A stretch of 64,000 bases of DNA from an uncultured Pelagibacteraceae bacterium (lineage in GTDB: Bacteria; Pseudomonadota; Alphaproteobacteria; Pelagibacterales; Pelagibacteraceae). Numbering within the stretch: position 1 is the stretch's first letter; each line of letters starts with the position of its first letter. The notes beneath the pieces were generated by a model that made no database searches, was not told where the DNA came from, and saw only the letters and a program-made list of their open reading frames with translations. The DNA is taken from NCBI GenBank assembly GCA_902584995.1, contig CACICF010000004.1, forward strand, positions 13,960 through 77,959, read 5' to 3'. Both the position numbers and the translations under genes were made by a program. Of this stretch, positions 1 through 64,000 are shown piece by piece.

Positions 1-2
1 TG

Positions 3-1397
3 GAGGACTACCTTGCCGGTAAAGATATATCAGAAAAAGATTTAATAGAATGTATAAGAAAAGGATGTTTGGGTTTTGATTTTGTTCCTGTTCTTACTGG
101 TTCAGCATTCAAAAATAAAGGTGTGCAACCGCTTTTAGATGCAGTGGTAAATTATTTACCTAGTCCTGAGGATATCGGTTTTATCAAGGGCACAAAACCA
201 GGTTCAGAAGATGAGATAGAAATGAAATTTGATGATAATGCTCCATTTTCTGCTCTTGCTTTTAAAGTTGCAAATGACCCATTTGTAGGAAGTCTAACAT
301 TTATAAGAATATACTCAGGAACAGTAAAATCAGGCACTGGAATTTACAATACATCTAAGGATAAAGAGGAAAGAGTTGGAAGAATGCTTTTAATGCATGC
401 CAATTCTAGAGAAGATATTAAAGAGGCAAATGCTGGAGATATAGTAGCTCTCGCAGGATTAAAAAATACTATTACTGGACATACACTTGCAAATAAAGAT
501 ACACCAGTACTACTTGAACCAATGGAATTTCCTGACCCAGTAATTGAAATTGCTGTAGAACCAAAAACAAAAGCAGATCAAGAAAAAATGGGAGAAGCAT
601 TGGGTAGATTGGCCAAGGAAGATCCATCTTTTAGAGTAACTTCTGATGAAGAGTCAGGACAAACAATCATAAAAGGTATGGGCGAATTACATTTAGATAT
701 TATCGTTGATAGAATGAAAAGAGAATTCAAAGTAGAAGCTAACGTTGGGGCACCCCAAGTTGCTTATAGAGAAACTATATTATCTCCAGCGGAAAACGAT
801 TATACTCATAAAAAACAAAGCGGTGGAGCGGGACAATTTGCAAGAGTAAAACTTACCGTTGAACCCCTTGAGCCCGGAAAAGGTAGAGAAATAGAAAGCA
901 AAATTAAAGGTGGAGCAATTCCAAAAGAATTTATCCCAGGCGTTGAAAAAGGTGTGGAGACGGTTGCTGATGGAGGAATATTAGCGGGATTTCCACTAAT
1001 TGATTATAAAGTAACAATAGTCGATGGTCTTCATCACGACGTTGACTCAAGCGTACTTGCCTTTGAACTTGCTTCAAGACAATGCTTCAAAGAAGCTTGT
1101 ACCAAAGCAACTTTAAAATTATTAGAACCCATAATGAGAGTAGAAGTTGTTACCCCTGAAGATTACATGGGTGATGTAATTGGTGATTTAAATAGTAGAC
1201 GAGGACAAATAAGCACTCAAGAACAAAGAGGTAATGCTACAGTGATAACAGCAATGGTGCCATTAGCTAACATGTTTGGCTATATTAATAATTTAAGATC
1301 AATGTCTCAGGGTAGAGCACAATATTCGATGTTTTTTGATCATTATGACAAAGTACCACAAAATGTTCAAGATGAGGTTACAAAAAAAACAGGTTAA
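3..1397 (+). CDS. fusA: Elongation factor G (5'-truncated by the window edge)
   Basis: The frame is open from position 3. EF-G motifs [33 protein letters not shown] and [11 protein letters not shown] are present. Confidence 0.98.
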
Positions 1398-1400
1398 AAA

Positions 1401-1709
1401 ATGGAAAAACAAAATATTAGAATTAAATTGAGAGCTTATGACAATAAAGTATTAGACCAGTCTACTGAGGAAATTGTTAATACAGTAAAACGAACAGGGG
1501 CAAATATTAAGGGCCCAATACCACTACCAACAAAAAAGGAAAGATACACAGTTTTAAGATCCCCCCATATAGATAAAAAAAGTAGAGAACAATTTGAAAC
1601 AAGAACTCATAAAAGATTGATAGATATTATTGAACCAACACCAGCAACAGTAGAAGCTTTGATGAAATTAGACTTAGCTTCAGGTGTAGATGTGGAGATT
1701 AAAATTTAA
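1401..1709 (+). CDS. rpsJ: 30S ribosomal protein S10
   Basis: IRIKLRAYD...GPIPLPT...[14 protein letters not shown]. Confidence 0.98.
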
Positions 1710-2416
1710 TGAATGAAATTGGATTAATAGGTACAAAAATTGGTATGTCCAGACAATTTTATAAAACTGGACAATCAATTCCAGTAACAGTTTTGAAAGT
1801 AGAGAAAGGAAGAGTAGTGCAGTTAATTAATAAAGAAAAAAGAGGATATAATGCAATACAACTTGGCTTTGGAAAAATAAAAAATTCAAAACTAACAAAG
1901 GCAATGAAAGGTTACTTTTCAAAAAAAAATACTGAGCCAAAAAGAATTTTAAAAGAGTTTAGAGTAAAAAGCATTGAAGATTACAAAGAAGGAAATGAAT
2001 TTGGTATCGAAATTTTTAAAGATTCAAAATTTTTAGATGTAAGATCAAAAACTATAGGAAAAGGATTTGCTGGAGCAATGAAACGACATAACTTTGGTGG
2101 ATTAAGAGCTTCCCACGGTGTTTCAATATCACATAGAGCCCATGGATCAACTGGACAAAACCAAGACCCAGGAAAAGTATTCAAGGGAAAAAAAATGGCT
2201 GGACATATGGGTGATAAACTGAGATCTGTACAAAATCTTGAAATTGTAAAAACAGATTTAGAGAACGGATTAATTTATTTAAAAGGGTCAATACCAGGAT
2301 CAAAAAATTCTGAAGTCTTGTTAAAGAAAGCTGTTAAAAACATAAAAAAATTAACAATAAATGAAAAAATTGAAATTTTAGAAAAATCCAAGAAATCTAA
2401 AGATAAAAAGAAATAA
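1709..2416 (+). CDS. rplC: 50S ribosomal protein L3
   Basis: GKGFAGAMKRHNF, GKKMAGHMG; S10 operon position. Confidence 0.98.
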   Translation: MNEIGLIGTKIGMSRQFYKTGQSIPVTVLKVEKGRVVQLINKEKRGYNAIQLGFGKIKNSKLTKAMKGYFSKKNTEPKRILKEFRVKSIEDYKEGNEFGIEIFKDSKFLDVRSKTIGKGFAGAMKRHNFGGLRASHGVSISHRAHGSTGQNQDPGKVFKGKKMAGHMGDKLRSVQNLEIVKTDLENGLIYLKGSIPGSKNSEVLLKKAVKNIKKLTINEKIEILEKSKKSKDKKK

Positions 2417-2419
2417 TAT

Positions 2420-3040
2420 ATGAAAATAGATAAACATAAAATTGATGGTAAAAAAGAAACGATTGAAGTATCAGATAAGATTTTTGCTGCAAAAGTAAAC
2501 AATAAATTAGTCAGTAACGTGCTCTATAAAACTAATGCAAATTACAAAGGAAGAAAGGCTAAAACCAAACAAAAAAATGAAATTACTGGATCAACGTCAA
2601 AAATATATGCTCAAAAAGGAACAGGAAATGCCAGACATGCAAGTAAAAAGGCCCCAATCTTTGTTGGTGGTGGTGTAGCGCATGGACCAAAAGGTCAGAA
2701 AAGCTACAAAAAAAGAAAATTAAACAAAAGTGAAAAAAAGCTAAGCATTGCGTCATTGATATCTAAAAAAAATAAACTAGATCAATTGTTAATTTTGGAT
2801 GATTTCCAAAAAGAAATTTTGAAAACAAAAGAAATGTTTAATATTCTAAATAAATTTGATGCCAACAATTCAATTATTATAGCAGATAGTAATTCAAAAA
2901 GTAATATAATCAAATCAGTAAGAAATATTCCAAATGTTAAAATTACAGACATCAATCATTTTAGCGCTTACGACTTAGCCAAGTTTAAAAAAATTATTTT
3001 TACAGAAACATCAATTAAAGAATTAGAAAAAAGATATTAA
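2420..3040 (+). CDS. rplD: 50S ribosomal protein L4
   Basis: QKGTGNARHAS...GGGVAHGP. Confidence 0.97.
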   Translation: MKIDKHKIDGKKETIEVSDKIFAAKVNNKLVSNVLYKTNANYKGRKAKTKQKNEITGSTSKIYAQKGTGNARHASKKAPIFVGGGVAHGPKGQKSYKKRKLNKSEKKLSIASLISKKNKLDQLLILDDFQKEILKTKEMFNILNKFDANNSIIIADSNSKSNIIKSVRNIPNVKITDINHFSAYDLAKFKKIIFTETSIKELEKRY

Positions 3041-3042
3041 TT

Positions 3043-3336
3043 ATGGAAAAATTACATTTATACGACAAAATTTTATCCCCTATAGTTACTGAAAAATCAA
3101 CTAATCTTTCAGAGCAAAATAAAATTATGTTTAAAGTTCATAAAAAAGCAAATAAAAAAAATTTGAAAAGTAACATAGAAAAAATTTTTAAAGTAAATGT
3201 TACTAAAGTTAATATTATAAATAAAAAAACAAGATTTAAAACTACAAGAGGAAAAAAAGTGAGAGTTAAAGGCTACAAAAAAGCAGTAATAACACTAAAA
3301 AAAGGTCAGAATATAGATCTTACAACAGGAATATAA
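3043..3336 (+). CDS. rplW: 50S ribosomal protein L23
   Basis: PIVTEKS...YKKAVITL. Confidence 0.97.
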   Translation: MEKLHLYDKILSPIVTEKSTNLSEQNKIMFKVHKKANKKNLKSNIEKIFKVNVTKVNIINKKTRFKTTRGKKVRVKGYKKAVITLKKGQNIDLTTGI

Positions 3337-3339
3337 AAA

Positions 3340-4173
3340 ATGGCATTAAAAACATTTAAACCTTATACAAAATCTACAAGAGGAACTATACTAGTAAGCA
3401 AAGAAGGTTTATGGAAGGGTAAACCATTTAAAGCCTTAACATCACCAAACAATGCATCTAAAGGAAGAAACAATTATGGAAGAATAACCTCAAGAAATCA
3501 TGGCGGTGGACATAAGCATAAATATAGAAAAATAGACTTTTATAGAAAAAAAACAAAAATTACTGCTGTAGTTGAACGTATTGAATACGATCCAAATAGA
3601 TCGTGTCATATTATGTTAGTAAAATTTGATGATGGTGAGAGATTTTATTACTTAGCTCCAAAAGATATAAAAATCGGTGATAAAATTGAAAATGGATCAA
3701 GTTCAGAAATTAAAGTCGGTAATTGTTTGCCTTTGAAAGATATACCTGTTGGCATGGACATACATAATGTTGAGATCAATCCTGGTGGAGGTGGAAAAAT
3801 TGCAAGATCAGCTGGAACATCTGTTTCAATATCGGGTATAGACGGAAATTACTCAATAATTAAAATGACATCAGGCGAAGTAAGAAAAATTAATTCAAAT
3901 TCAATGGCCACTATAGGTGTATTATCTAACCCAGACCAAAAAAATATCAAAATAGGAAAGGCTGGTAGATCTCGATGGTTAGGAATAAGGCCACATACAA
4001 GAGGTGTAGTAAAAAATCCAGTCGATCATCCACATGGTGGTGGTGAAGGAAAATCAGCAGGAGGGAGACATCCAGTTTCTCCAACTGGACAATCGGCTAA
4101 AGGTTTAAAAACAAGAGATAATAAAAGAACAGATAAATTTATAATTAGAAGAAGAAAGAAGAAAAGGGCTTAA
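3340..4173 (+). CDS. rplB: 50S ribosomal protein L2
   Basis: IEYDPNRS, NPVDHPHGGGEG. Confidence 0.98.
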   Translation: MALKTFKPYTKSTRGTILVSKEGLWKGKPFKALTSPNNASKGRNNYGRITSRNHGGGHKHKYRKIDFYRKKTKITAVVERIEYDPNRSCHIMLVKFDDGERFYYLAPKDIKIGDKIENGSSSEIKVGNCLPLKDIPVGMDIHNVEINPGGGGKIARSAGTSVSISGIDGNYSIIKMTSGEVRKINSNSMATIGVLSNPDQKNIKIGKAGRSRWLGIRPHTRGVVKNPVDHPHGGGEGKSAGGRHPVSPTGQSAKGLKTRDNKRTDKFIIRRRKKKRA

Positions 4174-4176
4174 ATT

Positions 4177-4476
4177 ATGGCAAGATCAGTTTGGAAAGGA
4201 CCATTTGTAGAGGATAGTTTGATTAAAAAAGTTGAAAAATTAAAAGATGATGCAGTAAAAAAACCAATAAAAACTTGGTCAAGAAAATCAACAATAATAC
4301 CAGAATTTGTAGGAGTGAGTTTTTTGATTCATAATGGAAAAAAATTTATACCAATAACAATATCTGAAGATATGGTTGGACATAAGTTTGGAGAGTTCGC
4401 GCCAACTAGACAATTTTTTGGTCACACTCCAGCAGATAAAAAAGCAAAAGTTGAAGGTGGAACTGCAAAAAAATAA
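4177..4476 (+). CDS. rpsS: 30S ribosomal protein S19
   Basis: [24 protein letters not shown]. Confidence 0.98.
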
Positions 4477-4871
4477 TGACTAAAATGAAAAAAGAAATTG
4501 ATGCTAAAATTGTTAAATCTGTTAACAAAAATGTTAGGTCTAGCACTAGAAAGCTAAAACCAATATTAAAATCAATAGTTGGAAAAAAAGTAGATATTGC
4601 AATTAGAAATTTGTCATTTTCTGACAAAAGAATTTCAAAGGATATTAAAAAAACTATTTCATCAGCAGTTGCAAATGCAGAAAATAATTATCAATACGAC
4701 ATAGACAAATTAATAGTAAAAGAAGCTTATTGTGGAAAGCAGGTTGTGATGAAAAGATTCAGGGCTAGAGCTAAAGGTAGAGCTGCTGAAATAATGAAGC
4801 CATATTCAAATTTAACAATAATTTTAACTGAACAATCGAAACAAAGTGAGAGTCATGGGGCAAAAAGTTAA
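4476..4871 (+). CDS. rplV: 50S ribosomal protein L22
   Basis: [20 protein letters not shown]. Confidence 0.97.
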
Positions 4872-5514
4872 TCCTGTTGGTCTAAGATTGGGTATTAATA
4901 GAGGCTGGGACTCTGTTTGGTATGCTAAGAAAAAAGATTTTGGCAATAACTTAATCGAAGATTTTAAAATAAGAAATTATATAAAAAAGAATGTTATTAA
5001 CTCAGGTGTCTCTAAAGTAATGATTGAGAGGACAACTAAAAAATGTTTTGTTACTATATATACATCTAGACCAGGGTTTGTAATTGGAAAAAAAGGAACA
5101 GATATAGAAAAAATAAAAGGTAATTTATCAAAATTAACTTCAAATGAAGTTGTTTTAAATATTAAAGAGGTTAAAAAACCTGAAACAAACAGCTATCTAG
5201 TTGCTGAAAATATTGCTCAACAACTTGTAAAAAGAGTTTCATATAGAAGAGCAATGAAAAGAGCTATGCAATCAGCCTTAAGATTAGGAGCAAAAGGTAT
5301 AAAAGTATCTATTAGCGGTAGATTGGGAGGAAATGAGATTGCGAGAACTGAATGGTTAAGAGAGGGGAGTATCCCATCTCATACACTTAGAGCTGATATT
5401 GATTATTCTGAGGCAGAGGCTTTAACAACTTATGGGATAATTGGTATTAAGGTATGGATATATAAAGGCGAAATTTTTACTAAAGAATTTAGTCAAGAAA
5501 GGAATAAAGTATAA
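4855..5514 (+). CDS. rpsC: 30S ribosomal protein S3
   Basis: [13 protein letters not shown]; start moved to the ATG at 4855. Confidence 0.98.
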
Positions 5515-5515
5515 A

Positions 5516-5923
5516 ATGTTACAACCTACAAGAACAAAATTTAGAAAAGCTCATAAAGGAAGAATACATGGAACAGCATCAAGATGTAATAATATGAATT
5601 ATGGTTCATATGGATTAAAAGCGATACAACCAGAAAGAATAATTTCAAGACAAATTGAGGCCGCAAGGGTAGCTTTAACAAGACATATGAAGAGACAAGG
5701 AAGAGTATGGACAAGAATGTTTCCAAATATACCTGTATCAAAAAAACCAACAGAGGTTAGAATGGGAAAAGGTAAAGGATCACCAGAATTTTGGGCTTGT
5801 AGAGTAAAACCAGGGAGAATCTTATTTGAAGTTGATGGTGTATCTGAACAGATAGCTAAAGAGGCCCTTTATAAAGCTTCTGCAAAATTACCAATAAAAT
5901 GTAAGTTTATCAAAAGAGTATAA
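5516..5923 (+). CDS. rplP: 50S ribosomal protein L16
   Basis: [11 protein letters not shown]...[10 protein letters not shown]; start moved to the ATG at 5516. Confidence 0.98.
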
Positions 5924-5924
5924 A

Positions 5925-6113
5925 ATGAAAAAAAAAGAGATTAAAAAATTAACAAATAAACAAAAGCTAGAGAATCTTGAAAAATTTAAAAAAGATTTAT
6001 TTAATTTTAGATTTCAAAAGACAAATGGGCAAATAAAAAGTCCAGCAAAAATTAATGAAACAAAAAAAAATATTGCAAGAATTAAAACATTACTAGAAGG
6101 AAAGAATGCCTAA
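5925..6113 (+). CDS. rpmC: 50S ribosomal protein L29
   Basis: LFNFRFQ...KKNIARIKT; operon position. Confidence 0.95.
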   Translation: MKKKEIKKLTNKQKLENLEKFKKDLFNFRFQKTNGQIKSPAKINETKKNIARIKTLLEGKNA

Positions 6114-6342
6114 AAAGATACTTAATGGAACTGTGGTAAGTGATAAACCAAATAAAACAATTACAGTTATTGTTGAAAGAAAATATCAACATCCAATTTT
6201 GAAAAAAGTAATGAAAGCAAGAAAAAAATATAATGTTCATGACGAAGAAAATAAATTTAAAGTTGGAGATAAGGTATCTATAAGAGAAAGTAGACCATTC
6301 TCAAAAAATAAAAAGTTTGAAGTTATTGGAGATATGAAATGA
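6106..6342 (+). CDS. rpsQ: 30S ribosomal protein S17
   Basis: [14 protein letters not shown]...ESRPFSK. Confidence 0.97.
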
Positions 6343-6707
6343 TACAAGTTCAAACAGAACTTTTAGTGGCAGATAATACTGGAGCAAAAAAAATTGAGTG
6401 TATAAAAGTATTGGGTGGGTCAAAAAGGAGATATGCGAGTATAGGAGATACAATTGTCGTCGCTGTTAAAGAGGCTATACCAAAGGGAAAAGTAAAAAAA
6501 GGAGCTGTTCACAAAGCTGTAGTTGTGAGAGTTAAAAAGGGAATACATCGAAATGATGGATCAAAAGTTAGATTTGATAATAATGCTGCGGTATTAACAG
6601 ATGATAAAGGTGAACCAATTGGTACTAGAATTTTTGGTCCAGTTACAAGAGAACTTAGAACAAGAGGACAGATGAAAATAATTTCGTTGGCACCAGAGGT
6701 ATTATAA
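6339..6707 (+). CDS. rplN: 50S ribosomal protein L14
   Basis: VADNTGAK...GTRIFGPV...SLAPEVL. Confidence 0.98.
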
Positions 6708-6946
6708 TGATTAAAAAAGGTATGAAAGTTAAAATTATTGCTGGAAAAGATAAAAATAAAGATGGTGAAGTTATTGAAATTGAAAGAAAGTTTAACAGGG
6801 CAAAAGTAAAGGGAATTAACATGGTAAAAAAGCATGTGAAAACAACTAAAGAAAAAAAAGGTGGAATTATTTCTAAAGAAAACTTTATTCATCTTTCAAA
6901 TTTAAAAAATATAGAAACAAACAAAAAATCAGAGGCTAAAAAATAA
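6707..6946 (+). CDS. rplX: 50S ribosomal protein L24 (short form)
   Basis: KOW motif [18 protein letters not shown]; 79 aa. Confidence 0.95.
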
Positions 6947-7500
6947 TGGAACCAAGATTGAAAGAATTAATTTTAAAAGAAATTAATCCAAGTCTAAAAG
7001 AAATGTTTGGATATAAAAATTTATACATGGGTCCTAAAATTGAAAAAATTGTCCTTAATATGGGATTAGGATTAGATGGAAATGATTCAAAAATAGTAAG
7101 TTCATGCCAAGAGGATCTTGCTGGTATTACTGGTCAAAGACCAATTATTACAAAATTTAAAAAATCAATAGCCAATTTCAAAACAAGAAAAAATACAAAC
7201 TCAGGTCTGAAGGTGACTTTAAGAAAAAATAAAATGTATGAATTTATTGATAGATTAGTAAATATAGCATTGCCTAGAATAAAAGATTTTAGAGGCTTAA
7301 ATCCCAATGGTTTTGACAAATTTGGTAATTATACATTTGGTATCAAAGAACAAATTATTTTCCCTGAAGTGAATTTTGATAAAGTAGACAAAATAAGAGG
7401 TTTAGATATCACTATTGTAATTAAATCTATGGATATAAAACACAGTTTTGAACTTCTTAAAAAATTAAATTTCCCATTTAAAGATAACAGGAGTAACTAA
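6946..7500 (+). CDS. rplE: 50S ribosomal protein L5
   Basis: [31 protein letters not shown]. Confidence 0.98.
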
Positions 7501-7805
7501 TGGCAAAATTAAGCTCTATAAACAAAAATAATAAAAGAATTAAACTTTCTGATAAATTTTTTAAGAAGAGAGCGAGTTTAAAGAAAATTATCATGAATAA
7601 AAAACTCTCTTTTGAGGAAAGATTTGAGGCACAACAGAAACTATCTAAATTGCCAAGAAACTCTGCTAAAATTAGAGTTAGAAATAGATGTCAAATTACT
7701 GGTAGGCCTCATGGTGTTTATAGAAAATTAAAAATATCAAGAATTGCTTTGAGACAGTTGGGTCTTGAAGGTAAAATTCCTGGAATGGTTAAATCAAGTT
7801 GGTAG
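7500..7805 (+). CDS. rpsN: 30S ribosomal protein S14 (long, Zn-independent type)
   Basis: [12 protein letters not shown]...[11 protein letters not shown]; only one Cys. Confidence 0.97.
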
Positions 7806-7815
7806 AAAGGATATT

Positions 7816-8211
7816 ATGAGTTTAAGTGATCCAATAGGAGATATGTTAGCAAGAATTAAAAATTCTCAACTAAGAAATCATAAAAATTTAGTACTTCCAT
7901 CATCTAAATTTAAATCAAGAATAGCTGAAATTTTAAAATCTGAAGGATATATAATTGATTATGAGGTAAAAACTGAGGAAAAAAAATCAAATTTATACAT
8001 TAATTTAAAATATAACTCAGGAAATCCAGTTATTAATTCAATTGAAAGGGTGTCTAAACCAGGTAGAAGAATATTTTCAAGTGCAGAAAGCCTACCAAAG
8101 GTTAATAATGGACTTGGCATAGCAATTGTGTCAACACCCAAAGGTGTTATGACAGATATAGATGCAAGAAAAAATAAAGTCGGTGGTGAAATAATTTGTA
8201 AGGTATTTTAA
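7816..8211 (+). CDS. rpsH: 30S ribosomal protein S8
   Basis: MSLSDPIGDMLARIKN, SKPGRR; start moved to the ATG at 7816. Confidence 0.98.
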   Translation: MSLSDPIGDMLARIKNSQLRNHKNLVLPSSKFKSRIAEILKSEGYIIDYEVKTEEKKSNLYINLKYNSGNPVINSIERVSKPGRRIFSSAESLPKVNNGLGIAIVSTPKGVMTDIDARKNKVGGEIICKVF

Positions 8212-8750
8212 TGTCAAAAATTGGTAAAATAAGTATTTCAATTCCAGAAAAAGTTAAAGTAATTCTAAGCGGTAATATAATTAATATTGAGGGACCACTT
8301 GGGAAAAAATCATTAAATATTGATTTAGAAACGTTTGATCTAAATATAAATGATGGCAAAGAAGTTTCAATTAAGCCAAAACAAAATAATCAAAATACTA
8401 AAAGATTGTGGGGAATGAATAGAAGCTTGATTAATAATGCAATTATAGGAACAAGCAAAGGATATGAAAAAATTCTTGAGTTAAATGGAGTTGGCTATAG
8501 AGCGGCGCTTAAAGGAAATGTACTAAATCTTCAGTTGGGCTTCAGCCATGATATAAATTTTAATATTCCAGAAGGGGTAAAAATCCAGGTAGAAAAACAA
8601 AATATTTTAAAAATTACAGGAACAGATAAGCAGCAAGTTGGCATGGTTGCTTCCGAAATTAAAAGTATAAGACCACCCGAACCTTATAAAGGAAAGGGTA
8701 TAAAAGAAAAAGGTCAATATATACTAAGAAAAGAAGGAAAGAAAAAATAA
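8211..8750 (+). CDS. rplF: 50S ribosomal protein L6
   Basis: [17 protein letters not shown]. Confidence 0.98.
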
Positions 8751-9103
8751 TGAAATTATCAAATTTAGAGAGAAAAAAATTTAGGGTAAGAAACAAGATA
8801 AAGAAAGTTTCTTCAAAAGAAAGATTTAGATTGTGTGTAAATAGGTCAACAAAAAATATTAGTGTTCAAATAATAGATGATACCAAAAATGTTACATTGG
8901 TATCAGCATCTTCAAATACAAAAGATTTAAAATCCCAGAAAAAAAATAAAAAAGAATTATCAATCATAGTAGCTGAAATTATTTCGAAAAAAGCAAAAGA
9001 TATGAAAATAACAAAAGTTTATTTCGATAGAGGAATTTATAAATATCACGGCAGAGTTAAATTATTGGCCGATGAACTTAGAAAAAATGGAATGGAATTT
9101 TAA
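8750..9103 (+). CDS. rplR: 50S ribosomal protein L18
   Basis: [13 protein letters not shown]. Confidence 0.97.
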
Positions 9104-9105
9104 AT

Positions 9106-9606
9106 ATGGACAAGAACAATGAGTTTGTAGAAAAATTAGTACATATTAATAGAATAACTAAAGTAGTTAAGGGTGGAAGAAGATTTGGTTTCTCAGCTTT
9201 GGTTGTAGTAGGAAATCAAAATGGAAAAATAGGTGTTGCACATGCTAAAGCAAAACAAGTACCCGACGCAATTAAAAAAGCAAATGAATTAGCTCGAAGA
9301 AATCTTGTTCAAATCCCTTTAAGAGAAGGCAGAACAATTCATCATGATATTTTTGGGAAAGATGGAGCAGGAAAGATTAAATTAAGAGCCGCACCTAAGG
9401 GCACGGGTATAATTGCTGGTGGTGCAGTCAGAGCGGTTTGTGAGGTATTAGGTATAAAGGATATTGTAGCTAAATCTTTGGGTACAGCCAATCCTCATAA
9501 TGTTATTAGAGCATGCATGAAAGCTCTTTCAAATCAAAATTCACCAAAAAATATTTCATTATTAAGAAATAAGAAAATATCTGAGATTATTGAGAAAAGG
9601 GGATAA
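9106..9606 (+). CDS. rpsE: 30S ribosomal protein S5
   Basis: [23 protein letters not shown]. Confidence 0.98.
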
Positions 9607-10064
9607 TGAATATTTTAAACAATACTTCTAGGGTTAAAAGTCCAAAAAAACGTCTGGGTAGAGGCATAGGCTCAGGAAAAGGAAAAACTTCTGGTAGAGG
9701 AATTAAAGGTCAAAAATCAAGATCGGGAGTTGCAATAAAAAGTTTTGAGGGAGGGCAGATGCCTCTTTATAGGAGGTTACCTAAGAGAGGTTTTAATCCA
9801 ATAAATAAAAGTAAAGTTGCAAAAATTAACCTTAATCAGATACAAAATTTTTTAGACAAAAAAAGAATTGATCCACAAAATCAAATTAATCTTGAAATTC
9901 TACAAAAGAGTAAAATAATAAATAAATCATATTTTAAATATAAAATTTTATCAAATGGCGACTTAAAAACGAAAATTAATATTGAGGCTGATTTTTCATC
10001 AAATAGTGCAAAAGAAAAGATAGAAAAATTAGGTGGTGTTTTAAAAATTAAAAATCCTAAATAA
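9606..10064 (+). CDS. rplO: 50S ribosomal protein L15
   Basis: RLGRGIGSGKGKTSGRG, FEGGQMPLYRRLPKRGF. Confidence 0.98.
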   Translation: MNILNNTSRVKSPKKRLGRGIGSGKGKTSGRGIKGQKSRSGVAIKSFEGGQMPLYRRLPKRGFNPINKSKVAKINLNQIQNFLDKKRIDPQNQINLEILQKSKIINKSYFKYKILSNGDLKTKINIEADFSSNSAKEKIEKLGGVLKIKNPK

Positions 10065-10065
10065 T

Positions 10066-11346
10066 ATGAGTGAGTCATCACAAACAAATGATTTAAGAAA
10101 TAGAATCATATTTACAATTTTTATACTCGCAATTTATAGATTAGGAACCTTTGTTCCTCTCCCGGGTATTGACCCAGAACAATTAAAGGTAATGATGGAA
10201 AGCAATCAAACAGGTTTATTGGGTATGTTTAATGTTTTTGCTGGTGGTGCAGTAAGCAGAATGGCAATATTTGCCCTAGGTATAATGCCCTATATTTCAT
10301 CGTCAATCATTGTCCAATTATTAACAGGTGTAACTGATTATTTTAAAAATCTTAAAGCCCAAGGTGAAATTGGAAGACAAAAAATTACACAAATTACTAG
10401 ATATGGAACAGTACTACTTGCAACAGTCCAAGGCTATGGCTTAGCAGTTGGATTAGAATCTTCAGCAGATCTTGTTATAAATCCTGGTATTTTTTTTAAA
10501 ATTTCTACGGTAACTACTATTGTTGCCGGGACAATTTTTTTAATGTGGCTAGGTGAGCAAATCACTCAAAGAGGTATTGGTAATGGAATTTCTTTAATAA
10601 TATTTTCTGGAATTGTAGCAGAAATTCCACGTGCATTAGTTACAACGTTTGAACTAGGACGAACAGGTGCCATATCTACTTTAATGATAATATTTATATT
10701 TGTTTTACTAGTATTAACAATTTTATTTATTGTTTTTATGGAAAGGGCTCTAAGAAAAATACTTATAAATTATCCAAAAAGGCAAATGGGAAATAAAATG
10801 TATGGAGGAGAGTCTAGTCACTTACCGCTTAAAATAAATTCCGCTGGAGTAATACCAGCAATATTTGCATCTGCGTTACTGTTATTACCTGTTACTTTTT
10901 CTAATTTTAATATTTCACAAAATGAAACATTTTTAAACATTTCATCTTATTTTTCACAGGGTCAGCCTCTTTATATGATCCTTTATGCTTCGGGAATTAT
11001 ATTTTTTACATTTTTTTATACATCAATAACATTTAATCCCAATGAGACAGCTGAAAACTTAAGAAAATATGGTGGATTTATTCCAGGAATAAGACCAGGT
11101 GAAAGTACTGCATTATATATTGATAATATTTTAACTAAATTAACTACAATTGGAGCTTTATATTTGACACTAGTTTGTTTGATGCCAGAGTTTCTAATCG
11201 CAAACTATCCAATACCATTTTATTTAGGCGGTGCTTCCGTGTTAATTGTTGTAGTAGTAGCTATTGATACTGTTACACAAGTTCAAACTAGATTAATGAG
11301 CTCTCAATATGAACAATTAATTAAGAAAACAAAATTTGGAAGATAA
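10066..11346 (+). CDS. secY: Preprotein translocase subunit SecY
   Basis: ALGIMPYISSSII, GIGNGISLIIF, FIPGIRPG; multi-TM. Confidence 0.98.
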   Translation: MSESSQTNDLRNRIIFTIFILAIYRLGTFVPLPGIDPEQLKVMMESNQTGLLGMFNVFAGGAVSRMAIFALGIMPYISSSIIVQLLTGVTDYFKNLKAQGEIGRQKITQITRYGTVLLATVQGYGLAVGLESSADLVINPGIFFKISTVTTIVAGTIFLMWLGEQITQRGIGNGISLIIFSGIVAEIPRALVTTFELGRTGAISTLMIIFIFVLLVLTILFIVFMERALRKILINYPKRQMGNKMYGGESSHLPLKINSAGVIPAIFASALLLLPVTFSNFNISQNETFLNISSYFSQGQPLYMILYASGIIFFTFFYTSITFNPNETAENLRKYGGFIPGIRPGESTALYIDNILTKLTTIGALYLTLVCLMPEFLIANYPIPFYLGGASVLIVVVVAIDTVTQVQTRLMSSQYEQLIKKTKFGR

Positions 11347-11352
11347 TTTTAA

Positions 11353-11916
11353 GTGAATGTTATTATATTTGGACCACCAGGCGCAGGCAAAGGAACACAA
11401 GCCAACAATATTGTAAAAAAATTTAATCTTCACCAAATTTCAACTGGTGATTTATTAAGAAATGAGGTTAAAAACAAAACTCAAATTGGTAAAGATATAG
11501 AAAATATAATATCTAAAGGTGATTTTGCAACTGATGAAATTGTAAGTGAATTAATTAAAAATGCAGTTTTTGATATTAAAAAAAAAAATAAACTTATATT
11601 TGATGGATATCCTAGATCCTTAAATCAAGCTAAAATTCTTGACTCATTGTTGAAGGAGTCAAAACAAAAAATTGATTTTATATTTTTTCTTAATGTAAAA
11701 AAGGAGACAATAATTAAAAGAATTGAAAAAAGGAAAATTTTGGAGAAAAGAGCAGATGATGATCTTACTACAATTTTAAAAAGATATGATACATATATGG
11801 ATACAACAAAACCTGTATTAGATTTTTATTCAAAAAATTTAAACTTCTATGAGATTGATGGTGATGAAAAAATTGAGGAAATATCTAATAAAATTGAGCA
11901 AATCTTGTCCGTTTAA
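11353..11916 (+). CDS. adk: Adenylate kinase (short-LID type)
   Basis: GPPGAGKGT, STGDLLR, DGYPR, RADD. Confidence 0.97.
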   Translation: MNVIIFGPPGAGKGTQANNIVKKFNLHQISTGDLLRNEVKNKTQIGKDIENIISKGDFATDEIVSELIKNAVFDIKKKNKLIFDGYPRSLNQAKILDSLLKESKQKIDFIFFLNVKKETIIKRIEKRKILEKRADDDLTTILKRYDTYMDTTKPVLDFYSKNLNFYEIDGDEKIEEISNKIEQILSV

Positions 11917-11920
11917 GACA

Positions 11921-11948
11921 TTGACTTTGAAAGAACTTCTTATATAAA
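11921..11948 (+). promoter_or_regulatory. Putative sigma70 promoter of the rpsM (alpha) operon
   Basis: TTGACT (11921-26), 16-nt spacer, TATAAA (11943-48), in the only sizeable gap of the ribosomal cluster. Confidence 0.6.
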
Positions 11949-11972
11949 AGGCTAAATTTTTATCTCAAAATT

Positions 11973-12356
11973 ATGGCTCGTATAGCAGGTGTAAACATAC
12001 CACAAAATAAACTTGTTAGAATTGGACTAACATATATTTATGGCATAGGTGAAAAAAATTCAAAAGATATATGTAATTCATTAGAAATACCTAAAACAAA
12101 AAGGGTAAATGAATTAACGGATGAAGAAATTTTAAAAATAAGAGAATTTATAGACCAAAACTTTACAGTTGAGGGTGATCTTCGTAGAGATACTTCGCTA
12201 AACATAAAAAGATTAATTGACTTAGCTTCGTATCGTGGTTCCAGACATAGAAAAAAATTACCTGTCAGAGGTCAAAGAACTAGGTGCAATGCTAGAACAC
12301 GAAAAGGTAAGGCAATAGCCATTGCTGGTAAAAAATTAACTCCACTTAAAAAATAA
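11973..12356 (+). CDS. rpsM: 30S ribosomal protein S13
   Basis: [18 protein letters not shown]. Confidence 0.98.
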
Positions 12357-12357
12357 A

Positions 12358-12801
12358 ATGCCAAAAGATAAAACTGAACCTAAAGATCAAAATAAAGAAA
12401 CTACATCAAAGTCAAAAAAAAGTTCATATTCAAAAAAGAAAAAAAATAAAAAAAATATTTTAAATGGTATTGCTTATGTTCAATCAACTTTTAATAATAC
12501 TATAGTTTCAATTGCAGACACCAGTGGTAATGTAATATCATGGGCCTCAGCAGGTCAAAAAGGTTTTAAAGGATCTAGAAAATCAACTCCTTATGCAGCG
12601 CAAGTTGCAGCTGATTCTGCTGCTGTAAAAGCTTTAGAAGCTGGAATGAAAATTTTATCTGTTGAAGTTAAAGGTCCAGGCTCAGGTAGAGAAACAGCAC
12701 TGAGAGCCTTACAAGCAAGAGGTTTTAAAATTATATCAATTAAAGATACAACACCAATGCCACACAATGGATCAAGACCGCCAAAAAAAAGGAGAGTATA
12801 A
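12358..12801 (+). CDS. rpsK: 30S ribosomal protein S11
   Basis: [26 protein letters not shown]. Confidence 0.98.
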
Positions 12802-13830
12802 ATGGATACGTCGGAAGTAAATATAAAAAACTGGAAATCATTAATTAAGCCTCCAAAGTTAGATGTTAATCTAAGCGAAGATAAATCATATGCAAAAATA
12901 GTTGCTGAACCTTTGGAAAAAGGTTACGGACTTACTTTAGGAAATTCCTTAAGAAGAATCTTGCTGTCATCAATAAGAGGTACAGCTGTTACTGCAATTC
13001 AAATAGATGGTGTGTTGCATGAATTTACGTCTATTAAGGGTGTCAGAGAAGATGTAACTGACATTGTATTAAATGTTAAATCACTTGCATTAAAAAGTAA
13101 TTCAGAAACAACAAGCAAACTGATATTAGACGCAAAAGGACCTGGAGAAATTAAAGCTTCAAATATTACTACTTCAGCTGATATAGAAATCTTAAACCCA
13201 GATCTAGTAATATGTAACTTAGATGAAAATACAAACTTTCATATGGAAATGACGGTTAGCAATGGAAAAGGCTATGTATCAGCAGATATGAATAAACCAG
13301 AAGAGCCACCACTTGGGCTTATTCCTATTGATTCATTATTTAGCCCAGTTAAAAAGGTATCTTATTCAATAAGTACAGCTAGAGAAGGTAAAGCCTTAGA
13401 TTATGATAAATTAACTATGGAAGTTGAGACGAATGGATCGATTTCAGCAGAAGATGCTGTTGCATATTCTGCAAGAATTTTTCAAGATCAATTAGGCATG
13501 TTCGTTAATTTTGATGAGCCTCAAGAAGTAATTGTAAGAGAACAACCAACTGAACCAGAGTTTAATAAAAATCTATTAAGGAAAGTTGATGAGTTAGAAC
13601 TTTCAGTTAGGTCAATGAATTGTCTTAAGAATGATAATATTATATATATTGGTGACCTAGTGCAAAAGTCTGAAGGTGAGATGCTAAGAACACCTAATTT
13701 TGGAAGAAAATCTCTTAATGAAATAAAAGAGGTTTTAACTGGCATGTCTCTTTACTTAGGTATGGAGATACCAAATTGGCCCCCTGACAATATTGCTGAA
13801 TTATCAAAAAAACTTGAGGAAGCTATCTAA
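12802..13830 (+). CDS. rpoA: RNA polymerase alpha subunit
   Basis: [32 protein letters not shown]. Confidence 0.98.
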
Positions 13831-14270
13831 TGAGACATAGAATGGGCTATAAAAAGCTCAATAGAACATCAGAGCATCGAAAAGCATTAATTAAAAATAT
13901 GCTAAATTCATTAATAAAGTATGAACAAATAACTACGACATTACCTAAAGCAAAGGTTTTAAAACCACAAGCAGACAAAATTATAACGTTGGGTAAGAAA
14001 GATACTCTATCTAATACAAAACTCTTAATTTCAAAGTTACAGGATATTAAATCTACAAATAAAGTAAGAAAAACTCTTTCCAAAAGATATGAAAACAGAA
14101 AAGGTGGATACACGAGGATTATTAAGGCTGGTTTTAGATACGGTGATAATGCACCAATGGCAGTTATTGAGTTTGTAGATAGAGACATTCAAGCAAAAAA
14201 AGTAGATAAAAAAAAGAAAGATACAACTAAAGATCAAAATAAAGAATCACCCAAAGAAGCAACAGCTTAA
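13830..14270 (+). CDS. rplQ: 50S ribosomal protein L17
   Basis: MRHR...TTLPKAK...GGYTRIIK. Confidence 0.98.
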   Translation: MRHRMGYKKLNRTSEHRKALIKNMLNSLIKYEQITTTLPKAKVLKPQADKIITLGKKDTLSNTKLLISKLQDIKSTNKVRKTLSKRYENRKGGYTRIIKAGFRYGDNAPMAVIEFVDRDIQAKKVDKKKKDTTKDQNKESPKEATA

Positions 14271-14280
14271 ATTAAACTAA

Positions 14281-15189
14281 ATGAAAAAACTAATACACGT
14301 TGATAAGACGTTCGACGGTATGCGTATTGATAGATTTTTAAGAAGTCAATTTGGTCAAATTCCTCAAAGTTTAATTGAAAAAAATTTAAGAAATGGAAAG
14401 ATCAAGTTAAATAAAAAAAAAATTAAAAGCTCAAAAAAAATTCAATTAAATGATAAGATTGAATTATTTAACTTTAAATTCAAAAATATTTTAAATCAGA
14501 ATAAACAAAAATTTATACCTTCAAATGAAATCATCAAAGAAAATGAGGATTTAATTATTGAAAACAATGATGATTTTGTAGTTTTAAATAAACAATCAGG
14601 AATTTCAGTTCAGGGTGGGACAAAATCTAAAAAAAATTTAATCGATATCTTTTCAAAAAGTGATTTATTTAAAGATACAAAACCATTTTCAGTACATAGA
14701 TTGGATAAAGATACATCAGGAGTATTTATAATTGCAAAGAATAGAGAGACTGCGCAATTGTTAACATCACTTTTTAGATTAAGAAAAGTTTACAAAACTT
14801 ATCTTGCTATATGTAATGGAGAAGTAATATTAAATAATGAAGGTTTAATTAAAGATGATTTATCAAAATTTGAAAATAAAAAAGTAATAATAGAAAGAGC
14901 AGAGACTAAATATGAAATTTTAGATAAGAATATTAATGCTACATTTATGCAATTACACCCAATTACTGGAAGAAAGCATCAATTAAGAAAACAATTATTT
15001 AATCTTGGAAACTCAATTATTGGAGATAAAAAATACAACACAACTAACAATTCAAAAATGAGTAGTAAAAATTTGATGCTACACTCTTATGAAATAAAAT
15101 TTAAAATTAATGAAAAAAAATATACATTTAGAGCAACACCACCTGATTATTTTAGAAACATGTTAAAAGTAAAAAGACTTAATTTTTAA
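14281..15189 (+). CDS. RluA-family pseudouridine synthase with S4 domain (RluC-like)
   Basis: RIDRFL S4 start, [25 protein letters not shown]. Confidence 0.93.
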
Positions 15190-15802
15190 TATTTGATAAA
15201 AAATTTTTAATTAGAATACTTTCAATTTTTTTATAGTTTTTTTCTTTTATTGTTTTTAAATTTGTAACTCCTCTTTTGCTAATTCCACAGGGTATTATTT
15301 TTTTATATGCATCAAGATTGTTAGATATATTTAATGCAAATCCATGGTAAGCAATCCATTTTTTTACTTTAATTCCTATTGCTGCGATTTTATTTATTTT
15401 TCCTGATTTATCTTTATGCCAAATACCTACATTTTTTCTATCTGCGAAACTACTTATATTATATTCTTCTAGAGTATCAATAATTGTTTTCTCAATTGCA
15501 TTTAAAAGTTTTTTTATATTTTTACCTCGTTTGTTTAGATCTAGAACAAAATAAAAAACTAATTGTCCAGGACCATGGTAGGTTATTTTTCCACCCCTAT
15601 TTGTTTTTACAAAATTTATTGATTTATCTAAAATTTCATTATTTTTAAAACTAGTTCCACCTGTATATATTTCCTCGTGTTCTAGAATCCATATAAGTTC
15701 ATTACACTTATTTATTTTGATTTGTTCTAATCTATCTTCAAGTTTATCTATTGCAGATATATATTTTATTGGTTTTACTGACTTTTTGATCTCTATTGTC
15801 AT
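15179..15802 (-). CDS. lipB: Octanoyltransferase LipB
   Basis: [32 protein letters not shown]. Confidence 0.96.
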
Positions 15803-15863
15803 TATAAATTTGTATTATTTTTATTTTGCATTAATAGTGCCAACTAAATTAAAGGTAAATTTT

Positions 15864-17237
15864 ATGACTATAGTAAAAAAAATAAAAGATAAAAAAGTCA
15901 ATTTTGAATTTAATAAGGAATTCATTAAAGTTGTTACTGATAAAATTGCCTCAAATGATGCTGAATTTATAACAAATTCATTTAATGATGTGCACCCAGC
16001 TGATGCAGCTGACATAATTGAGCATTTAAGTCAAAACGATAGAGAAAGTTTAATAAAATTAAACAATTTTAAAGTAGATCCTGAGGTTTTTGTTGAGTTA
16101 AACGAGTCAATTCAATCTGAAATGATTACTTATTTATCATCTGAATCAATAGTAAATATTTTGAAAAACTTAGAGTCTGATGATGCAATTAAAATTTTAG
16201 AAAATGTAGATGAGAAAGAAAAAAATACTATTCTTAGCTCATTACCACCCAAAGATAGATTTGCCTTACTTGAAAGTTTAAGTTATCCAGAGGATTCAGC
16301 TGCTAGAATTATGCAGCGTGAGTTTACAGCAATACCAAGCAATTGGTCGGTTGGACAAACAATAGATTATCTTAGAGAAAATAAAGAACTTCCAGAAGAA
16401 TTCCTTGAAATATTTATTGTTGACCAAGAATTCAAACCTATAGGGACTGTTCCATCATCAAGAGTGTTAAGAACACCAAGAGATACAAAAATGATGTCTA
16501 TAATGGCTGAATCACAAACATTAATACCAGTAGATATGGATAAGGAAGAAGTAGGTAATCTGTTTGAAAATTATAATTTAAGTTCAGCCGCTGTTGTAGA
16601 TAAATCTGATAAGTTAGTTGGAATGATTGCTTATGATGACGTATTGACTGTATTAAAAGAAGAAGCTGAGGAAGATGCTCTTAGATTAGCTGGAGTAGGT
16701 GACGAAGAAATTACTGATGGTGTAATTACGAAAACAAAAAGAAGATTTAATTGGTTACTTTTAAATTTATTTACTGCTTTTCTCGCAACATATTGTATCA
16801 GTTTATTTGGAGCTACCATTGAACAGATGGTAGTATTAGCTTTTTTAATGCCAATTGTTGCTTCAATGGGAGGAAATGCTGGTATGCAAACTTTGGCAGT
16901 TACTGTAAGATCATTAGCAACACAAGATCTTACAAAAAATAATTTTACCAATAATATTATTAAAGAATTTAACATAGGAGTGTTAAATGGAATTATTTTT
17001 GCAATAATAAGCTCTATAATAGTTTACTTTTGGTTTCACGATTCTCAACTTGCCTTTATAATTTCTATTTCTATGATTTTAACAATGATAGTTGCTGGAT
17101 TGTTTGGAATATTAATACCTGTAACGTTAAAAAAAATGAATATTGATCCAGCAATTTCTTCTAGTGTTTTTGTGACAACTATAACAGATGTAATAGGTTT
17201 TGTTTCTTTTTTAGGAGTAGGTGCTTATTTTTTATAA
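15864..17237 (+). CDS. mgtE: Magnesium transporter MgtE
   Basis: HPADAAD N-domain, CBS pair, GGNAGMQT, DPAISSSVFVTTITDV; start moved to ATG 15864 to avoid overlapping lipB. Confidence 0.95.
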   Translation: MTIVKKIKDKKVNFEFNKEFIKVVTDKIASNDAEFITNSFNDVHPADAADIIEHLSQNDRESLIKLNNFKVDPEVFVELNESIQSEMITYLSSESIVNILKNLESDDAIKILENVDEKEKNTILSSLPPKDRFALLESLSYPEDSAARIMQREFTAIPSNWSVGQTIDYLRENKELPEEFLEIFIVDQEFKPIGTVPSSRVLRTPRDTKMMSIMAESQTLIPVDMDKEEVGNLFENYNLSSAAVVDKSDKLVGMIAYDDVLTVLKEEAEEDALRLAGVGDEEITDGVITKTKRRFNWLLLNLFTAFLATYCISLFGATIEQMVVLAFLMPIVASMGGNAGMQTLAVTVRSLATQDLTKNNFTNNIIKEFNIGVLNGIIFAIISSIIVYFWFHDSQLAFIISISMILTMIVAGLFGILIPVTLKKMNIDPAISSSVFVTTITDVIGFVSFLGVGAYFL

Positions 17238-18050
17238 TTAAAAGTTATCAATTAATCTTACTCCATTAATATTATAGGCAATAAAGAGTCTAAATTTATT
17301 TTTTCGATTATTAAGTTTCAGATTTTTTTCATCTCTGAACTCTAAATAATCTATTTTTATATTAAATTTATTCTCAAGTTCTATTTTATAATAAGATAAA
17401 TCTAATTTAAATTTTGATGAGTGTAATTTAGATCTTTTTTTTATTTTAATTAGCAATTTTGCAATTTTTGATGCTTTTTCTAATGATTTTTTATTAAGCA
17501 ATTTATTTCTTGTGGATAAGGCAATTTTATCAGTTGTTCTTATTGTTGGGCATGCATTAATTCTTACATCAAATTTTTTTGATAAAAATTTTTTAATTAA
17601 GTGTAATTGTTGGTAGTCTTTTTCACCCATAAACAAATCTTTTGATTTAATAATAGACATCAATCTATTCATAACATTAAGCACTCCCTCAAAATGGCCT
17701 TTTCTAAATTTTGCACATAATATTTTATCTTTTTTTCTTAAAATAAATTTTCTAGAATTAAACTTATAAATATCTTTTACTTTGGGTATGAATAAGTAGT
17801 TAACGTTTAATTTTTTAAGAGAAATTATATCTTTCTTGATATTCCTAGGATATTTTCTAAAGTCAATTTTTTTATTAAATTGAGTTGGGTTTACAAAAAT
17901 ACTTACAATAGTCTCATTTTTTTTCTTTTGTGAGGCTTTTATTAAGGATATGTGACCCTTATGTATTCCACCCATAGTTGGCACAAATCCGACATTTTTA
18001 TAGTTTTTAATTTCTTTATTTAAATTAAAAATACTTGTAATTATTTTCAT
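17238..18050 (-). CDS. panC: Pantoate-beta-alanine ligase
   Basis: GFVPTMGGIHKGH, SIFVNPTQF, GEKDYQQ, RLIDN. Confidence 0.96.
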   Translation of the reverse strand: MKIITSIFNLNKEIKNYKNVGFVPTMGGIHKGHISLIKASQKKKNETIVSIFVNPTQFNKKIDFRKYPRNIKKDIISLKKLNVNYLFIPKVKDIYKFNSRKFILRKKDKILCAKFRKGHFEGVLNVMNRLMSIIKSKDLFMGEKDYQQLHLIKKFLSKKFDVRINACPTIRTTDKIALSTRNKLLNKKSLEKASKIAKLLIKIKKRSKLHSSKFKLDLSYYKIELENKFNIKIDYLEFRDEKNLKLNNRKNKFRLFIAYNINGVRLIDNF

Positions 18051-18084
18051 TTTATAAATATATGTTTATAAATAAATTATTTGA

Positions 18085-18900
18085 ATGATTAAACAAGCTA
18101 TTATTCCACTAGCAGGATTGGGTACAAGACTTTTACCTTTAACAAGTGTCTTTGCGAAAGAGTTACTACCAATAAATGGTAAACCAGGAATTGAATATAT
18201 TCTTGATGAATGCATAGAAGCTGGCATTACTGAAATAATTTTTATTATTTCAAAAAAAAAAGAGATGATAAAAAGGTATTTTTATAATGATAATTTTTAT
18301 AAATCTTTAATAAAAAAGAAAAAAGACACAAGAATTATTGAAGAATATAAAAAAATTTTAAAATATAAAAAGAAAATTAAATTTGTATATCAAAACAAAC
18401 CTTTAGGCACAGGTGATGCTGTTCTTAAGACAAGAAAATTTATAAAAAATAGTTATTTTCTAATGCTTCTGCCAGATGATTTAATCATGAAAAAGAACTG
18501 TTCAAAAGATATGATTAGATTGCATAAGAAATATAACGCCTCAGTTATGGCGAGTATGTCAGTAAAAAAAAATAATGTTAATCGTTGGGGAATATATTCC
18601 GTTGCTTCAAAAATAGATAGGAGAAATTTTGTAATATCTGATGTTATAGAAAAACCAACTGTTAATGAAGCACCCTCTAAAAATGCAGTAATCGGAAGAT
18701 ATATATTAAGTAGAGATATATTCAAAATTTTAAAAAAACAAAAAAAAGGAAAAAATGGGGAAATTCATATTACAGACTCGATTAAAACTATGATTGATAA
18801 TAAATCATTATTTATTGGCCATAAATTTTCAGGGAAATATTTAGATTGTGGTTCTATGGACGGGTATATTAAATCAACCCTAGAGATCTCTAAATTATGA
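18085..18900 (+). CDS. galU: UTP-glucose-1-phosphate uridylyltransferase
   Basis: AGLGTRLLP...KELLP, QNKPLGTGDA, EKP, DCG. Confidence 0.92.
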   Translation: MIKQAIIPLAGLGTRLLPLTSVFAKELLPINGKPGIEYILDECIEAGITEIIFIISKKKEMIKRYFYNDNFYKSLIKKKKDTRIIEEYKKILKYKKKIKFVYQNKPLGTGDAVLKTRKFIKNSYFLMLLPDDLIMKKNCSKDMIRLHKKYNASVMASMSVKKNNVNRWGIYSVASKIDRRNFVISDVIEKPTVNEAPSKNAVIGRYILSRDIFKILKKQKKGKNGEIHITDSIKTMIDNKSLFIGHKFSGKYLDCGSMDGYIKSTLEISKL

Positions 18901-20189
18901 AAATTTGTATTATTGGTTCTGGCTATGTAGGTTTAGTCAGCGGAACATGTTTTTCAGAGCTAGGAAATAAGGTTATTTGTGTTGATAATAATAAGCAAAA
19001 GATTGAAAATCTTAAAAAGGGATTAATTCCAATATTTGAACCTGGATTAGAAGAATTAATAATAAGAAATGTTAAACAAAAGAGACTTAATTTCTCTACA
19101 GATGTAAATAATTCAATACGAAATTCAGATATTATATTTATTTGTGTAGGTACACCAACTAACAAAAATTCTAATAAGGCTAATTTAAAATACGTTTATA
19201 AAGTTGTTTCAGACATAAAAAAAAACTTAAATAAGTACAAAATCATAGTCACAAAATCTACCGTTCCTGTAACAACTGGTGATCAAATAGAAAAAATATT
19301 AGAATCAAAAAACAAAATAAAATTTAATGTTGTTTCAAACCCTGAATTTTTAAGAGAGGGCGAAGCAATCAGGGATTTTATGTATCCTGATAGAGTGGTA
19401 ATTGGCACTGACAGCAAAAAAGCAAATAATATAATGAAAAACCTTTATTTACCTTTAATAAAAAAAACAAATAGATATTTTCATACAACTAGAAGAGCTG
19501 CTGAGTTAATAAAATATGCCTCAAATGCATTCTTAGCAACAAAGATTTCTTTTATAAATGAAATTGCAAATCTATGTGAAAATACAAATATAGATGTAAA
19601 AGAAATATCTACTGGAATTGGACTAGATAATAGAATAGGTGACAGATTTTTAAGAGCAGGACCTGGTTATGGTGGATCTTGTTTTCCAAAAGATACAAGT
19701 GCTTTAGTTTCAACCTCTAAGCAATTTAAAACCAACCTTTCAATAGTTAAAAGTGTAATAAATTCAAATAAATCAAGATATAAAATTTTACTAAATAAAA
19801 TAAATAAAATTATGAAAAATAAACTTAAAAGTAAAAATATTACTTTTTTAGGAGTTACCTTCAAACCAGGCACAGATGATATGAGAGAGGCTACTTCTTT
19901 AAAATTAATACCTTACCTAATAAATAAGGGGTCTAATGTTTCCTATTATGAACCTACGGGCATAAAAAGTAATTTTAATAATAATAAAGTAAAATATATA
20001 AATAATATAAAAGACGCCTGTAAAAAAGCTGATTTGATCATAATACACACAGAATGGAATGAATTTAAACAACTAAATTTAAAAAAAATAAGTAATAAGA
20101 AAAATTATAAAATTTATGATTTAAGAAATTTATATTCTCCAGAAAAAATGAAAAAAAATAAAATTAGTTATTTTAGTATAGGCAGATAA
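18897..20189 (+). CDS. ugd: UDP-glucose 6-dehydrogenase
   Basis: GSGYVG, NPEFLREG, GYGGSCFPKD, FKPGTDDMRE. Confidence 0.95.
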   Translation: MKICIIGSGYVGLVSGTCFSELGNKVICVDNNKQKIENLKKGLIPIFEPGLEELIIRNVKQKRLNFSTDVNNSIRNSDIIFICVGTPTNKNSNKANLKYVYKVVSDIKKNLNKYKIIVTKSTVPVTTGDQIEKILESKNKIKFNVVSNPEFLREGEAIRDFMYPDRVVIGTDSKKANNIMKNLYLPLIKKTNRYFHTTRRAAELIKYASNAFLATKISFINEIANLCENTNIDVKEISTGIGLDNRIGDRFLRAGPGYGGSCFPKDTSALVSTSKQFKTNLSIVKSVINSNKSRYKILLNKINKIMKNKLKSKNITFLGVTFKPGTDDMREATSLKLIPYLINKGSNVSYYEPTGIKSNFNNNKVKYINNIKDACKKADLIIIHTEWNEFKQLNLKKISNKKNYKIYDLRNLYSPEKMKKNKISYFSIGR

Positions 20190-20651
20190 TCAATTAATCT
20201 CAAATATAGCATCAACTTCTACTGCAACACCTAACGGTAAACTATTTGTGCTAACGGCAGCTCTGGTGTGAGTTCCATTTTCACCAAAAACATTCTTGAT
20301 TAAATCCGAAGCACCATTAATTACTTTAGGTTGTTCAGTAAAGTCTTCGGTTGAGTTGACAAATCCTGTTAATTTTAAACATGATTTTATTTTTGATAAA
20401 TCGTCACCACAAGCTTTTTTAGCCTGAGAAATAATACTTAATGCACATCTCTCCGCAGCTTTGTAAGCTTGATCTGTGTTAAAATCCTTTCCAACTTTCC
20501 CTTTGATTAATTTACCCTCAGCATCAATGGATATTTGTCCTGAAATGAAAAGCAAATTACCAGTGATTTTAGTTGCTACATATGAACCAACTGGGTCAGT
20601 AGCTTTTGGTAATGTTAAACCCATCTTACTTAATTTTTCATCAATATTCAT
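20190..20651 (-). CDS. RidA/YjgF/UK114 family protein
   Basis: LFISGQI, NGASDL, HTRAAV, LPLGVAVEVD. Confidence 0.9.
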   Translation of the reverse strand: MNIDEKLSKMGLTLPKATDPVGSYVATKITGNLLFISGQISIDAEGKLIKGKVGKDFNTDQAYKAAERCALSIISQAKKACGDDLSKIKSCLKLTGFVNSTEDFTEQPKVINGASDLIKNVFGENGTHTRAAVSTNSLPLGVAVEVDAIFEIN

Positions 20652-23212
20652 TATTTACCTTTTTTTTTCTTTTTATTTTTATCGTACTCTTTTCTTTTCT
20701 CAATCAAAATAAGTGCCTCTTCCATAGTTAATTCAATTGGGTCCTTCTCCTCAGGAATTGTGGCATTTAATGATTTATATTTAATATATGGCCCATATTG
20801 ACCTTTCATTATTCTTACTGGTTTTTTGTCTTCTGGGTGTTCTCCAAGATCTTTTATTAAAGATGATGAAATTCTACCAGGTTTTGCCTCAGCAATTAAT
20901 GTTACAGCTCTATTTAATCCAATGCTAAATATTTCTTCCACATTCTCTAAACGAGCAGATTTATTTTCACATTTCAAATATGGTCCAAATCTTCCAACAT
21001 TTACGGTTATATCTTTATCATTTTCAGGATTTTTACCTAAGATTAATGGTAAAGAGCACAAATATTTTGCTCTTTCTAAATCTATACTTTTAATATCAAT
21101 CCCTTTTGGTATTGAGACATTTTTCATATTATTTTCTTCTTTTTTCAATTTCCTTTTTTTCTTTGTTGTTTCCTCTTCTTCTCTTTCTTTTTCGTATTGC
21201 AAATAAGGCCCAAATCTTCCATTTTTTAAATATATATCTTTACCAAGATCATTTTGACCAATGAGCTTCGGCTCTGCCAAGGTTAATTGCTGAGCAGCCT
21301 TAGATTTAGATAGAGGTCTGGTAAATTTACAGTCTGGATAATTTGAGCATCCAATAAATGCACCACCTCTGAAACTATTTTTTAAGCTTAATTGGCCACT
21401 ATCACAAAGTCTACATTTTCTATTAATATTTCCATCTTTATCTACTTCAAAAATTAATGATCCAAGACTTTCATTAAGCAAATCTAGAACTTCTCTTGTT
21501 CGTTTTTCCTTAACATCTGTTACATTTAGGTTAAAATCTTTCCAAAATTCCTCCAAAACCTTTATCCAATTCTCTTTACCTGAGGTTATGTCATCTAATT
21601 GATCCTCTAATTTTGCAGTAAAATCATAATCAACATATTTAGAAAATAATTTTTCTAAAAACGCAGATAGCAATTTTCCTCTATCTGTTGGAAAAAATCT
21701 TTTATTTTCTATATCAGCATATCCTCTGTTTGAAATAACAGAAATGATACTAGCATATGTTGATGGTCTACCTATTCCTAATTCTTCAAGTTTTTTAACA
21801 AGACTAGCTTCAGAATATCTTGGAGGAGGTTGGGTAAAGTGTTGTTCATCATTAAAATCTTTATAAGTTACTTCTCCTTTACTAACATCTGGTAAAATAT
21901 TTTCCTCCTCTTCTTTATTTCCATCTAATTTTGAAACTTTTAAGAAACCATCAAACTTTAAAGTGGACCCACTTGTTTTAAATATATTTTTTTCATCATT
22001 AGATGAGATAGTAATAGTTTTTCTATCAAATTTTGCAGATTCCATTTGAGAGGAAAGGGATCTTGACCAAATTAAATTGTAGAGTTTATATTGATCTGTA
22101 CTTAGGTATTTTTTCATATCATCTGGAACTCTACTTATTTCTGTTGGCCTGATTGCTTCATGTGCCTCTTGAGCATTTTTTGCCTTTTTTCCTGAATAAT
22201 TTAATGGTGAAGGTGGCAAATAATCATTTCCATAGTTCTGAGCAATGAAATTTCTGAATGAGGCAACAGCATCCTTTGAAATATTTGTACCATCCGTTCT
22301 CATATAAGTAATTAAGCCAACTGTTTCACCTTCTATATCTATCCCTTGATATAATCTTTGTGCAATTTGCATTGTTCTTGATGCTCCAAACCCTAATTTA
22401 CTAGATGAAGTTTGTTGTAAAGTTGAAGTAGTAAAAGGACCAGATGGATTACGAGTGTATGTTTTAGAAGCTATATCAGAAATTCTATATTTTTTGTTTT
22501 TTATTAAATCTACTCCAGCATTAATTTCCACTTTATTTTTAAATGAAAACTTATCAATCTTTTTTCCATCAAGTTGATTAATATTTGTATTTATTATTAA
22601 ATTATCTTTTGTTAAAAAATTTACATTTAGTGTCCAAAACTCTTTAGGTTTAAATACCTCTATTTCATGTTCTCTCTCAGTAAGCAATCTAAGTGCTACA
22701 GACTGAACTCTTCCTGCAGATTTTGATCCAGGAAGCTTTGTCCATAATATAGGTGATATATTAAAACCTACTAGATAATCCAAAGCACGTCTTGCCATGT
22801 AAGCATCAACAAGTTCATTCTCAATATTTCTAGGATTATCTATCCCATTTGTTACAGCCTTTTTAGTGATTTCGTTGAAGACTACTCTTTCAATTTTTTT
22901 GTCTTTAAGTAGTTTTTTTTCATCTAAAAATTCTTTAACATGCCAAGCTATTGCTTCACCTTCACGATCGGGGTCGGTAGCAAGAATAATTTTGTCAGAA
23001 TTCTTGGCTGTATCAGTGATTTCTTTTAAATATTTTTTAGAAAAACTGTCGACTTCCCAAATCATTTTAAAAGAATTCTCTGGATCAACTGAACCATTTT
23101 TTGATGGCAAATCTCTAATGTGACCATAGCTAGCTAAAACTGTATAATCTGCACCAAGATATTTATTTATAGTTTTAGCTTTTGCAGGACTTTCAACAAT
23201 TACAAGATTCAT
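20651..23212 (-). CDS. topA: DNA topoisomerase I
   Basis: IVESPAKAKTI, DPDREGE, SAGRVQS, ITYMRTD, AQEAHEAIRP, GIGRPSTY. Confidence 0.98.
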   Translation of the reverse strand: MNLVIVESPAKAKTINKYLGADYTVLASYGHIRDLPSKNGSVDPENSFKMIWEVDSFSKKYLKEITDTAKNSDKIILATDPDREGEAIAWHVKEFLDEKKLLKDKKIERVVFNEITKKAVTNGIDNPRNIENELVDAYMARRALDYLVGFNISPILWTKLPGSKSAGRVQSVALRLLTEREHEIEVFKPKEFWTLNVNFLTKDNLIINTNINQLDGKKIDKFSFKNKVEINAGVDLIKNKKYRISDIASKTYTRNPSGPFTTSTLQQTSSSKLGFGASRTMQIAQRLYQGIDIEGETVGLITYMRTDGTNISKDAVASFRNFIAQNYGNDYLPPSPLNYSGKKAKNAQEAHEAIRPTEISRVPDDMKKYLSTDQYKLYNLIWSRSLSSQMESAKFDRKTITISSNDEKNIFKTSGSTLKFDGFLKVSKLDGNKEEEENILPDVSKGEVTYKDFNDEQHFTQPPPRYSEASLVKKLEELGIGRPSTYASIISVISNRGYADIENKRFFPTDRGKLLSAFLEKLFSKYVDYDFTAKLEDQLDDITSGKENWIKVLEEFWKDFNLNVTDVKEKRTREVLDLLNESLGSLIFEVDKDGNINRKCRLCDSGQLSLKNSFRGGAFIGCSNYPDCKFTRPLSKSKAAQQLTLAEPKLIGQNDLGKDIYLKNGRFGPYLQYEKEREEEETTKKKRKLKKEENNMKNVSIPKGIDIKSIDLERAKYLCSLPLILGKNPENDKDITVNVGRFGPYLKCENKSARLENVEEIFSIGLNRAVTLIAEAKPGRISSSLIKDLGEHPEDKKPVRIMKGQYGPYIKYKSLNATIPEEKDPIELTMEEALILIEKRKEYDKNKKKKKGK

Positions 23213-23220
23213 TATTGTTG

Positions 23221-23248
23221 AAACTACTTATAACTACTTAACTGTCAA
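23221..23248 (-). promoter_or_regulatory. Putative topA promoter with a tandem 9-bp repeat
   Basis: Minus strand TTGACA, 16-nt spacer, TAGTTT, ending 8 nt before the ATG. AACTACTTA (plus strand) occurs at 23222-30 and 23232-40. Confidence 0.55.
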
Positions 23249-23249
23249 A

Positions 23250-23825
23250 TTAATAAATTTTGCTCTTTGTTTCTTCTTTGTTTATTAATCTTTTTATATT
23301 TTCTCTATGTGTGTAAAAAATTAATACAAACATAATTGTAAAAAAAATAAAATTTCCATTACCTAAGATTAATATGTAAATTGGTATTGAGATTGATGCA
23401 ATTAAGGAAGATAGGGAAGAATATTTTGATATAATAAAAGTTAAAGTCCAAATAATACCAAATATTAATGCATAATAAAAATCTATTGAAATTAGTATTC
23501 CTACATATGTTGCAACACCTTTACCGCCATCAAATTTCAACCAAACAGGAAATAAATGACCTAAAAAAGCACAAAGCGCTGAAATAAAAATTAAATCTGG
23601 ATAATAAAGCTTTATATAAATAACAGGTATAACAGCTTTTATAATATCAAGTATTAGAGTTAAATATGCTAATCTTTTATTTCCTGTTCTTAAAACATTT
23701 GTAGCCCCTATATTTCCAGATCCCACATCTCTTATATCTTTTTTAAGAAATATTTTTGTAAATATGTATCCAAAAGGAATTGAGCCAAACAAATAAGATA
23801 TTAAAGATGTAATTATGTAATCCAT
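23250..23825 (-). CDS. plsY: Glycerol-3-phosphate acyltransferase PlsY
   Basis: GSGNIGATNVLR, GHLFP, GGKGVAT, HRENIKRL. Confidence 0.97.
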   Translation of the reverse strand: MDYIITSLISYLFGSIPFGYIFTKIFLKKDIRDVGSGNIGATNVLRTGNKRLAYLTLILDIIKAVIPVIYIKLYYPDLIFISALCAFLGHLFPVWLKFDGGKGVATYVGILISIDFYYALIFGIIWTLTFIISKYSSLSSLIASISIPIYILILGNGNFIFFTIMFVLIFYTHRENIKRLINKEETKSKIY

Positions 23826-25114
23826 TATTCAGCCTTAAACAATTCCTCTCCATTAACAAAAGTATTCATTACTTTACCTTGTAATTTTTTATCTTCTATT
23901 GGTGTATTTTTTGATTTCGATATTAATTTTTCTTTTCTCACTACCCATGGTTTGTTTATGTCTACTATACAAAAGTCAGCATCATTACCTATTGATAAAT
24001 TACCTTTATTTATTTTAAGTATTTTTGCAGGACTAGATGTTAAAGCCTTAATAATAGTTTCTAATTTCACTGATCCGTTATGATATAACTCTAAACTTAA
24101 TGGCAATAAAGTTTCGATACCCGATGCACCAGTTTCTGCTTGTGCAAAAGTTAATCTTTTATTTTCTTCGTCTTCAGGTTTATGGTCTGATACTATTACA
24201 TCAATAGTTTCATCAACCAACCCTTGAACCAAAGCATTTCTATCCTCTTCAGTCCTCAAAGGTGGAGACAACTTTAAAAATGTTTTAAAATCACCAATAT
24301 CATTTTCGTTTAAAGATAAATTATTAATTGAAACACCGCAGCTAAAGTTAACTTTGCTCTTTCTTTCTCTAATTATTTCAATTGAGCTAGCTGATGAAAT
24401 TTGTGATATATGGTATCTACAATTATTATACTCTAATAAAGTTAAATCTCTTTCTAAGATCAACAATTCAGCACTTACAGGAATTCCCTGCAAACCAAGT
24501 TTTGTAGCAATTATCCCGTCATTAATCATTCCATCTTTCGATAACTCTGCATCTTCAGCATGTTGTATAATTAAAGAATTTAAATCTGAAGCTGAATTCA
24601 TAATTCTATTCATTATTCTTGGGTTTTGAATTGTTTTAACACCATCTGTAAATCCAATAATCCCTTTTCCTTGTAACAATCCAAATTCAGTCATGTTCTC
24701 TCCCTCTGTTTTTACAGTTAAAGCTGCAGTTGGAAAAATATTGATTTTGGATTTATCCCTTCCTCTTCTTCTAAGAAAATCAACAATCGAAACATTATCA
24801 ATTACTGGATTTGTGTTAGGCATTGTTACAACTGATGTTACTCCACCTGATAATGCTGCTTCGCTCAAAGTTCTAAAATTTTCCTTATATTCAAAACCGG
24901 GTTCACCAACAAATACACGCATATCTACCAAACCAGGGAATATATGTTTACCTTTTAAATCGATTACTTTTTCTCGAGATGGAATATTATTAGTATTTAC
25001 TTTTTTACCAACAGCTTCAAATTTTCCATTTTCGTCAATTATTAATCCACCTGTCTCATTTAATGAATTATACGGATCAATTATATTTGCATTTATAAAG
25101 TATTTTTTTTTCAT
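23825..25114 (-). CDS. pyrC: Dihydroorotase-like protein (probably the PyrC' non-catalytic type)
   Basis: GGVTSVVTMPNTNP, KLSPPLR, SDHKP, SKNTP; the metal-binding HxH reads RVF. Confidence 0.88.
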   Translation of the reverse strand: MKKKYFINANIIDPYNSLNETGGLIIDENGKFEAVGKKVNTNNIPSREKVIDLKGKHIFPGLVDMRVFVGEPGFEYKENFRTLSEAALSGGVTSVVTMPNTNPVIDNVSIVDFLRRRGRDKSKINIFPTAALTVKTEGENMTEFGLLQGKGIIGFTDGVKTIQNPRIMNRIMNSASDLNSLIIQHAEDAELSKDGMINDGIIATKLGLQGIPVSAELLILERDLTLLEYNNCRYHISQISSASSIEIIRERKSKVNFSCGVSINNLSLNENDIGDFKTFLKLSPPLRTEEDRNALVQGLVDETIDVIVSDHKPEDEENKRLTFAQAETGASGIETLLPLSLELYHNGSVKLETIIKALTSSPAKILKINKGNLSIGNDADFCIVDINKPWVVRKEKLISKSKNTPIEDKKLQGKVMNTFVNGEELFKAE

Positions 25115-26056
25115 TTATTCACAAAATATCTTTAAGCAAGCCATTCTTACTGCTACTCCTAATTCAACTTGTTCTTTAATTACACTTTTATTAATATCGT
25201 CTGCTAAGTTTGTATCAATTTCAATTCCTCTGTTCATTGGACCTGGGTGCATTATAAGCGCATCTTCTTTAGCAAATTTTATTTTGTCTGGTGTTAAACC
25301 GTAATATTCGTAGTATTCTCTGTTAGAAGATAGAAAAGAACTTGTCATTCTTTCATTTTGAAGTCTTAACATCATCACTATGTCACAGTCTTTAACTCCT
25401 TTTTTCATATCTGAAAAAATATTGACACCAAATCTTTCTATTTCATTTGGCATAAGATTAGTTGGAGCTACTATATTTACTTCAGCACCTAACATGTTTA
25501 GTAAATAAATATTTGATCTTGCTACTCTTGAATGAAGAATATCTCCACATATAGCTATTTTAAGACCTTCTATTTTTTTTCTTCTATTTATTATAGTTAA
25601 CGCATCTAGAAGAGCTTGAGTAGGGTGTTCTCTTCGTCCATCTCCTGCATTTAGAACTGCACAATTAACTTTTTGAGATAACAAATTACAAGCACCTGAA
25701 TCTTGATGCCTTATAACGATGATATCTGGATGCATTGCATTTAATGTCATTGCTGTATCTATTAGAGTTTCACCTTTTTTTATAGCAGAGTTTGTAATAT
25801 TCATTGACATTACATCTGCACCTAATCTTTTTCCTGCTAATTCAAAAGAACTTTGAGTCCTGGTCGAAGGTTCAAAAAATAAATTTATTTGCGTTTTACC
25901 TTTTAAAATATCAAGCTTTTTGTTTTTGCTTTTGTTTAACTCAATGAATTTTGAGGCTTCATTCAAAATTATATTTACATCATTGACTGATAAGTCTTGA
26001 ATACCTAACAAATGTTTTTGGGAAATTTTAATAGCTTTTTTAGATTTAATTGCCAT
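25115..26056 (-). CDS. pyrB: Aspartate carbamoyltransferase catalytic subunit
   Basis: [25 protein letters not shown]. Confidence 0.98.
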
Positions 26057-26061
26057 TAAAA

Positions 26062-26087
26062 TTAACTCTATAACTATATAGAGTTAA
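26062..26087. repeat. Perfect 11-bp inverted repeat upstream of pyrB
   Basis: TTAACTCTATA-acta-TATAGAGTTAA. Confidence 0.85.
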
Positions 26088-26098
26088 CTATGCAAGCA

Positions 26099-26554
26099 TT
26101 AATTCTGTAAATAATCTAGGGCTCCTTGTAAAATAAATGCTGCAGCAAATTTATCTATATCATTCTCTCTTTTGCTAACGTTTATATCCAATTCACTGGA
26201 CAAATTAAAAGCTCCAACTGTAGATAATCTTTCATCCCATAGACAAACAGGAATGTTAATTTTATCTGCAAGATTGATTGCTATGTCTTTAGCTGATTGT
26301 GATGATTTTCCATATGAACCATCCATATTTATTGGATTCCCAACTATTATACCTTTGACATCGTTCTCCTTGATTATACTCTTAATATCTTCAATTAATT
26401 TAGAAGACTTTATTTTTTCTAAAGTTTTATAAGGCGTAGCAATTTTTTGATTGCCATCGCTTATTGCAATTCCAATCCTTTTTGAACCCAAATCTATACC
26501 TATAATTCTTGATCCATCTGATACTTTTGATTTGAATTCATTAATTGTGATCAT
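26099..26554 (-). CDS. ruvX: YqgF/RuvX pre-16S rRNA nuclease
   Basis: GIDLGSKRIGIAISD, WDERLST, IDKFAAAFILQ. Confidence 0.95.
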   Translation of the reverse strand: MITINEFKSKVSDGSRIIGIDLGSKRIGIAISDGNQKIATPYKTLEKIKSSKLIEDIKSIIKENDVKGIIVGNPINMDGSYGKSSQSAKDIAINLADKINIPVCLWDERLSTVGAFNLSSELDINVSKRENDIDKFAAAFILQGALDYLQN

Positions 26555-26604
26555 ATTGTATATTTTTAACTTAAGTGGTAGTTTGCGACAATATTTTTTA
26601 CCAT

Positions 26605-26892
26605 ATGACTATAGATCTTAAAACTGTAAAACACATATCAAAATTAGCTAGAATCTCACTAGAAGAGAAAAAAGCAGAAAAACTAGCAACTGATATGAAT
26701 TCAATATTTGAATTTATTGAAAAATTAAATGAATTAAATACAGATAATGTTGAACCATTAACTTCTATTGCTGAAACAACGTTAAGATTTAGAGATGATA
26801 AAATTACTAGTAAAAATATAAGAGAAAAAATATTAAAAAATTCACCAGAAAAAAATGATGATTTTTTTGTTGTGCCGAAAGTTGTTGAGTAA
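26605..26892 (+). CDS. gatC: Asp/Glu-tRNA amidotransferase subunit C
   Basis: [24 protein letters not shown]; start moved to ATG 26605. Confidence 0.96.
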
Positions 26893-28349
26893 TGTCTGAA
26901 ATAACATCTTTAACACTTTATGAATTAATTAAAAATATTAAAGAGAAAAAAATATCTTCAAATGAAGCTGCAAAATCTTTTGTTGATAGAGCTGAAAAGT
27001 CAAAAAAAATAAATGCGTATGTAACTGAAAATTTTGAAAATTGTCTTAAACTTTCAAAAGAGTTTGATGATAAACCAAATTTTGATTTAAAACTTCCAGG
27101 CATTCCAATTGCTGTAAAAGATCTCTTTTGCACAAATGAAGTAAGAACAACAGCTGGAAGCAATATCTTAAATAATTTTGTACCAACCTATGAATCTACT
27201 GTAACACAAAATATATGGAACGAAGGAGCCATATTGCTTGGCAAACTTAATTGTGATGAATTTGCAATGGGATCATCTAATGAAACAAGTTTTTTTGGCA
27301 ATGTTCAAAACCCAATCGCAGAAGATTTAGTTCCTGGTGGATCATCTGGTGGTTCTTCAGCGGCTTTAGCAGCTAATTTAACACCTGTAACAATAGGCAC
27401 TGACACTGGTGGATCTATTAGGCAACCTGCCTCCTTCACTGGTACAGTAGGACTAAAACCTACTTATGGCAGCTGTTCAAGATATGGAATTGTTGCTTTT
27501 GCATCATCTCTAGATCAAGCAGGTCCAATGAGCAAAGATGTCAAAGATAGCTCCATTCTTTTGGAGGTGATCTCATCATTTGATAAAAAAGATTCAACCT
27601 CAATTGATTTTAAAAGAAATAATTATTCATCAGAGTTAACTAGAAATATTAAAGGTTTAAAAATCGGTATTCCAAAAGAATATAGAGTTGATGGGATGCC
27701 AGACGAAATTGAGAAACTTTGGAAAAAAGGTATTGAGTATGCAAAAGATTGTGGAGCAGAAATAATTGACATTTCATTACCTCATACTAGCTATGCTTTA
27801 CCAACTTATTATATTGTAGCGCCAGCTGAAGCATCATCTAATTTAGCAAGATATGATGGTGTTAAATATGGTCTAAGATCTTCCGGGAAAAATTTAATTG
27901 ATATGTATGAAAAAACTAGATCAGAGGGATTTGGTGAAGAAGTAAAGAGAAGGGTAATGATTGGCACCTATGTTTTATCTTCTGGATATTATGATGCTTA
28001 CTATCTTAAAGCTCAAAAAGTTAGACAATTAATTAAACAAGATTTTGACCAAGCTTATAATAAAGTAGATGCTATTTTGACACCTTCAACGCCTAGTTCT
28101 GCATTTAAAATAGGAGAAAAATCTAATGATCCAGTTTCAATGTATTTAAATGATATATTTACTGTTCCAGTAAACCTTGCAGGTTTACCTGGAATTTCAA
28201 TACCTGCAGGTGTAGATAAAAATAATTATCCATTGGGTTTACAAATAATAGGTAAACCGTTTGATGAACAAACAGTTTTAAATATTGCTTATTCAATGGA
28301 GGAAAAAATCAATTATAAAAATTATATAACTGATTGGTGGATGAAATAA
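26892..28349 (+). CDS. gatA: Asp/Glu-tRNA amidotransferase subunit A
   Basis: Amidase signature [18 protein letters not shown]; SSNLARYDG. Confidence 0.98.
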
Positions 28350-29824
28350 TGTCTAAAAATAATTCGGAATATTTAATTGAAAGAAATGATAATGTTTACG
28401 AAGTTGTTATAGGACTTGAAGTTCATGCTCAAGTAACATCAAATTCAAAACTTTTTTCATCTTCTTCTACAAAATTTGGTGCTGAACCTAATACTCAAGT
28501 AAGCTTAGTTGATGCAGCTTTTCCAGGCATGCTTCCAGTAATTAATGAATTTTGTGTTAAACAAGCTATAAAAACTGGCATTGGTTTAAGAGCTAAGATC
28601 AATAATAAGTCTGTTTTTGATAGAAAGAATTATTTTTATGCAGATTTACCTCAGGGTTATCAAATTTCACAATATAAATACCCAATCGTGGGTGAGGGTA
28701 ATGTTATTTTGGATATGCCTGAAGGTCAAAAACAGGTTGGAATAGAAAGATTACATTTAGAGCAGGATGCAGGTAAAAGTATTCATGATATTGATCCTAG
28801 TAATACACTAGTTGATCTTAATAGATCAGGTGTAGCCTTAATGGAGATTGTTAGTAAGCCTGATTTAAGATCACCAGATGAAGTGAATGCTTATATAAAA
28901 AAACTTAGATCTATTATGAGATATTTAGGAACTTGTGATGGGAACATGCAAGAGGGATCCTTAAGAGCTGATGTTAATGTGTCTGTAAGAATAAAAGGCT
29001 CAACAGATTTAGGTACAAGATGTGAAATAAAAAATGTTAATTCTATCAAATTCATGCAAATGGCAATTATTTATGAAGCAAATAGACAAGTCGATTTAAT
29101 AGAAGAAGGTAAAGAAATAGATCAAGAAACAAGGCTTTTTGATACAAAAAAAAATGAAACAAGATCAATGAGGTCGAAAGAAGATGCTCATGATTATAGA
29201 TACTTTCCAGATCCAGATTTACTTCCATTAGAAGTTACGGATGAATTTATTAATAAACTAAAATCTGAAATCCCTGAATTACCAGATGATAAAAAGAAAA
29301 GATTTATTGATGAATTTAAAGTGTCACCTTATGATGCAACAATACTGGTCTCTGATATCGATACAGCTAAATATTTTGAAGAAGTTGTTGCCAAAATGGG
29401 TAATAACCGTGACATGAAACTAGCCGTAAATTGGATTACAGGAGAATTATTTGCAGTTTTAAATGAAAAAAATATTGAAATTGCTCAAAGTCCAATAAGT
29501 GCAAAAAATTTGGCAAAATTGATTAATTTAATTAAAAATGGAACAATCTCAGGAAAAATTGCTAAGACAATATTTGAGTTAATGTTAGATGGTGACATAG
29601 ACCCTCAAATAATTGTTGAGGAAAAAGGGTTAAAGCAAGAAAGTGATCCAAAAGCATTAGAGGCATTAATTGATAAAATAATCAATGATAACAGAGAAAA
29701 AGCTATTGAGTATAAACAAGGAAAAGAAAAGCTATTTGGCTTCTTTGTTGGACAGGCAATGAAAGCTTCTGGTGGAAAAGCTAACCCTCAATTAATTAAT
29801 GAAATATTAAAGAAGAAACTTTAA
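28349..29824 (+). CDS. gatB: Asp/Glu-tRNA amidotransferase subunit B
   Basis: [29 protein letters not shown]; start moved to ATG 28349. Confidence 0.98.
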
Positions 29825-29861
29825 TTTAACTAAACCTATAGTCATTATATAATTAAGATAG

Positions 29862-30512
29862 ATGGGAAAGAATATTGAAATTTCTGAAAAAATCGAAAAA
29901 TATATTAATAATTTTAGTTTTAAACTAAACTCAGTTCAAAAAGAAATCATAGATTATAATAATACCCTTGGGAATGAAAAAAGAATGCAAGTAGCAATAT
30001 CTCAATGTCATTTTCTCCATTTAATAATAAAAATATCTAATATAAAAAATGTGCTTGAGATTGGAACTTTTACTGGTTTAAGTGCACTTTCTATTGCCCT
30101 TGCACTTCCTGATGATGGAAAACTTACAGCACTTGATAAAGACAAAGAGACAAACAAGATCGCAGTAAGTTTTTTTAAGAAAGCTAATCAAGATAAAAAA
30201 ATTCAAACGATTGTAAAACCTGCGCTAGATAGTTTAGATGAATTAAAAAAACAAAAATATGATATGGTTTTTATTGATGCTGATAAGCTTAACTATAAAG
30301 AATATTATGAAAAATCATTAAAAATAATAAAAAAAGGTGGTTTGATCATTATTGATAATGTTTTATGGCATGGTGAAGTTGCAGATGAAGATAATATGGA
30401 TAAATTTACATTAAATATTAGAGAATTAAATGAGCATGTATCAACTGATAAAAGAGTAGAACAAATAATTATCCCATTAGGAGATGGAATGACTGTTTGT
30501 AGGGTCTTATAA
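29862..30512 (+). CDS. SAM-dependent O-methyltransferase (Methyltransf_3; CCoAOMT/TrmR-like)
   Basis: LEIGTFTGLS, DMVFIDADKLNY, IDNVLWHG, PLGDG. Confidence 0.9.
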   Translation: MGKNIEISEKIEKYINNFSFKLNSVQKEIIDYNNTLGNEKRMQVAISQCHFLHLIIKISNIKNVLEIGTFTGLSALSIALALPDDGKLTALDKDKETNKIAVSFFKKANQDKKIQTIVKPALDSLDELKKQKYDMVFIDADKLNYKEYYEKSLKIIKKGGLIIIDNVLWHGEVADEDNMDKFTLNIRELNEHVSTDKRVEQIIIPLGDGMTVCRVL

Positions 30513-31414
30513 TGTTCAATATTTTTGGTTTTTATAAATTTAAAAAACTTAACAATCTTAAAAAATTGAAAAATAGATTAGAAAATAATCTTAAAGATTA
30601 TGAAATTAGAGGAACAATAATAATTTCACCCGAAGGTGTTAATGGAACAATTTCAGATAAAAAAAATAACCTTTTAAAATTCAATAAACTTCTAAAAAAA
30701 ATATTATCTATAAAAAAATTTAATTCAGAAAATAATTCTAATAGTAAATTTAATCCATTTCATAAACTTAAAATTAAAATCAAAAAAGAAGTTGTTCCAA
30801 TGGGTTTTAAAGTTAGAAACTATAATTTTCCTAAGAACAACCTAAATCCAAGGGAATGGAATAAAATAATTAAAAAAAAGGATACAGTTTTGATAGATGC
30901 ACGGAAATCTTTTGAGTATGATGTGGGTACTTTTAAAAAATCTTTAAATCCAAATATAGAAAACTTTCGTGAATTTCCTAAATATTTAAATCAATTTAAA
31001 AATAGCGAAAATATAGCTATGTTTTGTACAGGCGGTATCAGGTGCGAAAAAGCAAATATTTATTTGAAAAAAAAAGGATTTAAAAATGTATATGTTTTAA
31101 AAGGCGGAATTATTAACTATCTGAATAATATTAATAAAAAAAATAGTCAATGGAACGGAGAATGTTTTGTTTTTGATAATAGAGTATCAATAAAACATGG
31201 CTTGAGGCAGGGCAGTTATTCAATTTGTAGTGGTTGCAGAAAACCTGTTTCTATAAAAGAAAAAAAATCTTCTAAATATTTAGAAGGCATTCATTGTCCA
31301 AAATGTCACGATTCTTTAACAGATGATCAAAAATCAAGATTTGCTATGAGGCAAAAACAGATATTACTTGCAAAAAAATTAGGTAAGAGACATATCTTTA
31401 AAAAAGAATATTAA
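30512..31414 (+). CDS. trhO: tRNA uridine(34) hydroxylase TrhO (YceA-like rhodanese)
   Basis: FYKF, EGVNGT, KKEVV, MFCTGGIRCEKA, GGIINY, GECFVFDNR, C-terminal CxxC...CxxC. Confidence 0.92.
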   Translation: MFNIFGFYKFKKLNNLKKLKNRLENNLKDYEIRGTIIISPEGVNGTISDKKNNLLKFNKLLKKILSIKKFNSENNSNSKFNPFHKLKIKIKKEVVPMGFKVRNYNFPKNNLNPREWNKIIKKKDTVLIDARKSFEYDVGTFKKSLNPNIENFREFPKYLNQFKNSENIAMFCTGGIRCEKANIYLKKKGFKNVYVLKGGIINYLNNINKKNSQWNGECFVFDNRVSIKHGLRQGSYSICSGCRKPVSIKEKKSSKYLEGIHCPKCHDSLTDDQKSRFAMRQKQILLAKKLGKRHIFKKEY

Positions 31415-31431
31415 AAAAATAATTAACTTAT

Positions 31432-32793
31432 ATGGACTTGCTTAAAGAAAATATTCCTGTTCTTGTGAGAAAACTTTCAATACCAGCAAGTGTTGGAACG
31501 CTCTTTCAAACTTTATATAATATTGTAGATACATTTTATTCTGGACTAATTTCACCAGAGGCATTGTCAGCTTTGAGCAAATCTTTTCCAATATACTTTA
31601 TAATTGTTGCAACATCTATTGGTGTTACTGTAGGTGGAACTTCATTGATAGGAAATAGTATTGGAGAAAAAAATGAAAGAAATGCTTCGTACTATTTTAC
31701 TCATATTATAATTTACGGTTTACTAATTTCAGTTTTTATCACATTTATAGGACTCTATTTTTCGGAAAAAGTATTTAATCTGATGGGATCAACTGAAGAA
31801 ATTACAAATTTGGGTCTCCAATATACAAATATTATGTTTTATGGATCATTCCTTTTTTTCCTTGTTGTTTCATTAAATTCGCTTTTACATGCTGAAGGAG
31901 ATACAAAAACATACAGAAATGTTTTGATCCTTAGTTTTCTCTTAAATATAATTCTTAATCCTATCTTAATATTTGGGTTTTTGTTTATTCCTGCAATGGG
32001 AATGATGGGAATAGGTTTATCAACAATTATTGCTCAATTAATAGCATTTCTTATTATTCTTTTTAAAGTTTTACAAAATCCACGTGTTAAAAAAATTACA
32101 ATTGAATATTTTAATGTAAAATTTATTTTTTTAAAAAATATTTTCTTTCAATCAATGCCAATATCAATTGCAATATGTGGATATGCTGTAGCAGCTACAT
32201 TTATTTTTACTTATGTTGGCCAGACAAGTGAGCTAGCAGTTGCTGGTTATGGTGCAGCTACGAGAATAGAGCAGGTTGTTTTACTGCCAATACTGGGAAT
32301 AAATACTGCAATAATCTCAATTATAGCTCAAAACTTTGGTGCAAATAACTTTGATAGAGTTAAAGAGACTTACTTCGTTTCAATTAAATACGGGCTTATC
32401 TTAATGTTTTTTTCAGGGATATTAGTTTATTTAACAGCCGATATAGTTCCAAGGTTTTTTTCTAGCAACGAAGTGGTATTAGAATATGGAAGAAGGTATT
32501 TAAAAATTGCAGCTTTCATATTACCGGCTTACCCAATTTTCTTTTTATCTAATGGTTTTTTTATGGGTTTGAAGAAGTCAAATTATGCAATGGTAAATAA
32601 TATGATGAGAAATGTACTAGTGCCAATATGTGTTTTCTATTTAGCAAAATACTTATCAGCAGACTTTGATACTTTTTTTTGGCTATGGTTTGTTTTCCAG
32701 TGGACTCTATCTATACTTTTATTTACGTATGTTAGCTATTATATAAAAAAAAAATTAGATAAATCTAGCACTGTCCTTAATCCACATCCATAA
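31432..32793 (+). CDS. MATE family efflux transporter
   Basis: LYNIVDT, GDTKT, NIILNPILIFG, QNFGA; about 12 TM segments. Confidence 0.93.
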   Translation: MDLLKENIPVLVRKLSIPASVGTLFQTLYNIVDTFYSGLISPEALSALSKSFPIYFIIVATSIGVTVGGTSLIGNSIGEKNERNASYYFTHIIIYGLLISVFITFIGLYFSEKVFNLMGSTEEITNLGLQYTNIMFYGSFLFFLVVSLNSLLHAEGDTKTYRNVLILSFLLNIILNPILIFGFLFIPAMGMMGIGLSTIIAQLIAFLIILFKVLQNPRVKKITIEYFNVKFIFLKNIFFQSMPISIAICGYAVAATFIFTYVGQTSELAVAGYGAATRIEQVVLLPILGINTAIISIIAQNFGANNFDRVKETYFVSIKYGLILMFFSGILVYLTADIVPRFFSSNEVVLEYGRRYLKIAAFILPAYPIFFLSNGFFMGLKKSNYAMVNNMMRNVLVPICVFYLAKYLSADFDTFFWLWFVFQWTLSILLFTYVSYYIKKKLDKSSTVLNPHP

Positions 32794-33300
32794 ATCTTCT
32801 GAAAAGGATCTTCTTACAAAAAGATTAATTTCATTTATTTCTTTATGGTGGATAATTACATCAGTATGGTTTAGCAGAGTTTGTGTAACTGAGTTTTTAG
32901 TTTTTTTGAAATTTTCAAAATCAAATGGTGACCCAGAGGATAGAAGATCAAAAGTCTTATTACCTTTAATATTAATAGAAATCCATTGATTTGACACATC
33001 AACGACAGAACCTAAATTGACTTTTGAAACTTCATTAAAAAGGATGTTGAATAATTGTTTATCTTCACCTTTAAAATATACTAACCATTCGTCTGGACTT
33101 AGCCACAGTGTATTGTATTGTTGATTTGATGAACTTGTATTCGGTTCAATAGGCAAAATTATAGATAAGATTTTTCCTATTTTGGTAAAAAATTCTTTCT
33201 TTTTTCCCCTTAAATTTATTTTTACAATTGGTTCAGATAATGAAATTTCTAGACCTTCAAATGAACCTTTTTCAAATTTAGGATATTCTTGATTAAGCAT
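32755..33300 (-). CDS. soxG: Sarcosine oxidase gamma subunit
   Basis: LWLSPDEWL, VVDVS, VRRSFSEDLW; last gene of the sox operon. Confidence 0.92.
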   Translation of the reverse strand: MLNQEYPKFEKGSFEGLEISLSEPIVKINLRGKKKEFFTKIGKILSIILPIEPNTSSSNQQYNTLWLSPDEWLVYFKGEDKQLFNILFNEVSKVNLGSVVDVSNQWISINIKGNKTFDLLSSGSPFDFENFKKTKNSVTQTLLNHTDVIIHHKEINEINLFVRRSFSEDLWMWIKDSARFI

Positions 33301-36295
33301 TTATCCTCTTATTTTCTTTATCTAGAAAAACAGAGTCAGAAACTGTTACATTTATATTTTTATTTTCCATTGGCACAATAAGTTTTTGGCCATTCATTTT
33401 CTTTCCACTTTTTACGACAGCAAGTGCAATTGATTTATTTAAATTTGGGCTAAAGTAACTCGATGTTACATGCCCAATCATTTCTATGGGTTTTTTGCTT
33501 ATATCAGAAACAATCTGAGCTCCTTCTTCTAATATTTCATTTGGATCATCTGTAAGTAATCCTACAAGTTGTTTTCTATCTTCTCTAATAGTATCACTTC
33601 TATAAAGAGATCTTTTTCCAATAAAATCGTATTTTTTTTTGCTAACTATCCAGTCCATTTGAAGGTCAATTGGCGTCATAGTTCCATCTGTATCTTGACC
33701 AACAATAATAAAACCTTTTTCAGCTCTTAATAAATGCATTGTTTCTGTTCCGTAAGGTGTAATTTTAAATTCTTTTCCTGCCTCAATGCATTTTTCCCAT
33801 AACGATTTTCCGTATTTTGACTCTATATTAATTTCATAACTAAGTTCACCAGTAAAACTTATTCTCATTATTCTACAATTAATCTCATCAATTTTGGCAT
33901 TTTGGTAAGACATATGTGGAAAAGTCTCATCACTAAAATCTTTATCAGGAAATATTTTGGTTAATATTTTTTTAGAGTTAGGACCACATATACTTGCTGT
34001 CGAGTAGTGGTCGGTGACTGAAGTTAAATAAACATCTAATTCAGGCCACTCAGTTTGTAAATAATCTTCAAGTTTTGAAAGAACATTCGCTGCTCCTCCT
34101 GTTGTTGTAGTCATCAAGTAATGATTTTCACCTAATCTTGTCGTAACACCATCATCATAAACCATTCCATCTTCATTTAACATCAATCCATATCTGCATT
34201 TTCCAATTCCTAATTTTGACCATGCATTTGTGTAAACTCTATTTAAAAATTCAGATGCGTCAGTTCCTTGAATATCTATTTTTCCAAGTGTAGAAGCATC
34301 TAAAATTCCTGCACTATCTCTAGCTGCCTTACTTTCTCTTTGAACAGCATCATGAAGATCTTCGTCATCAATAGGGTAGTACCAAGGTCTTTTCCATTGT
34401 CCAACATTTTCGAATTTAGCATTATTTTGAATATGCCATTCATGAATTGACGTTTTTCTAATTATATCAAAAAATTTACCTACACTTCTTCCAACTATTG
34501 ACCCAAAAGTTAATGGGGTAAACGGCGGTCGAAATGTTGTTGTTCCTAATGTACCCATTTTAACACCAGCTGTATCTGCAATAATTCCCAATGCATGCAT
34601 GTTTGATAGTTTGCCCTGATCAGTCGCCATACCAGTTGTTGTGTAACGTTTTACATGTTCAATAGATTTAAAACCTTCCCTAAGCGCAAGTTTTATATCT
34701 TTTGCAGTAGAGTCATTTTGAAAATCAATAAAAGATTTACATTTACCTTCTGATATATAATTTGGTAGTAGCCATAAATTTCTTTTATCTAATTCTTTTG
34801 AGTTTAGTATAGAAGTATTGTCAAATTCAGTTTCGCTGACCTTCAAAAAATTCTTTACCTTTTTATTTGTATTATTAATTATTTCTTCAAGTTCAAAGTC
34901 ACCATTACATGAACCAACATTAATATGATTTTCGTCAATTTCTTTTGGTATAAAAGTTTGATCAATTTCTCTAAAATCTAACTTTCCACCAGATTGTGTA
35001 TGCATGTGAACCATTGGTGTCCAACCACCACTTAGTGCTAAGCAATCACAATTTATTCTATTTTTATCTCCAACAACATTTGATCCATCTTCTGATAAAT
35101 TCATTATCTCAATAGAATTTATTTTTTTATGACCAAAAGTGTTAACTACTGTTGAGTTCCAATAGATTTTAACTCCAAGTTTTTCAGCATTTTTTACAAT
35201 TTTTGAATTAGATTTTTTTCTTATATCTATCATTTCGACAGATATTCCTTTTTCTTTCAAGGAAACAGCCGTTTCATAAGCGCTATCATTATTAGTAAAT
35301 ATCACGTTATTAAATCCACAAGACACACCATAAAAGTCTAAATATTTTTTAACGGAGTTAGAAAGCATTATTCCTGGTCTATCATTATTATTAAATACAA
35401 GGGGTCTTTCTATAGCACCAGTTGCTACTATTACTTTATCAGCTCTGATTTTCCATAATCTCTGTCTGATGCCACCATTTCTTTTATCCAATGGTAGATG
35501 GTCTGAAATATTTTCTTTTGCTAAGAGGTAATTATAACTATGATAAGCTGCTAAGCTTGTTCTAGTTTTGATTGTTAAATTATCTAATTTTTTAAGTTCT
35601 GCTATCTCCTCATCTATCCATGCACCTGAATATTTATCATTAATTTTATAATTTTCATTCTTTTGAAATATTGTTGATCCTCCAAGAATATTTTTATCTT
35701 CAATCAATATTGTTTTTAAATTATTTTTAGCAGAAATTTTTGATGCTATAATTCCAGAAATACCACCACCTATAATTAATACATCACAATGAACATGCTT
35801 ATGGTCATACAATTCAGGATCAGGTTTTGTTGGTGATTTCCCTAGTCCTGCAGACCATCTTATCAACGGTTCATAAATTTTTTTCCAGAAACTTTTAGGC
35901 CACATAAAAGTCTTATAATAAAAACCTGCAGGTATAAATGGAGATATAAGATTGTTAATTCCTCCTATATCAAAATTAACACTGGGCCAACAATTTTGAC
36001 TTGAGGCTTTTAAACCTTCATACAATTCAATTTCTGTAGCTCTAACATTAGGTTCTGTTAAATTTGTATCTTCGTTTATTTGGCATATCGCATTAGGTTC
36101 TTCGGATCCACAAGACATTATTCCTCTTGGTCGGTGATATTTAAAGCTTCTACCAACTAAATGAACTCCATTTGAAAGTAGGGCAGATGCCAAAGTATCA
36201 CCTTCAAAACCGTGATAAGATTTTCCATCAAAATCAAATGAAACTGTTTTAGTTTGATCTACGTGTTTCGTCTTATTAACTCTATATTTTGTCAT
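33293..36295 (-). CDS. soxA: Sarcosine oxidase alpha subunit
   Basis: GDTLASALL, RSFKYHRPRG, KRYTTTGMATDQGK, GcvT-like C-terminus. Confidence 0.96.
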   Translation of the reverse strand: MTKYRVNKTKHVDQTKTVSFDFDGKSYHGFEGDTLASALLSNGVHLVGRSFKYHRPRGIMSCGSEEPNAICQINEDTNLTEPNVRATEIELYEGLKASSQNCWPSVNFDIGGINNLISPFIPAGFYYKTFMWPKSFWKKIYEPLIRWSAGLGKSPTKPDPELYDHKHVHCDVLIIGGGISGIIASKISAKNNLKTILIEDKNILGGSTIFQKNENYKINDKYSGAWIDEEIAELKKLDNLTIKTRTSLAAYHSYNYLLAKENISDHLPLDKRNGGIRQRLWKIRADKVIVATGAIERPLVFNNNDRPGIMLSNSVKKYLDFYGVSCGFNNVIFTNNDSAYETAVSLKEKGISVEMIDIRKKSNSKIVKNAEKLGVKIYWNSTVVNTFGHKKINSIEIMNLSEDGSNVVGDKNRINCDCLALSGGWTPMVHMHTQSGGKLDFREIDQTFIPKEIDENHINVGSCNGDFELEEIINNTNKKVKNFLKVSETEFDNTSILNSKELDKRNLWLLPNYISEGKCKSFIDFQNDSTAKDIKLALREGFKSIEHVKRYTTTGMATDQGKLSNMHALGIIADTAGVKMGTLGTTTFRPPFTPLTFGSIVGRSVGKFFDIIRKTSIHEWHIQNNAKFENVGQWKRPWYYPIDDEDLHDAVQRESKAARDSAGILDASTLGKIDIQGTDASEFLNRVYTNAWSKLGIGKCRYGLMLNEDGMVYDDGVTTRLGENHYLMTTTTGGAANVLSKLEDYLQTEWPELDVYLTSVTDHYSTASICGPNSKKILTKIFPDKDFSDETFPHMSYQNAKIDEINCRIMRISFTGELSYEINIESKYGKSLWEKCIEAGKEFKITPYGTETMHLLRAEKGFIIVGQDTDGTMTPIDLQMDWIVSKKKYDFIGKRSLYRSDTIREDRKQLVGLLTDDPNEILEEGAQIVSDISKKPIEMIGHVTSSYFSPNLNKSIALAVVKSGKKMNGQKLIVPMENKNINVTVSDSVFLDKENKRINA

Positions 36296-36571
36296 TTATT
36301 CTAACGGTGGTTTTTCGCCCATTTTATAAACTGCGTGTATCTTGTCATTTGATGTGTCTCTAACCATATTAAACCATTTCCTACATCCGTGAGCATGGTT
36401 CCATCTTTCGAACTGAACTCCTTTAATATTCTTTCTCATAAATAGATATTCTGCCCATTGATCATCACTTAGCTCAGTTGGTTGTTTTGGTCTAACTATG
36501 TGAGCTTCACCTCCACATGAAAATTCACTTTGGTCTCTTTCACCACAATATGGACAATTTATTAAAAACAT
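36296..36571 (-). CDS. soxD: Sarcosine oxidase delta subunit
   Basis: CPYCGER..EF..GGEAH, HAHGCRKWFN. Confidence 0.96.
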   Translation of the reverse strand: MFLINCPYCGERDQSEFSCGGEAHIVRPKQPTELSDDQWAEYLFMRKNIKGVQFERWNHAHGCRKWFNMVRDTSNDKIHAVYKMGEKPPLE

Positions 36572-37824
36572 TAGTGTGCTACAGCGGCTGCACCATGTTC
36601 ATCAACAAGATCTCCACTTACAAATCGATTAAGATTAAATGCAGCATTTAATTTATGCGGTTCATCATTAGCAATAGTGTGAGCAAATAAATCACCAGAT
36701 CCAGGTGTTGCTTTAAAACCTCCAGTGCCCCAACCACAGTTAAAATAGAGTCCTTTTATATTTGTTTTACTAATTATTGGACTTGCATCAGGACATATAT
36801 CAACAATTCCTCCCCATTGTCTCAACATTTTCATTCGGCTAAAAATAGGGTACAGCTCCAATATTGCTTTTAATGTTCCTTCGACAACATCGTGACTACC
36901 TCTTTGAGTATAAGAAACATAAGCATCCGTACCAGCGCCAATTACAAGTTCACCTTTGTCAGACTGACTAACATATGCATGTACAGCGTTCGACATTACT
37001 ACAGTATCAATTATTGGTTTAACTGGTTCTGAAACTAACGCTTGTAAAGGTTTACTTTCCAGTGGTAATTTTAACCCTGCCATATTAGCAATTACACTTG
37101 AGTGTCCTGCTGCAACAACACCAATTTTATTTGTTTTAATAAATCCTTTTGATGTTTCAACACCTTCAACTTGATCTCCATTTCTTTTAATACCTTTAAC
37201 TTCACAATTTTGAATTATATCAACTCCCATTTCATTAGCACCTCTTGCATAACCCCATGCAACAGCATCATGTCTAGCAGTTCCCGCTCTTCTTTGTAAT
37301 GTTCCACCAAGAACAGGGTATCTTATATCTGGAGAGGTATTTATTATTGGACAAAATTCTTTTACTTGATCTGTATTTAACCATACTGCATCAATACCAT
37401 TTAGTCTGTTTGCGTGAGTTCTCCTTTTTAAATCCCTTACATCTTGAAGGTTATGGGCTAAATTCATAACTCCTCTTTGACTGAACATTATATTGTAATT
37501 TAATTCTTGAGATAAACTTTCCCAAATCTTTAAGGCATGGTCGTATAATCCAGCACTTGCATCCCACAAATAATTTGATCTTATAATTGTAGTATTTCTT
37601 CCTGTATTTCCTCCGCCAATCCAGCCTTTTTCTAACACAGCAATATTCCTCATGTCATGCTTTTTAGCTAGGTAGTAAGCTGTTGCTAAACCGTGGCCAC
37701 CACCTCCAATTATAATAGCTTCATATTCTCTTTTTGGCTCAGGATCTCCCCAGGCTTGCTTCCAGTTTTCATGCTGCGAAAAAGCATTTTTAATTAGTGA
37801 GAATATCGAATATTTGTTTTTCAT
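36571..37824 (-). CDS. soxB: Sarcosine oxidase beta subunit
   Basis: [42 protein letters not shown]. Confidence 0.97.
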
Positions 37825-37849
37825 AATTGCCAGAAATTACTTGATTAAT

Positions 37850-37863
37850 ATTGAATATTCAAT
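37850..37863. promoter_or_regulatory. 14-bp palindrome between divergent soxB and tRNA-Ser
   Basis: ATTGAATATTCAAT provides a TTGAAT -35-like hexamer on each strand. On the minus strand it reads TTGAAT-17-TAATTT toward soxB. Confidence 0.5.
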
Positions 37864-37888
37864 GATTTCAAGTTACACATCTACGTAC

Positions 37889-37983
37889 GGAAGGATGGGT
37901 GAGCTGGTTGAAACCAGCGGTTTGCTAAACCGCCGTACGCTTGAAAAGGTGTACCGAGGGTTCGAATCCCTCTCCTTCCGCCA
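37889..37983 (+). tRNA. tRNA-Ser(GCT)
   Basis: Acceptor stem GGAAGGA/TCCTTCC plus GCCA, anticodon arm GCGGT-TT-GCT-AA-ACCGC, long variable arm, T-loop GGTTCGAATCC. Confidence 0.97.
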
Positions 37984-40170
37984 TTAATATAATGGCTTAT
38001 TTTTAAAAAAATCGCTTAGATAAATTGGTTTTTGAGACAATATGTACCTATAAACATTATAATTTTCTAAAACTCTTTGAACGTAATTTCTTGTTTCTTT
38101 AAATTTTATTAGCTCAACCCAATCCACATAATCTATTTGTTTTTTTTGGGGATCTTTGTTTAATTTCTTCCAATACTTAACTCTTTTGGGTCCTGCATTA
38201 TAAGCAGCTGTAGCAAAAGGGTATGATCCTTTATAATCACTAATCAATCCAGCAATATAATGAGATCCTAAATTTATATTATATTCAGGGTCGGTTGTTA
38301 ATTTTGATTTAGAGTAACCAAGTTTAGCTTGCTTTGAGACTGTTTTAGCAGTGTATGGCATAAGCTGCATTAATCCTTGAGCACCAACTCTACTTCTAGC
38401 CGAGGTATCAAATTCACTTTCCTGTCTTATAATAGATAATATTAAAGCCGGATCAGGAATTTTCCTACCACCTACAAATTTTGGCACACTCATGATTGGG
38501 TAATTAAATTGGTTATGAAATCTTTTTTGATATGATGCTATTTTAGAAACTTGTATTGCAAAATCAAATCGTGAAATATCGGACGCCAGTTTTGCAGCTA
38601 AAACCTCGCTTCCTTTTTCTATATTATCATTAGCTAAATGTCTTAATATATGTTTGGTGTATTTATCTTTATTTAAAAAATCAAGTAGATCCACAATTGC
38701 AACAAGTTTTTTTAAATAAAATTCTTGCTCATATTTATCATCAACAAACATTAATTTATCAAGTTCAAATTTTTCTTGCGGTTTAATTTTCATATGTGAA
38801 AGTTGGCCATAATAAGTTGTTAAATATTTTGATCCTTCAAAATACCATTTATTAGAATTATCTTTATCACCAATTTTTTCATAAGTTCTTCCTAACCAGT
38901 AAGCCCCCCTTGAAAGACTTATTGGATAGTTAACACTATAGTAAAAATTTTTAAAATGGTTTTCTGCTAGGTCTGGTTTTTTTAAAAAACTTAATGCTAT
39001 CCAGCCACTCATCCATTCGGCTTCTGCATATTGAGGGCCCTCTGACATTGCATGTTTTGAAACTATTTTATAAGCAGTATTATATTTTTTTTTATATAAT
39101 AAAGATCTTCCAATTATTGATCTTTCTTTCCACCATTTATCAGGTCTAACTAAATATTCCTTTGTATTTTGAATATCATTTAATATTTCTAACGAGCTAT
39201 CTACACGACCTTTTTTTCTTCTCCATTTTAATCTGTCATATTTTAAGCCTGGGTCATTTTTTAAATTTTGTGGCACTTTTTTTATTGCTTCATCAACTCC
39301 ATAACCTCTACTTATTAATATTTGTCTAGCAGTATAAAGTAATTGATAATCTTTTGGTAAATATCTTATAATTCTCTTAAGGTCCCAGTGTTTACCTTCC
39401 CAAGCATAATAATCCGCACGTTTAATATAGTCTGATGTATCTAAAATATTTTTAAATTTCTTTCTAAAATATTTTAGATTATTTGTATTTAAGTCAGCAT
39501 TTACAAAACCTTCTTTAACTAGTTTAATGCCTTCTTCCGATCTACCAATCTTTATCAAACTTTCGCCTAACATCATTTTTCCATAACCGCTTAAGGGTTT
39601 ATTTTTTGTAAGCCAATTAATTACATCTGAAGGTGTTTGATTTTGTAAATTGATCTTGTGTTCAGCTAGATATTTAATTCTATCAAATCTTGGATAATCT
39701 TTAACCCTTTCAATAAATCTCTTATATTCAGAAAATGATGCTTTATTTCCTGATGTTAACAAATGTCTCCATTCAATAAAATCATAAATTGATTGGGCTC
39801 TAGCCTTTTTTGCAACTATTTTAGCATCTTTCCAATTAGACTTTTCCATAAATCTAATTGCTTGTTTTGCATATTCAAAGTCTCTTTCACTATAGTATTT
39901 TGTTTTTTTTGCAGTTCTTAACGACTGTTTTTTAACAACAAGTGGTTTTTTTGGAGGTATTAAAATTCCAAATATCTCTTTAGGTAGATCTTTATCATTT
40001 TTTAAGCTTTGTTTATCAATTACAGTGCCTGGTTTAAAAGGAGGAATTAATATCCTGCTTTTAAAAGAAGGTTTTTTTTTTGGTATTATTAATTCATCTG
40101 AATATGATGATTGAAAAAAGCTCAAAAAAAATATAATTGTAAATAGGAATTGAGATTTTCTAAAAATCAT
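37984..40170 (-). CDS. slt: Soluble lytic murein transglycosylase (Slt70-like)
   Basis: N-terminal hydrophobic signal, IIRQESEF, GAQGLMQLMP, AAYNAGP, ETRNYVQRV; ATG 40170 preferred over TTG 40179. Confidence 0.93.
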   Translation of the reverse strand: MIFRKSQFLFTIIFFLSFFQSSYSDELIIPKKKPSFKSRILIPPFKPGTVIDKQSLKNDKDLPKEIFGILIPPKKPLVVKKQSLRTAKKTKYYSERDFEYAKQAIRFMEKSNWKDAKIVAKKARAQSIYDFIEWRHLLTSGNKASFSEYKRFIERVKDYPRFDRIKYLAEHKINLQNQTPSDVINWLTKNKPLSGYGKMMLGESLIKIGRSEEGIKLVKEGFVNADLNTNNLKYFRKKFKNILDTSDYIKRADYYAWEGKHWDLKRIIRYLPKDYQLLYTARQILISRGYGVDEAIKKVPQNLKNDPGLKYDRLKWRRKKGRVDSSLEILNDIQNTKEYLVRPDKWWKERSIIGRSLLYKKKYNTAYKIVSKHAMSEGPQYAEAEWMSGWIALSFLKKPDLAENHFKNFYYSVNYPISLSRGAYWLGRTYEKIGDKDNSNKWYFEGSKYLTTYYGQLSHMKIKPQEKFELDKLMFVDDKYEQEFYLKKLVAIVDLLDFLNKDKYTKHILRHLANDNIEKGSEVLAAKLASDISRFDFAIQVSKIASYQKRFHNQFNYPIMSVPKFVGGRKIPDPALILSIIRQESEFDTSARSRVGAQGLMQLMPYTAKTVSKQAKLGYSKSKLTTDPEYNINLGSHYIAGLISDYKGSYPFATAAYNAGPKRVKYWKKLNKDPQKKQIDYVDWVELIKFKETRNYVQRVLENYNVYRYILSQKPIYLSDFFKNKPLY

Positions 40171-40197
40171 TTCTAACAACTTATGATATAAATATTT

Positions 40198-41085
40198 ATG
40201 TTTAAAGGTTCAAATGTGGCTTTAGTAACACCTTTTAAAGGCGATAGTCTTGATGAGGAAACTTATATCAAAATTATTAATTTTCATTTAGAAAATGGAA
40301 CAAATGGCCTTGTGCCTGCTGGTACAACAGGAGAGTCTCCAACTTTATCACATAAAGAACATGAAAAAGTAATTGAGCTTTGTATAAAAGAGGCAAAAGG
40401 AAAGATACCTGTTATAGCTGGCACAGGTTCAAATTCAACCGTTGAAGCTATTTCTCTGACTAAACATGCGGAAACAGCAGGAGCAGATGGTGCATTAATT
40501 GTAACTCCATATTACAATAAACCTACTCAGGAGGGCTTGTATGCACATTACAAAGCTATAAATGACAGCTGTGGAATACCTATAATAATTTATAATATTC
40601 CTGGAAGATCTGTTATCGATATGTCGGTAGACACAATGGCTAGATTATTTGAGCTAAAAAATATTGTTGGAGTTAAGGATGCAACCGGAGACCTAAGTAG
40701 AGTAGATGAGACTTTTAAAAAAATTGGAAATGAATTTATTCAATTAACAGGTGAAGATGGACTCGCTTTTGAATATAACAAAAGAGGTGGCGTGGGATGT
40801 ATTTCTGTCACTGCTAATATTGCTCCAAAAATGTGCTCAGAGATGCAAAAATTTTCTAAATCTAATAATAAAGATGAATTAAAAATAGCTGAAGAAATTG
40901 ATAATAAATTACAACCAGTTCATAAATCATTATTTATTGAAAGCAATCCGTCTCCAGTAAAATATGCTGCAAAACTTATTGGTCTCTGTGACGACAAAGT
41001 CAGACTACCACTGGTAAAAGTTTTAGACAAAACTAAAAGTGAAGTCAAAAAAGCGCTCTTATCAGCTGAATTAATTAATGAATAA
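40198..41085 (+). CDS. dapA: 4-hydroxy-tetrahydrodipicolinate synthase
   Basis: [37 protein letters not shown]. Confidence 0.97.
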
Positions 41086-41548
41086 TAAAACCAATACTGG
41101 TTTTAAAATTATTACAATAAATAGAAAAGCATCTTTTAATTATTTTTTTAAGGAACTATTTGAAGCAGGAATTGTCTTAAAAGGATCAGAAATTAAATCT
41201 GTAAGATTAGGAAAAATTAATATTGCAGATTCATATGCGGTTGATAGAGAAGGCGAAATTTTCCTTATCAATTCGCATATTCCTATTTATAAACAGGCAA
41301 GTTATTCCAATCACAATCCATATTCTGAAAGAAAATTATTACTAAATAAAAAAGAAATTAATAAGATAATCGGCAGAATTCACGAAGACGGACTTACTAT
41401 TGTGCCAACTAAAATGTATTTTAAAAAAGGTAAAGCGAAAATAGAAATTGCTGTTGCAAAAGGTAAAAAACAATTTGATAAAAGACTTACAAAAAAAACT
41501 AGAGATTGGAACCGTGAAAAAGCAAGATACATCAGAAAATCAAGTTAA
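41078..41548 (+). CDS. smpB: SsrA-binding protein
   Basis: [31 protein letters not shown]. Confidence 0.97.
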
Positions 41549-42044
41549 TTTTGTATATCTTGCGTTTGGATCTAACTTGGGTGATAGAAAAAAAAATTTA
41601 AATAAGGCTCTAAGTTTATTAATAAAAGAAAATATCGTCGTAAAAAAGAAGTCAAATTTATATAGATCAAAATCTTGGCCAAATGAAAATTTTCCTGAAT
41701 TCATCAATTTTGTATTATTTATTGAGACAAGACTTAATTTAAAAAAATTGTTCTTAAAAATTAAAAATGTTGAATCTCAAGTTGGAAGAATTAAATCAAA
41801 AAGAAATTTTCCAAGGGTTTGTGATATTGATATTATAGATTTTAATGGTCAAATAATTCAAAAAAAAATTGGAAATAATAAAATCAATGTACCCCATGAA
41901 AGAATGCACAGTAGAAATTTTGTACTACTTCCATTGTTTGAAATAAATAAAGATTGGTTTCATCCTAAACTTTGTAAAAATATAGTATTTTTGTTATCAA
42001 ATTTATCTTCTGAGCAGTTATTGGGTATTAAAATTGTTCAATAA
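41514..42044 (+). CDS. folK: 6-hydroxymethyl-7,8-dihydropterin pyrophosphokinase
   Basis: [36 protein letters not shown]; start uncertain (GTG 41514 chosen). Confidence 0.93.
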
Positions 42045-42060
42045 AATGATATAAATAATT

Positions 42061-43803
42061 ATGCTTAAATCTGAGGAATTAATAAATAAGGTTAAAAATT
42101 ATAATAAATTTTTAAACCCTGAAACTTTATCAAAAGCTTACGATTTTGCTTTGAAAGCTCACGAAAAACAAAAAAGAGATGAGGGATCACCATATATAAT
42201 TCACCCAATTGCTGTTGCAGATATTTTAACAGAGTTAAAGCTGGATAGCGCAACAATAGCAACAGGACTACTTCATGACACAATTGAAGATACTTACGCA
42301 ACCTACAATACTATTGAGTCCGAATTCGGAAAGGAAGTCGCTGATTTGGTTGACGGAGTAACAAAAATATCAGTTTTTGAAAATCAAGCAATCGCAAATT
42401 CTAAAGCTGAAAACTTTAGAAAACTTATTTTAGCAACTTCAAAAGATATAAGAGTTTTGCTTGTCAAGTTAGCAGACAGATTGCACAATATGCGAACAAT
42501 AAAAGTTGTTGAGAAAGAAAAACAAATTAGAAAAGCAAAAGAAACGATGGAAATCTATGCTCCACTTGCTGATAGAATGGGAATGCATCGTATAAGAGAT
42601 GAATTAGAAGATCTTTCGTTTGAAGTTTTAAATGAGGATGCAAGAAAATTAATTAAAGACCGTTTGGATAAAATTAAAGAAAATAATCTTATTAATTTTA
42701 ATAATATTTCTGATCAATTCTATGAAATTTTAAAAGATAAAAATATAAACCCTAAAATTATTGGAAGAGAAAAAACACCTTTTTCAATTTGGAGAAAAAT
42801 TCAAAAAAAGAGAACTTCACTTGAACAAATTACTGATATAATTGGTTTCAGAATTATTTTAGAAAATATTGAAGATTGTTACAAGGCGTTAGGTGTTTTT
42901 CACAGTAAATGGAATTGTATACCTGGAAAATTTAAAGATTACATATCATCACCAAAAATTAACAAATATCAATCATTGCATACCGCAATAATTGGACCAA
43001 ACAAAAGGCCTATTGAGATTCAGTTAAGGACTACACCAATGCATGAGTTTGCAGAAAGAGGTATTGCTTCGCATTGGAAATACAAATCATCTGAAAAATT
43101 TAATTCTTTGACCTGGAAAGAATATGACTGGTTGGCAGATTTAGTTGAAATTATTGATAAAAACGAAAATCCTGACGACTCTTATGAGTATACAAAACTT
43201 CAAATGTTTCAAGAAAATGCATTTTGTTTCACACCTAAAGGATCAATTATTAAACTTCCAAAAAATGCTACACCAATAGACTTTGCTTATGCAGTTCATA
43301 CTCAAATAGGAGATGCTGCAATTGGATGTGAGATAAATGGTAAAGATAGTGCTTTACAATCAGTTTTGAGAAATGGCGATGTTGTTAAAATTATAACATC
43401 AAAAAAAGCATCCCCATCACTTCATTGGTTGACTAGCACCAAAACTGGTAAGGCTAGAGCTGCAATTAGACGATATTGGCAATATCGTGAAAATACTAAG
43501 CCATTAAAAGAAAAAAGATATAACACCACATTATGGATTTCTCTGCCAGATGAACCAGGTAAAATGGGTGACGTAACAACAATGATTGGAGAAAACTTTG
43601 TAAACATTTCTAGTGTAGAAATGGTTGAAAAACTTAATGGAAGAATCAATTTTAAATTTAATTTGATTATACATGATCTTAAAAACTTTACAAAACTGAT
43701 AAGTGAACTAAAACAAAAAGAATATAAATTTAAAATTATAAGACATAAAAATAAAAAATATGCTTTCTTTAAAAAACTCTTTAGCAGTTTTAAGAAAAAC
43801 TGA
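42061..43803 (+). CDS. spoT: Bifunctional (p)ppGpp synthetase/hydrolase (Rel/SpoT), compact
   Basis: LLHDTIEDT, KLADRLHNMRT, YQSLHT, EIQLRT, TGS domain (TPIDFAYAVHT), ACT-like tail. Confidence 0.95.
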   Translation: MLKSEELINKVKNYNKFLNPETLSKAYDFALKAHEKQKRDEGSPYIIHPIAVADILTELKLDSATIATGLLHDTIEDTYATYNTIESEFGKEVADLVDGVTKISVFENQAIANSKAENFRKLILATSKDIRVLLVKLADRLHNMRTIKVVEKEKQIRKAKETMEIYAPLADRMGMHRIRDELEDLSFEVLNEDARKLIKDRLDKIKENNLINFNNISDQFYEILKDKNINPKIIGREKTPFSIWRKIQKKRTSLEQITDIIGFRIILENIEDCYKALGVFHSKWNCIPGKFKDYISSPKINKYQSLHTAIIGPNKRPIEIQLRTTPMHEFAERGIASHWKYKSSEKFNSLTWKEYDWLADLVEIIDKNENPDDSYEYTKLQMFQENAFCFTPKGSIIKLPKNATPIDFAYAVHTQIGDAAIGCEINGKDSALQSVLRNGDVVKIITSKKASPSLHWLTSTKTGKARAAIRRYWQYRENTKPLKEKRYNTTLWISLPDEPGKMGDVTTMIGENFVNISSVEMVEKLNGRINFKFNLIIHDLKNFTKLISELKQKEYKFKIIRHKNKKYAFFKKLFSSFKKN

Positions 43804-44350
43804 TGCATTGTTAGAAGGTCATTTTGTATTATCTTCAGGTCTACATTCACCTTCTTATGTTCAGTGTGCAAAATTATTAAGTTATCCAAATAAATCTGTA
43901 AAATTTACAAATTCTTTAGCAATAAAAATTAAAAAAAGTTTTAAAAATATTGATTTAATTCTTTCTCCAGCAATGGGTGGAATAGTTGTTGGTTATGAGG
44001 TTGGAAGAGTTTTAAAAAAAGAAACAATTTTTTGTGAACGAGTTGATGGAATTTTTAAATTAAGAAGAGGCTTCAATATAAAAAAAAAATCAAGAGTTTT
44101 AATTATTGAAGATGTAATAACCACAGGAAAATCAAGTTTGGAATGTGTAAAATTAATTAAAAAATCTCATGCAATTTTATTAGGATTTGCTTGTTTGATA
44201 GATCGATCTGATAAAAAAACTTTAAAAATTAAAGGAAAGAAAATTATTTCACAAATAAAATTAAAAATTCCCACATATAAAGAAAAAAATATTCCTGAAA
44301 ATTTAAAAAAAATTCCAATTACAAAACCTGGTAGTAGATTTATAAAATGA
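43760..44350 (+). CDS. pyrE: Orotate phosphoribosyltransferase
   Basis: GHFVLSSGLHS, IIEDVITTGKS, KPGSR; overlaps spoT by 44 nt. Confidence 0.96.
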   Translation: MLSLKNSLAVLRKTDALLEGHFVLSSGLHSPSYVQCAKLLSYPNKSVKFTNSLAIKIKKSFKNIDLILSPAMGGIVVGYEVGRVLKKETIFCERVDGIFKLRRGFNIKKKSRVLIIEDVITTGKSSLECVKLIKKSHAILLGFACLIDRSDKKTLKIKGKKIISQIKLKIPTYKEKNIPENLKKIPITKPGSRFIK

Positions 44351-45066
44351 AAAAGAGACTAGGAGTAAATATAGATCATGTTGCAACATTAAGAAATGCT
44401 AGAGGTGAAAAACATCCTGATCCTTACACTGTAGCTATGGAAGTTTTAAAATCAGGAGCAGACTCCATAACTGTTCATTTAAGAGAAGATAGAAGACATA
44501 TTATGGATATAGATTTAAAGATTTTATCTTCTAACAAATCAATTCCTATTAATTTAGAAATAGCTTCGGACCTAAAAATGGTTAAAATTGCACTTAAATA
44601 CAAACCATCTTATATTTGTCTTGTGCCAGAAAAAAGAAACGAAATTACTACTGAAGGTGGACTAAATTTAAAAAGGAATAGAAATAAAATTAAAAAAATA
44701 TTAGATATCTTCAATAGTAATAATATTAGAACTAGCTTATTTATAAATCCGTCTTTGCCAGATATAGAATTATCGAAAATTTTAGGAAGTAAATGTATAG
44801 AAATTCACACAGGTAAGATTTCTAACCAAATAAAGCAGAATAAAAATTATACTAAAGAACTTAATAAAATAAAAAAATGTGCCTCTTATGCAAAAAATAT
44901 AGGTTTAGAGGTTCATGCTGGTCATGGAATGGATTATAAGACAACGAAAATACTTAATAAGATAAAACAAATTGAAGAATTTAATATTGGGCATTTTATA
45001 ATTGGGGAGTCTGTTTCGCACGGCATTTCAAAAGTAGTTAAAAAATTTATTAATATATTAAGATAA
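44347..45066 (+). CDS. pdxJ: Pyridoxine 5'-phosphate synthase
   Basis: LGVNIDHVATLRNARG, HLREDRRHI, TTEGGL. Confidence 0.98.
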   Translation: MKKRLGVNIDHVATLRNARGEKHPDPYTVAMEVLKSGADSITVHLREDRRHIMDIDLKILSSNKSIPINLEIASDLKMVKIALKYKPSYICLVPEKRNEITTEGGLNLKRNRNKIKKILDIFNSNNIRTSLFINPSLPDIELSKILGSKCIEIHTGKISNQIKQNKNYTKELNKIKKCASYAKNIGLEVHAGHGMDYKTTKILNKIKQIEEFNIGHFIIGESVSHGISKVVKKFINILR

Positions 45067-45455
45067 TGGATATTATAGGTAATGGCGTTGATATTATTAA
45101 AAATAGTAGAATTAATAACTCATTAAAAATCAAAGGATTTCTAAATAGAATATTCACTAAAAAAGAAATTAAACAAGGAAAAAAATTAAAAAATAAGATT
45201 AATTTTTATGCAAAAAGATTTGCTGCAAAGGAGGCATTTGTTAAAGCAATCGGGACTGGCTTTAGATCTGACATTAATTTTAATGATATAGAAATTAACA
45301 ATCATAAGAATGGAAAACCTTATATTTTATTATCAAAAAAATTAAAAAATTTTCTAAAAAAAAAATTTAAAATAGAAAAATATAAAGTCCATTTATCACT
45401 TTCGGATGAAAAAGATTATTCAGTTGCTTTTGTAATTATAGATAAGTTAATATGA
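45066..45455 (+). CDS. acpS: Holo-ACP synthase
   Basis: GNGVDI, AKRFAAKEAFVKAIGTG, NGKP. Confidence 0.96.
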   Translation: MDIIGNGVDIIKNSRINNSLKIKGFLNRIFTKKEIKQGKKLKNKINFYAKRFAAKEAFVKAIGTGFRSDINFNDIEINNHKNGKPYILLSKKLKNFLKKKFKIEKYKVHLSLSDEKDYSVAFVIIDKLI

Positions 45456-46180
45456 AAAAAATAATAATTGAAAATCTTAAAACTGTAATTTATGCACTTA
45501 TTATTGCTATTTTAATTAGATCTATTTTATTACAACCTTTTTATATTCCATCCTCTTCTATGGAACCAAATTTATTAGTTGGAGACAGACTTTTTGTAAC
45601 AAAATATTCATATGGTTATAGCAAACATTCCTTTCCATTCAGTCCACCAATTTTTAAAAATCGTATACTTACTAAAGATCCTAAAAGAGGAGATGTAGCT
45701 GTATTTAAAACACCAGCAGATAATAGAACTGATTATATTAAGCGTGTTATTGGTCTACCTGGCGATACAATTCAATTTATAAATGGTGATCTTTATCTTA
45801 ATGGAAATCAAATTTTAAAAACTATTAAATCAAAAAATACCACCAATTATTGTGGCAAAACAAAAATCAATGTTAATACATTTGAGGAAAAATTACCTAA
45901 TGGCAAAGTTTATTTAGCCTCTTATAGAGCAGATATTAGTTTTGCAAACTCTGACAAATACATTGTTCCAAAAGACCATTTATTTTTCTTAGGTGATAAT
46001 AGAGATTGCTCAAAAGATAGTAGATTTTTATCTGAAGTCGGTTATGTACATAAAAATAACCTTGTTGGTAAAGCTCAAATATTATTTTTTTCATCTGATC
46101 CATTCATTGGAAGCATTGTAAAATTTTGGAAATGGAATGAAATATTAAGGCTAAATAGATTTTTCAAAATAATAAAATAA
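45452..46180 (+). CDS. lepB: Signal peptidase I
   Basis: IPSSSMEPNL, YIKRVIGLPGD, GDNRDCSKDSR. Confidence 0.97.
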   Translation: MKKIIIENLKTVIYALIIAILIRSILLQPFYIPSSSMEPNLLVGDRLFVTKYSYGYSKHSFPFSPPIFKNRILTKDPKRGDVAVFKTPADNRTDYIKRVIGLPGDTIQFINGDLYLNGNQILKTIKSKNTTNYCGKTKINVNTFEEKLPNGKVYLASYRADISFANSDKYIVPKDHLFFLGDNRDCSKDSRFLSEVGYVHKNNLVGKAQILFFSSDPFIGSIVKFWKWNEILRLNRFFKIIK

Positions 46181-46182
46181 AT

Positions 46183-46848
46183 ATGGATAAAATAAAAATT
46201 CTTCAAAAAAAAATTAAAATAGATTTTAAAAATGAAAAAATTCTTTTGCAGGCTATTACTCATAAAAGCTTTGATCCAACTAACAATTATGAAAATCTTG
46301 AATTTTTAGGTGATAGAGTGCTTGGCCTTGTTGTTTCTAAAAAACTATTCGAGCTTTTCCCAAACGAAAAAGTAGGATCTTTAGATAAAAAATTAGCTTC
46401 TTTGGTAAATAAAAATAAATGCTTAGAAGTTGGTAATTTACTAAATCTAAAAGAGTTTGTTATTACAGGTAATAATAAATCTAGTAAAAATATAGTAGAA
46501 AATAAAATTATTTCAGATTGTTGTGAGGCATTAATTGGGGCAATTTATTTAGACAGAGGATTTGAGGTTTCTAAAATTTTTATTCTAAAACAATGGAAAA
46601 ATTTAATAAAAAGTGCAGAAACCACTTTTGTTGATGCTAAAACAAGACTTCAGGAATACTCTTTAAAGAATTTTAAAATATTGCCTCTTTATAAACTAGT
46701 CTCCAATACTGGTCCTAGACACAAGCCTAAATTTAAAGTAGGCGTAAAACTTAAAAATAGTACATATATTTATGCAATAGGATCTTCAAAGAAAATCGCA
46801 GAACAATCTGCAGCCTCTGAACTTCTCAAAAAAATTAATCAAAAATGA
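46183..46848 (+). CDS. rnc: Ribonuclease III
   Basis: YENLEFLGDRVL, EALIGAIYLD, dsRBD (AKTRLQE, KKIAEQSAA). Confidence 0.97.
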   Translation: MDKIKILQKKIKIDFKNEKILLQAITHKSFDPTNNYENLEFLGDRVLGLVVSKKLFELFPNEKVGSLDKKLASLVNKNKCLEVGNLLNLKEFVITGNNKSSKNIVENKIISDCCEALIGAIYLDRGFEVSKIFILKQWKNLIKSAETTFVDAKTRLQEYSLKNFKILPLYKLVSNTGPRHKPKFKVGVKLKNSTYIYAIGSSKKIAEQSAASELLKKINQK

Positions 46849-47519
46849 ATTGGCAAGATAAAGGCTATTTATTGTCTTTAAACAAATATAATGAAAATTC
46901 ATCGATAGCTGAATTTTTTACAGAAAACAATGGGAAAGTAGTAGGAGTAATTTTTGGATCAACATCAAAAAAAATTAAAAGTTATTTATTAATAGGTAAT
47001 AAGTTTCATATAAATTCAAAACTTAAAGAAGATGGGAGATTAGGCTATCTTAAAGTTGAAATAGATGAAATTAAAACACCAGTCTTTTTAGAAAATAAAA
47101 AAAAATTATTTTGCATTATATATTGTATGAATTTGATTAAAATTCTTACTGTTGAAAATGAGAGTAATAAGGAAATTTACTCTCTATTAGAAAGATTGTT
47201 TAAAATTATTAATCTTGATAATTGGTTGGTTGAATTTTTATATTTAGAGTTAAATATACTTAAATCTATTGGATACGACATAAATTTTAAAGATTACGTG
47301 ATTAATAAGAATATCAATGGTCAAACTAGATATGTTGTAGACTCAATTCAAAAAATTATACCCAATTTTTTAATAGATAAAAAAATCATACCTGAAAATA
47401 TAAAAGATATTTACAGTGGATATTTAATAGTAGGGGATTTTTTGGATAAAACAATTATTAAACCTAACAACAAAAGTTTTCCCTCTTCAAGGAATGATTT
47501 TATTAATTTACTTAAATAG
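46845..47519 (+). CDS. recO: DNA repair protein RecO (diverged)
   Basis: MNWQDKGYLLS..KYNENS N-terminus, ELNILKSIGY; position after rnc. Confidence 0.85.
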   Translation: MNWQDKGYLLSLNKYNENSSIAEFFTENNGKVVGVIFGSTSKKIKSYLLIGNKFHINSKLKEDGRLGYLKVEIDEIKTPVFLENKKKLFCIIYCMNLIKILTVENESNKEIYSLLERLFKIINLDNWLVEFLYLELNILKSIGYDINFKDYVINKNINGQTRYVVDSIQKIIPNFLIDKKIIPENIKDIYSGYLIVGDFLDKTIIKPNNKSFPSSRNDFINLLK

Positions 47520-48500
47520 TCAAAGTTCAATCTGGTCTGCAAAATAAGTTACAATACTACTTGCTCCAGCTCTTTTAAAAGAAATAAGGGACTCCTTTAT
47601 AGACTCTTTATCGATTAGTTTCTTATTAATTCCATTCGTTAATAAGCTGTACTCACCAGATACTTGATACGCAAAAACAGGTATTTTAAAATTATCTTTT
47701 ACTTTCTTAATTATATCAAGATAGGGCATTCCAGGCTTAACCATTATCATATCAGCACCTTCTTTTACATCTAATGAAACTTCTCTCAATGTCTCATCAG
47801 AATTCCTAAAATCCATTTGGTATGTTTTTTTATCACCTTTTAACAATTTTTTTGATCCGACAGCGTCTCTAAATGGTCCATAAAAGCTAGAAGAAAATTT
47901 TACCGCGTATGACAATATCTGAACATCATTTAAATTATTTTTATCTAATGCCTTTCTTATCTTACCAATTCTTCCATCCATCATATCTGATGGAGCAATT
48001 ACATCACACCCCATTTTAGCTTGGAGCACAGCTTGTTTAGCAAGTATTTCCAAGGTTTCGTCATTGAGAATATTTTTTTTTTTTAACAATCCATCGTGAC
48101 CATGAGAAGTATAAGGATCAAGTGCCACATCACACATGATCCCAATTTTATTTTTAAATTTTTTTTTAATTAATTTTATTCCTCTACAAACTAAATTTTC
48201 AGGATTTAATGCCTCTGATCCAAATTCATCTTTTTTTTTTGTTTCAGTATGAGGAAACAAGGCAACCATTGGAATTCCTTTTTTAATAGCTTTGCCAACT
48301 ACAGAATTTAATTTGTCTGTACTGTATCTAAAAACATTTGGCATAGATTTAATCGATTCTTTTTTATTTTTTCCTTCAATCAAAAAAATAGGCAATATTA
48401 AATCGCTGTATGACAATGAGTTCTCTTGAACAAGTCTTCTGGACCATGCATATTTTCTTGATCTTCTAAGCCTTAAACTTGGATATTTTCCTGTTATCAT
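47520..48500 (-). CDS. hemB: Porphobilinogen synthase (Zn-independent type)
   Basis: DVALDPYTSHGHDG, PSDMMDGR, MVKPG, AYQVSGEY. Confidence 0.98.
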   Translation of the reverse strand: MITGKYPSLRLRRSRKYAWSRRLVQENSLSYSDLILPIFLIEGKNKKESIKSMPNVFRYSTDKLNSVVGKAIKKGIPMVALFPHTETKKKDEFGSEALNPENLVCRGIKLIKKKFKNKIGIMCDVALDPYTSHGHDGLLKKKNILNDETLEILAKQAVLQAKMGCDVIAPSDMMDGRIGKIRKALDKNNLNDVQILSYAVKFSSSFYGPFRDAVGSKKLLKGDKKTYQMDFRNSDETLREVSLDVKEGADMIMVKPGMPYLDIIKKVKDNFKIPVFAYQVSGEYSLLTNGINKKLIDKESIKESLISFKRAGASSIVTYFADQIEL

Positions 48501-48567
48501 ATTGTGTTTTATTATGCGACAAATGTATTATACAAATATATATAGAAATGAGTAGAAAACAATCATC

Positions 48568-49209
48568 ATGACGTCTTCTAGAAATAAAATTGTTAATTTA
48601 AACCTTCATAACGGAAACGATAGAGTTTTAAATTTTAGTGATTTTCAAAAGCAAACTATCCAATTTGACATTGACAAACTCCAAGATGCATACAATCAAA
48701 TTGTAAAGATTAAAAAGTTTGAGGATGCTGGTGTAACAAATTTTGGAGCAATATCATTAACTCAAATACCGGGAGATCCAGATTCAATAACAGGAAACAA
48801 GGCCAGAGGAGTGTACTGGACTAAACCTGATAAATCTGGGAAAGAAGTCTCAAGAGATGTAAACATTGATGAGTCACAATATTCTGAATTTATCAAAGAT
48901 TATGAAAATACTTATTTTAAAGAGGTTTACGATACTCTCGCTTCAAAATATAAGTTGGGAAGAGTAAGGATATTATTAAAAGAGCCTAGATCGACTTTGA
49001 GTTGGCATAGAGATCCAGAACCAAGATTACACATACCTATAATAACTAATCCTGGATGTTTAATGGTAATAGATAGTGTAGCAATGCACATGCCTGCAGA
49101 TGGCTCTGTTTGGGTAACCAATAATACAAAATATCATAATGCTTTCAATGGAGGAGAAGAAAATAGAATTCACCTCGTAGCGTGCGTGCTAGATTATAAG
49201 TTTAACTAA
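48568..49209 (+). CDS. Aspartyl/asparaginyl beta-hydroxylase-like 2OG-Fe(II) oxygenase
   Basis: WHRD (HxD), RLHIPIITNPGC, distal H in YHNAFN, and NRIHLV. Confidence 0.8.
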   Translation: MTSSRNKIVNLNLHNGNDRVLNFSDFQKQTIQFDIDKLQDAYNQIVKIKKFEDAGVTNFGAISLTQIPGDPDSITGNKARGVYWTKPDKSGKEVSRDVNIDESQYSEFIKDYENTYFKEVYDTLASKYKLGRVRILLKEPRSTLSWHRDPEPRLHIPIITNPGCLMVIDSVAMHMPADGSVWVTNNTKYHNAFNGGEENRIHLVACVLDYKFN

Positions 49210-49210
49210 T

Positions 49211-49633
49211 TTGAAAAATATATATATAGCATCTGATCACGCAGGATATAACTTGAAAGAAAGTATCAAGGAAAAATATTCAAAAAAATATAATTTGTTT
49301 GATCTAGGGCCAGAAAAATCGTCTAAAAAAGTTAATTATCCAGATTATGCTCATAAATTATCTAAAAAAATAAATAATAAACAAAATATTGGAATTCTGG
49401 TTTGTGGATCAGGAATGGGCATGTCAATGTCTGCTAATAAACACAAAAATATAAGAGCGGCATTATGTTATTCCGTAAAAAACGCTAAATTATCTAGATT
49501 GCATAATGATGCAAATGTTATTACATTAGGAGAAAGGTTGATTAGTAAAAAATTAGCCTTTAAATGTATAAATGCATTCTTAAACACTAAGTTTGAAGGT
49601 GGTAGACATTTGAAAAGAATAAAAAAAATATAA
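49211..49633 (+). CDS. rpiB: Ribose-5-phosphate isomerase B
   Basis: ASDHAG, CGSGMG, HNDAN, FEGGRH. Confidence 0.96.
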
Positions 49634-49638
49634 TAATT

Positions 49639-50949
49639 ATGTCAAGTGAAACAAAATATTTAAATAGTGAATACAAAGACTTTTTTGAAAAAAGTTTGTT
49701 AGATAGTGACCCTGAAATTTACAAAGCTATAAATGATGAATTAGTTAGACAGCAAAATCATATAGAGTTGATAGCATCTGAAAACATAGTATCTCAAGCA
49801 GTTCTTGAAGCTCAAGGATCAGTACTAACAAATAAATATGCCGAAGGTTATCCAGGTAAAAGATATTATAACGGCTGTGAACATGTTGATGTAGCAGAAC
49901 AACTAGCAATAGATAGACTTAAAGAATTATTTAATTGTAAATTTGCTAATGCTCAACCTCATTCTGGAGCACAAGCAAATGGTGCAGTATTTTTAGCTTT
50001 GCTTAAACCAGGTGATACTTTCATGGGAATGAGTCTGAATTCAGGAGGACACATTACTCATGGTTTAAAAATTTCAATGTCTGGTAAATGGTTTAATGCA
50101 ATCGGATACGAGGTTGATAAAAAATCTGAACTTATCGATTATGATAATGTTGAAAAACTTGCTCTCGAACACAAACCTAAACTTATAATTGCTGGTGGTA
50201 GTGCTTATTCTAGAGTAATTGATTTTAAAAGGTTTAGAGAAATTGCTGATAAAGTTGGAGCATATCTTATGGTGGATATGGCACATTTTTCTGGTCTTGT
50301 AGCAGGAAAAGGTTATCCAAATCCTTGCGACTATGCACATGTAGTTACCTCAACAACTCATAAAGTTTTTAGAAGTGCAAGAGGTGGAATAATATTAACT
50401 AATCATGAAGATCTATCTAAAAAATTTAATACCGCTGTTTTTCCAGGTTATCAAGGAGGACCTTTAATGCATATTATTGCAGCAAAAGCAGTAGGCTTTA
50501 AAGAAGCATTAAAACCTGAGTTTAAAGAATATATCAAAACTGTATTAGCAAACGCAAAAATTTTAGCTGAAACTTTAAAAAATAACGGATTTAAAATTTA
50601 TTCAGGTGGAACTGACACACACTTAATGTTAGTTGATTTAAGACCTTTTAAGGTTAAAGGAAATGCTGCTGCTGAAAGTTTATCGAGAGCAAACATTACA
50701 TGTAACAAAAACGGTATTCCCTTTGATACCGAAAGTCCTATGGTAACATCTGGAATTAGACTAGGCTCCCAAGCTGCTACAACTAGAGGATTCGGTTTAA
50801 AAGAATTTCAAAAAGTAGGTGATTTAATTACAAAAACTATTCAAGGCCTTTCAGAAAACCAAGAAGATAACTCTAAAATTGAGGATGATGTTAGAAAAGA
50901 AGTTGTTAGCCTATGTTCAAATTTTCCTATATATAAGCACTTAGGTTAA
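49639..50949 (+). CDS. glyA: Serine hydroxymethyltransferase
   Basis: [27 protein letters not shown]. Confidence 0.98.
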
Positions 50950-50958
50950 CTTAGTGTT

Positions 50959-51417
50959 ATGATATGTCCTATATGTAAAAAAGGCGACACATCAGTCGTC
51001 GATTCTAGACCAACAGAGGATGGAACAACAATTAGAAGAAGAAGATTGTGTGTTTGTGGTCAAAGATTTACTACATTTGAAAGAGTACAATTTAGAGAAC
51101 TCACAGTAATTAAAAAAAATGGGAGAAAATCGCCTTTCGATAGAGAAAAACTATCAAAATCAATTTATGTTGCATTGAAGAAAAGACCAATTGATACAGA
51201 AACAACTGAAAAATTTATATCAAAAATTAGTAGATCATTAGAAGAATTGGGACAAAATGAAATTCTATCTAACACCATCGGGACAATGGTAATGGAAGGA
51301 TTAAAAGAACTTGACCCAGTAGCTTATGTACGTTTTGCATCTGTATATAGAAACTTCAGAGAAGAAAAAGACTTTGTTCAATTTGTGGATAGAATAGATG
51401 TCTTTAAAAAAAGATAA
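50959..51417 (+). CDS. nrdR: Transcriptional repressor NrdR
   Basis: CPIC, VVDSR, RRRR, RFTTFE, ATP cone, AYVRFASVY. Confidence 0.97.
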
Positions 51418-52495
51418 ATTTAAATTATCAGAAAAAAAAATTATGAACTTTGCTGTTAAGTTAGCAGAGAATAATAAATATTTAACGGGAACAAATCCAT
51501 CTGTTGGTTGCGTCATAGTTAAAAAAAATAAAATATTATCATTTGCTACTACTAATAATGGAGGTAGGCCACACGCAGAAAGTATTGCTTTGAGCAAAAA
51601 TATATATAACAAAGGAACAACATTATATTCAACACTTGAACCATGTTCTCACCAAGGGAAAACACCACCATGCACTAATGCAATAATAAAAAACAAAGTT
51701 AAAAAAGTTTACTACTCAATAGAGGACAATGACTTTAGATCTTTTAATAAAACAAAAAAAATATTAATGTCAAAAAATATAATTGTCAAATCAGGCCTTC
51801 AAAAAAAGAAAGTTAGTAAACTCTATAAAGAATATAATTATATTAGATCTAACAAAGCTCCTTACATAACAGGAAAAATTGCAAGTTCATCAAATTTAAA
51901 TATTTTAAACAACAATACTCCAATAACAAATGAGCACTCAAGGAGTGTTTCGCATCTTTTAAGATTTCAAAATCATGCAATATTAACTTCTTACAAAACT
52001 ATAAATACGGATAATCCTAAACTTAATTGCAGATTAAATGGACTAGAAAAGTTTTCACCGACAGTAATCGTAATTGATAAAAACTTAAAAATTAAAGCAA
52101 ATTCTTTTGTGATTAAAAATTCAAAAAAGAGTAAATTAATTATATTTCACTGTTCTAAAAATATTTCAAAAATTAAATTGTTAAAAAATAGGGGGGTTAA
52201 ACTCATTTCTCAGAAAGTAAACAATAACTCAAATTTAAACCTTAAAAAAATTACTCAAAAAATTTATAATTTGGGACTTCATAGGCTGTTGGTGGAGGCA
52301 GGAAAGGATTTGCTGACCAATTTACTTAAGGAAAATTTGTTAAATGAATTTTACTTTTTTCAGAGCGACAAAATAATCTCAAATAGATATAAAATTAATA
52401 TATCATCATTTATCAAAATGATTAATAAAAACTTCAAAAATAAGGAAAAAATAAATACATATTTAGGTAACGATACACTTACTCATTATTATTAA
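51398..52495 (+). CDS. ribD: Riboflavin biosynthesis deaminase/reductase
   Basis: [32 protein letters not shown]. Confidence 0.94.
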
Positions 52496-52496
52496 A

Positions 52497-53090
52497 ATGT
52501 TTAATGGAATTATATTTAACAAAGGAAAGATAAGCAGTATCAAAAAAAGAGCTAAGGGAATTAATTTATTTATTAGGTCTTCTTTGAAAGTGTCAAATAA
52601 AGATTTAGGTATTTCAATTTCTTGTGATGGTGTTTGTCTTACCTTAATTTCATATAAAAGTAAGATTTTAGAATTTTACTTATCTAATGAAACTTTGGCT
52701 AAATCAAAATATAAAAATATTAAAATTGGTGATGAAATTAATTTAGAAAAACCATTAAAATTTGGTGACAACATTTCAGGTCATATATGTCAGGGTCACG
52801 TAGATACAGTCTGTTCTTTAAAAAGCATAAAAAAAATAGACAAGTCAAATATACTAGACTTTAAAATAAGTAATTTATTTAAAAAACAATTAGTTGAAAA
52901 AGCATCTATACTAATTAATGGAGTATCACTAACTATTTCAAAAATTAAAAAAGATTCTTTTGAGATATGGGTTATACCACACACATTAAAATTGACAAAT
53001 TTAATTAACTTAAAAAAAAATGATTTAGTAAATGTTGAAATAGACATTATGTCAAAATATGTAAAAAAGTTTGTGAATGAAAAAAAATAA
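52497..53090 (+). CDS. ribE: Riboflavin synthase (alpha type)
   Basis: MFNGII, DGVCLT, GHICQGHVD, NGVSLT, VNVEID. Confidence 0.95.
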   Translation: MFNGIIFNKGKISSIKKRAKGINLFIRSSLKVSNKDLGISISCDGVCLTLISYKSKILEFYLSNETLAKSKYKNIKIGDEINLEKPLKFGDNISGHICQGHVDTVCSLKSIKKIDKSNILDFKISNLFKKQLVEKASILINGVSLTISKIKKDSFEIWVIPHTLKLTNLINLKKNDLVNVEIDIMSKYVKKFVNEKK

Positions 53091-54192
53091 TTTTAGTTCA
53101 ATAGAAAGCATTATTAAGACGGTAAAAAAAAATGGAATGTATATTCTTGTCGACGATGAGAGTAAGCATGAAGAAATGGAAAATGAAGGCGATTTAGTTA
53201 TTTCAACTTCAGCAGTAAGCCCAAAACATATCAATTTTATGGCGAAACATGCAAGAGGATTGATTTGTATTGCAATGGACAATATGCAAGCAAAAAAAAT
53301 TGGATTAACATTGGCCTCACCAATAAACCAATCTAGAAGCAAAACTGCATTCGCATATTCAATAGAAGCAAAAAAAGGTGTTACTACAGGAATATCGGCT
53401 TATGATCGTGCTAGAACTATAAAAGTAGCTTCAAATAAACAAGCAAAAAAAAATGATATTGTTTCACCAGGTCATGTGTTTCCTGTAATTGCAAGAGATG
53501 GTGGGGTACTTGTTAGAGCAGGTCATACAGAAGCATCAGTAGATATATCAAAACTTGCAAAAAAAAATAATTCAGCAGTTATATGTGAAATTATGGCCGA
53601 CGACGGCAAAATGGCTACAGGAAAAACGTTGTTTAATTTTGCCAAAAAACATAAATTAAAAATTGGCAAAATTGAGGATTTAATTGCATATCGATTAAAA
53701 AAAGAGAAGTTAATAAAACTAAAAAAAACCTCATCAATAATTGTACAAAAACAAAGGTTTAAAATTAAAGTTTTTGAAAATGTGTTAGATGGTTCTGAAA
53801 ATTTTGCATTAATCAAAGGATCTCTTAAAAAAGGAATTATACCGAGACTAAGAGTAATATCATCTAATGTAGTACAAAATTATTTAATTAATCAAAAGTT
53901 ACCAAATTCTTTTGATAAGACCATTAGCTATTTTAAAAAATATAACAACTGTGTTCTTGTTTTCATAAGAGATCCAAATTTAAAATCAGTAACCCAAACA
54001 CTTAAACAATACAAAAGTAAGACATTTTATAAAAAAGGACAAGATAAGTTGATCAGGAATTATGGTATTGGAGCACAAATAATCAAATCGCTAAATATTA
54101 AAAATATGATACTTGTTACTAGATCCAAAAAAAAAGTGATTGGTTTAGATGGATATGGAATAAAGATTAAAAAACAGGAAATTATTAAGTGA
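53077..54192 (+). CDS. ribB: 3,4-dihydroxy-2-butanone-4-phosphate synthase fused to a degenerate GTP cyclohydrolase II domain
   Basis: ENEGD, TTGISAYDRA, PGHVFP, RAGHTEA, ICEI; C-terminal RNYGIGAQI but no Zn-binding Cys cluster. Confidence 0.92.
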   Translation: MKKNNFSSIESIIKTVKKNGMYILVDDESKHEEMENEGDLVISTSAVSPKHINFMAKHARGLICIAMDNMQAKKIGLTLASPINQSRSKTAFAYSIEAKKGVTTGISAYDRARTIKVASNKQAKKNDIVSPGHVFPVIARDGGVLVRAGHTEASVDISKLAKKNNSAVICEIMADDGKMATGKTLFNFAKKHKLKIGKIEDLIAYRLKKEKLIKLKKTSSIIVQKQRFKIKVFENVLDGSENFALIKGSLKKGIIPRLRVISSNVVQNYLINQKLPNSFDKTISYFKKYNNCVLVFIRDPNLKSVTQTLKQYKSKTFYKKGQDKLIRNYGIGAQIIKSLNIKNMILVTRSKKKVIGLDGYGIKIKKQEIIK

Positions 54193-54575
54193 AAAAAAAG
54201 ATTCTTATAGTAGTTGCTAGTTATTATGAAAACATTGCAAATTCTTTATTAAAGAGTGCAAGAAATAAAATAAAAAATAAGTGCAATATTGATGTTATTA
54301 AGGTGCCAGGTGCATTTGAAATTCCAGTTACTATCGCTAAAAATTTAAAAAAATTTAATGGGTTTATTGCTTTAGGATGTGTGATTAAGGGAGAAACACC
54401 ACATTTTGATTTTATATCCAAATCTACTACAGACGCGTTAATGACATTATCGATTGCATCTAAGAAACCTGTCGGAAATGGTGTAATAACATGCTTTAAT
54501 AAAAAACAAGCTGTAAAACGTGGTAAGAAAGGATCTGAAGCAGCAGAGGCAGTATTATCAGTTCTTTTTCAATAA
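54189..54575 (+). CDS. ribH: Lumazine synthase
   Basis: VPGAFEIP, LGCVIKGETPHFD. Confidence 0.96.
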   Translation: MKKKILIVVASYYENIANSLLKSARNKIKNKCNIDVIKVPGAFEIPVTIAKNLKKFNGFIALGCVIKGETPHFDFISKSTTDALMTLSIASKKPVGNGVITCFNKKQAVKRGKKGSEAAEAVLSVLFQ

Positions 54576-54578
54576 ATT

Positions 54579-54983
54579 ATGACAGTTCAATTTTCCCCAC
54601 AGAGAAATCCTAGAGTAATAATTATACAAAAACTTTATGGAAAGCTTTATAACAATGAAGAAAGTATCACTTTTCCAAAACACAGATTTAAAAAATTTAT
54701 TAAAGATATTGTAAATGGGACTATAGAGAGAGAGGAATTGATAAATGCAGAGATTGATACTCATTTAAGTCGGGATTTGAAAATTAAAAATATGGATAAA
54801 GTTTTTCAAATTATTATTAAAAGTGCCATTTTTGAATTTTTATATAAACCAAATATATCGATCAAAATTATTATAAATGAGTACTTAAAAGCATCAAATT
54901 TTTTTATTGATGACGCACAAACTAAATATTTAAATGCATTATTAGATAAAATTTCAAAAAAGATTAGAATAAGGAATGAATGA
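54579..54983 (+). CDS. nusB: Transcription antitermination factor NusB
   Basis: KIIINEY, YLNALLDKI; ribH-nusB-thiL synteny. Confidence 0.88.
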   Translation: MTVQFSPQRNPRVIIIQKLYGKLYNNEESITFPKHRFKKFIKDIVNGTIEREELINAEIDTHLSRDLKIKNMDKVFQIIIKSAIFEFLYKPNISIKIIINEYLKASNFFIDDAQTKYLNALLDKISKKIRIRNE

Positions 54984-55941
54984 GTTTGTTTTAATTCAAA
55001 AGTATTTTAAAAAATTAACTAATAATAACCCATCAGCATTAAATTTAAATGATGATGTTTTTTTTGACAAAAAAAATAATGTTGTAGTTTCGTCCGACAC
55101 TTATATTGAAGGTGTTCATTTTCTTAATTTTAGAAATCCTGATTTAGTAATTAAAAAAATAGTAAGATCCTCAATATCAGATTTGTATTGCAAAGGTGTA
55201 AAACCTAAGTTTATTTTTATTGGTGCTAGTGGAAATAATATATCTTTTTCAAAAAAAAATTTAGATCTTGTCTATAAAAGTTTAAAACAAGAGCAAAACA
55301 AATATAAATTCAAATTATCAGGTGGTGATACAACCAAATCAAATAAAACAACATTCACAATTACTAGTTTGGGATATTCAAAAAAAATAGTCCAGAGAAA
55401 TAAATGTAAAAATAAAGATGATATTTATGTAACCGGAAACCTTGGTGATAGTTATTTGGGTTTATTACTTTTAAGAAAAAAATTATTTTTAAGAAATACT
55501 AAACAGAGAAAATACTTTATCCAAAAATATTATATGCCAGATTTACCTACAAAAATTTGTTCAAAACTAATAAAATTTGCAAATTCATCAATTGATATTT
55601 CGGATGGCTTATTAGGTGATTTGACTAAATTAATTAATAGAAGAAAATTAAATTTTAGATTAGATCTTAAAAAAATACCTATTTCATCAAAACTTAATAA
55701 TTATCTTGTCAAAACAAATAAACAAAAAATAAATTTTATTTCTAAAGGTGATGATTATCAAATTCTATTTACTTCCTCAAAATATAATAGAAAATATATT
55801 AAATCTTTGTTTAAACAAATGAATCAAAAAGTCACTTTAATAGGAAATTTAACCAATGAAATCAAAAGTAATCAAATTATCTATAATAAAAAGCTTTTAA
55901 AACACAGATATAATGAGGGATATTCCCATAATTTCTCATAA
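54976..55941 (+). CDS. thiL: Thiamine-monophosphate kinase
   Basis: MNEF, EGVHF, SISDL, GGDT, VTGNLGDS, DISDGL, GDDY. Confidence 0.95.
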   Translation: MNEFVLIQKYFKKLTNNNPSALNLNDDVFFDKKNNVVVSSDTYIEGVHFLNFRNPDLVIKKIVRSSISDLYCKGVKPKFIFIGASGNNISFSKKNLDLVYKSLKQEQNKYKFKLSGGDTTKSNKTTFTITSLGYSKKIVQRNKCKNKDDIYVTGNLGDSYLGLLLLRKKLFLRNTKQRKYFIQKYYMPDLPTKICSKLIKFANSSIDISDGLLGDLTKLINRRKLNFRLDLKKIPISSKLNNYLVKTNKQKINFISKGDDYQILFTSSKYNRKYIKSLFKQMNQKVTLIGNLTNEIKSNQIIYNKKLLKHRYNEGYSHNFS

Positions 55942-56012
55942 AGTTAAACATTGCGTTTTATAGTTTTTTTTGTATTACATTGACCCCATAAATATATTTA
56001 ATAGAGGATTAA

Positions 56013-58118
56013 ATGAACTCAACAACAGAAACAATTTTATTATACATTATAGCAGCAGGAATTATATCAATCATTTACGGTTTTTTTACAGGCCGAAATA
56101 TTTTAAACTCAAGTTCTGGTAATGCTAAAATGGTTGAAATAGCATCAGCCATTCAAGAAGGTGCTCGTGCATATTTAAACAGACAATATAAAACTATTGC
56201 AATAGTTGGGGTTGTTGTTTTGATTATTATTTCTGTTGCATTTAGTCCTTTAGTAGGTCTAGGTTATTTAATTGGAGCTGCATTATCTGGAATAGCTGGC
56301 TATGTTGGTATGCTTGTTTCAGTCCAAGCGAATGTCAGAACTGCTGAAGCTTCAAGAAAAAGCTTAGCAAACGGTTTATCAATTGCTTTTAAATCTGGAG
56401 CTGTAACTGGAATGCTTGTTGCTGGATTAGCCTTATTATCAATTGCTGTTTATTATTATTTTCTTGTAAAGATTGGCATAGATGAAAGAGAAATAGTTAA
56501 TGCTTTAGTTGCACTTGGTTTTGGTGCTTCTTTAATATCTATATTTGCAAGATTAGGGGGAGGAATTTTTACAAAAGGTGCAGATGTTGGTGCCGATTTA
56601 GTTGGAAAAGTAGAAGCAGGTATACCTGAAGATGATCCAAGAAACCCAGCCGTAATTGCTGATAATGTTGGTGACAATGTTGGAGATTGTGCCGGTATGG
56701 CAGCTGATTTATTTGAAACATATGCTGTAACAATTGTTGCAACAATGGTTCTTTCATCAATATTTTTTATTGGTGACTTTAGCATGATGATTTATCCTTT
56801 AGCAATCGGTGGTGCATGTATACTTACTTCTATTCTAGGAACTTTTTTCGTAACTCTAGGAAGTGATAAGAACATAATGAAGGCGATGTATAAAGGTTTC
56901 GTGATAACGGCTATAAGTTCTTTAATTATTTTATATCCTATTACTAAATATGTAATTGGTTTTACTACTGAGTATGTTGTAAACGAAAAGTCATTTACTG
57001 GATTAAGCTTATATTTTTGTGGAATAATAGGACTTATCATTACAGGATTAATTATATGGATTACTGAATATTACACAGGTACAGATTATAGACCAGTTAA
57101 AAGTGTAGCTCAATCTTCAACAACAGGTCATGGAACTAATGTCATTCAAGGATTAGCAGTTTCAATGGAAGCAACAGCTATTCCTGCATTAATTATTGTT
57201 GGTGGAATATTATTAACTAATCATATAGCTGGCTTATATGGTATCGCAATTGCAGTAACTACAATGCTTGCACTTGCGGGTATGGTTGTGGCTTTAGATG
57301 CATATGGTCCAGTTACCGATAATGCTGGAGGAATTGCGGAAATGTCAAATCTTCCAAAAAATGTTAGAAAAACGACTGATGCATTAGATGCAGTTGGAAA
57401 TACAACAAAGGCAGTAACAAAAGGTTATGCGATCGGGTCAGCTGGACTTGGGGCTCTAGTTTTATTTGCTGCTTACACAGAAGATATTAAACATTTTTCT
57501 AAAGTTGCTGGCTCAAATTTGGAAGGAATTATAGTTACATTTGATTTATCTAATCCATTTGTTGTTGTTGGGCTATTAATTGGTGGAATGCTTCCATATT
57601 TGTTTGGTTCTATGGGTATGCAAGCCGTAGGTAGAGCTGGAGGTGCAGTTGTAATTGAGGTTAGGAGACAATTTAAAAAAATACCTGGGATAATGAAACG
57701 TAAAGCCAAACCTGATTATGGAAAATTAGTTGATCTTTTGACTAAAGCTGCAATTAAAGAGATGATAATACCGTCATTACTACCAGTGCTATCACCAATA
57801 GTTTTATATATAATTATTTATTTCATAGGTGGTCAAGTAGCTGCATTATCAGCTGTTGGTGCAATGTTATTAGGAGTAATTATAACGGGTTTATTTGTTG
57901 CAGTCTCGATGACTGCTGGTGGTGGTGCATGGGATAATGCTAAAAAATATATTGAAGACGGTAAGTTTGGTGGAAAAGGTTCTGAGGCACATAAAGCTGC
58001 TGTCACCGGTGATACTGTTGGCGATCCTTACAAGGATACAGCAGGACCAGCTGTAAATCCAATGATAAAGATTACAAATATTGTAGCTTTATTATTATTA
58101 GCTGTAATCGCTGGTTAA
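56013..58118 (+). CDS. hppA: Membrane-bound pyrophosphatase (K+-independent, H+-pumping signature)
   Basis: [44 protein letters not shown]. Confidence 0.96.
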
Positions 58119-58191
58119 TATAAACTAAAAGATTTTAAAAAATTGTTTGTCCAAGTTTGTTCCTAATTTTCATTTATAGAAGGAACTCTTT

Positions 58192-58476
58192 ATGATATAT
58201 TATGTATATTTGATTTTATCAAAAAAAAATAATAACTATATATCTTACGTTGGATATACTAATAATATTAAAAAAAGATTAGAACTCCACAATAAATCAA
58301 AAGGAGCAAAATTTACAAAAGGACGGACTTGGATTGTAATTTATTTTAAAAAATATAGAAATAAAACTACTGCTATGAAAGAAGAATTTAAGCTTAAAAA
58401 AAATTATAAGTTGAGGAATAAAATAAAAGAAGAATATTTAGAGAAAAATGAAAATTGCAATATTACTTCCTTTTAA
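58192..58476 (+). CDS. Small GIY-YIG nuclease (YhbQ/UPF0213-like)
   Basis: YYVY...YVGYTNNIKKRLELHN..KGAKFT, AMKEE. Confidence 0.88.
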   Translation: MIYYVYLILSKKNNNYISYVGYTNNIKKRLELHNKSKGAKFTKGRTWIVIYFKKYRNKTTAMKEEFKLKKNYKLRNKIKEEYLEKNENCNITSF

Positions 58477-60562
58477 AGAAGATTATTCACCTAAATATTC
58501 AGGTGCAGTTTCTATACATGTTTCTAACACATTAAAATTTTCAAAATTTAAAAATTCAATAACTGTGTACGGAAACACAAATAAAAAAAAATATTTATCA
58601 AATAATTTCAAAAATATTCAGGTTAGTTCAAATATTTTATTTAGTAATAACAAAAAATATTTACAAAAATTTGTTTCATTAAATATAAATAATAATCCAG
58701 ATATTGTTGAAATACATAATAGACCATCTTATGTTAAAACAATTAAAAATAATCTTAAATCAAAGATTATTTTATATTTTCATAATAATCCTATTACTAT
58801 TTCTGGGTCTAAATCTAAGAATGATCGAATAAATCTACTGGAAAAATGTGAATATATTTTTTTTAATAGCCAGTGGACAAAGAATCAATTTTTTAAAGAA
58901 ATAAATGAGGATGATTACCCATTGAAATATGGTGTTTGTTATCAGTCAACAAAACGTATAAAAGTAAATATAAATAAAAAAAAACAAATAATATCATTTG
59001 TTGGTAAATTAAATTCTGCAAAAGGTTATGATATTTTTGGTCAATCAATTTTAAGAATACTTAATGAATACAAAGATTGGAAGTCCATTGTTGTTGGAGA
59101 CGAGCCTAGGGAAAAACATATATTTAAGCATAAAAATCTAAAAATATACAATTTTAAAGAAAATTCTTATGTATTAAATCTTCTTAAAAAAACAAGTATA
59201 TTTGTTGCTTGTTCTCGTTGGGAGGAACCATTTGGAAGATCAAGCTTAGAAGCCAGTAGTTTAGGATGTGCAACAATTATTACAAATAGAGGAGGTCTAT
59301 TAGAAACAACAAAATACCCTATTATAATTAATAAATTAGATTCGAAAATATTATACAATCAGATAAAAAAATTAATAGATAATCCAAATATTCGAAAGAG
59401 GTATCAGAGTTTAAATTATAAGTCATTTTTTTTAACTCACGGATATGTTTCAAAAATAATTGATAAAGTAAGAAATAATATTGTATCTAATTTAAAAATT
59501 AATAAATTTAATATTAATAGAAATGCAAAATTAAAAATTATTCACATTACAAATTTTAATCAAAGATATTATGGAAGACTCCAATACAATACTGGTATAA
59601 GACTAAATAACGGACTTATTAGACTTGGTCACAATGTAATAAGTTTGTCAGACAGAGATATTATAAATTCATCTAAATCCTTTAGAGATCCCTCAGGTGC
59701 AAAATATCTCAACAATTTAATTTCTGAAACAATCACAAACTTTAACCCTGATTTATTAATACTTGGTCATGCTGATAAAGTAGATAAACAAATGTTATTA
59801 GGCGCTAGAGCAAAAAAAAAACATCTGACAATATCCCAATGGTTTTTAGATCCATTAACTAAAAAAGGCCCTGATTACATAAAGAATAAATCCAGAATTC
59901 TTGATAAGTTAGATGCAATGGACGCATCATTCACAACTACAGATCCTAAATCACTAGACTTTAAAATAAATAACTCCTTTTATATGCCCAATCCATGTGA
60001 TCAGTCATTAGATAATCTAAAAAATTTTAGACATAATCCAAAAAATGATATTTTTTATGCGATAAGCCATGGTGTACATAGAGGCGTTCTAAGAACAGGA
60101 AAAAAAGACGAGCGAGAAATTTTTATAACTAAGTTAAAACAAAAATGTAAAAATGTAATTTTTGATACTTATGGTATGTTTGGTAAACAGCCAATATGGG
60201 GTGAAAATTTTTTAACTAAATTATCGAATTCAAAAATGGGACTTAACCTAAGTAGAGGAAAACCAATAAAATATTATAGTAGTGATAGAATTGCTCAACT
60301 AATGGGCAATGGTCTTTTGACGTTTATTGACACCAAAACTTGTTATAATGATTTTTTTAGAAATGATGAAATGATATTTTACACCAATATAGAGGATTTA
60401 ACCGAAAAGATATATAAATATAAAAAAGATGATGTACTAAGAAAGAAAATTGCAAAAAAAGGTAACCTCAAATATCACAAGTTTTTTAATTCCAACATAG
60501 TTGCAAAATTTATAATTGATAAGTCTATTGGTATAAAATCAAAATTTTATTGGGAAAAATAG
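58448..60562 (+). CDS. Two-module glycosyltransferase (GT4 plus a second GT-B module, CgeB/YkvP-like)
   Basis: N-half FVGKLNSAKG, EEPFGRSSLEA; C-half SKMGLNL, YSSDR, IAKKG. Confidence 0.8.
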   Translation: MKIAILLPFKEDYSPKYSGAVSIHVSNTLKFSKFKNSITVYGNTNKKKYLSNNFKNIQVSSNILFSNNKKYLQKFVSLNINNNPDIVEIHNRPSYVKTIKNNLKSKIILYFHNNPITISGSKSKNDRINLLEKCEYIFFNSQWTKNQFFKEINEDDYPLKYGVCYQSTKRIKVNINKKKQIISFVGKLNSAKGYDIFGQSILRILNEYKDWKSIVVGDEPREKHIFKHKNLKIYNFKENSYVLNLLKKTSIFVACSRWEEPFGRSSLEASSLGCATIITNRGGLLETTKYPIIINKLDSKILYNQIKKLIDNPNIRKRYQSLNYKSFFLTHGYVSKIIDKVRNNIVSNLKINKFNINRNAKLKIIHITNFNQRYYGRLQYNTGIRLNNGLIRLGHNVISLSDRDIINSSKSFRDPSGAKYLNNLISETITNFNPDLLILGHADKVDKQMLLGARAKKKHLTISQWFLDPLTKKGPDYIKNKSRILDKLDAMDASFTTTDPKSLDFKINNSFYMPNPCDQSLDNLKNFRHNPKNDIFYAISHGVHRGVLRTGKKDEREIFITKLKQKCKNVIFDTYGMFGKQPIWGENFLTKLSNSKMGLNLSRGKPIKYYSSDRIAQLMGNGLLTFIDTKTCYNDFFRNDEMIFYTNIEDLTEKIYKYKKDDVLRKKIAKKGNLKYHKFFNSNIVAKFIIDKSIGIKSKFYWEK

Positions 60563-60569
60563 TAATAAA

Positions 60570-61577
60570 GTGGGAAAAGTATTGATACTGAAAAACGATA
60601 GAGTAGGTGACTTTATTACATCTATTAAATCCATAAATTTAATTCTTAATAAACATAGAAGTCAAGAAATAATAATTTTTTTGTCTAAAATTAATTACAA
60701 ATTTAATTTTATATTCTCAGATCTAAAATTTAATATATTTAATTATGATCTTAAGTTTTTAGAAAAAATAAAAATAATTTTTTATCTTTTTATAAATAAT
60801 GTGTCTGATGTATATATTTTGGCACCAAAAAACTTTTATTATTACCTTCCATTAATTTTCAGAAACATACGTTTTCATGCAATATGTATAGAGTCTGAAA
60901 AAAGTAGACCCTCCAAATTTTTAAGAAAATTTTTATACAAAAAGGGTACGTTATTTAGATCAAATAAAAAAAAAATCTTATCAGTATACAAAGTTTTAGA
61001 AAACCTAATTGATTATAATGAAAAGACCAAAAACTTTGTTAAATTGGAATTTGAAAAATTTGATTTTTTTAAATTTCCAAAAAATTCAACTTATTTTCAT
61101 TATAAACATAATCTTTTTCATGATAAACTCACCTGGTCTAATAATGAAATTAAAGAATTTATTAATTTTTTAGCAAAAAAAAGAACTAATATTGTATTTT
61201 CATCAGAACTTGAAAATATGGAAAAAAATGATTTTTTTTATAATAATTTTAACAGTTATGATTTCAAAAATAAATTATATAATAAAGTTAATAATAAAAA
61301 CATTTTATTTCTTAAAGATCTTGATGGCAAAAATTTAGTTCATTCAATTTATTTAAGTGATGAAGTTATTGCACCTGAAAGTGGCATCACTCACATTGGA
61401 AGTTTTTTGAATAAAAAAACTCTAGCCTTAATGTTTTTTAATTTTTCTAATAAAGATGATATATTCAAACAAATTATAGCTATAAAGGAATGGGCCCCTT
61501 TAAATGATTTTAAATTTACAATACTAAAAAAAGATCTTTTTAAAACTATCAATAAATTATCGAACATCATAAAATGA
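60570..61577 (+). CDS. GT9 (heptosyltransferase-like) glycosyltransferase
   Basis: LILKNDRVGD N-terminus, ESGITHI (DSG..H-like), TLALM. Confidence 0.7.
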   Translation: MGKVLILKNDRVGDFITSIKSINLILNKHRSQEIIIFLSKINYKFNFIFSDLKFNIFNYDLKFLEKIKIIFYLFINNVSDVYILAPKNFYYYLPLIFRNIRFHAICIESEKSRPSKFLRKFLYKKGTLFRSNKKKILSVYKVLENLIDYNEKTKNFVKLEFEKFDFFKFPKNSTYFHYKHNLFHDKLTWSNNEIKEFINFLAKKRTNIVFSSELENMEKNDFFYNNFNSYDFKNKLYNKVNNKNILFLKDLDGKNLVHSIYLSDEVIAPESGITHIGSFLNKKTLALMFFNFSNKDDIFKQIIAIKEWAPLNDFKFTILKKDLFKTINKLSNIIK

Positions 61578-62500
61578 ATAAAAAAATTGTTGTAGAAATT
61601 GCTGAAGGATTAGGAAATCAGATGTTTATGTATGCACATGCATATTCACTAGCAAAAAAATTAAATTATCAATTAGAAATTGACAATAAAAGTGGTTACT
61701 CAAGGAAAAAAAATCAATTAAGAGATCATCAAATATATTCTCTAGATAAATTTAATATTTCACAAAATATTACCTCAAGTGATAACATCTATGATAATGC
61801 GTTTAAGAGATTAAAAAAAAAAATTGAAATTTTTATATATAAATTTTTAAAAAAAAAAAAATTTATAATTGAAAAAAAAATAATATCTCATGGAAAAAAA
61901 ATTCCTCAACCTTATATTATTAATGACAGTGATCATTTATCTAATTTAATTTATGTTCAAGGAAATTTTGAAAATTATAATTATTTTAAAAACTTAAGAG
62001 AAGATTTAATTCAAATTTTCAAACCTCTCGATATATTTATTAAAAGACAAGATGAGCTAATTAATAAATTAACAAATACTAATAGTGTTTCTATTCACAT
62101 CAGACAAAATAGGTTTTCAGATCAAAAAAACCTCAAAACGAATATAAATAAATTACATAAATCTAATGAATTCTCTAATGAAGTAATTACATATATTAAA
62201 AATGCAGAGCAATTTTTTAGAAAAAAATTAACTAATCCTGTTTTTTTTATTTGGTCAAATGATTTTGCGGGTTTAGATAAATATTTTAGTAAAGAAAAAT
62301 ATAATTTTATTACCGATAATGACTTAATTAATGATTTTAACTTATTTTCTTATGCTAAACATTTCATTGTAAGTCCTTCAACATTTCATTGGTGGGGAGC
62401 ATACTTAAATGAAAATCCAGATAAGATTTGCATCAGACCAAAAAATATAAATCCTTCTAATAATACAGGTTTTTGGCCTTTAAATTGGATTGCGATTTAA
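61574..62500 (+). CDS. GT11 alpha-1,2-fucosyltransferase-like protein
   Basis: GLGNQMF, QGNF, VSIHIR, IWSND, STFHWWGAYL, WIAI. Confidence 0.85.
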   Translation: MNKKIVVEIAEGLGNQMFMYAHAYSLAKKLNYQLEIDNKSGYSRKKNQLRDHQIYSLDKFNISQNITSSDNIYDNAFKRLKKKIEIFIYKFLKKKKFIIEKKIISHGKKIPQPYIINDSDHLSNLIYVQGNFENYNYFKNLREDLIQIFKPLDIFIKRQDELINKLTNTNSVSIHIRQNRFSDQKNLKTNINKLHKSNEFSNEVITYIKNAEQFFRKKLTNPVFFIWSNDFAGLDKYFSKEKYNFITDNDLINDFNLFSYAKHFIVSPSTFHWWGAYLNENPDKICIRPKNINPSNNTGFWPLNWIAI

Positions 62501-62515
62501 TGTTTGCTATTATTC

Positions 62516-63469
62516 CTAGATTTTAACTTTATTTAAAGCATTATTTTTAAAAATATTTGCTTCTTTAATATATCTTCTTACCATTTGAGTTGTTTTGTGT
62601 CCTGTCATTGCCATAATACTTCTTTCATCAGCCCCAGACTCTGCAGCAACTGTTGCAAATCCAGATCTTAAACTATGACCTGCATAATTTTTATTTTCAA
62701 CTCCTGCTAAATTTAAGTATTCTTTCATTAATAACACCACTGATTGATCATTTAATCTTTTGTCAGTTAGTGATAATCCTTTAGAAAATCTTCTAAAAAT
62801 TGGTCCAGATTTAATTTTAGAAATTTCTAACCATTTTTTAAGATTTACTATCGGGCAATAAGTTTCATTGGTGAAGTAGGGCAGTCCTTTAATCATCCCT
62901 TCGCCTAATTGATCGGTTTTTGATCTTTTAATAATGATTTTGAGACCCTCTGGTACAAATTCTAAATCTTCATAATTAATTGAAATTAGTTCATTTCGTC
63001 TAAATCCCCCTGCAAAACCTATTAGAATGATTGACTTATCTCTAAACTTTTTAATATCCCTAATTTTTTGTTTATCTATTACATTAATTATAGATTTTAA
63101 ATTATTGATTAATAAAGGTTTTTTTCCTTCTTGAATACTTCCTTTTAATCTTCTTATTCCCATTAAGTTTTCAACAATGATTGGGTGTTTTGTATCTAGA
63201 TAATGACCTTTAAGTTTATGGACCATGCTAATTGATACTAACCTTCTTCTTAAAGTACTTATTTTTGAACATTTAGATAAGTGAGTAAGGTATAATGAAA
63301 CTATTTTAGGTTCTGATGGTAATGAACTTAGACCATGTTTAACGCAAAAAGCTCCAAAATCTTTAAAGTCTGATTTATAAGCTCTTAAGGTGTTGTCTGC
63401 TTTAGATCTTTTAAGGTTATTTAGAGTTGCCTCATGAAGCGATTTTAAATCAGTTGTAAGTTCACTCAT
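62516..63469 (-). CDS. Cre-like site-specific tyrosine recombinase
   Basis: N-terminal NTLRAY...STLRRRL domain; catalytic set in GFRRNE (R), RSKTDQ (K), GHSLR (HxxR), TGH (H) and RRY (Y). Confidence 0.92.
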   Translation of the reverse strand: MSELTTDLKSLHEATLNNLKRSKADNTLRAYKSDFKDFGAFCVKHGLSSLPSEPKIVSLYLTHLSKCSKISTLRRRLVSISMVHKLKGHYLDTKHPIIVENLMGIRRLKGSIQEGKKPLLINNLKSIINVIDKQKIRDIKKFRDKSIILIGFAGGFRRNELISINYEDLEFVPEGLKIIIKRSKTDQLGEGMIKGLPYFTNETYCPIVNLKKWLEISKIKSGPIFRRFSKGLSLTDKRLNDQSVVLLMKEYLNLAGVENKNYAGHSLRSGFATVAAESGADERSIMAMTGHKTTQMVRRYIKEANIFKNNALNKVKI

Positions 63470-63472
63470 AAA

Positions 63473-63507
63473 ATTACTATTGATAACAATTAATTATCAC
63501 TAGTAAT
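63473..63507. repeat. lox-like inverted repeat (14-7-14), candidate recombination site
   Basis: ATTACTATTGATAA-caattaa-TTATCACTAGTAAT; arms 13/14 complementary; 3 nt upstream of the recombinase ATG. Confidence 0.8.
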
Positions 63508-63531
63508 AATATAACTCATTTTACATGTCAA
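63503..63531 (-). promoter_or_regulatory. Putative recombinase promoter
   Basis: Minus strand TTGACA (63531-26), 17-nt spacer, TATTAC (63508-03); overlaps the distal arm of the lox-like repeat. Confidence 0.55.
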
Positions 63532-63554
63532 GCATTTAATGTAAAAGATCTTCA

Positions 63555-63719
63555 ATGCCTAAATATGTAATTATTGGTCTTATTGTAGTTATTGGAACGT
63601 TCCTAATTATGAATTACTGGCCAAAACTAAAAGAACAAACAAGAAATCGAATTTTAATGGTTATTTTTGGCATATTTTTCATAAGTATATTTGTTCTGTT
63701 ATTTCTATTAATGTTTTGA
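63555..63719 (+). CDS. Small two-TM hypothetical membrane protein (54 aa; not in the ORF track)
   Basis: Hand translation MPKYVIIGLIVVIGTFLIMNYWPKLKEQTRNRILMVIFGIFFISIFVLLFLLMF*; fills the gap in an otherwise gap-free region. Confidence 0.7.
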   Translation: MPKYVIIGLIVVIGTFLIMNYWPKLKEQTRNRILMVIFGIFFISIFVLLFLLMF

Positions 63720-63725
63720 GGTAAA

Positions 63726-64000
63726 TTGATCGATATTTTAAGCATTCTTGTTGCTGGTATATTTTCTTGCATAATTTTAGATATTCTCGGTTATTTGCTT
63801 AAATTATTAGGTGTTCCTGAGCCATCCTGGGGAATTGTTGGTAGGTGGACCTATTATATGCTTAAAAATGGATCCTTTAACAATCCAAATATAGCACAAA
63901 TGCAAACTATTAAATATGAGGTCTTATTGGGTTGGATTTTTCACTACTACGTATCAATTTGTTGGGCTGTGATATATTATTTTTTCTTTATACAAATAGG
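63726..64000 (+). CDS. DUF2938-like membrane protein (3'-truncated by the window edge)
   Basis: TTG start after GAGGT; hand translation includes D..G...SWGIVGRW and LGWIFHY; open to the window end. Confidence 0.7.
   Translation, partial: MIDILSILVAGIFSCIILDILGYLLKLLGVPEPSWGIVGRWTYYMLKNGSFNNPNIAQMQTIKYEVLLGWIFHYYVSICWAVIYYFFFIQI

Follow-up and report, generated by a model that had tools for sequence, protein, structure and literature searches.

SAR11 bacteria outnumber every other bacterial group in the ocean, and they recombine heavily. In the stretch of DNA analysed here (the window: 64,000 nucleotides from an uncultured Pelagibacteraceae bacterium) a tyrosine recombinase gene is directly preceded by a long palindrome, which raises the question of what this enzyme acts on, and for what. 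The answer that we regard as highly probable is a chromosome dimer-resolution system of the dif/Xer type with a single recombinase, i.e. a Cre-shaped, plasmid-derived enzyme together with its own site; no recombination has been shown. Our literature search found no paper describing this SAR11 system. Carnoy and Roten reported Pelagibacter ubique as a bacterium without a dif/Xer system, and their study, the only comparative one located that includes SAR11, took the absence as proof that small genomes can dispense with dif/Xer (PMC2731167). XerC and XerD are mentioned in a 2026 preprint on Arctic Pelagibacterales, under names given by an annotation pipeline.

The recombinase gene, its palindrome and its promoter

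The gene is located at 62516-63469 on the minus strand, starts with ATG and encodes a protein of 317 aa, with catalytic residues R157, K184, H265, R268, H291 and Y300. The protein matches Pfam Phage_integrase (PF00589) with E 6.9e-19, and an N-terminal SAM-like domain is indicated by a weak profile match. An earlier note made on this DNA from its letters alone had read in it an intact R-K-HxxR-H-Y set and Cre-like motifs. This reading is borne out: the protein contains the motifs RSKTD, GHSLRSG and MTGH..RRYI, and the six catalytic columns show no variation across 42 aligned family members. The protein is the sole PF00589 match of the window's genome (1.09 Mb in 32 contigs, 80% complete); in a complete relative the orthologue is likewise the sole tyrosine recombinase. 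In one SAR11 subclade the N-terminus of the recombinase is longer, the start codon again being close behind the site.

The palindrome (63473-63507, no strand assigned) is a candidate dif-like recombination site of the 14-7-14 type. On the gene strand it reads ATTACTAGTGATAA - TTAATTG - TTATCAATAGTAAT, with one mismatch between the 14-nt arms, and it ends 3 nt from the recombinase ATG. The description in the earlier note, a 14-7-14 repeat with asymmetric spacer at this distance from the ATG, is thus correct. The note had also seen no second copy, no adjacent tRNA attachment site and no phage genes beside the locus, and each of these holds: the repeat occurs once in the window (100 shuffles produced no match) and is single-copy in the genome, the only tRNA of the window is at 37889-37980, and no phage genes adjoin the locus. 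Three parts can be distinguished on the minus strand: the ATG-side arm TTATCAATAGTAAT (63473-63486), which is the better conserved one in a comparison of 25 orthologous sites; the 7-nt spacer TTAATTG (63487-63493), which reads TTAATGG, TTAAAGG or TTTATTG elsewhere; and the promoter-side arm ATTACTAGTGATAA (63494-63507; same 25 sites). Across SAR11, the inner arms CGATAA / TTATCG and the spacer TTAAT[T/G]G form a near-constant core. The outer arms have two forms, ATTACTAnnGATAA or TTCCGATAA, both arms switching together between lineages, and the family consensus is TTCCGATAA-N7-TTATCGGAA. Most sites are slightly asymmetric, because positions 8-9 of the promoter-side arm differ between genomes and are not compensated in the other arm.

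The promoter is predicted to lie directly against the site. The gene-strand order is TTGACA (63531-63526), 17 nt, TATTAC (63508-63503), site and ATG. The predicted -35 (63526-63531, minus strand) lies 17 nt upstream of the -10 and is identical in all orthologous loci read; the predicted -10 (63503-63508, minus strand) extends into the outer portion of the promoter-side arm, in the same arrangement in all genera. All orthologous loci read show a TTGACA-17-TAtTAt promoter followed directly by the site and then by the ATG, the distance from promoter to site being constant and that from site to ATG ranging from 0 to 9 nt between lineages. A consensus promoter scanner listed instead a weaker TTTACA-16-TAAAAT, which is not conserved; TTGACA-17-TATTAC escaped it because its rule requires T at position 6. 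Lying between -10 and ATG, the site likely also serves the recombinase to repress its own gene, for which there are no binding data.

Distribution in the family and position in the chromosome

The distribution of gene and site was surveyed in 200 genomes of the order that are at least 85% complete, 180 from the window's family and 20 from a sister family. A recombinase orthologue, one per genome, was identified in 166 of the 180 family genomes; single-copy orthologues at 54-92% identity are known from the window's genus and five further genera. The 17-nt core GATAATTWAWKGTTATC is present in 164 of the 180, once in each except for one genome with two copies, and orthologous sites are always immediately upstream of the recombinase gene. 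As a control, the reversed pattern gave 4 matches in 201 genomes. The comparison of orthologues proposed in the earlier note thus came out in favour of its reading: the site is conserved beside orthologues in six genera, with the arms changing together. The sister family contains neither a recombinase orthologue (0/20) nor the site core (0/20). It has a XerD-like gene in all 20 genomes (308-326 bits on the XerD model), and in 19 of them a XerC-like gene as well (about 250 bits on the XerD model). The 180 family genomes yielded no XerC/XerD-like gene, and their best XerD-model match does not exceed about 90 bits; the top matches, where coordinates could be cross-checked, are this same recombinase. 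Of the two roles suggested in the earlier note, to replace or to supplement XerCD/dif, replacement is supported and supplementation is not. Recombinase, site and any Xer-like gene are all missing from 14 of the 180 family genomes. This is probably an assembly gap, since many assemblies end contigs within about 1 kb of the gene; a loss is not excluded.

On the present data, the family appears to have exchanged XerCD/dif for a compact one-gene, one-site module of plasmid origin, recombination by which has not been shown. Such an exchange in a whole family contradicts the argument that dif/Xer is dispensable. It would also correct the annotations "integrase" or "XerD" given to this gene, and provide a marker of the terminus in SAR11 assemblies.

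The position of the site relative to the terminus was examined on a complete relative of 1,343,202 bp, which was used for the whole-genome skew and the site scan. Cumulative GC skew has its maximum at 615,774 and its minimum at 1,290,841, with dnaA at 1,198,936; the AT-skew and purine-skew maxima are at 620,847 and 620,768. The recombinase gene occupies 616,646-617,599 and the site 617,603-617,637, so that the site is 1.8 kb from the whole-genome GC-skew peak; the probability for a random position to fall less than 3 kb from the peak is about 0.5%. In four further complete genomes, from four genera, GC skew was computed in 200-kb segments centred on the site, and the local peak was found 1.1, 2.1, 2.4 and 1.5 kb from it. 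The terminus check suggested by the earlier note is therefore positive in five complete genomes. These five matches span four genera, with protein identities down to 54%; they are not fully independent, because SAR11 synteny is very conserved. Two MAG contigs that end 8-19 kb past the locus were left out of the skew analysis, and the window's own contig is uninformative on the terminus: it continues just 12 kb beyond the site and cannot show a skew switch. A weight matrix built from 25 sites scores the site at 50.7 bits on the complete genome, and the next-best place at 13.6 bits.

Strand-biased oligomers were considered as well. The most strand-skewed 7-mer of the complete relative is GAGTAGG (54:8 on leading strands), learned from both replichores with the terminus region held out; oligomers were ranked by ratio, as ranking by z-score gave mostly purine runs. 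Within the held-out region GAGTAGG is oriented rightward up to 586,756 and leftward from 627,810. The direction of GAGNAGG switches between 612,973 and 627,810, and a stray GAGNAGG in the wrong orientation occurs at 617,133, 470 bp from the site. We take GAGTAGG to resemble the motifs that orient FtsK; its recognition by FtsK has not been shown. RecA is present, and so is FtsK with its gamma domain.

The locus thus meets the hallmarks of a dif-type system: one non-coding site per chromosome, at the GC-skew peak, formed by inverted arms around a 6-8 bp centre and accompanied by a conserved chromosomal recombinase. In the process that we propose, two recombinase molecules would bind the two arms of the site. 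When an odd number of RecA crossovers fuses the sister chromosomes, FtsK would probably be what makes both copies of the site meet at the division septum, and a recombinase tetramer would exchange strands across the 7-bp spacer, giving back two monomers. Bound recombinase would also block its own transcription and so keep the enzyme level low. Binding, strand exchange, FtsK dependence and self-repression are all inferred, with neither cleavage data nor a mutant phenotype behind them.

Affinities of the enzyme and comparison with known systems

The affinities of the enzyme depend on whether fold or sequence is considered. The AlphaFold model (pLDDT 93.8) has a five-helix N-terminal domain. Its top 30 Foldseek matches in the PDB are all Cre or Tre (TM 0.76-0.82, E down to 1e-14), followed by XerH (TM 0.69) and IntI (TM 0.63); the closed clamp conformation of the model may be partly responsible for this Cre-first ranking. 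In a sequence search against solved structures, XerA (2.3e-8), XerD (2.4e-7), XerH (6.7e-5) and Cre (5e-4) are about equally distant. Identity is 21% with Cre (E 5e-9) and 25% with SCre, compared to 32% (3e-44) between SCre and Cre themselves. A second recombinase, encoded on the same Shewanella plasmid as SCre and carrying the RSKTDQ motif, is closer (31%, E 4e-46). The qualification "Cre-like" used by the earlier note consequently stands for the fold, on a predicted model, and is weak for the sequence (21% with Cre, 25% with SCre), the true relatives being plasmid-borne.

Membership in the described recombinase families was rejected on model scores: 68.2 bits for XerD (TIGR02225, cut-off 329.6), 57.8 for XerC (TIGR02224, cut-off 335.15), 44.3 for XerS (NF003462, cut-off 267), 64.3 for archaeal XerA (NF040815, cut-off 220) and 24 for the integron integrase (cut-off 265). 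XerH was rejected on a phmmer match to chain 5jjv (E 6.7e-5, 25 bits) and on a Foldseek TM of 0.69, below the 0.80 of Cre.

An exhaustive search gave 2,573 representatives below 1e-30, the non-SAR11 ones being 36-47% identical. With tblastn, the family was found on 2,230 plasmid records and 9 phage records. The nearest relatives are plasmid "site-specific integrases" (35-44% identity among the best 30 of the 2,230), and the plasmid RSKTDQ family to which they belong is the closest by sequence of all systems compared (31-44% over the full length). To our knowledge, no function has been assigned to this plasmid-borne family. Several relatives examined have TTCGATAA-N6/7-TTATCGAA repeats upstream of their own gene, of the general form (T)TCGATAA-N6/7-TTATCGA(A): a Sporomusa gene in prophage context, and plasmid genes of Protochlamydia, Aureimonas and Shewanella. 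Such upstream repeats are absent in 4 of the 7 plasmid-borne relatives examined, and a Pusillimonas relative on metagenome contigs, beside a BREX island, has no such upstream site either. As these arms recur upstream of the genes of several relatives, recombinase gene and site seem to travel as one module. Judged by these likenesses, the two appear to have left a plasmid as a unit and entered the ancestral chromosome of the family. The RSKTDQ family is plasmid- or prophage-borne and spread over many phyla, whereas the SAR11 copy is fixed at the chromosomal terminus.

Single-recombinase dif systems are already known: XerS, XerH, XerA and XerL. The SAR11 system is a separate lineage of them, with a Cre-like fold, and adds a further independent case of a single recombinase replacing XerCD. 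XerS/difSL of streptococci and lactococci and XerH/difH of Campylobacter and Helicobacter likewise use one recombinase in place of XerC plus XerD, likewise have a terminus site adjoining the recombinase gene, like one acquired module, and likewise have two imperfectly symmetric arms (PMC2731167, PMC9765430). The SAR11 protein differs by its length (317 aa compared to 353-360) and belongs to neither family by sequence; the 7-bp spacer, the location of the site between promoter and ATG and the plasmid-recombinase relatives are further differences. In XerL/dif of the Legionellales, too, the single recombinase is divergent and belongs to a lineage formerly listed without dif/Xer, its dif likewise has long uninterrupted inverted arms, and a mimic of it is found on a mobile element (PMC9765430). 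XerL is longer, with its catalytic Tyr at 387-389 (lengths, not sequences, were compared with the 317-aa SAR11 protein; PMC9765430), and the L. pneumophila gene is more than 400 kb from dif.

Cre/loxP of P1 and SCre/SloxP of a Shewanella ANA-3 plasmid likewise have their site upstream of the recombinase gene, with two long inverted arms around an asymmetric spacer, and, like the SAR11 system, they go back to dimer resolution on a plasmid or plasmid prophage. The SAR11 site and SloxP have the inner arms TCCGATA(A) in common (PMC3082901). The likeness to SloxP proposed in the earlier note is thus confirmed against the published SloxM1 inner arms, TCCGATA/TATCGGA (PMC3082901). The differences concern the second His/Trp position (His in the SAR11 enzyme, Trp in Cre, by pairwise alignment), the layout of the site (14-7-14 compared to 13-8-13 for loxP) and above all the setting: the SAR11 module is chromosomal, at the terminus, and vertically inherited across the whole family. 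A small recombinase with a defined 35-bp site is also a candidate orthogonal tool.

Phage copies of the site and competing readings

The site core was also searched on viral contigs, which gave 33 matches: 19 with both arms extended, 3 with one arm and 11 with none. By a rough estimate, a collection of this size should contain the bare AT-rich 17-mer by chance, and just the 19 two-arm matches were counted as copies of the site. No gene like the SAR11 recombinase was found on the examined stretches of the 33 contigs. Three of the contigs were annotated: terminase subunits are present in all, an SU10-type portal in two and a scaffold protein in one. A single portal was tested, and it shares 82% identity with its counterpart in Pelagibacter phage HTVC106P. 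Similar sites, mostly as tandem pairs, lie beside the terminase genes in the cultured pelagiphages HTVC100P (34,319-34,352), HTVC035P (35,829-35,863) and HTVC106P (35,412-35,437); blastn matched the HTVC100P site region to no other phage record. All three phages have been described without integrases, and the HTVC010P-type pelagiphages of subgroup I as strictly lytic (PMC8477408; 10.1101/2019.12.14.876532). Carrying the site without a recombinase of this kind is how elements behave that exploit the dimer-resolution system of a host. Mimics of the host dif site on mobile elements are known for XerCD and XerL, and the phage copies therefore provide independent support for the site as a live recombination target (PMC9765430).

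We can suggest only tentatively, and with more doubt than confidence, that pelagiphages without integrase, including the HTVC010P-type of subgroup I and the HTVC106P-type, use the host terminus recombinase through their own copies of the site, to circularise or to integrate. Both routes have precedents, as P1 circularises its injected genome via Cre/loxP and IMEX elements integrate at the host site. An integrated form was not recognisable in 401 family genomes: the phage portal matched in 2 of them, one match filling a contig of 2.2 kb and the other not being located relative to the site. These phage types are among the most abundant marine viruses. If the suggestion is true, the dimer-resolution system of SAR11 is also a gateway for phage biology, and the present lytic or lysogenic labels of these pelagiphages are incomplete. 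The site copies suggest that SAR11 and its phages are linked in a way not recognised so far.

Three other explanations of the palindrome were considered. In every lineage the site overlaps the -10 and takes up the room between it and the ATG, at a fixed distance from the promoter and at 0 to 9 nt from the ATG, and a position inside the promoter would fit plain self-repression too. The repeat could then be an operator only, bound by the recombinase or by another repressor, with the enzyme acting elsewhere or having lost its recombination role. We consider this very unlikely: all six catalytic residues are invariant and the genome holds no other target. Nothing about an operator, moreover, would place it at the skew peak of five genomes or lead phages without the gene to copy it, and two arms with a 7-bp spacer are the layout of a recombination core, kept in plasmid relatives. 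Self-repression is in fact compatible with dimer resolution and part of that explanation. The arms could also be read at the RNA level, as a 5'-leader hairpin controlling translation of the recombinase, given that the site region folds with -17 kcal/mol (z = -3.2) and that the arms change together in different lineages. This is the least credible of the three, because the TTGACA-17-TATTAC promoter would start transcription within the promoter-side arm and the full hairpin would be missing from the RNA. The uncompensated variation at positions 8-9 of that arm, a spacer conserved as a loop need not be, and phages that keep the site away from any such gene argue in the same direction.

The remaining explanation concerns the surroundings of the gene, namely that it encodes the integrase of a genomic island or belongs to a mobile element in decay, with the site as attachment site and a glycosyltransferase cassette as cargo. 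Relatives on plasmids and in a prophage would be in line with it, and both flanks do differ between strains. Between the H+-pyrophosphatase gene and the recombinase 3' end lies a strain-variable cassette of 4.3 kb (58192-62500, plus strand; context outside the module) with a GIY-YIG gene, a group-1 glycosyltransferase, an unknown gene and a family-11 glycosyltransferase, which is common to just 5 of 32 orthologous loci. The earlier note had named a second site bounding a variable island as the sign of a mobile-element role; neither a second full site nor a half site bounding the variable DNA was found. The site is an intact palindrome, not a hybrid junction, the gene occupies one constant position, as a single copy, in almost all genomes of six genera, no tRNA target exists, and the score on the integron integrase model is the one far below cut-off given above. 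We give this explanation even less credit than that of a pure operator. No rival accounts jointly for a single-copy site at the terminus, a catalytic set that is intact and copies in phages. What has been observed directly is the anatomy of the locus, its conservation, its single copy, its terminus position, the lack of XerC/XerD and the occurrence of site copies in phages.

Marine metagenome contigs give a population view of 61500-64000. They are contigs, not reads, and no transcription start, expression level or recombination joint can be read from them; the contig joints listed have short sides and low depth and were not used. Short contigs from RNA libraries cover 63279-63447, which is no proof of transcription. 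Beyond the site, a gene at about 1 kb is common to 28 of the 32 orthologous loci. The summed depth of the metagenome contigs is in the thousands over 62508-63515 and in the tens on either side, with loose contig ends at 62520-62523 and at 63532, just past the -35. Since depth drops on both sides, the conserved unit consists of gene, site and promoter, set between strain-variable flanks.

Site-like repeats beside distant relatives and in phages

In some distant relatives of the recombinase, the gene is still preceded by a (T)TCGATAA-N6/7-TTATCGA(A) repeat (loci L157, at 5941-5975; L171, about 75 nt ahead of the gene; L172; and L166, upstream of position 2714). Relatives carrying the repeat come from a Sporomusa prophage region and from plasmids of Protochlamydia, Aureimonas and Shewanella. 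Because the repeat is kept in this position by such distant relatives, the DNA specificity of the recombinase family seems, as far as sequence comparison can tell, to be very old. Another relative, 41% identical and found on the Pusillimonas-like contigs L158-L160, directly adjoins a BREX defence operon (brxA, brxB, brxC and a methyltransferase).

Integrase-less pelagiphages also contain sequences that resemble the host site, singly or as two tandem copies, directly upstream of the small terminase gene. The set considered comprises the IMG/VR contigs L174-L206 and the pelagiphages HTVC100P (L207, 34,319-34,352), HTVC035P (L208, 35,829-35,863) and HTVC106P (L211, 35,412-35,437). Where there are two copies, one often has long arms separated by 6 nt, and the other is of the TTCCGATAA form and has the spacer of the host.

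A strand-polar motif around the site

Over the whole genome of the complete relative G013, the top strand-polar 7-mer is GAGTAGG (54 leading versus 8 lagging occurrences). Its orientation flips around the site, being (+) at 540,935-586,756 and (-) at 627,810-664,788. GAGTAGG is a candidate for the FtsK-orienting motif of SAR11; recognition by FtsK has not been shown.

Variation within and around the module

One subclade carries an N-terminal extension of the recombinase of about 12 aa (loci L023 and L027 and, by frame length, genomes G065, G066, G068 and G076). The site still lies close before the start codon in this subclade, one locus of which has the spacer TTAAAGG.

Both flanks of the module vary from strain to strain (window 58192-62500 and 63508-64400). 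In the 3' flank the H+-pyrophosphatase gene is followed, within 58192-62500, by a cassette of GIY-YIG and glycosyltransferase genes. The flank on the site side, within 63508-64400, holds a DUF2938 gene and a membrane ORF of 54 aa that not all genomes have. Metagenome depth falls about 100-fold at window positions 62508 and 63516.

Genomes without the gene and an additional core match

Neither gene nor site was found in 14 family genomes, probably because MAG contigs end near the gene: in several MAG assemblies the distance from the recombinase gene to a contig end is between a few hundred bases and about 1 kb (for example G111:C10:26-976, G188:C14:283-1233 and G195:C35:234-1184). In one complete genome the 17-nt core is matched a second time (G113:C1:656,681-656,697); this additional match is located 70 kb from the true site, has a different spacer and is probably due to chance.
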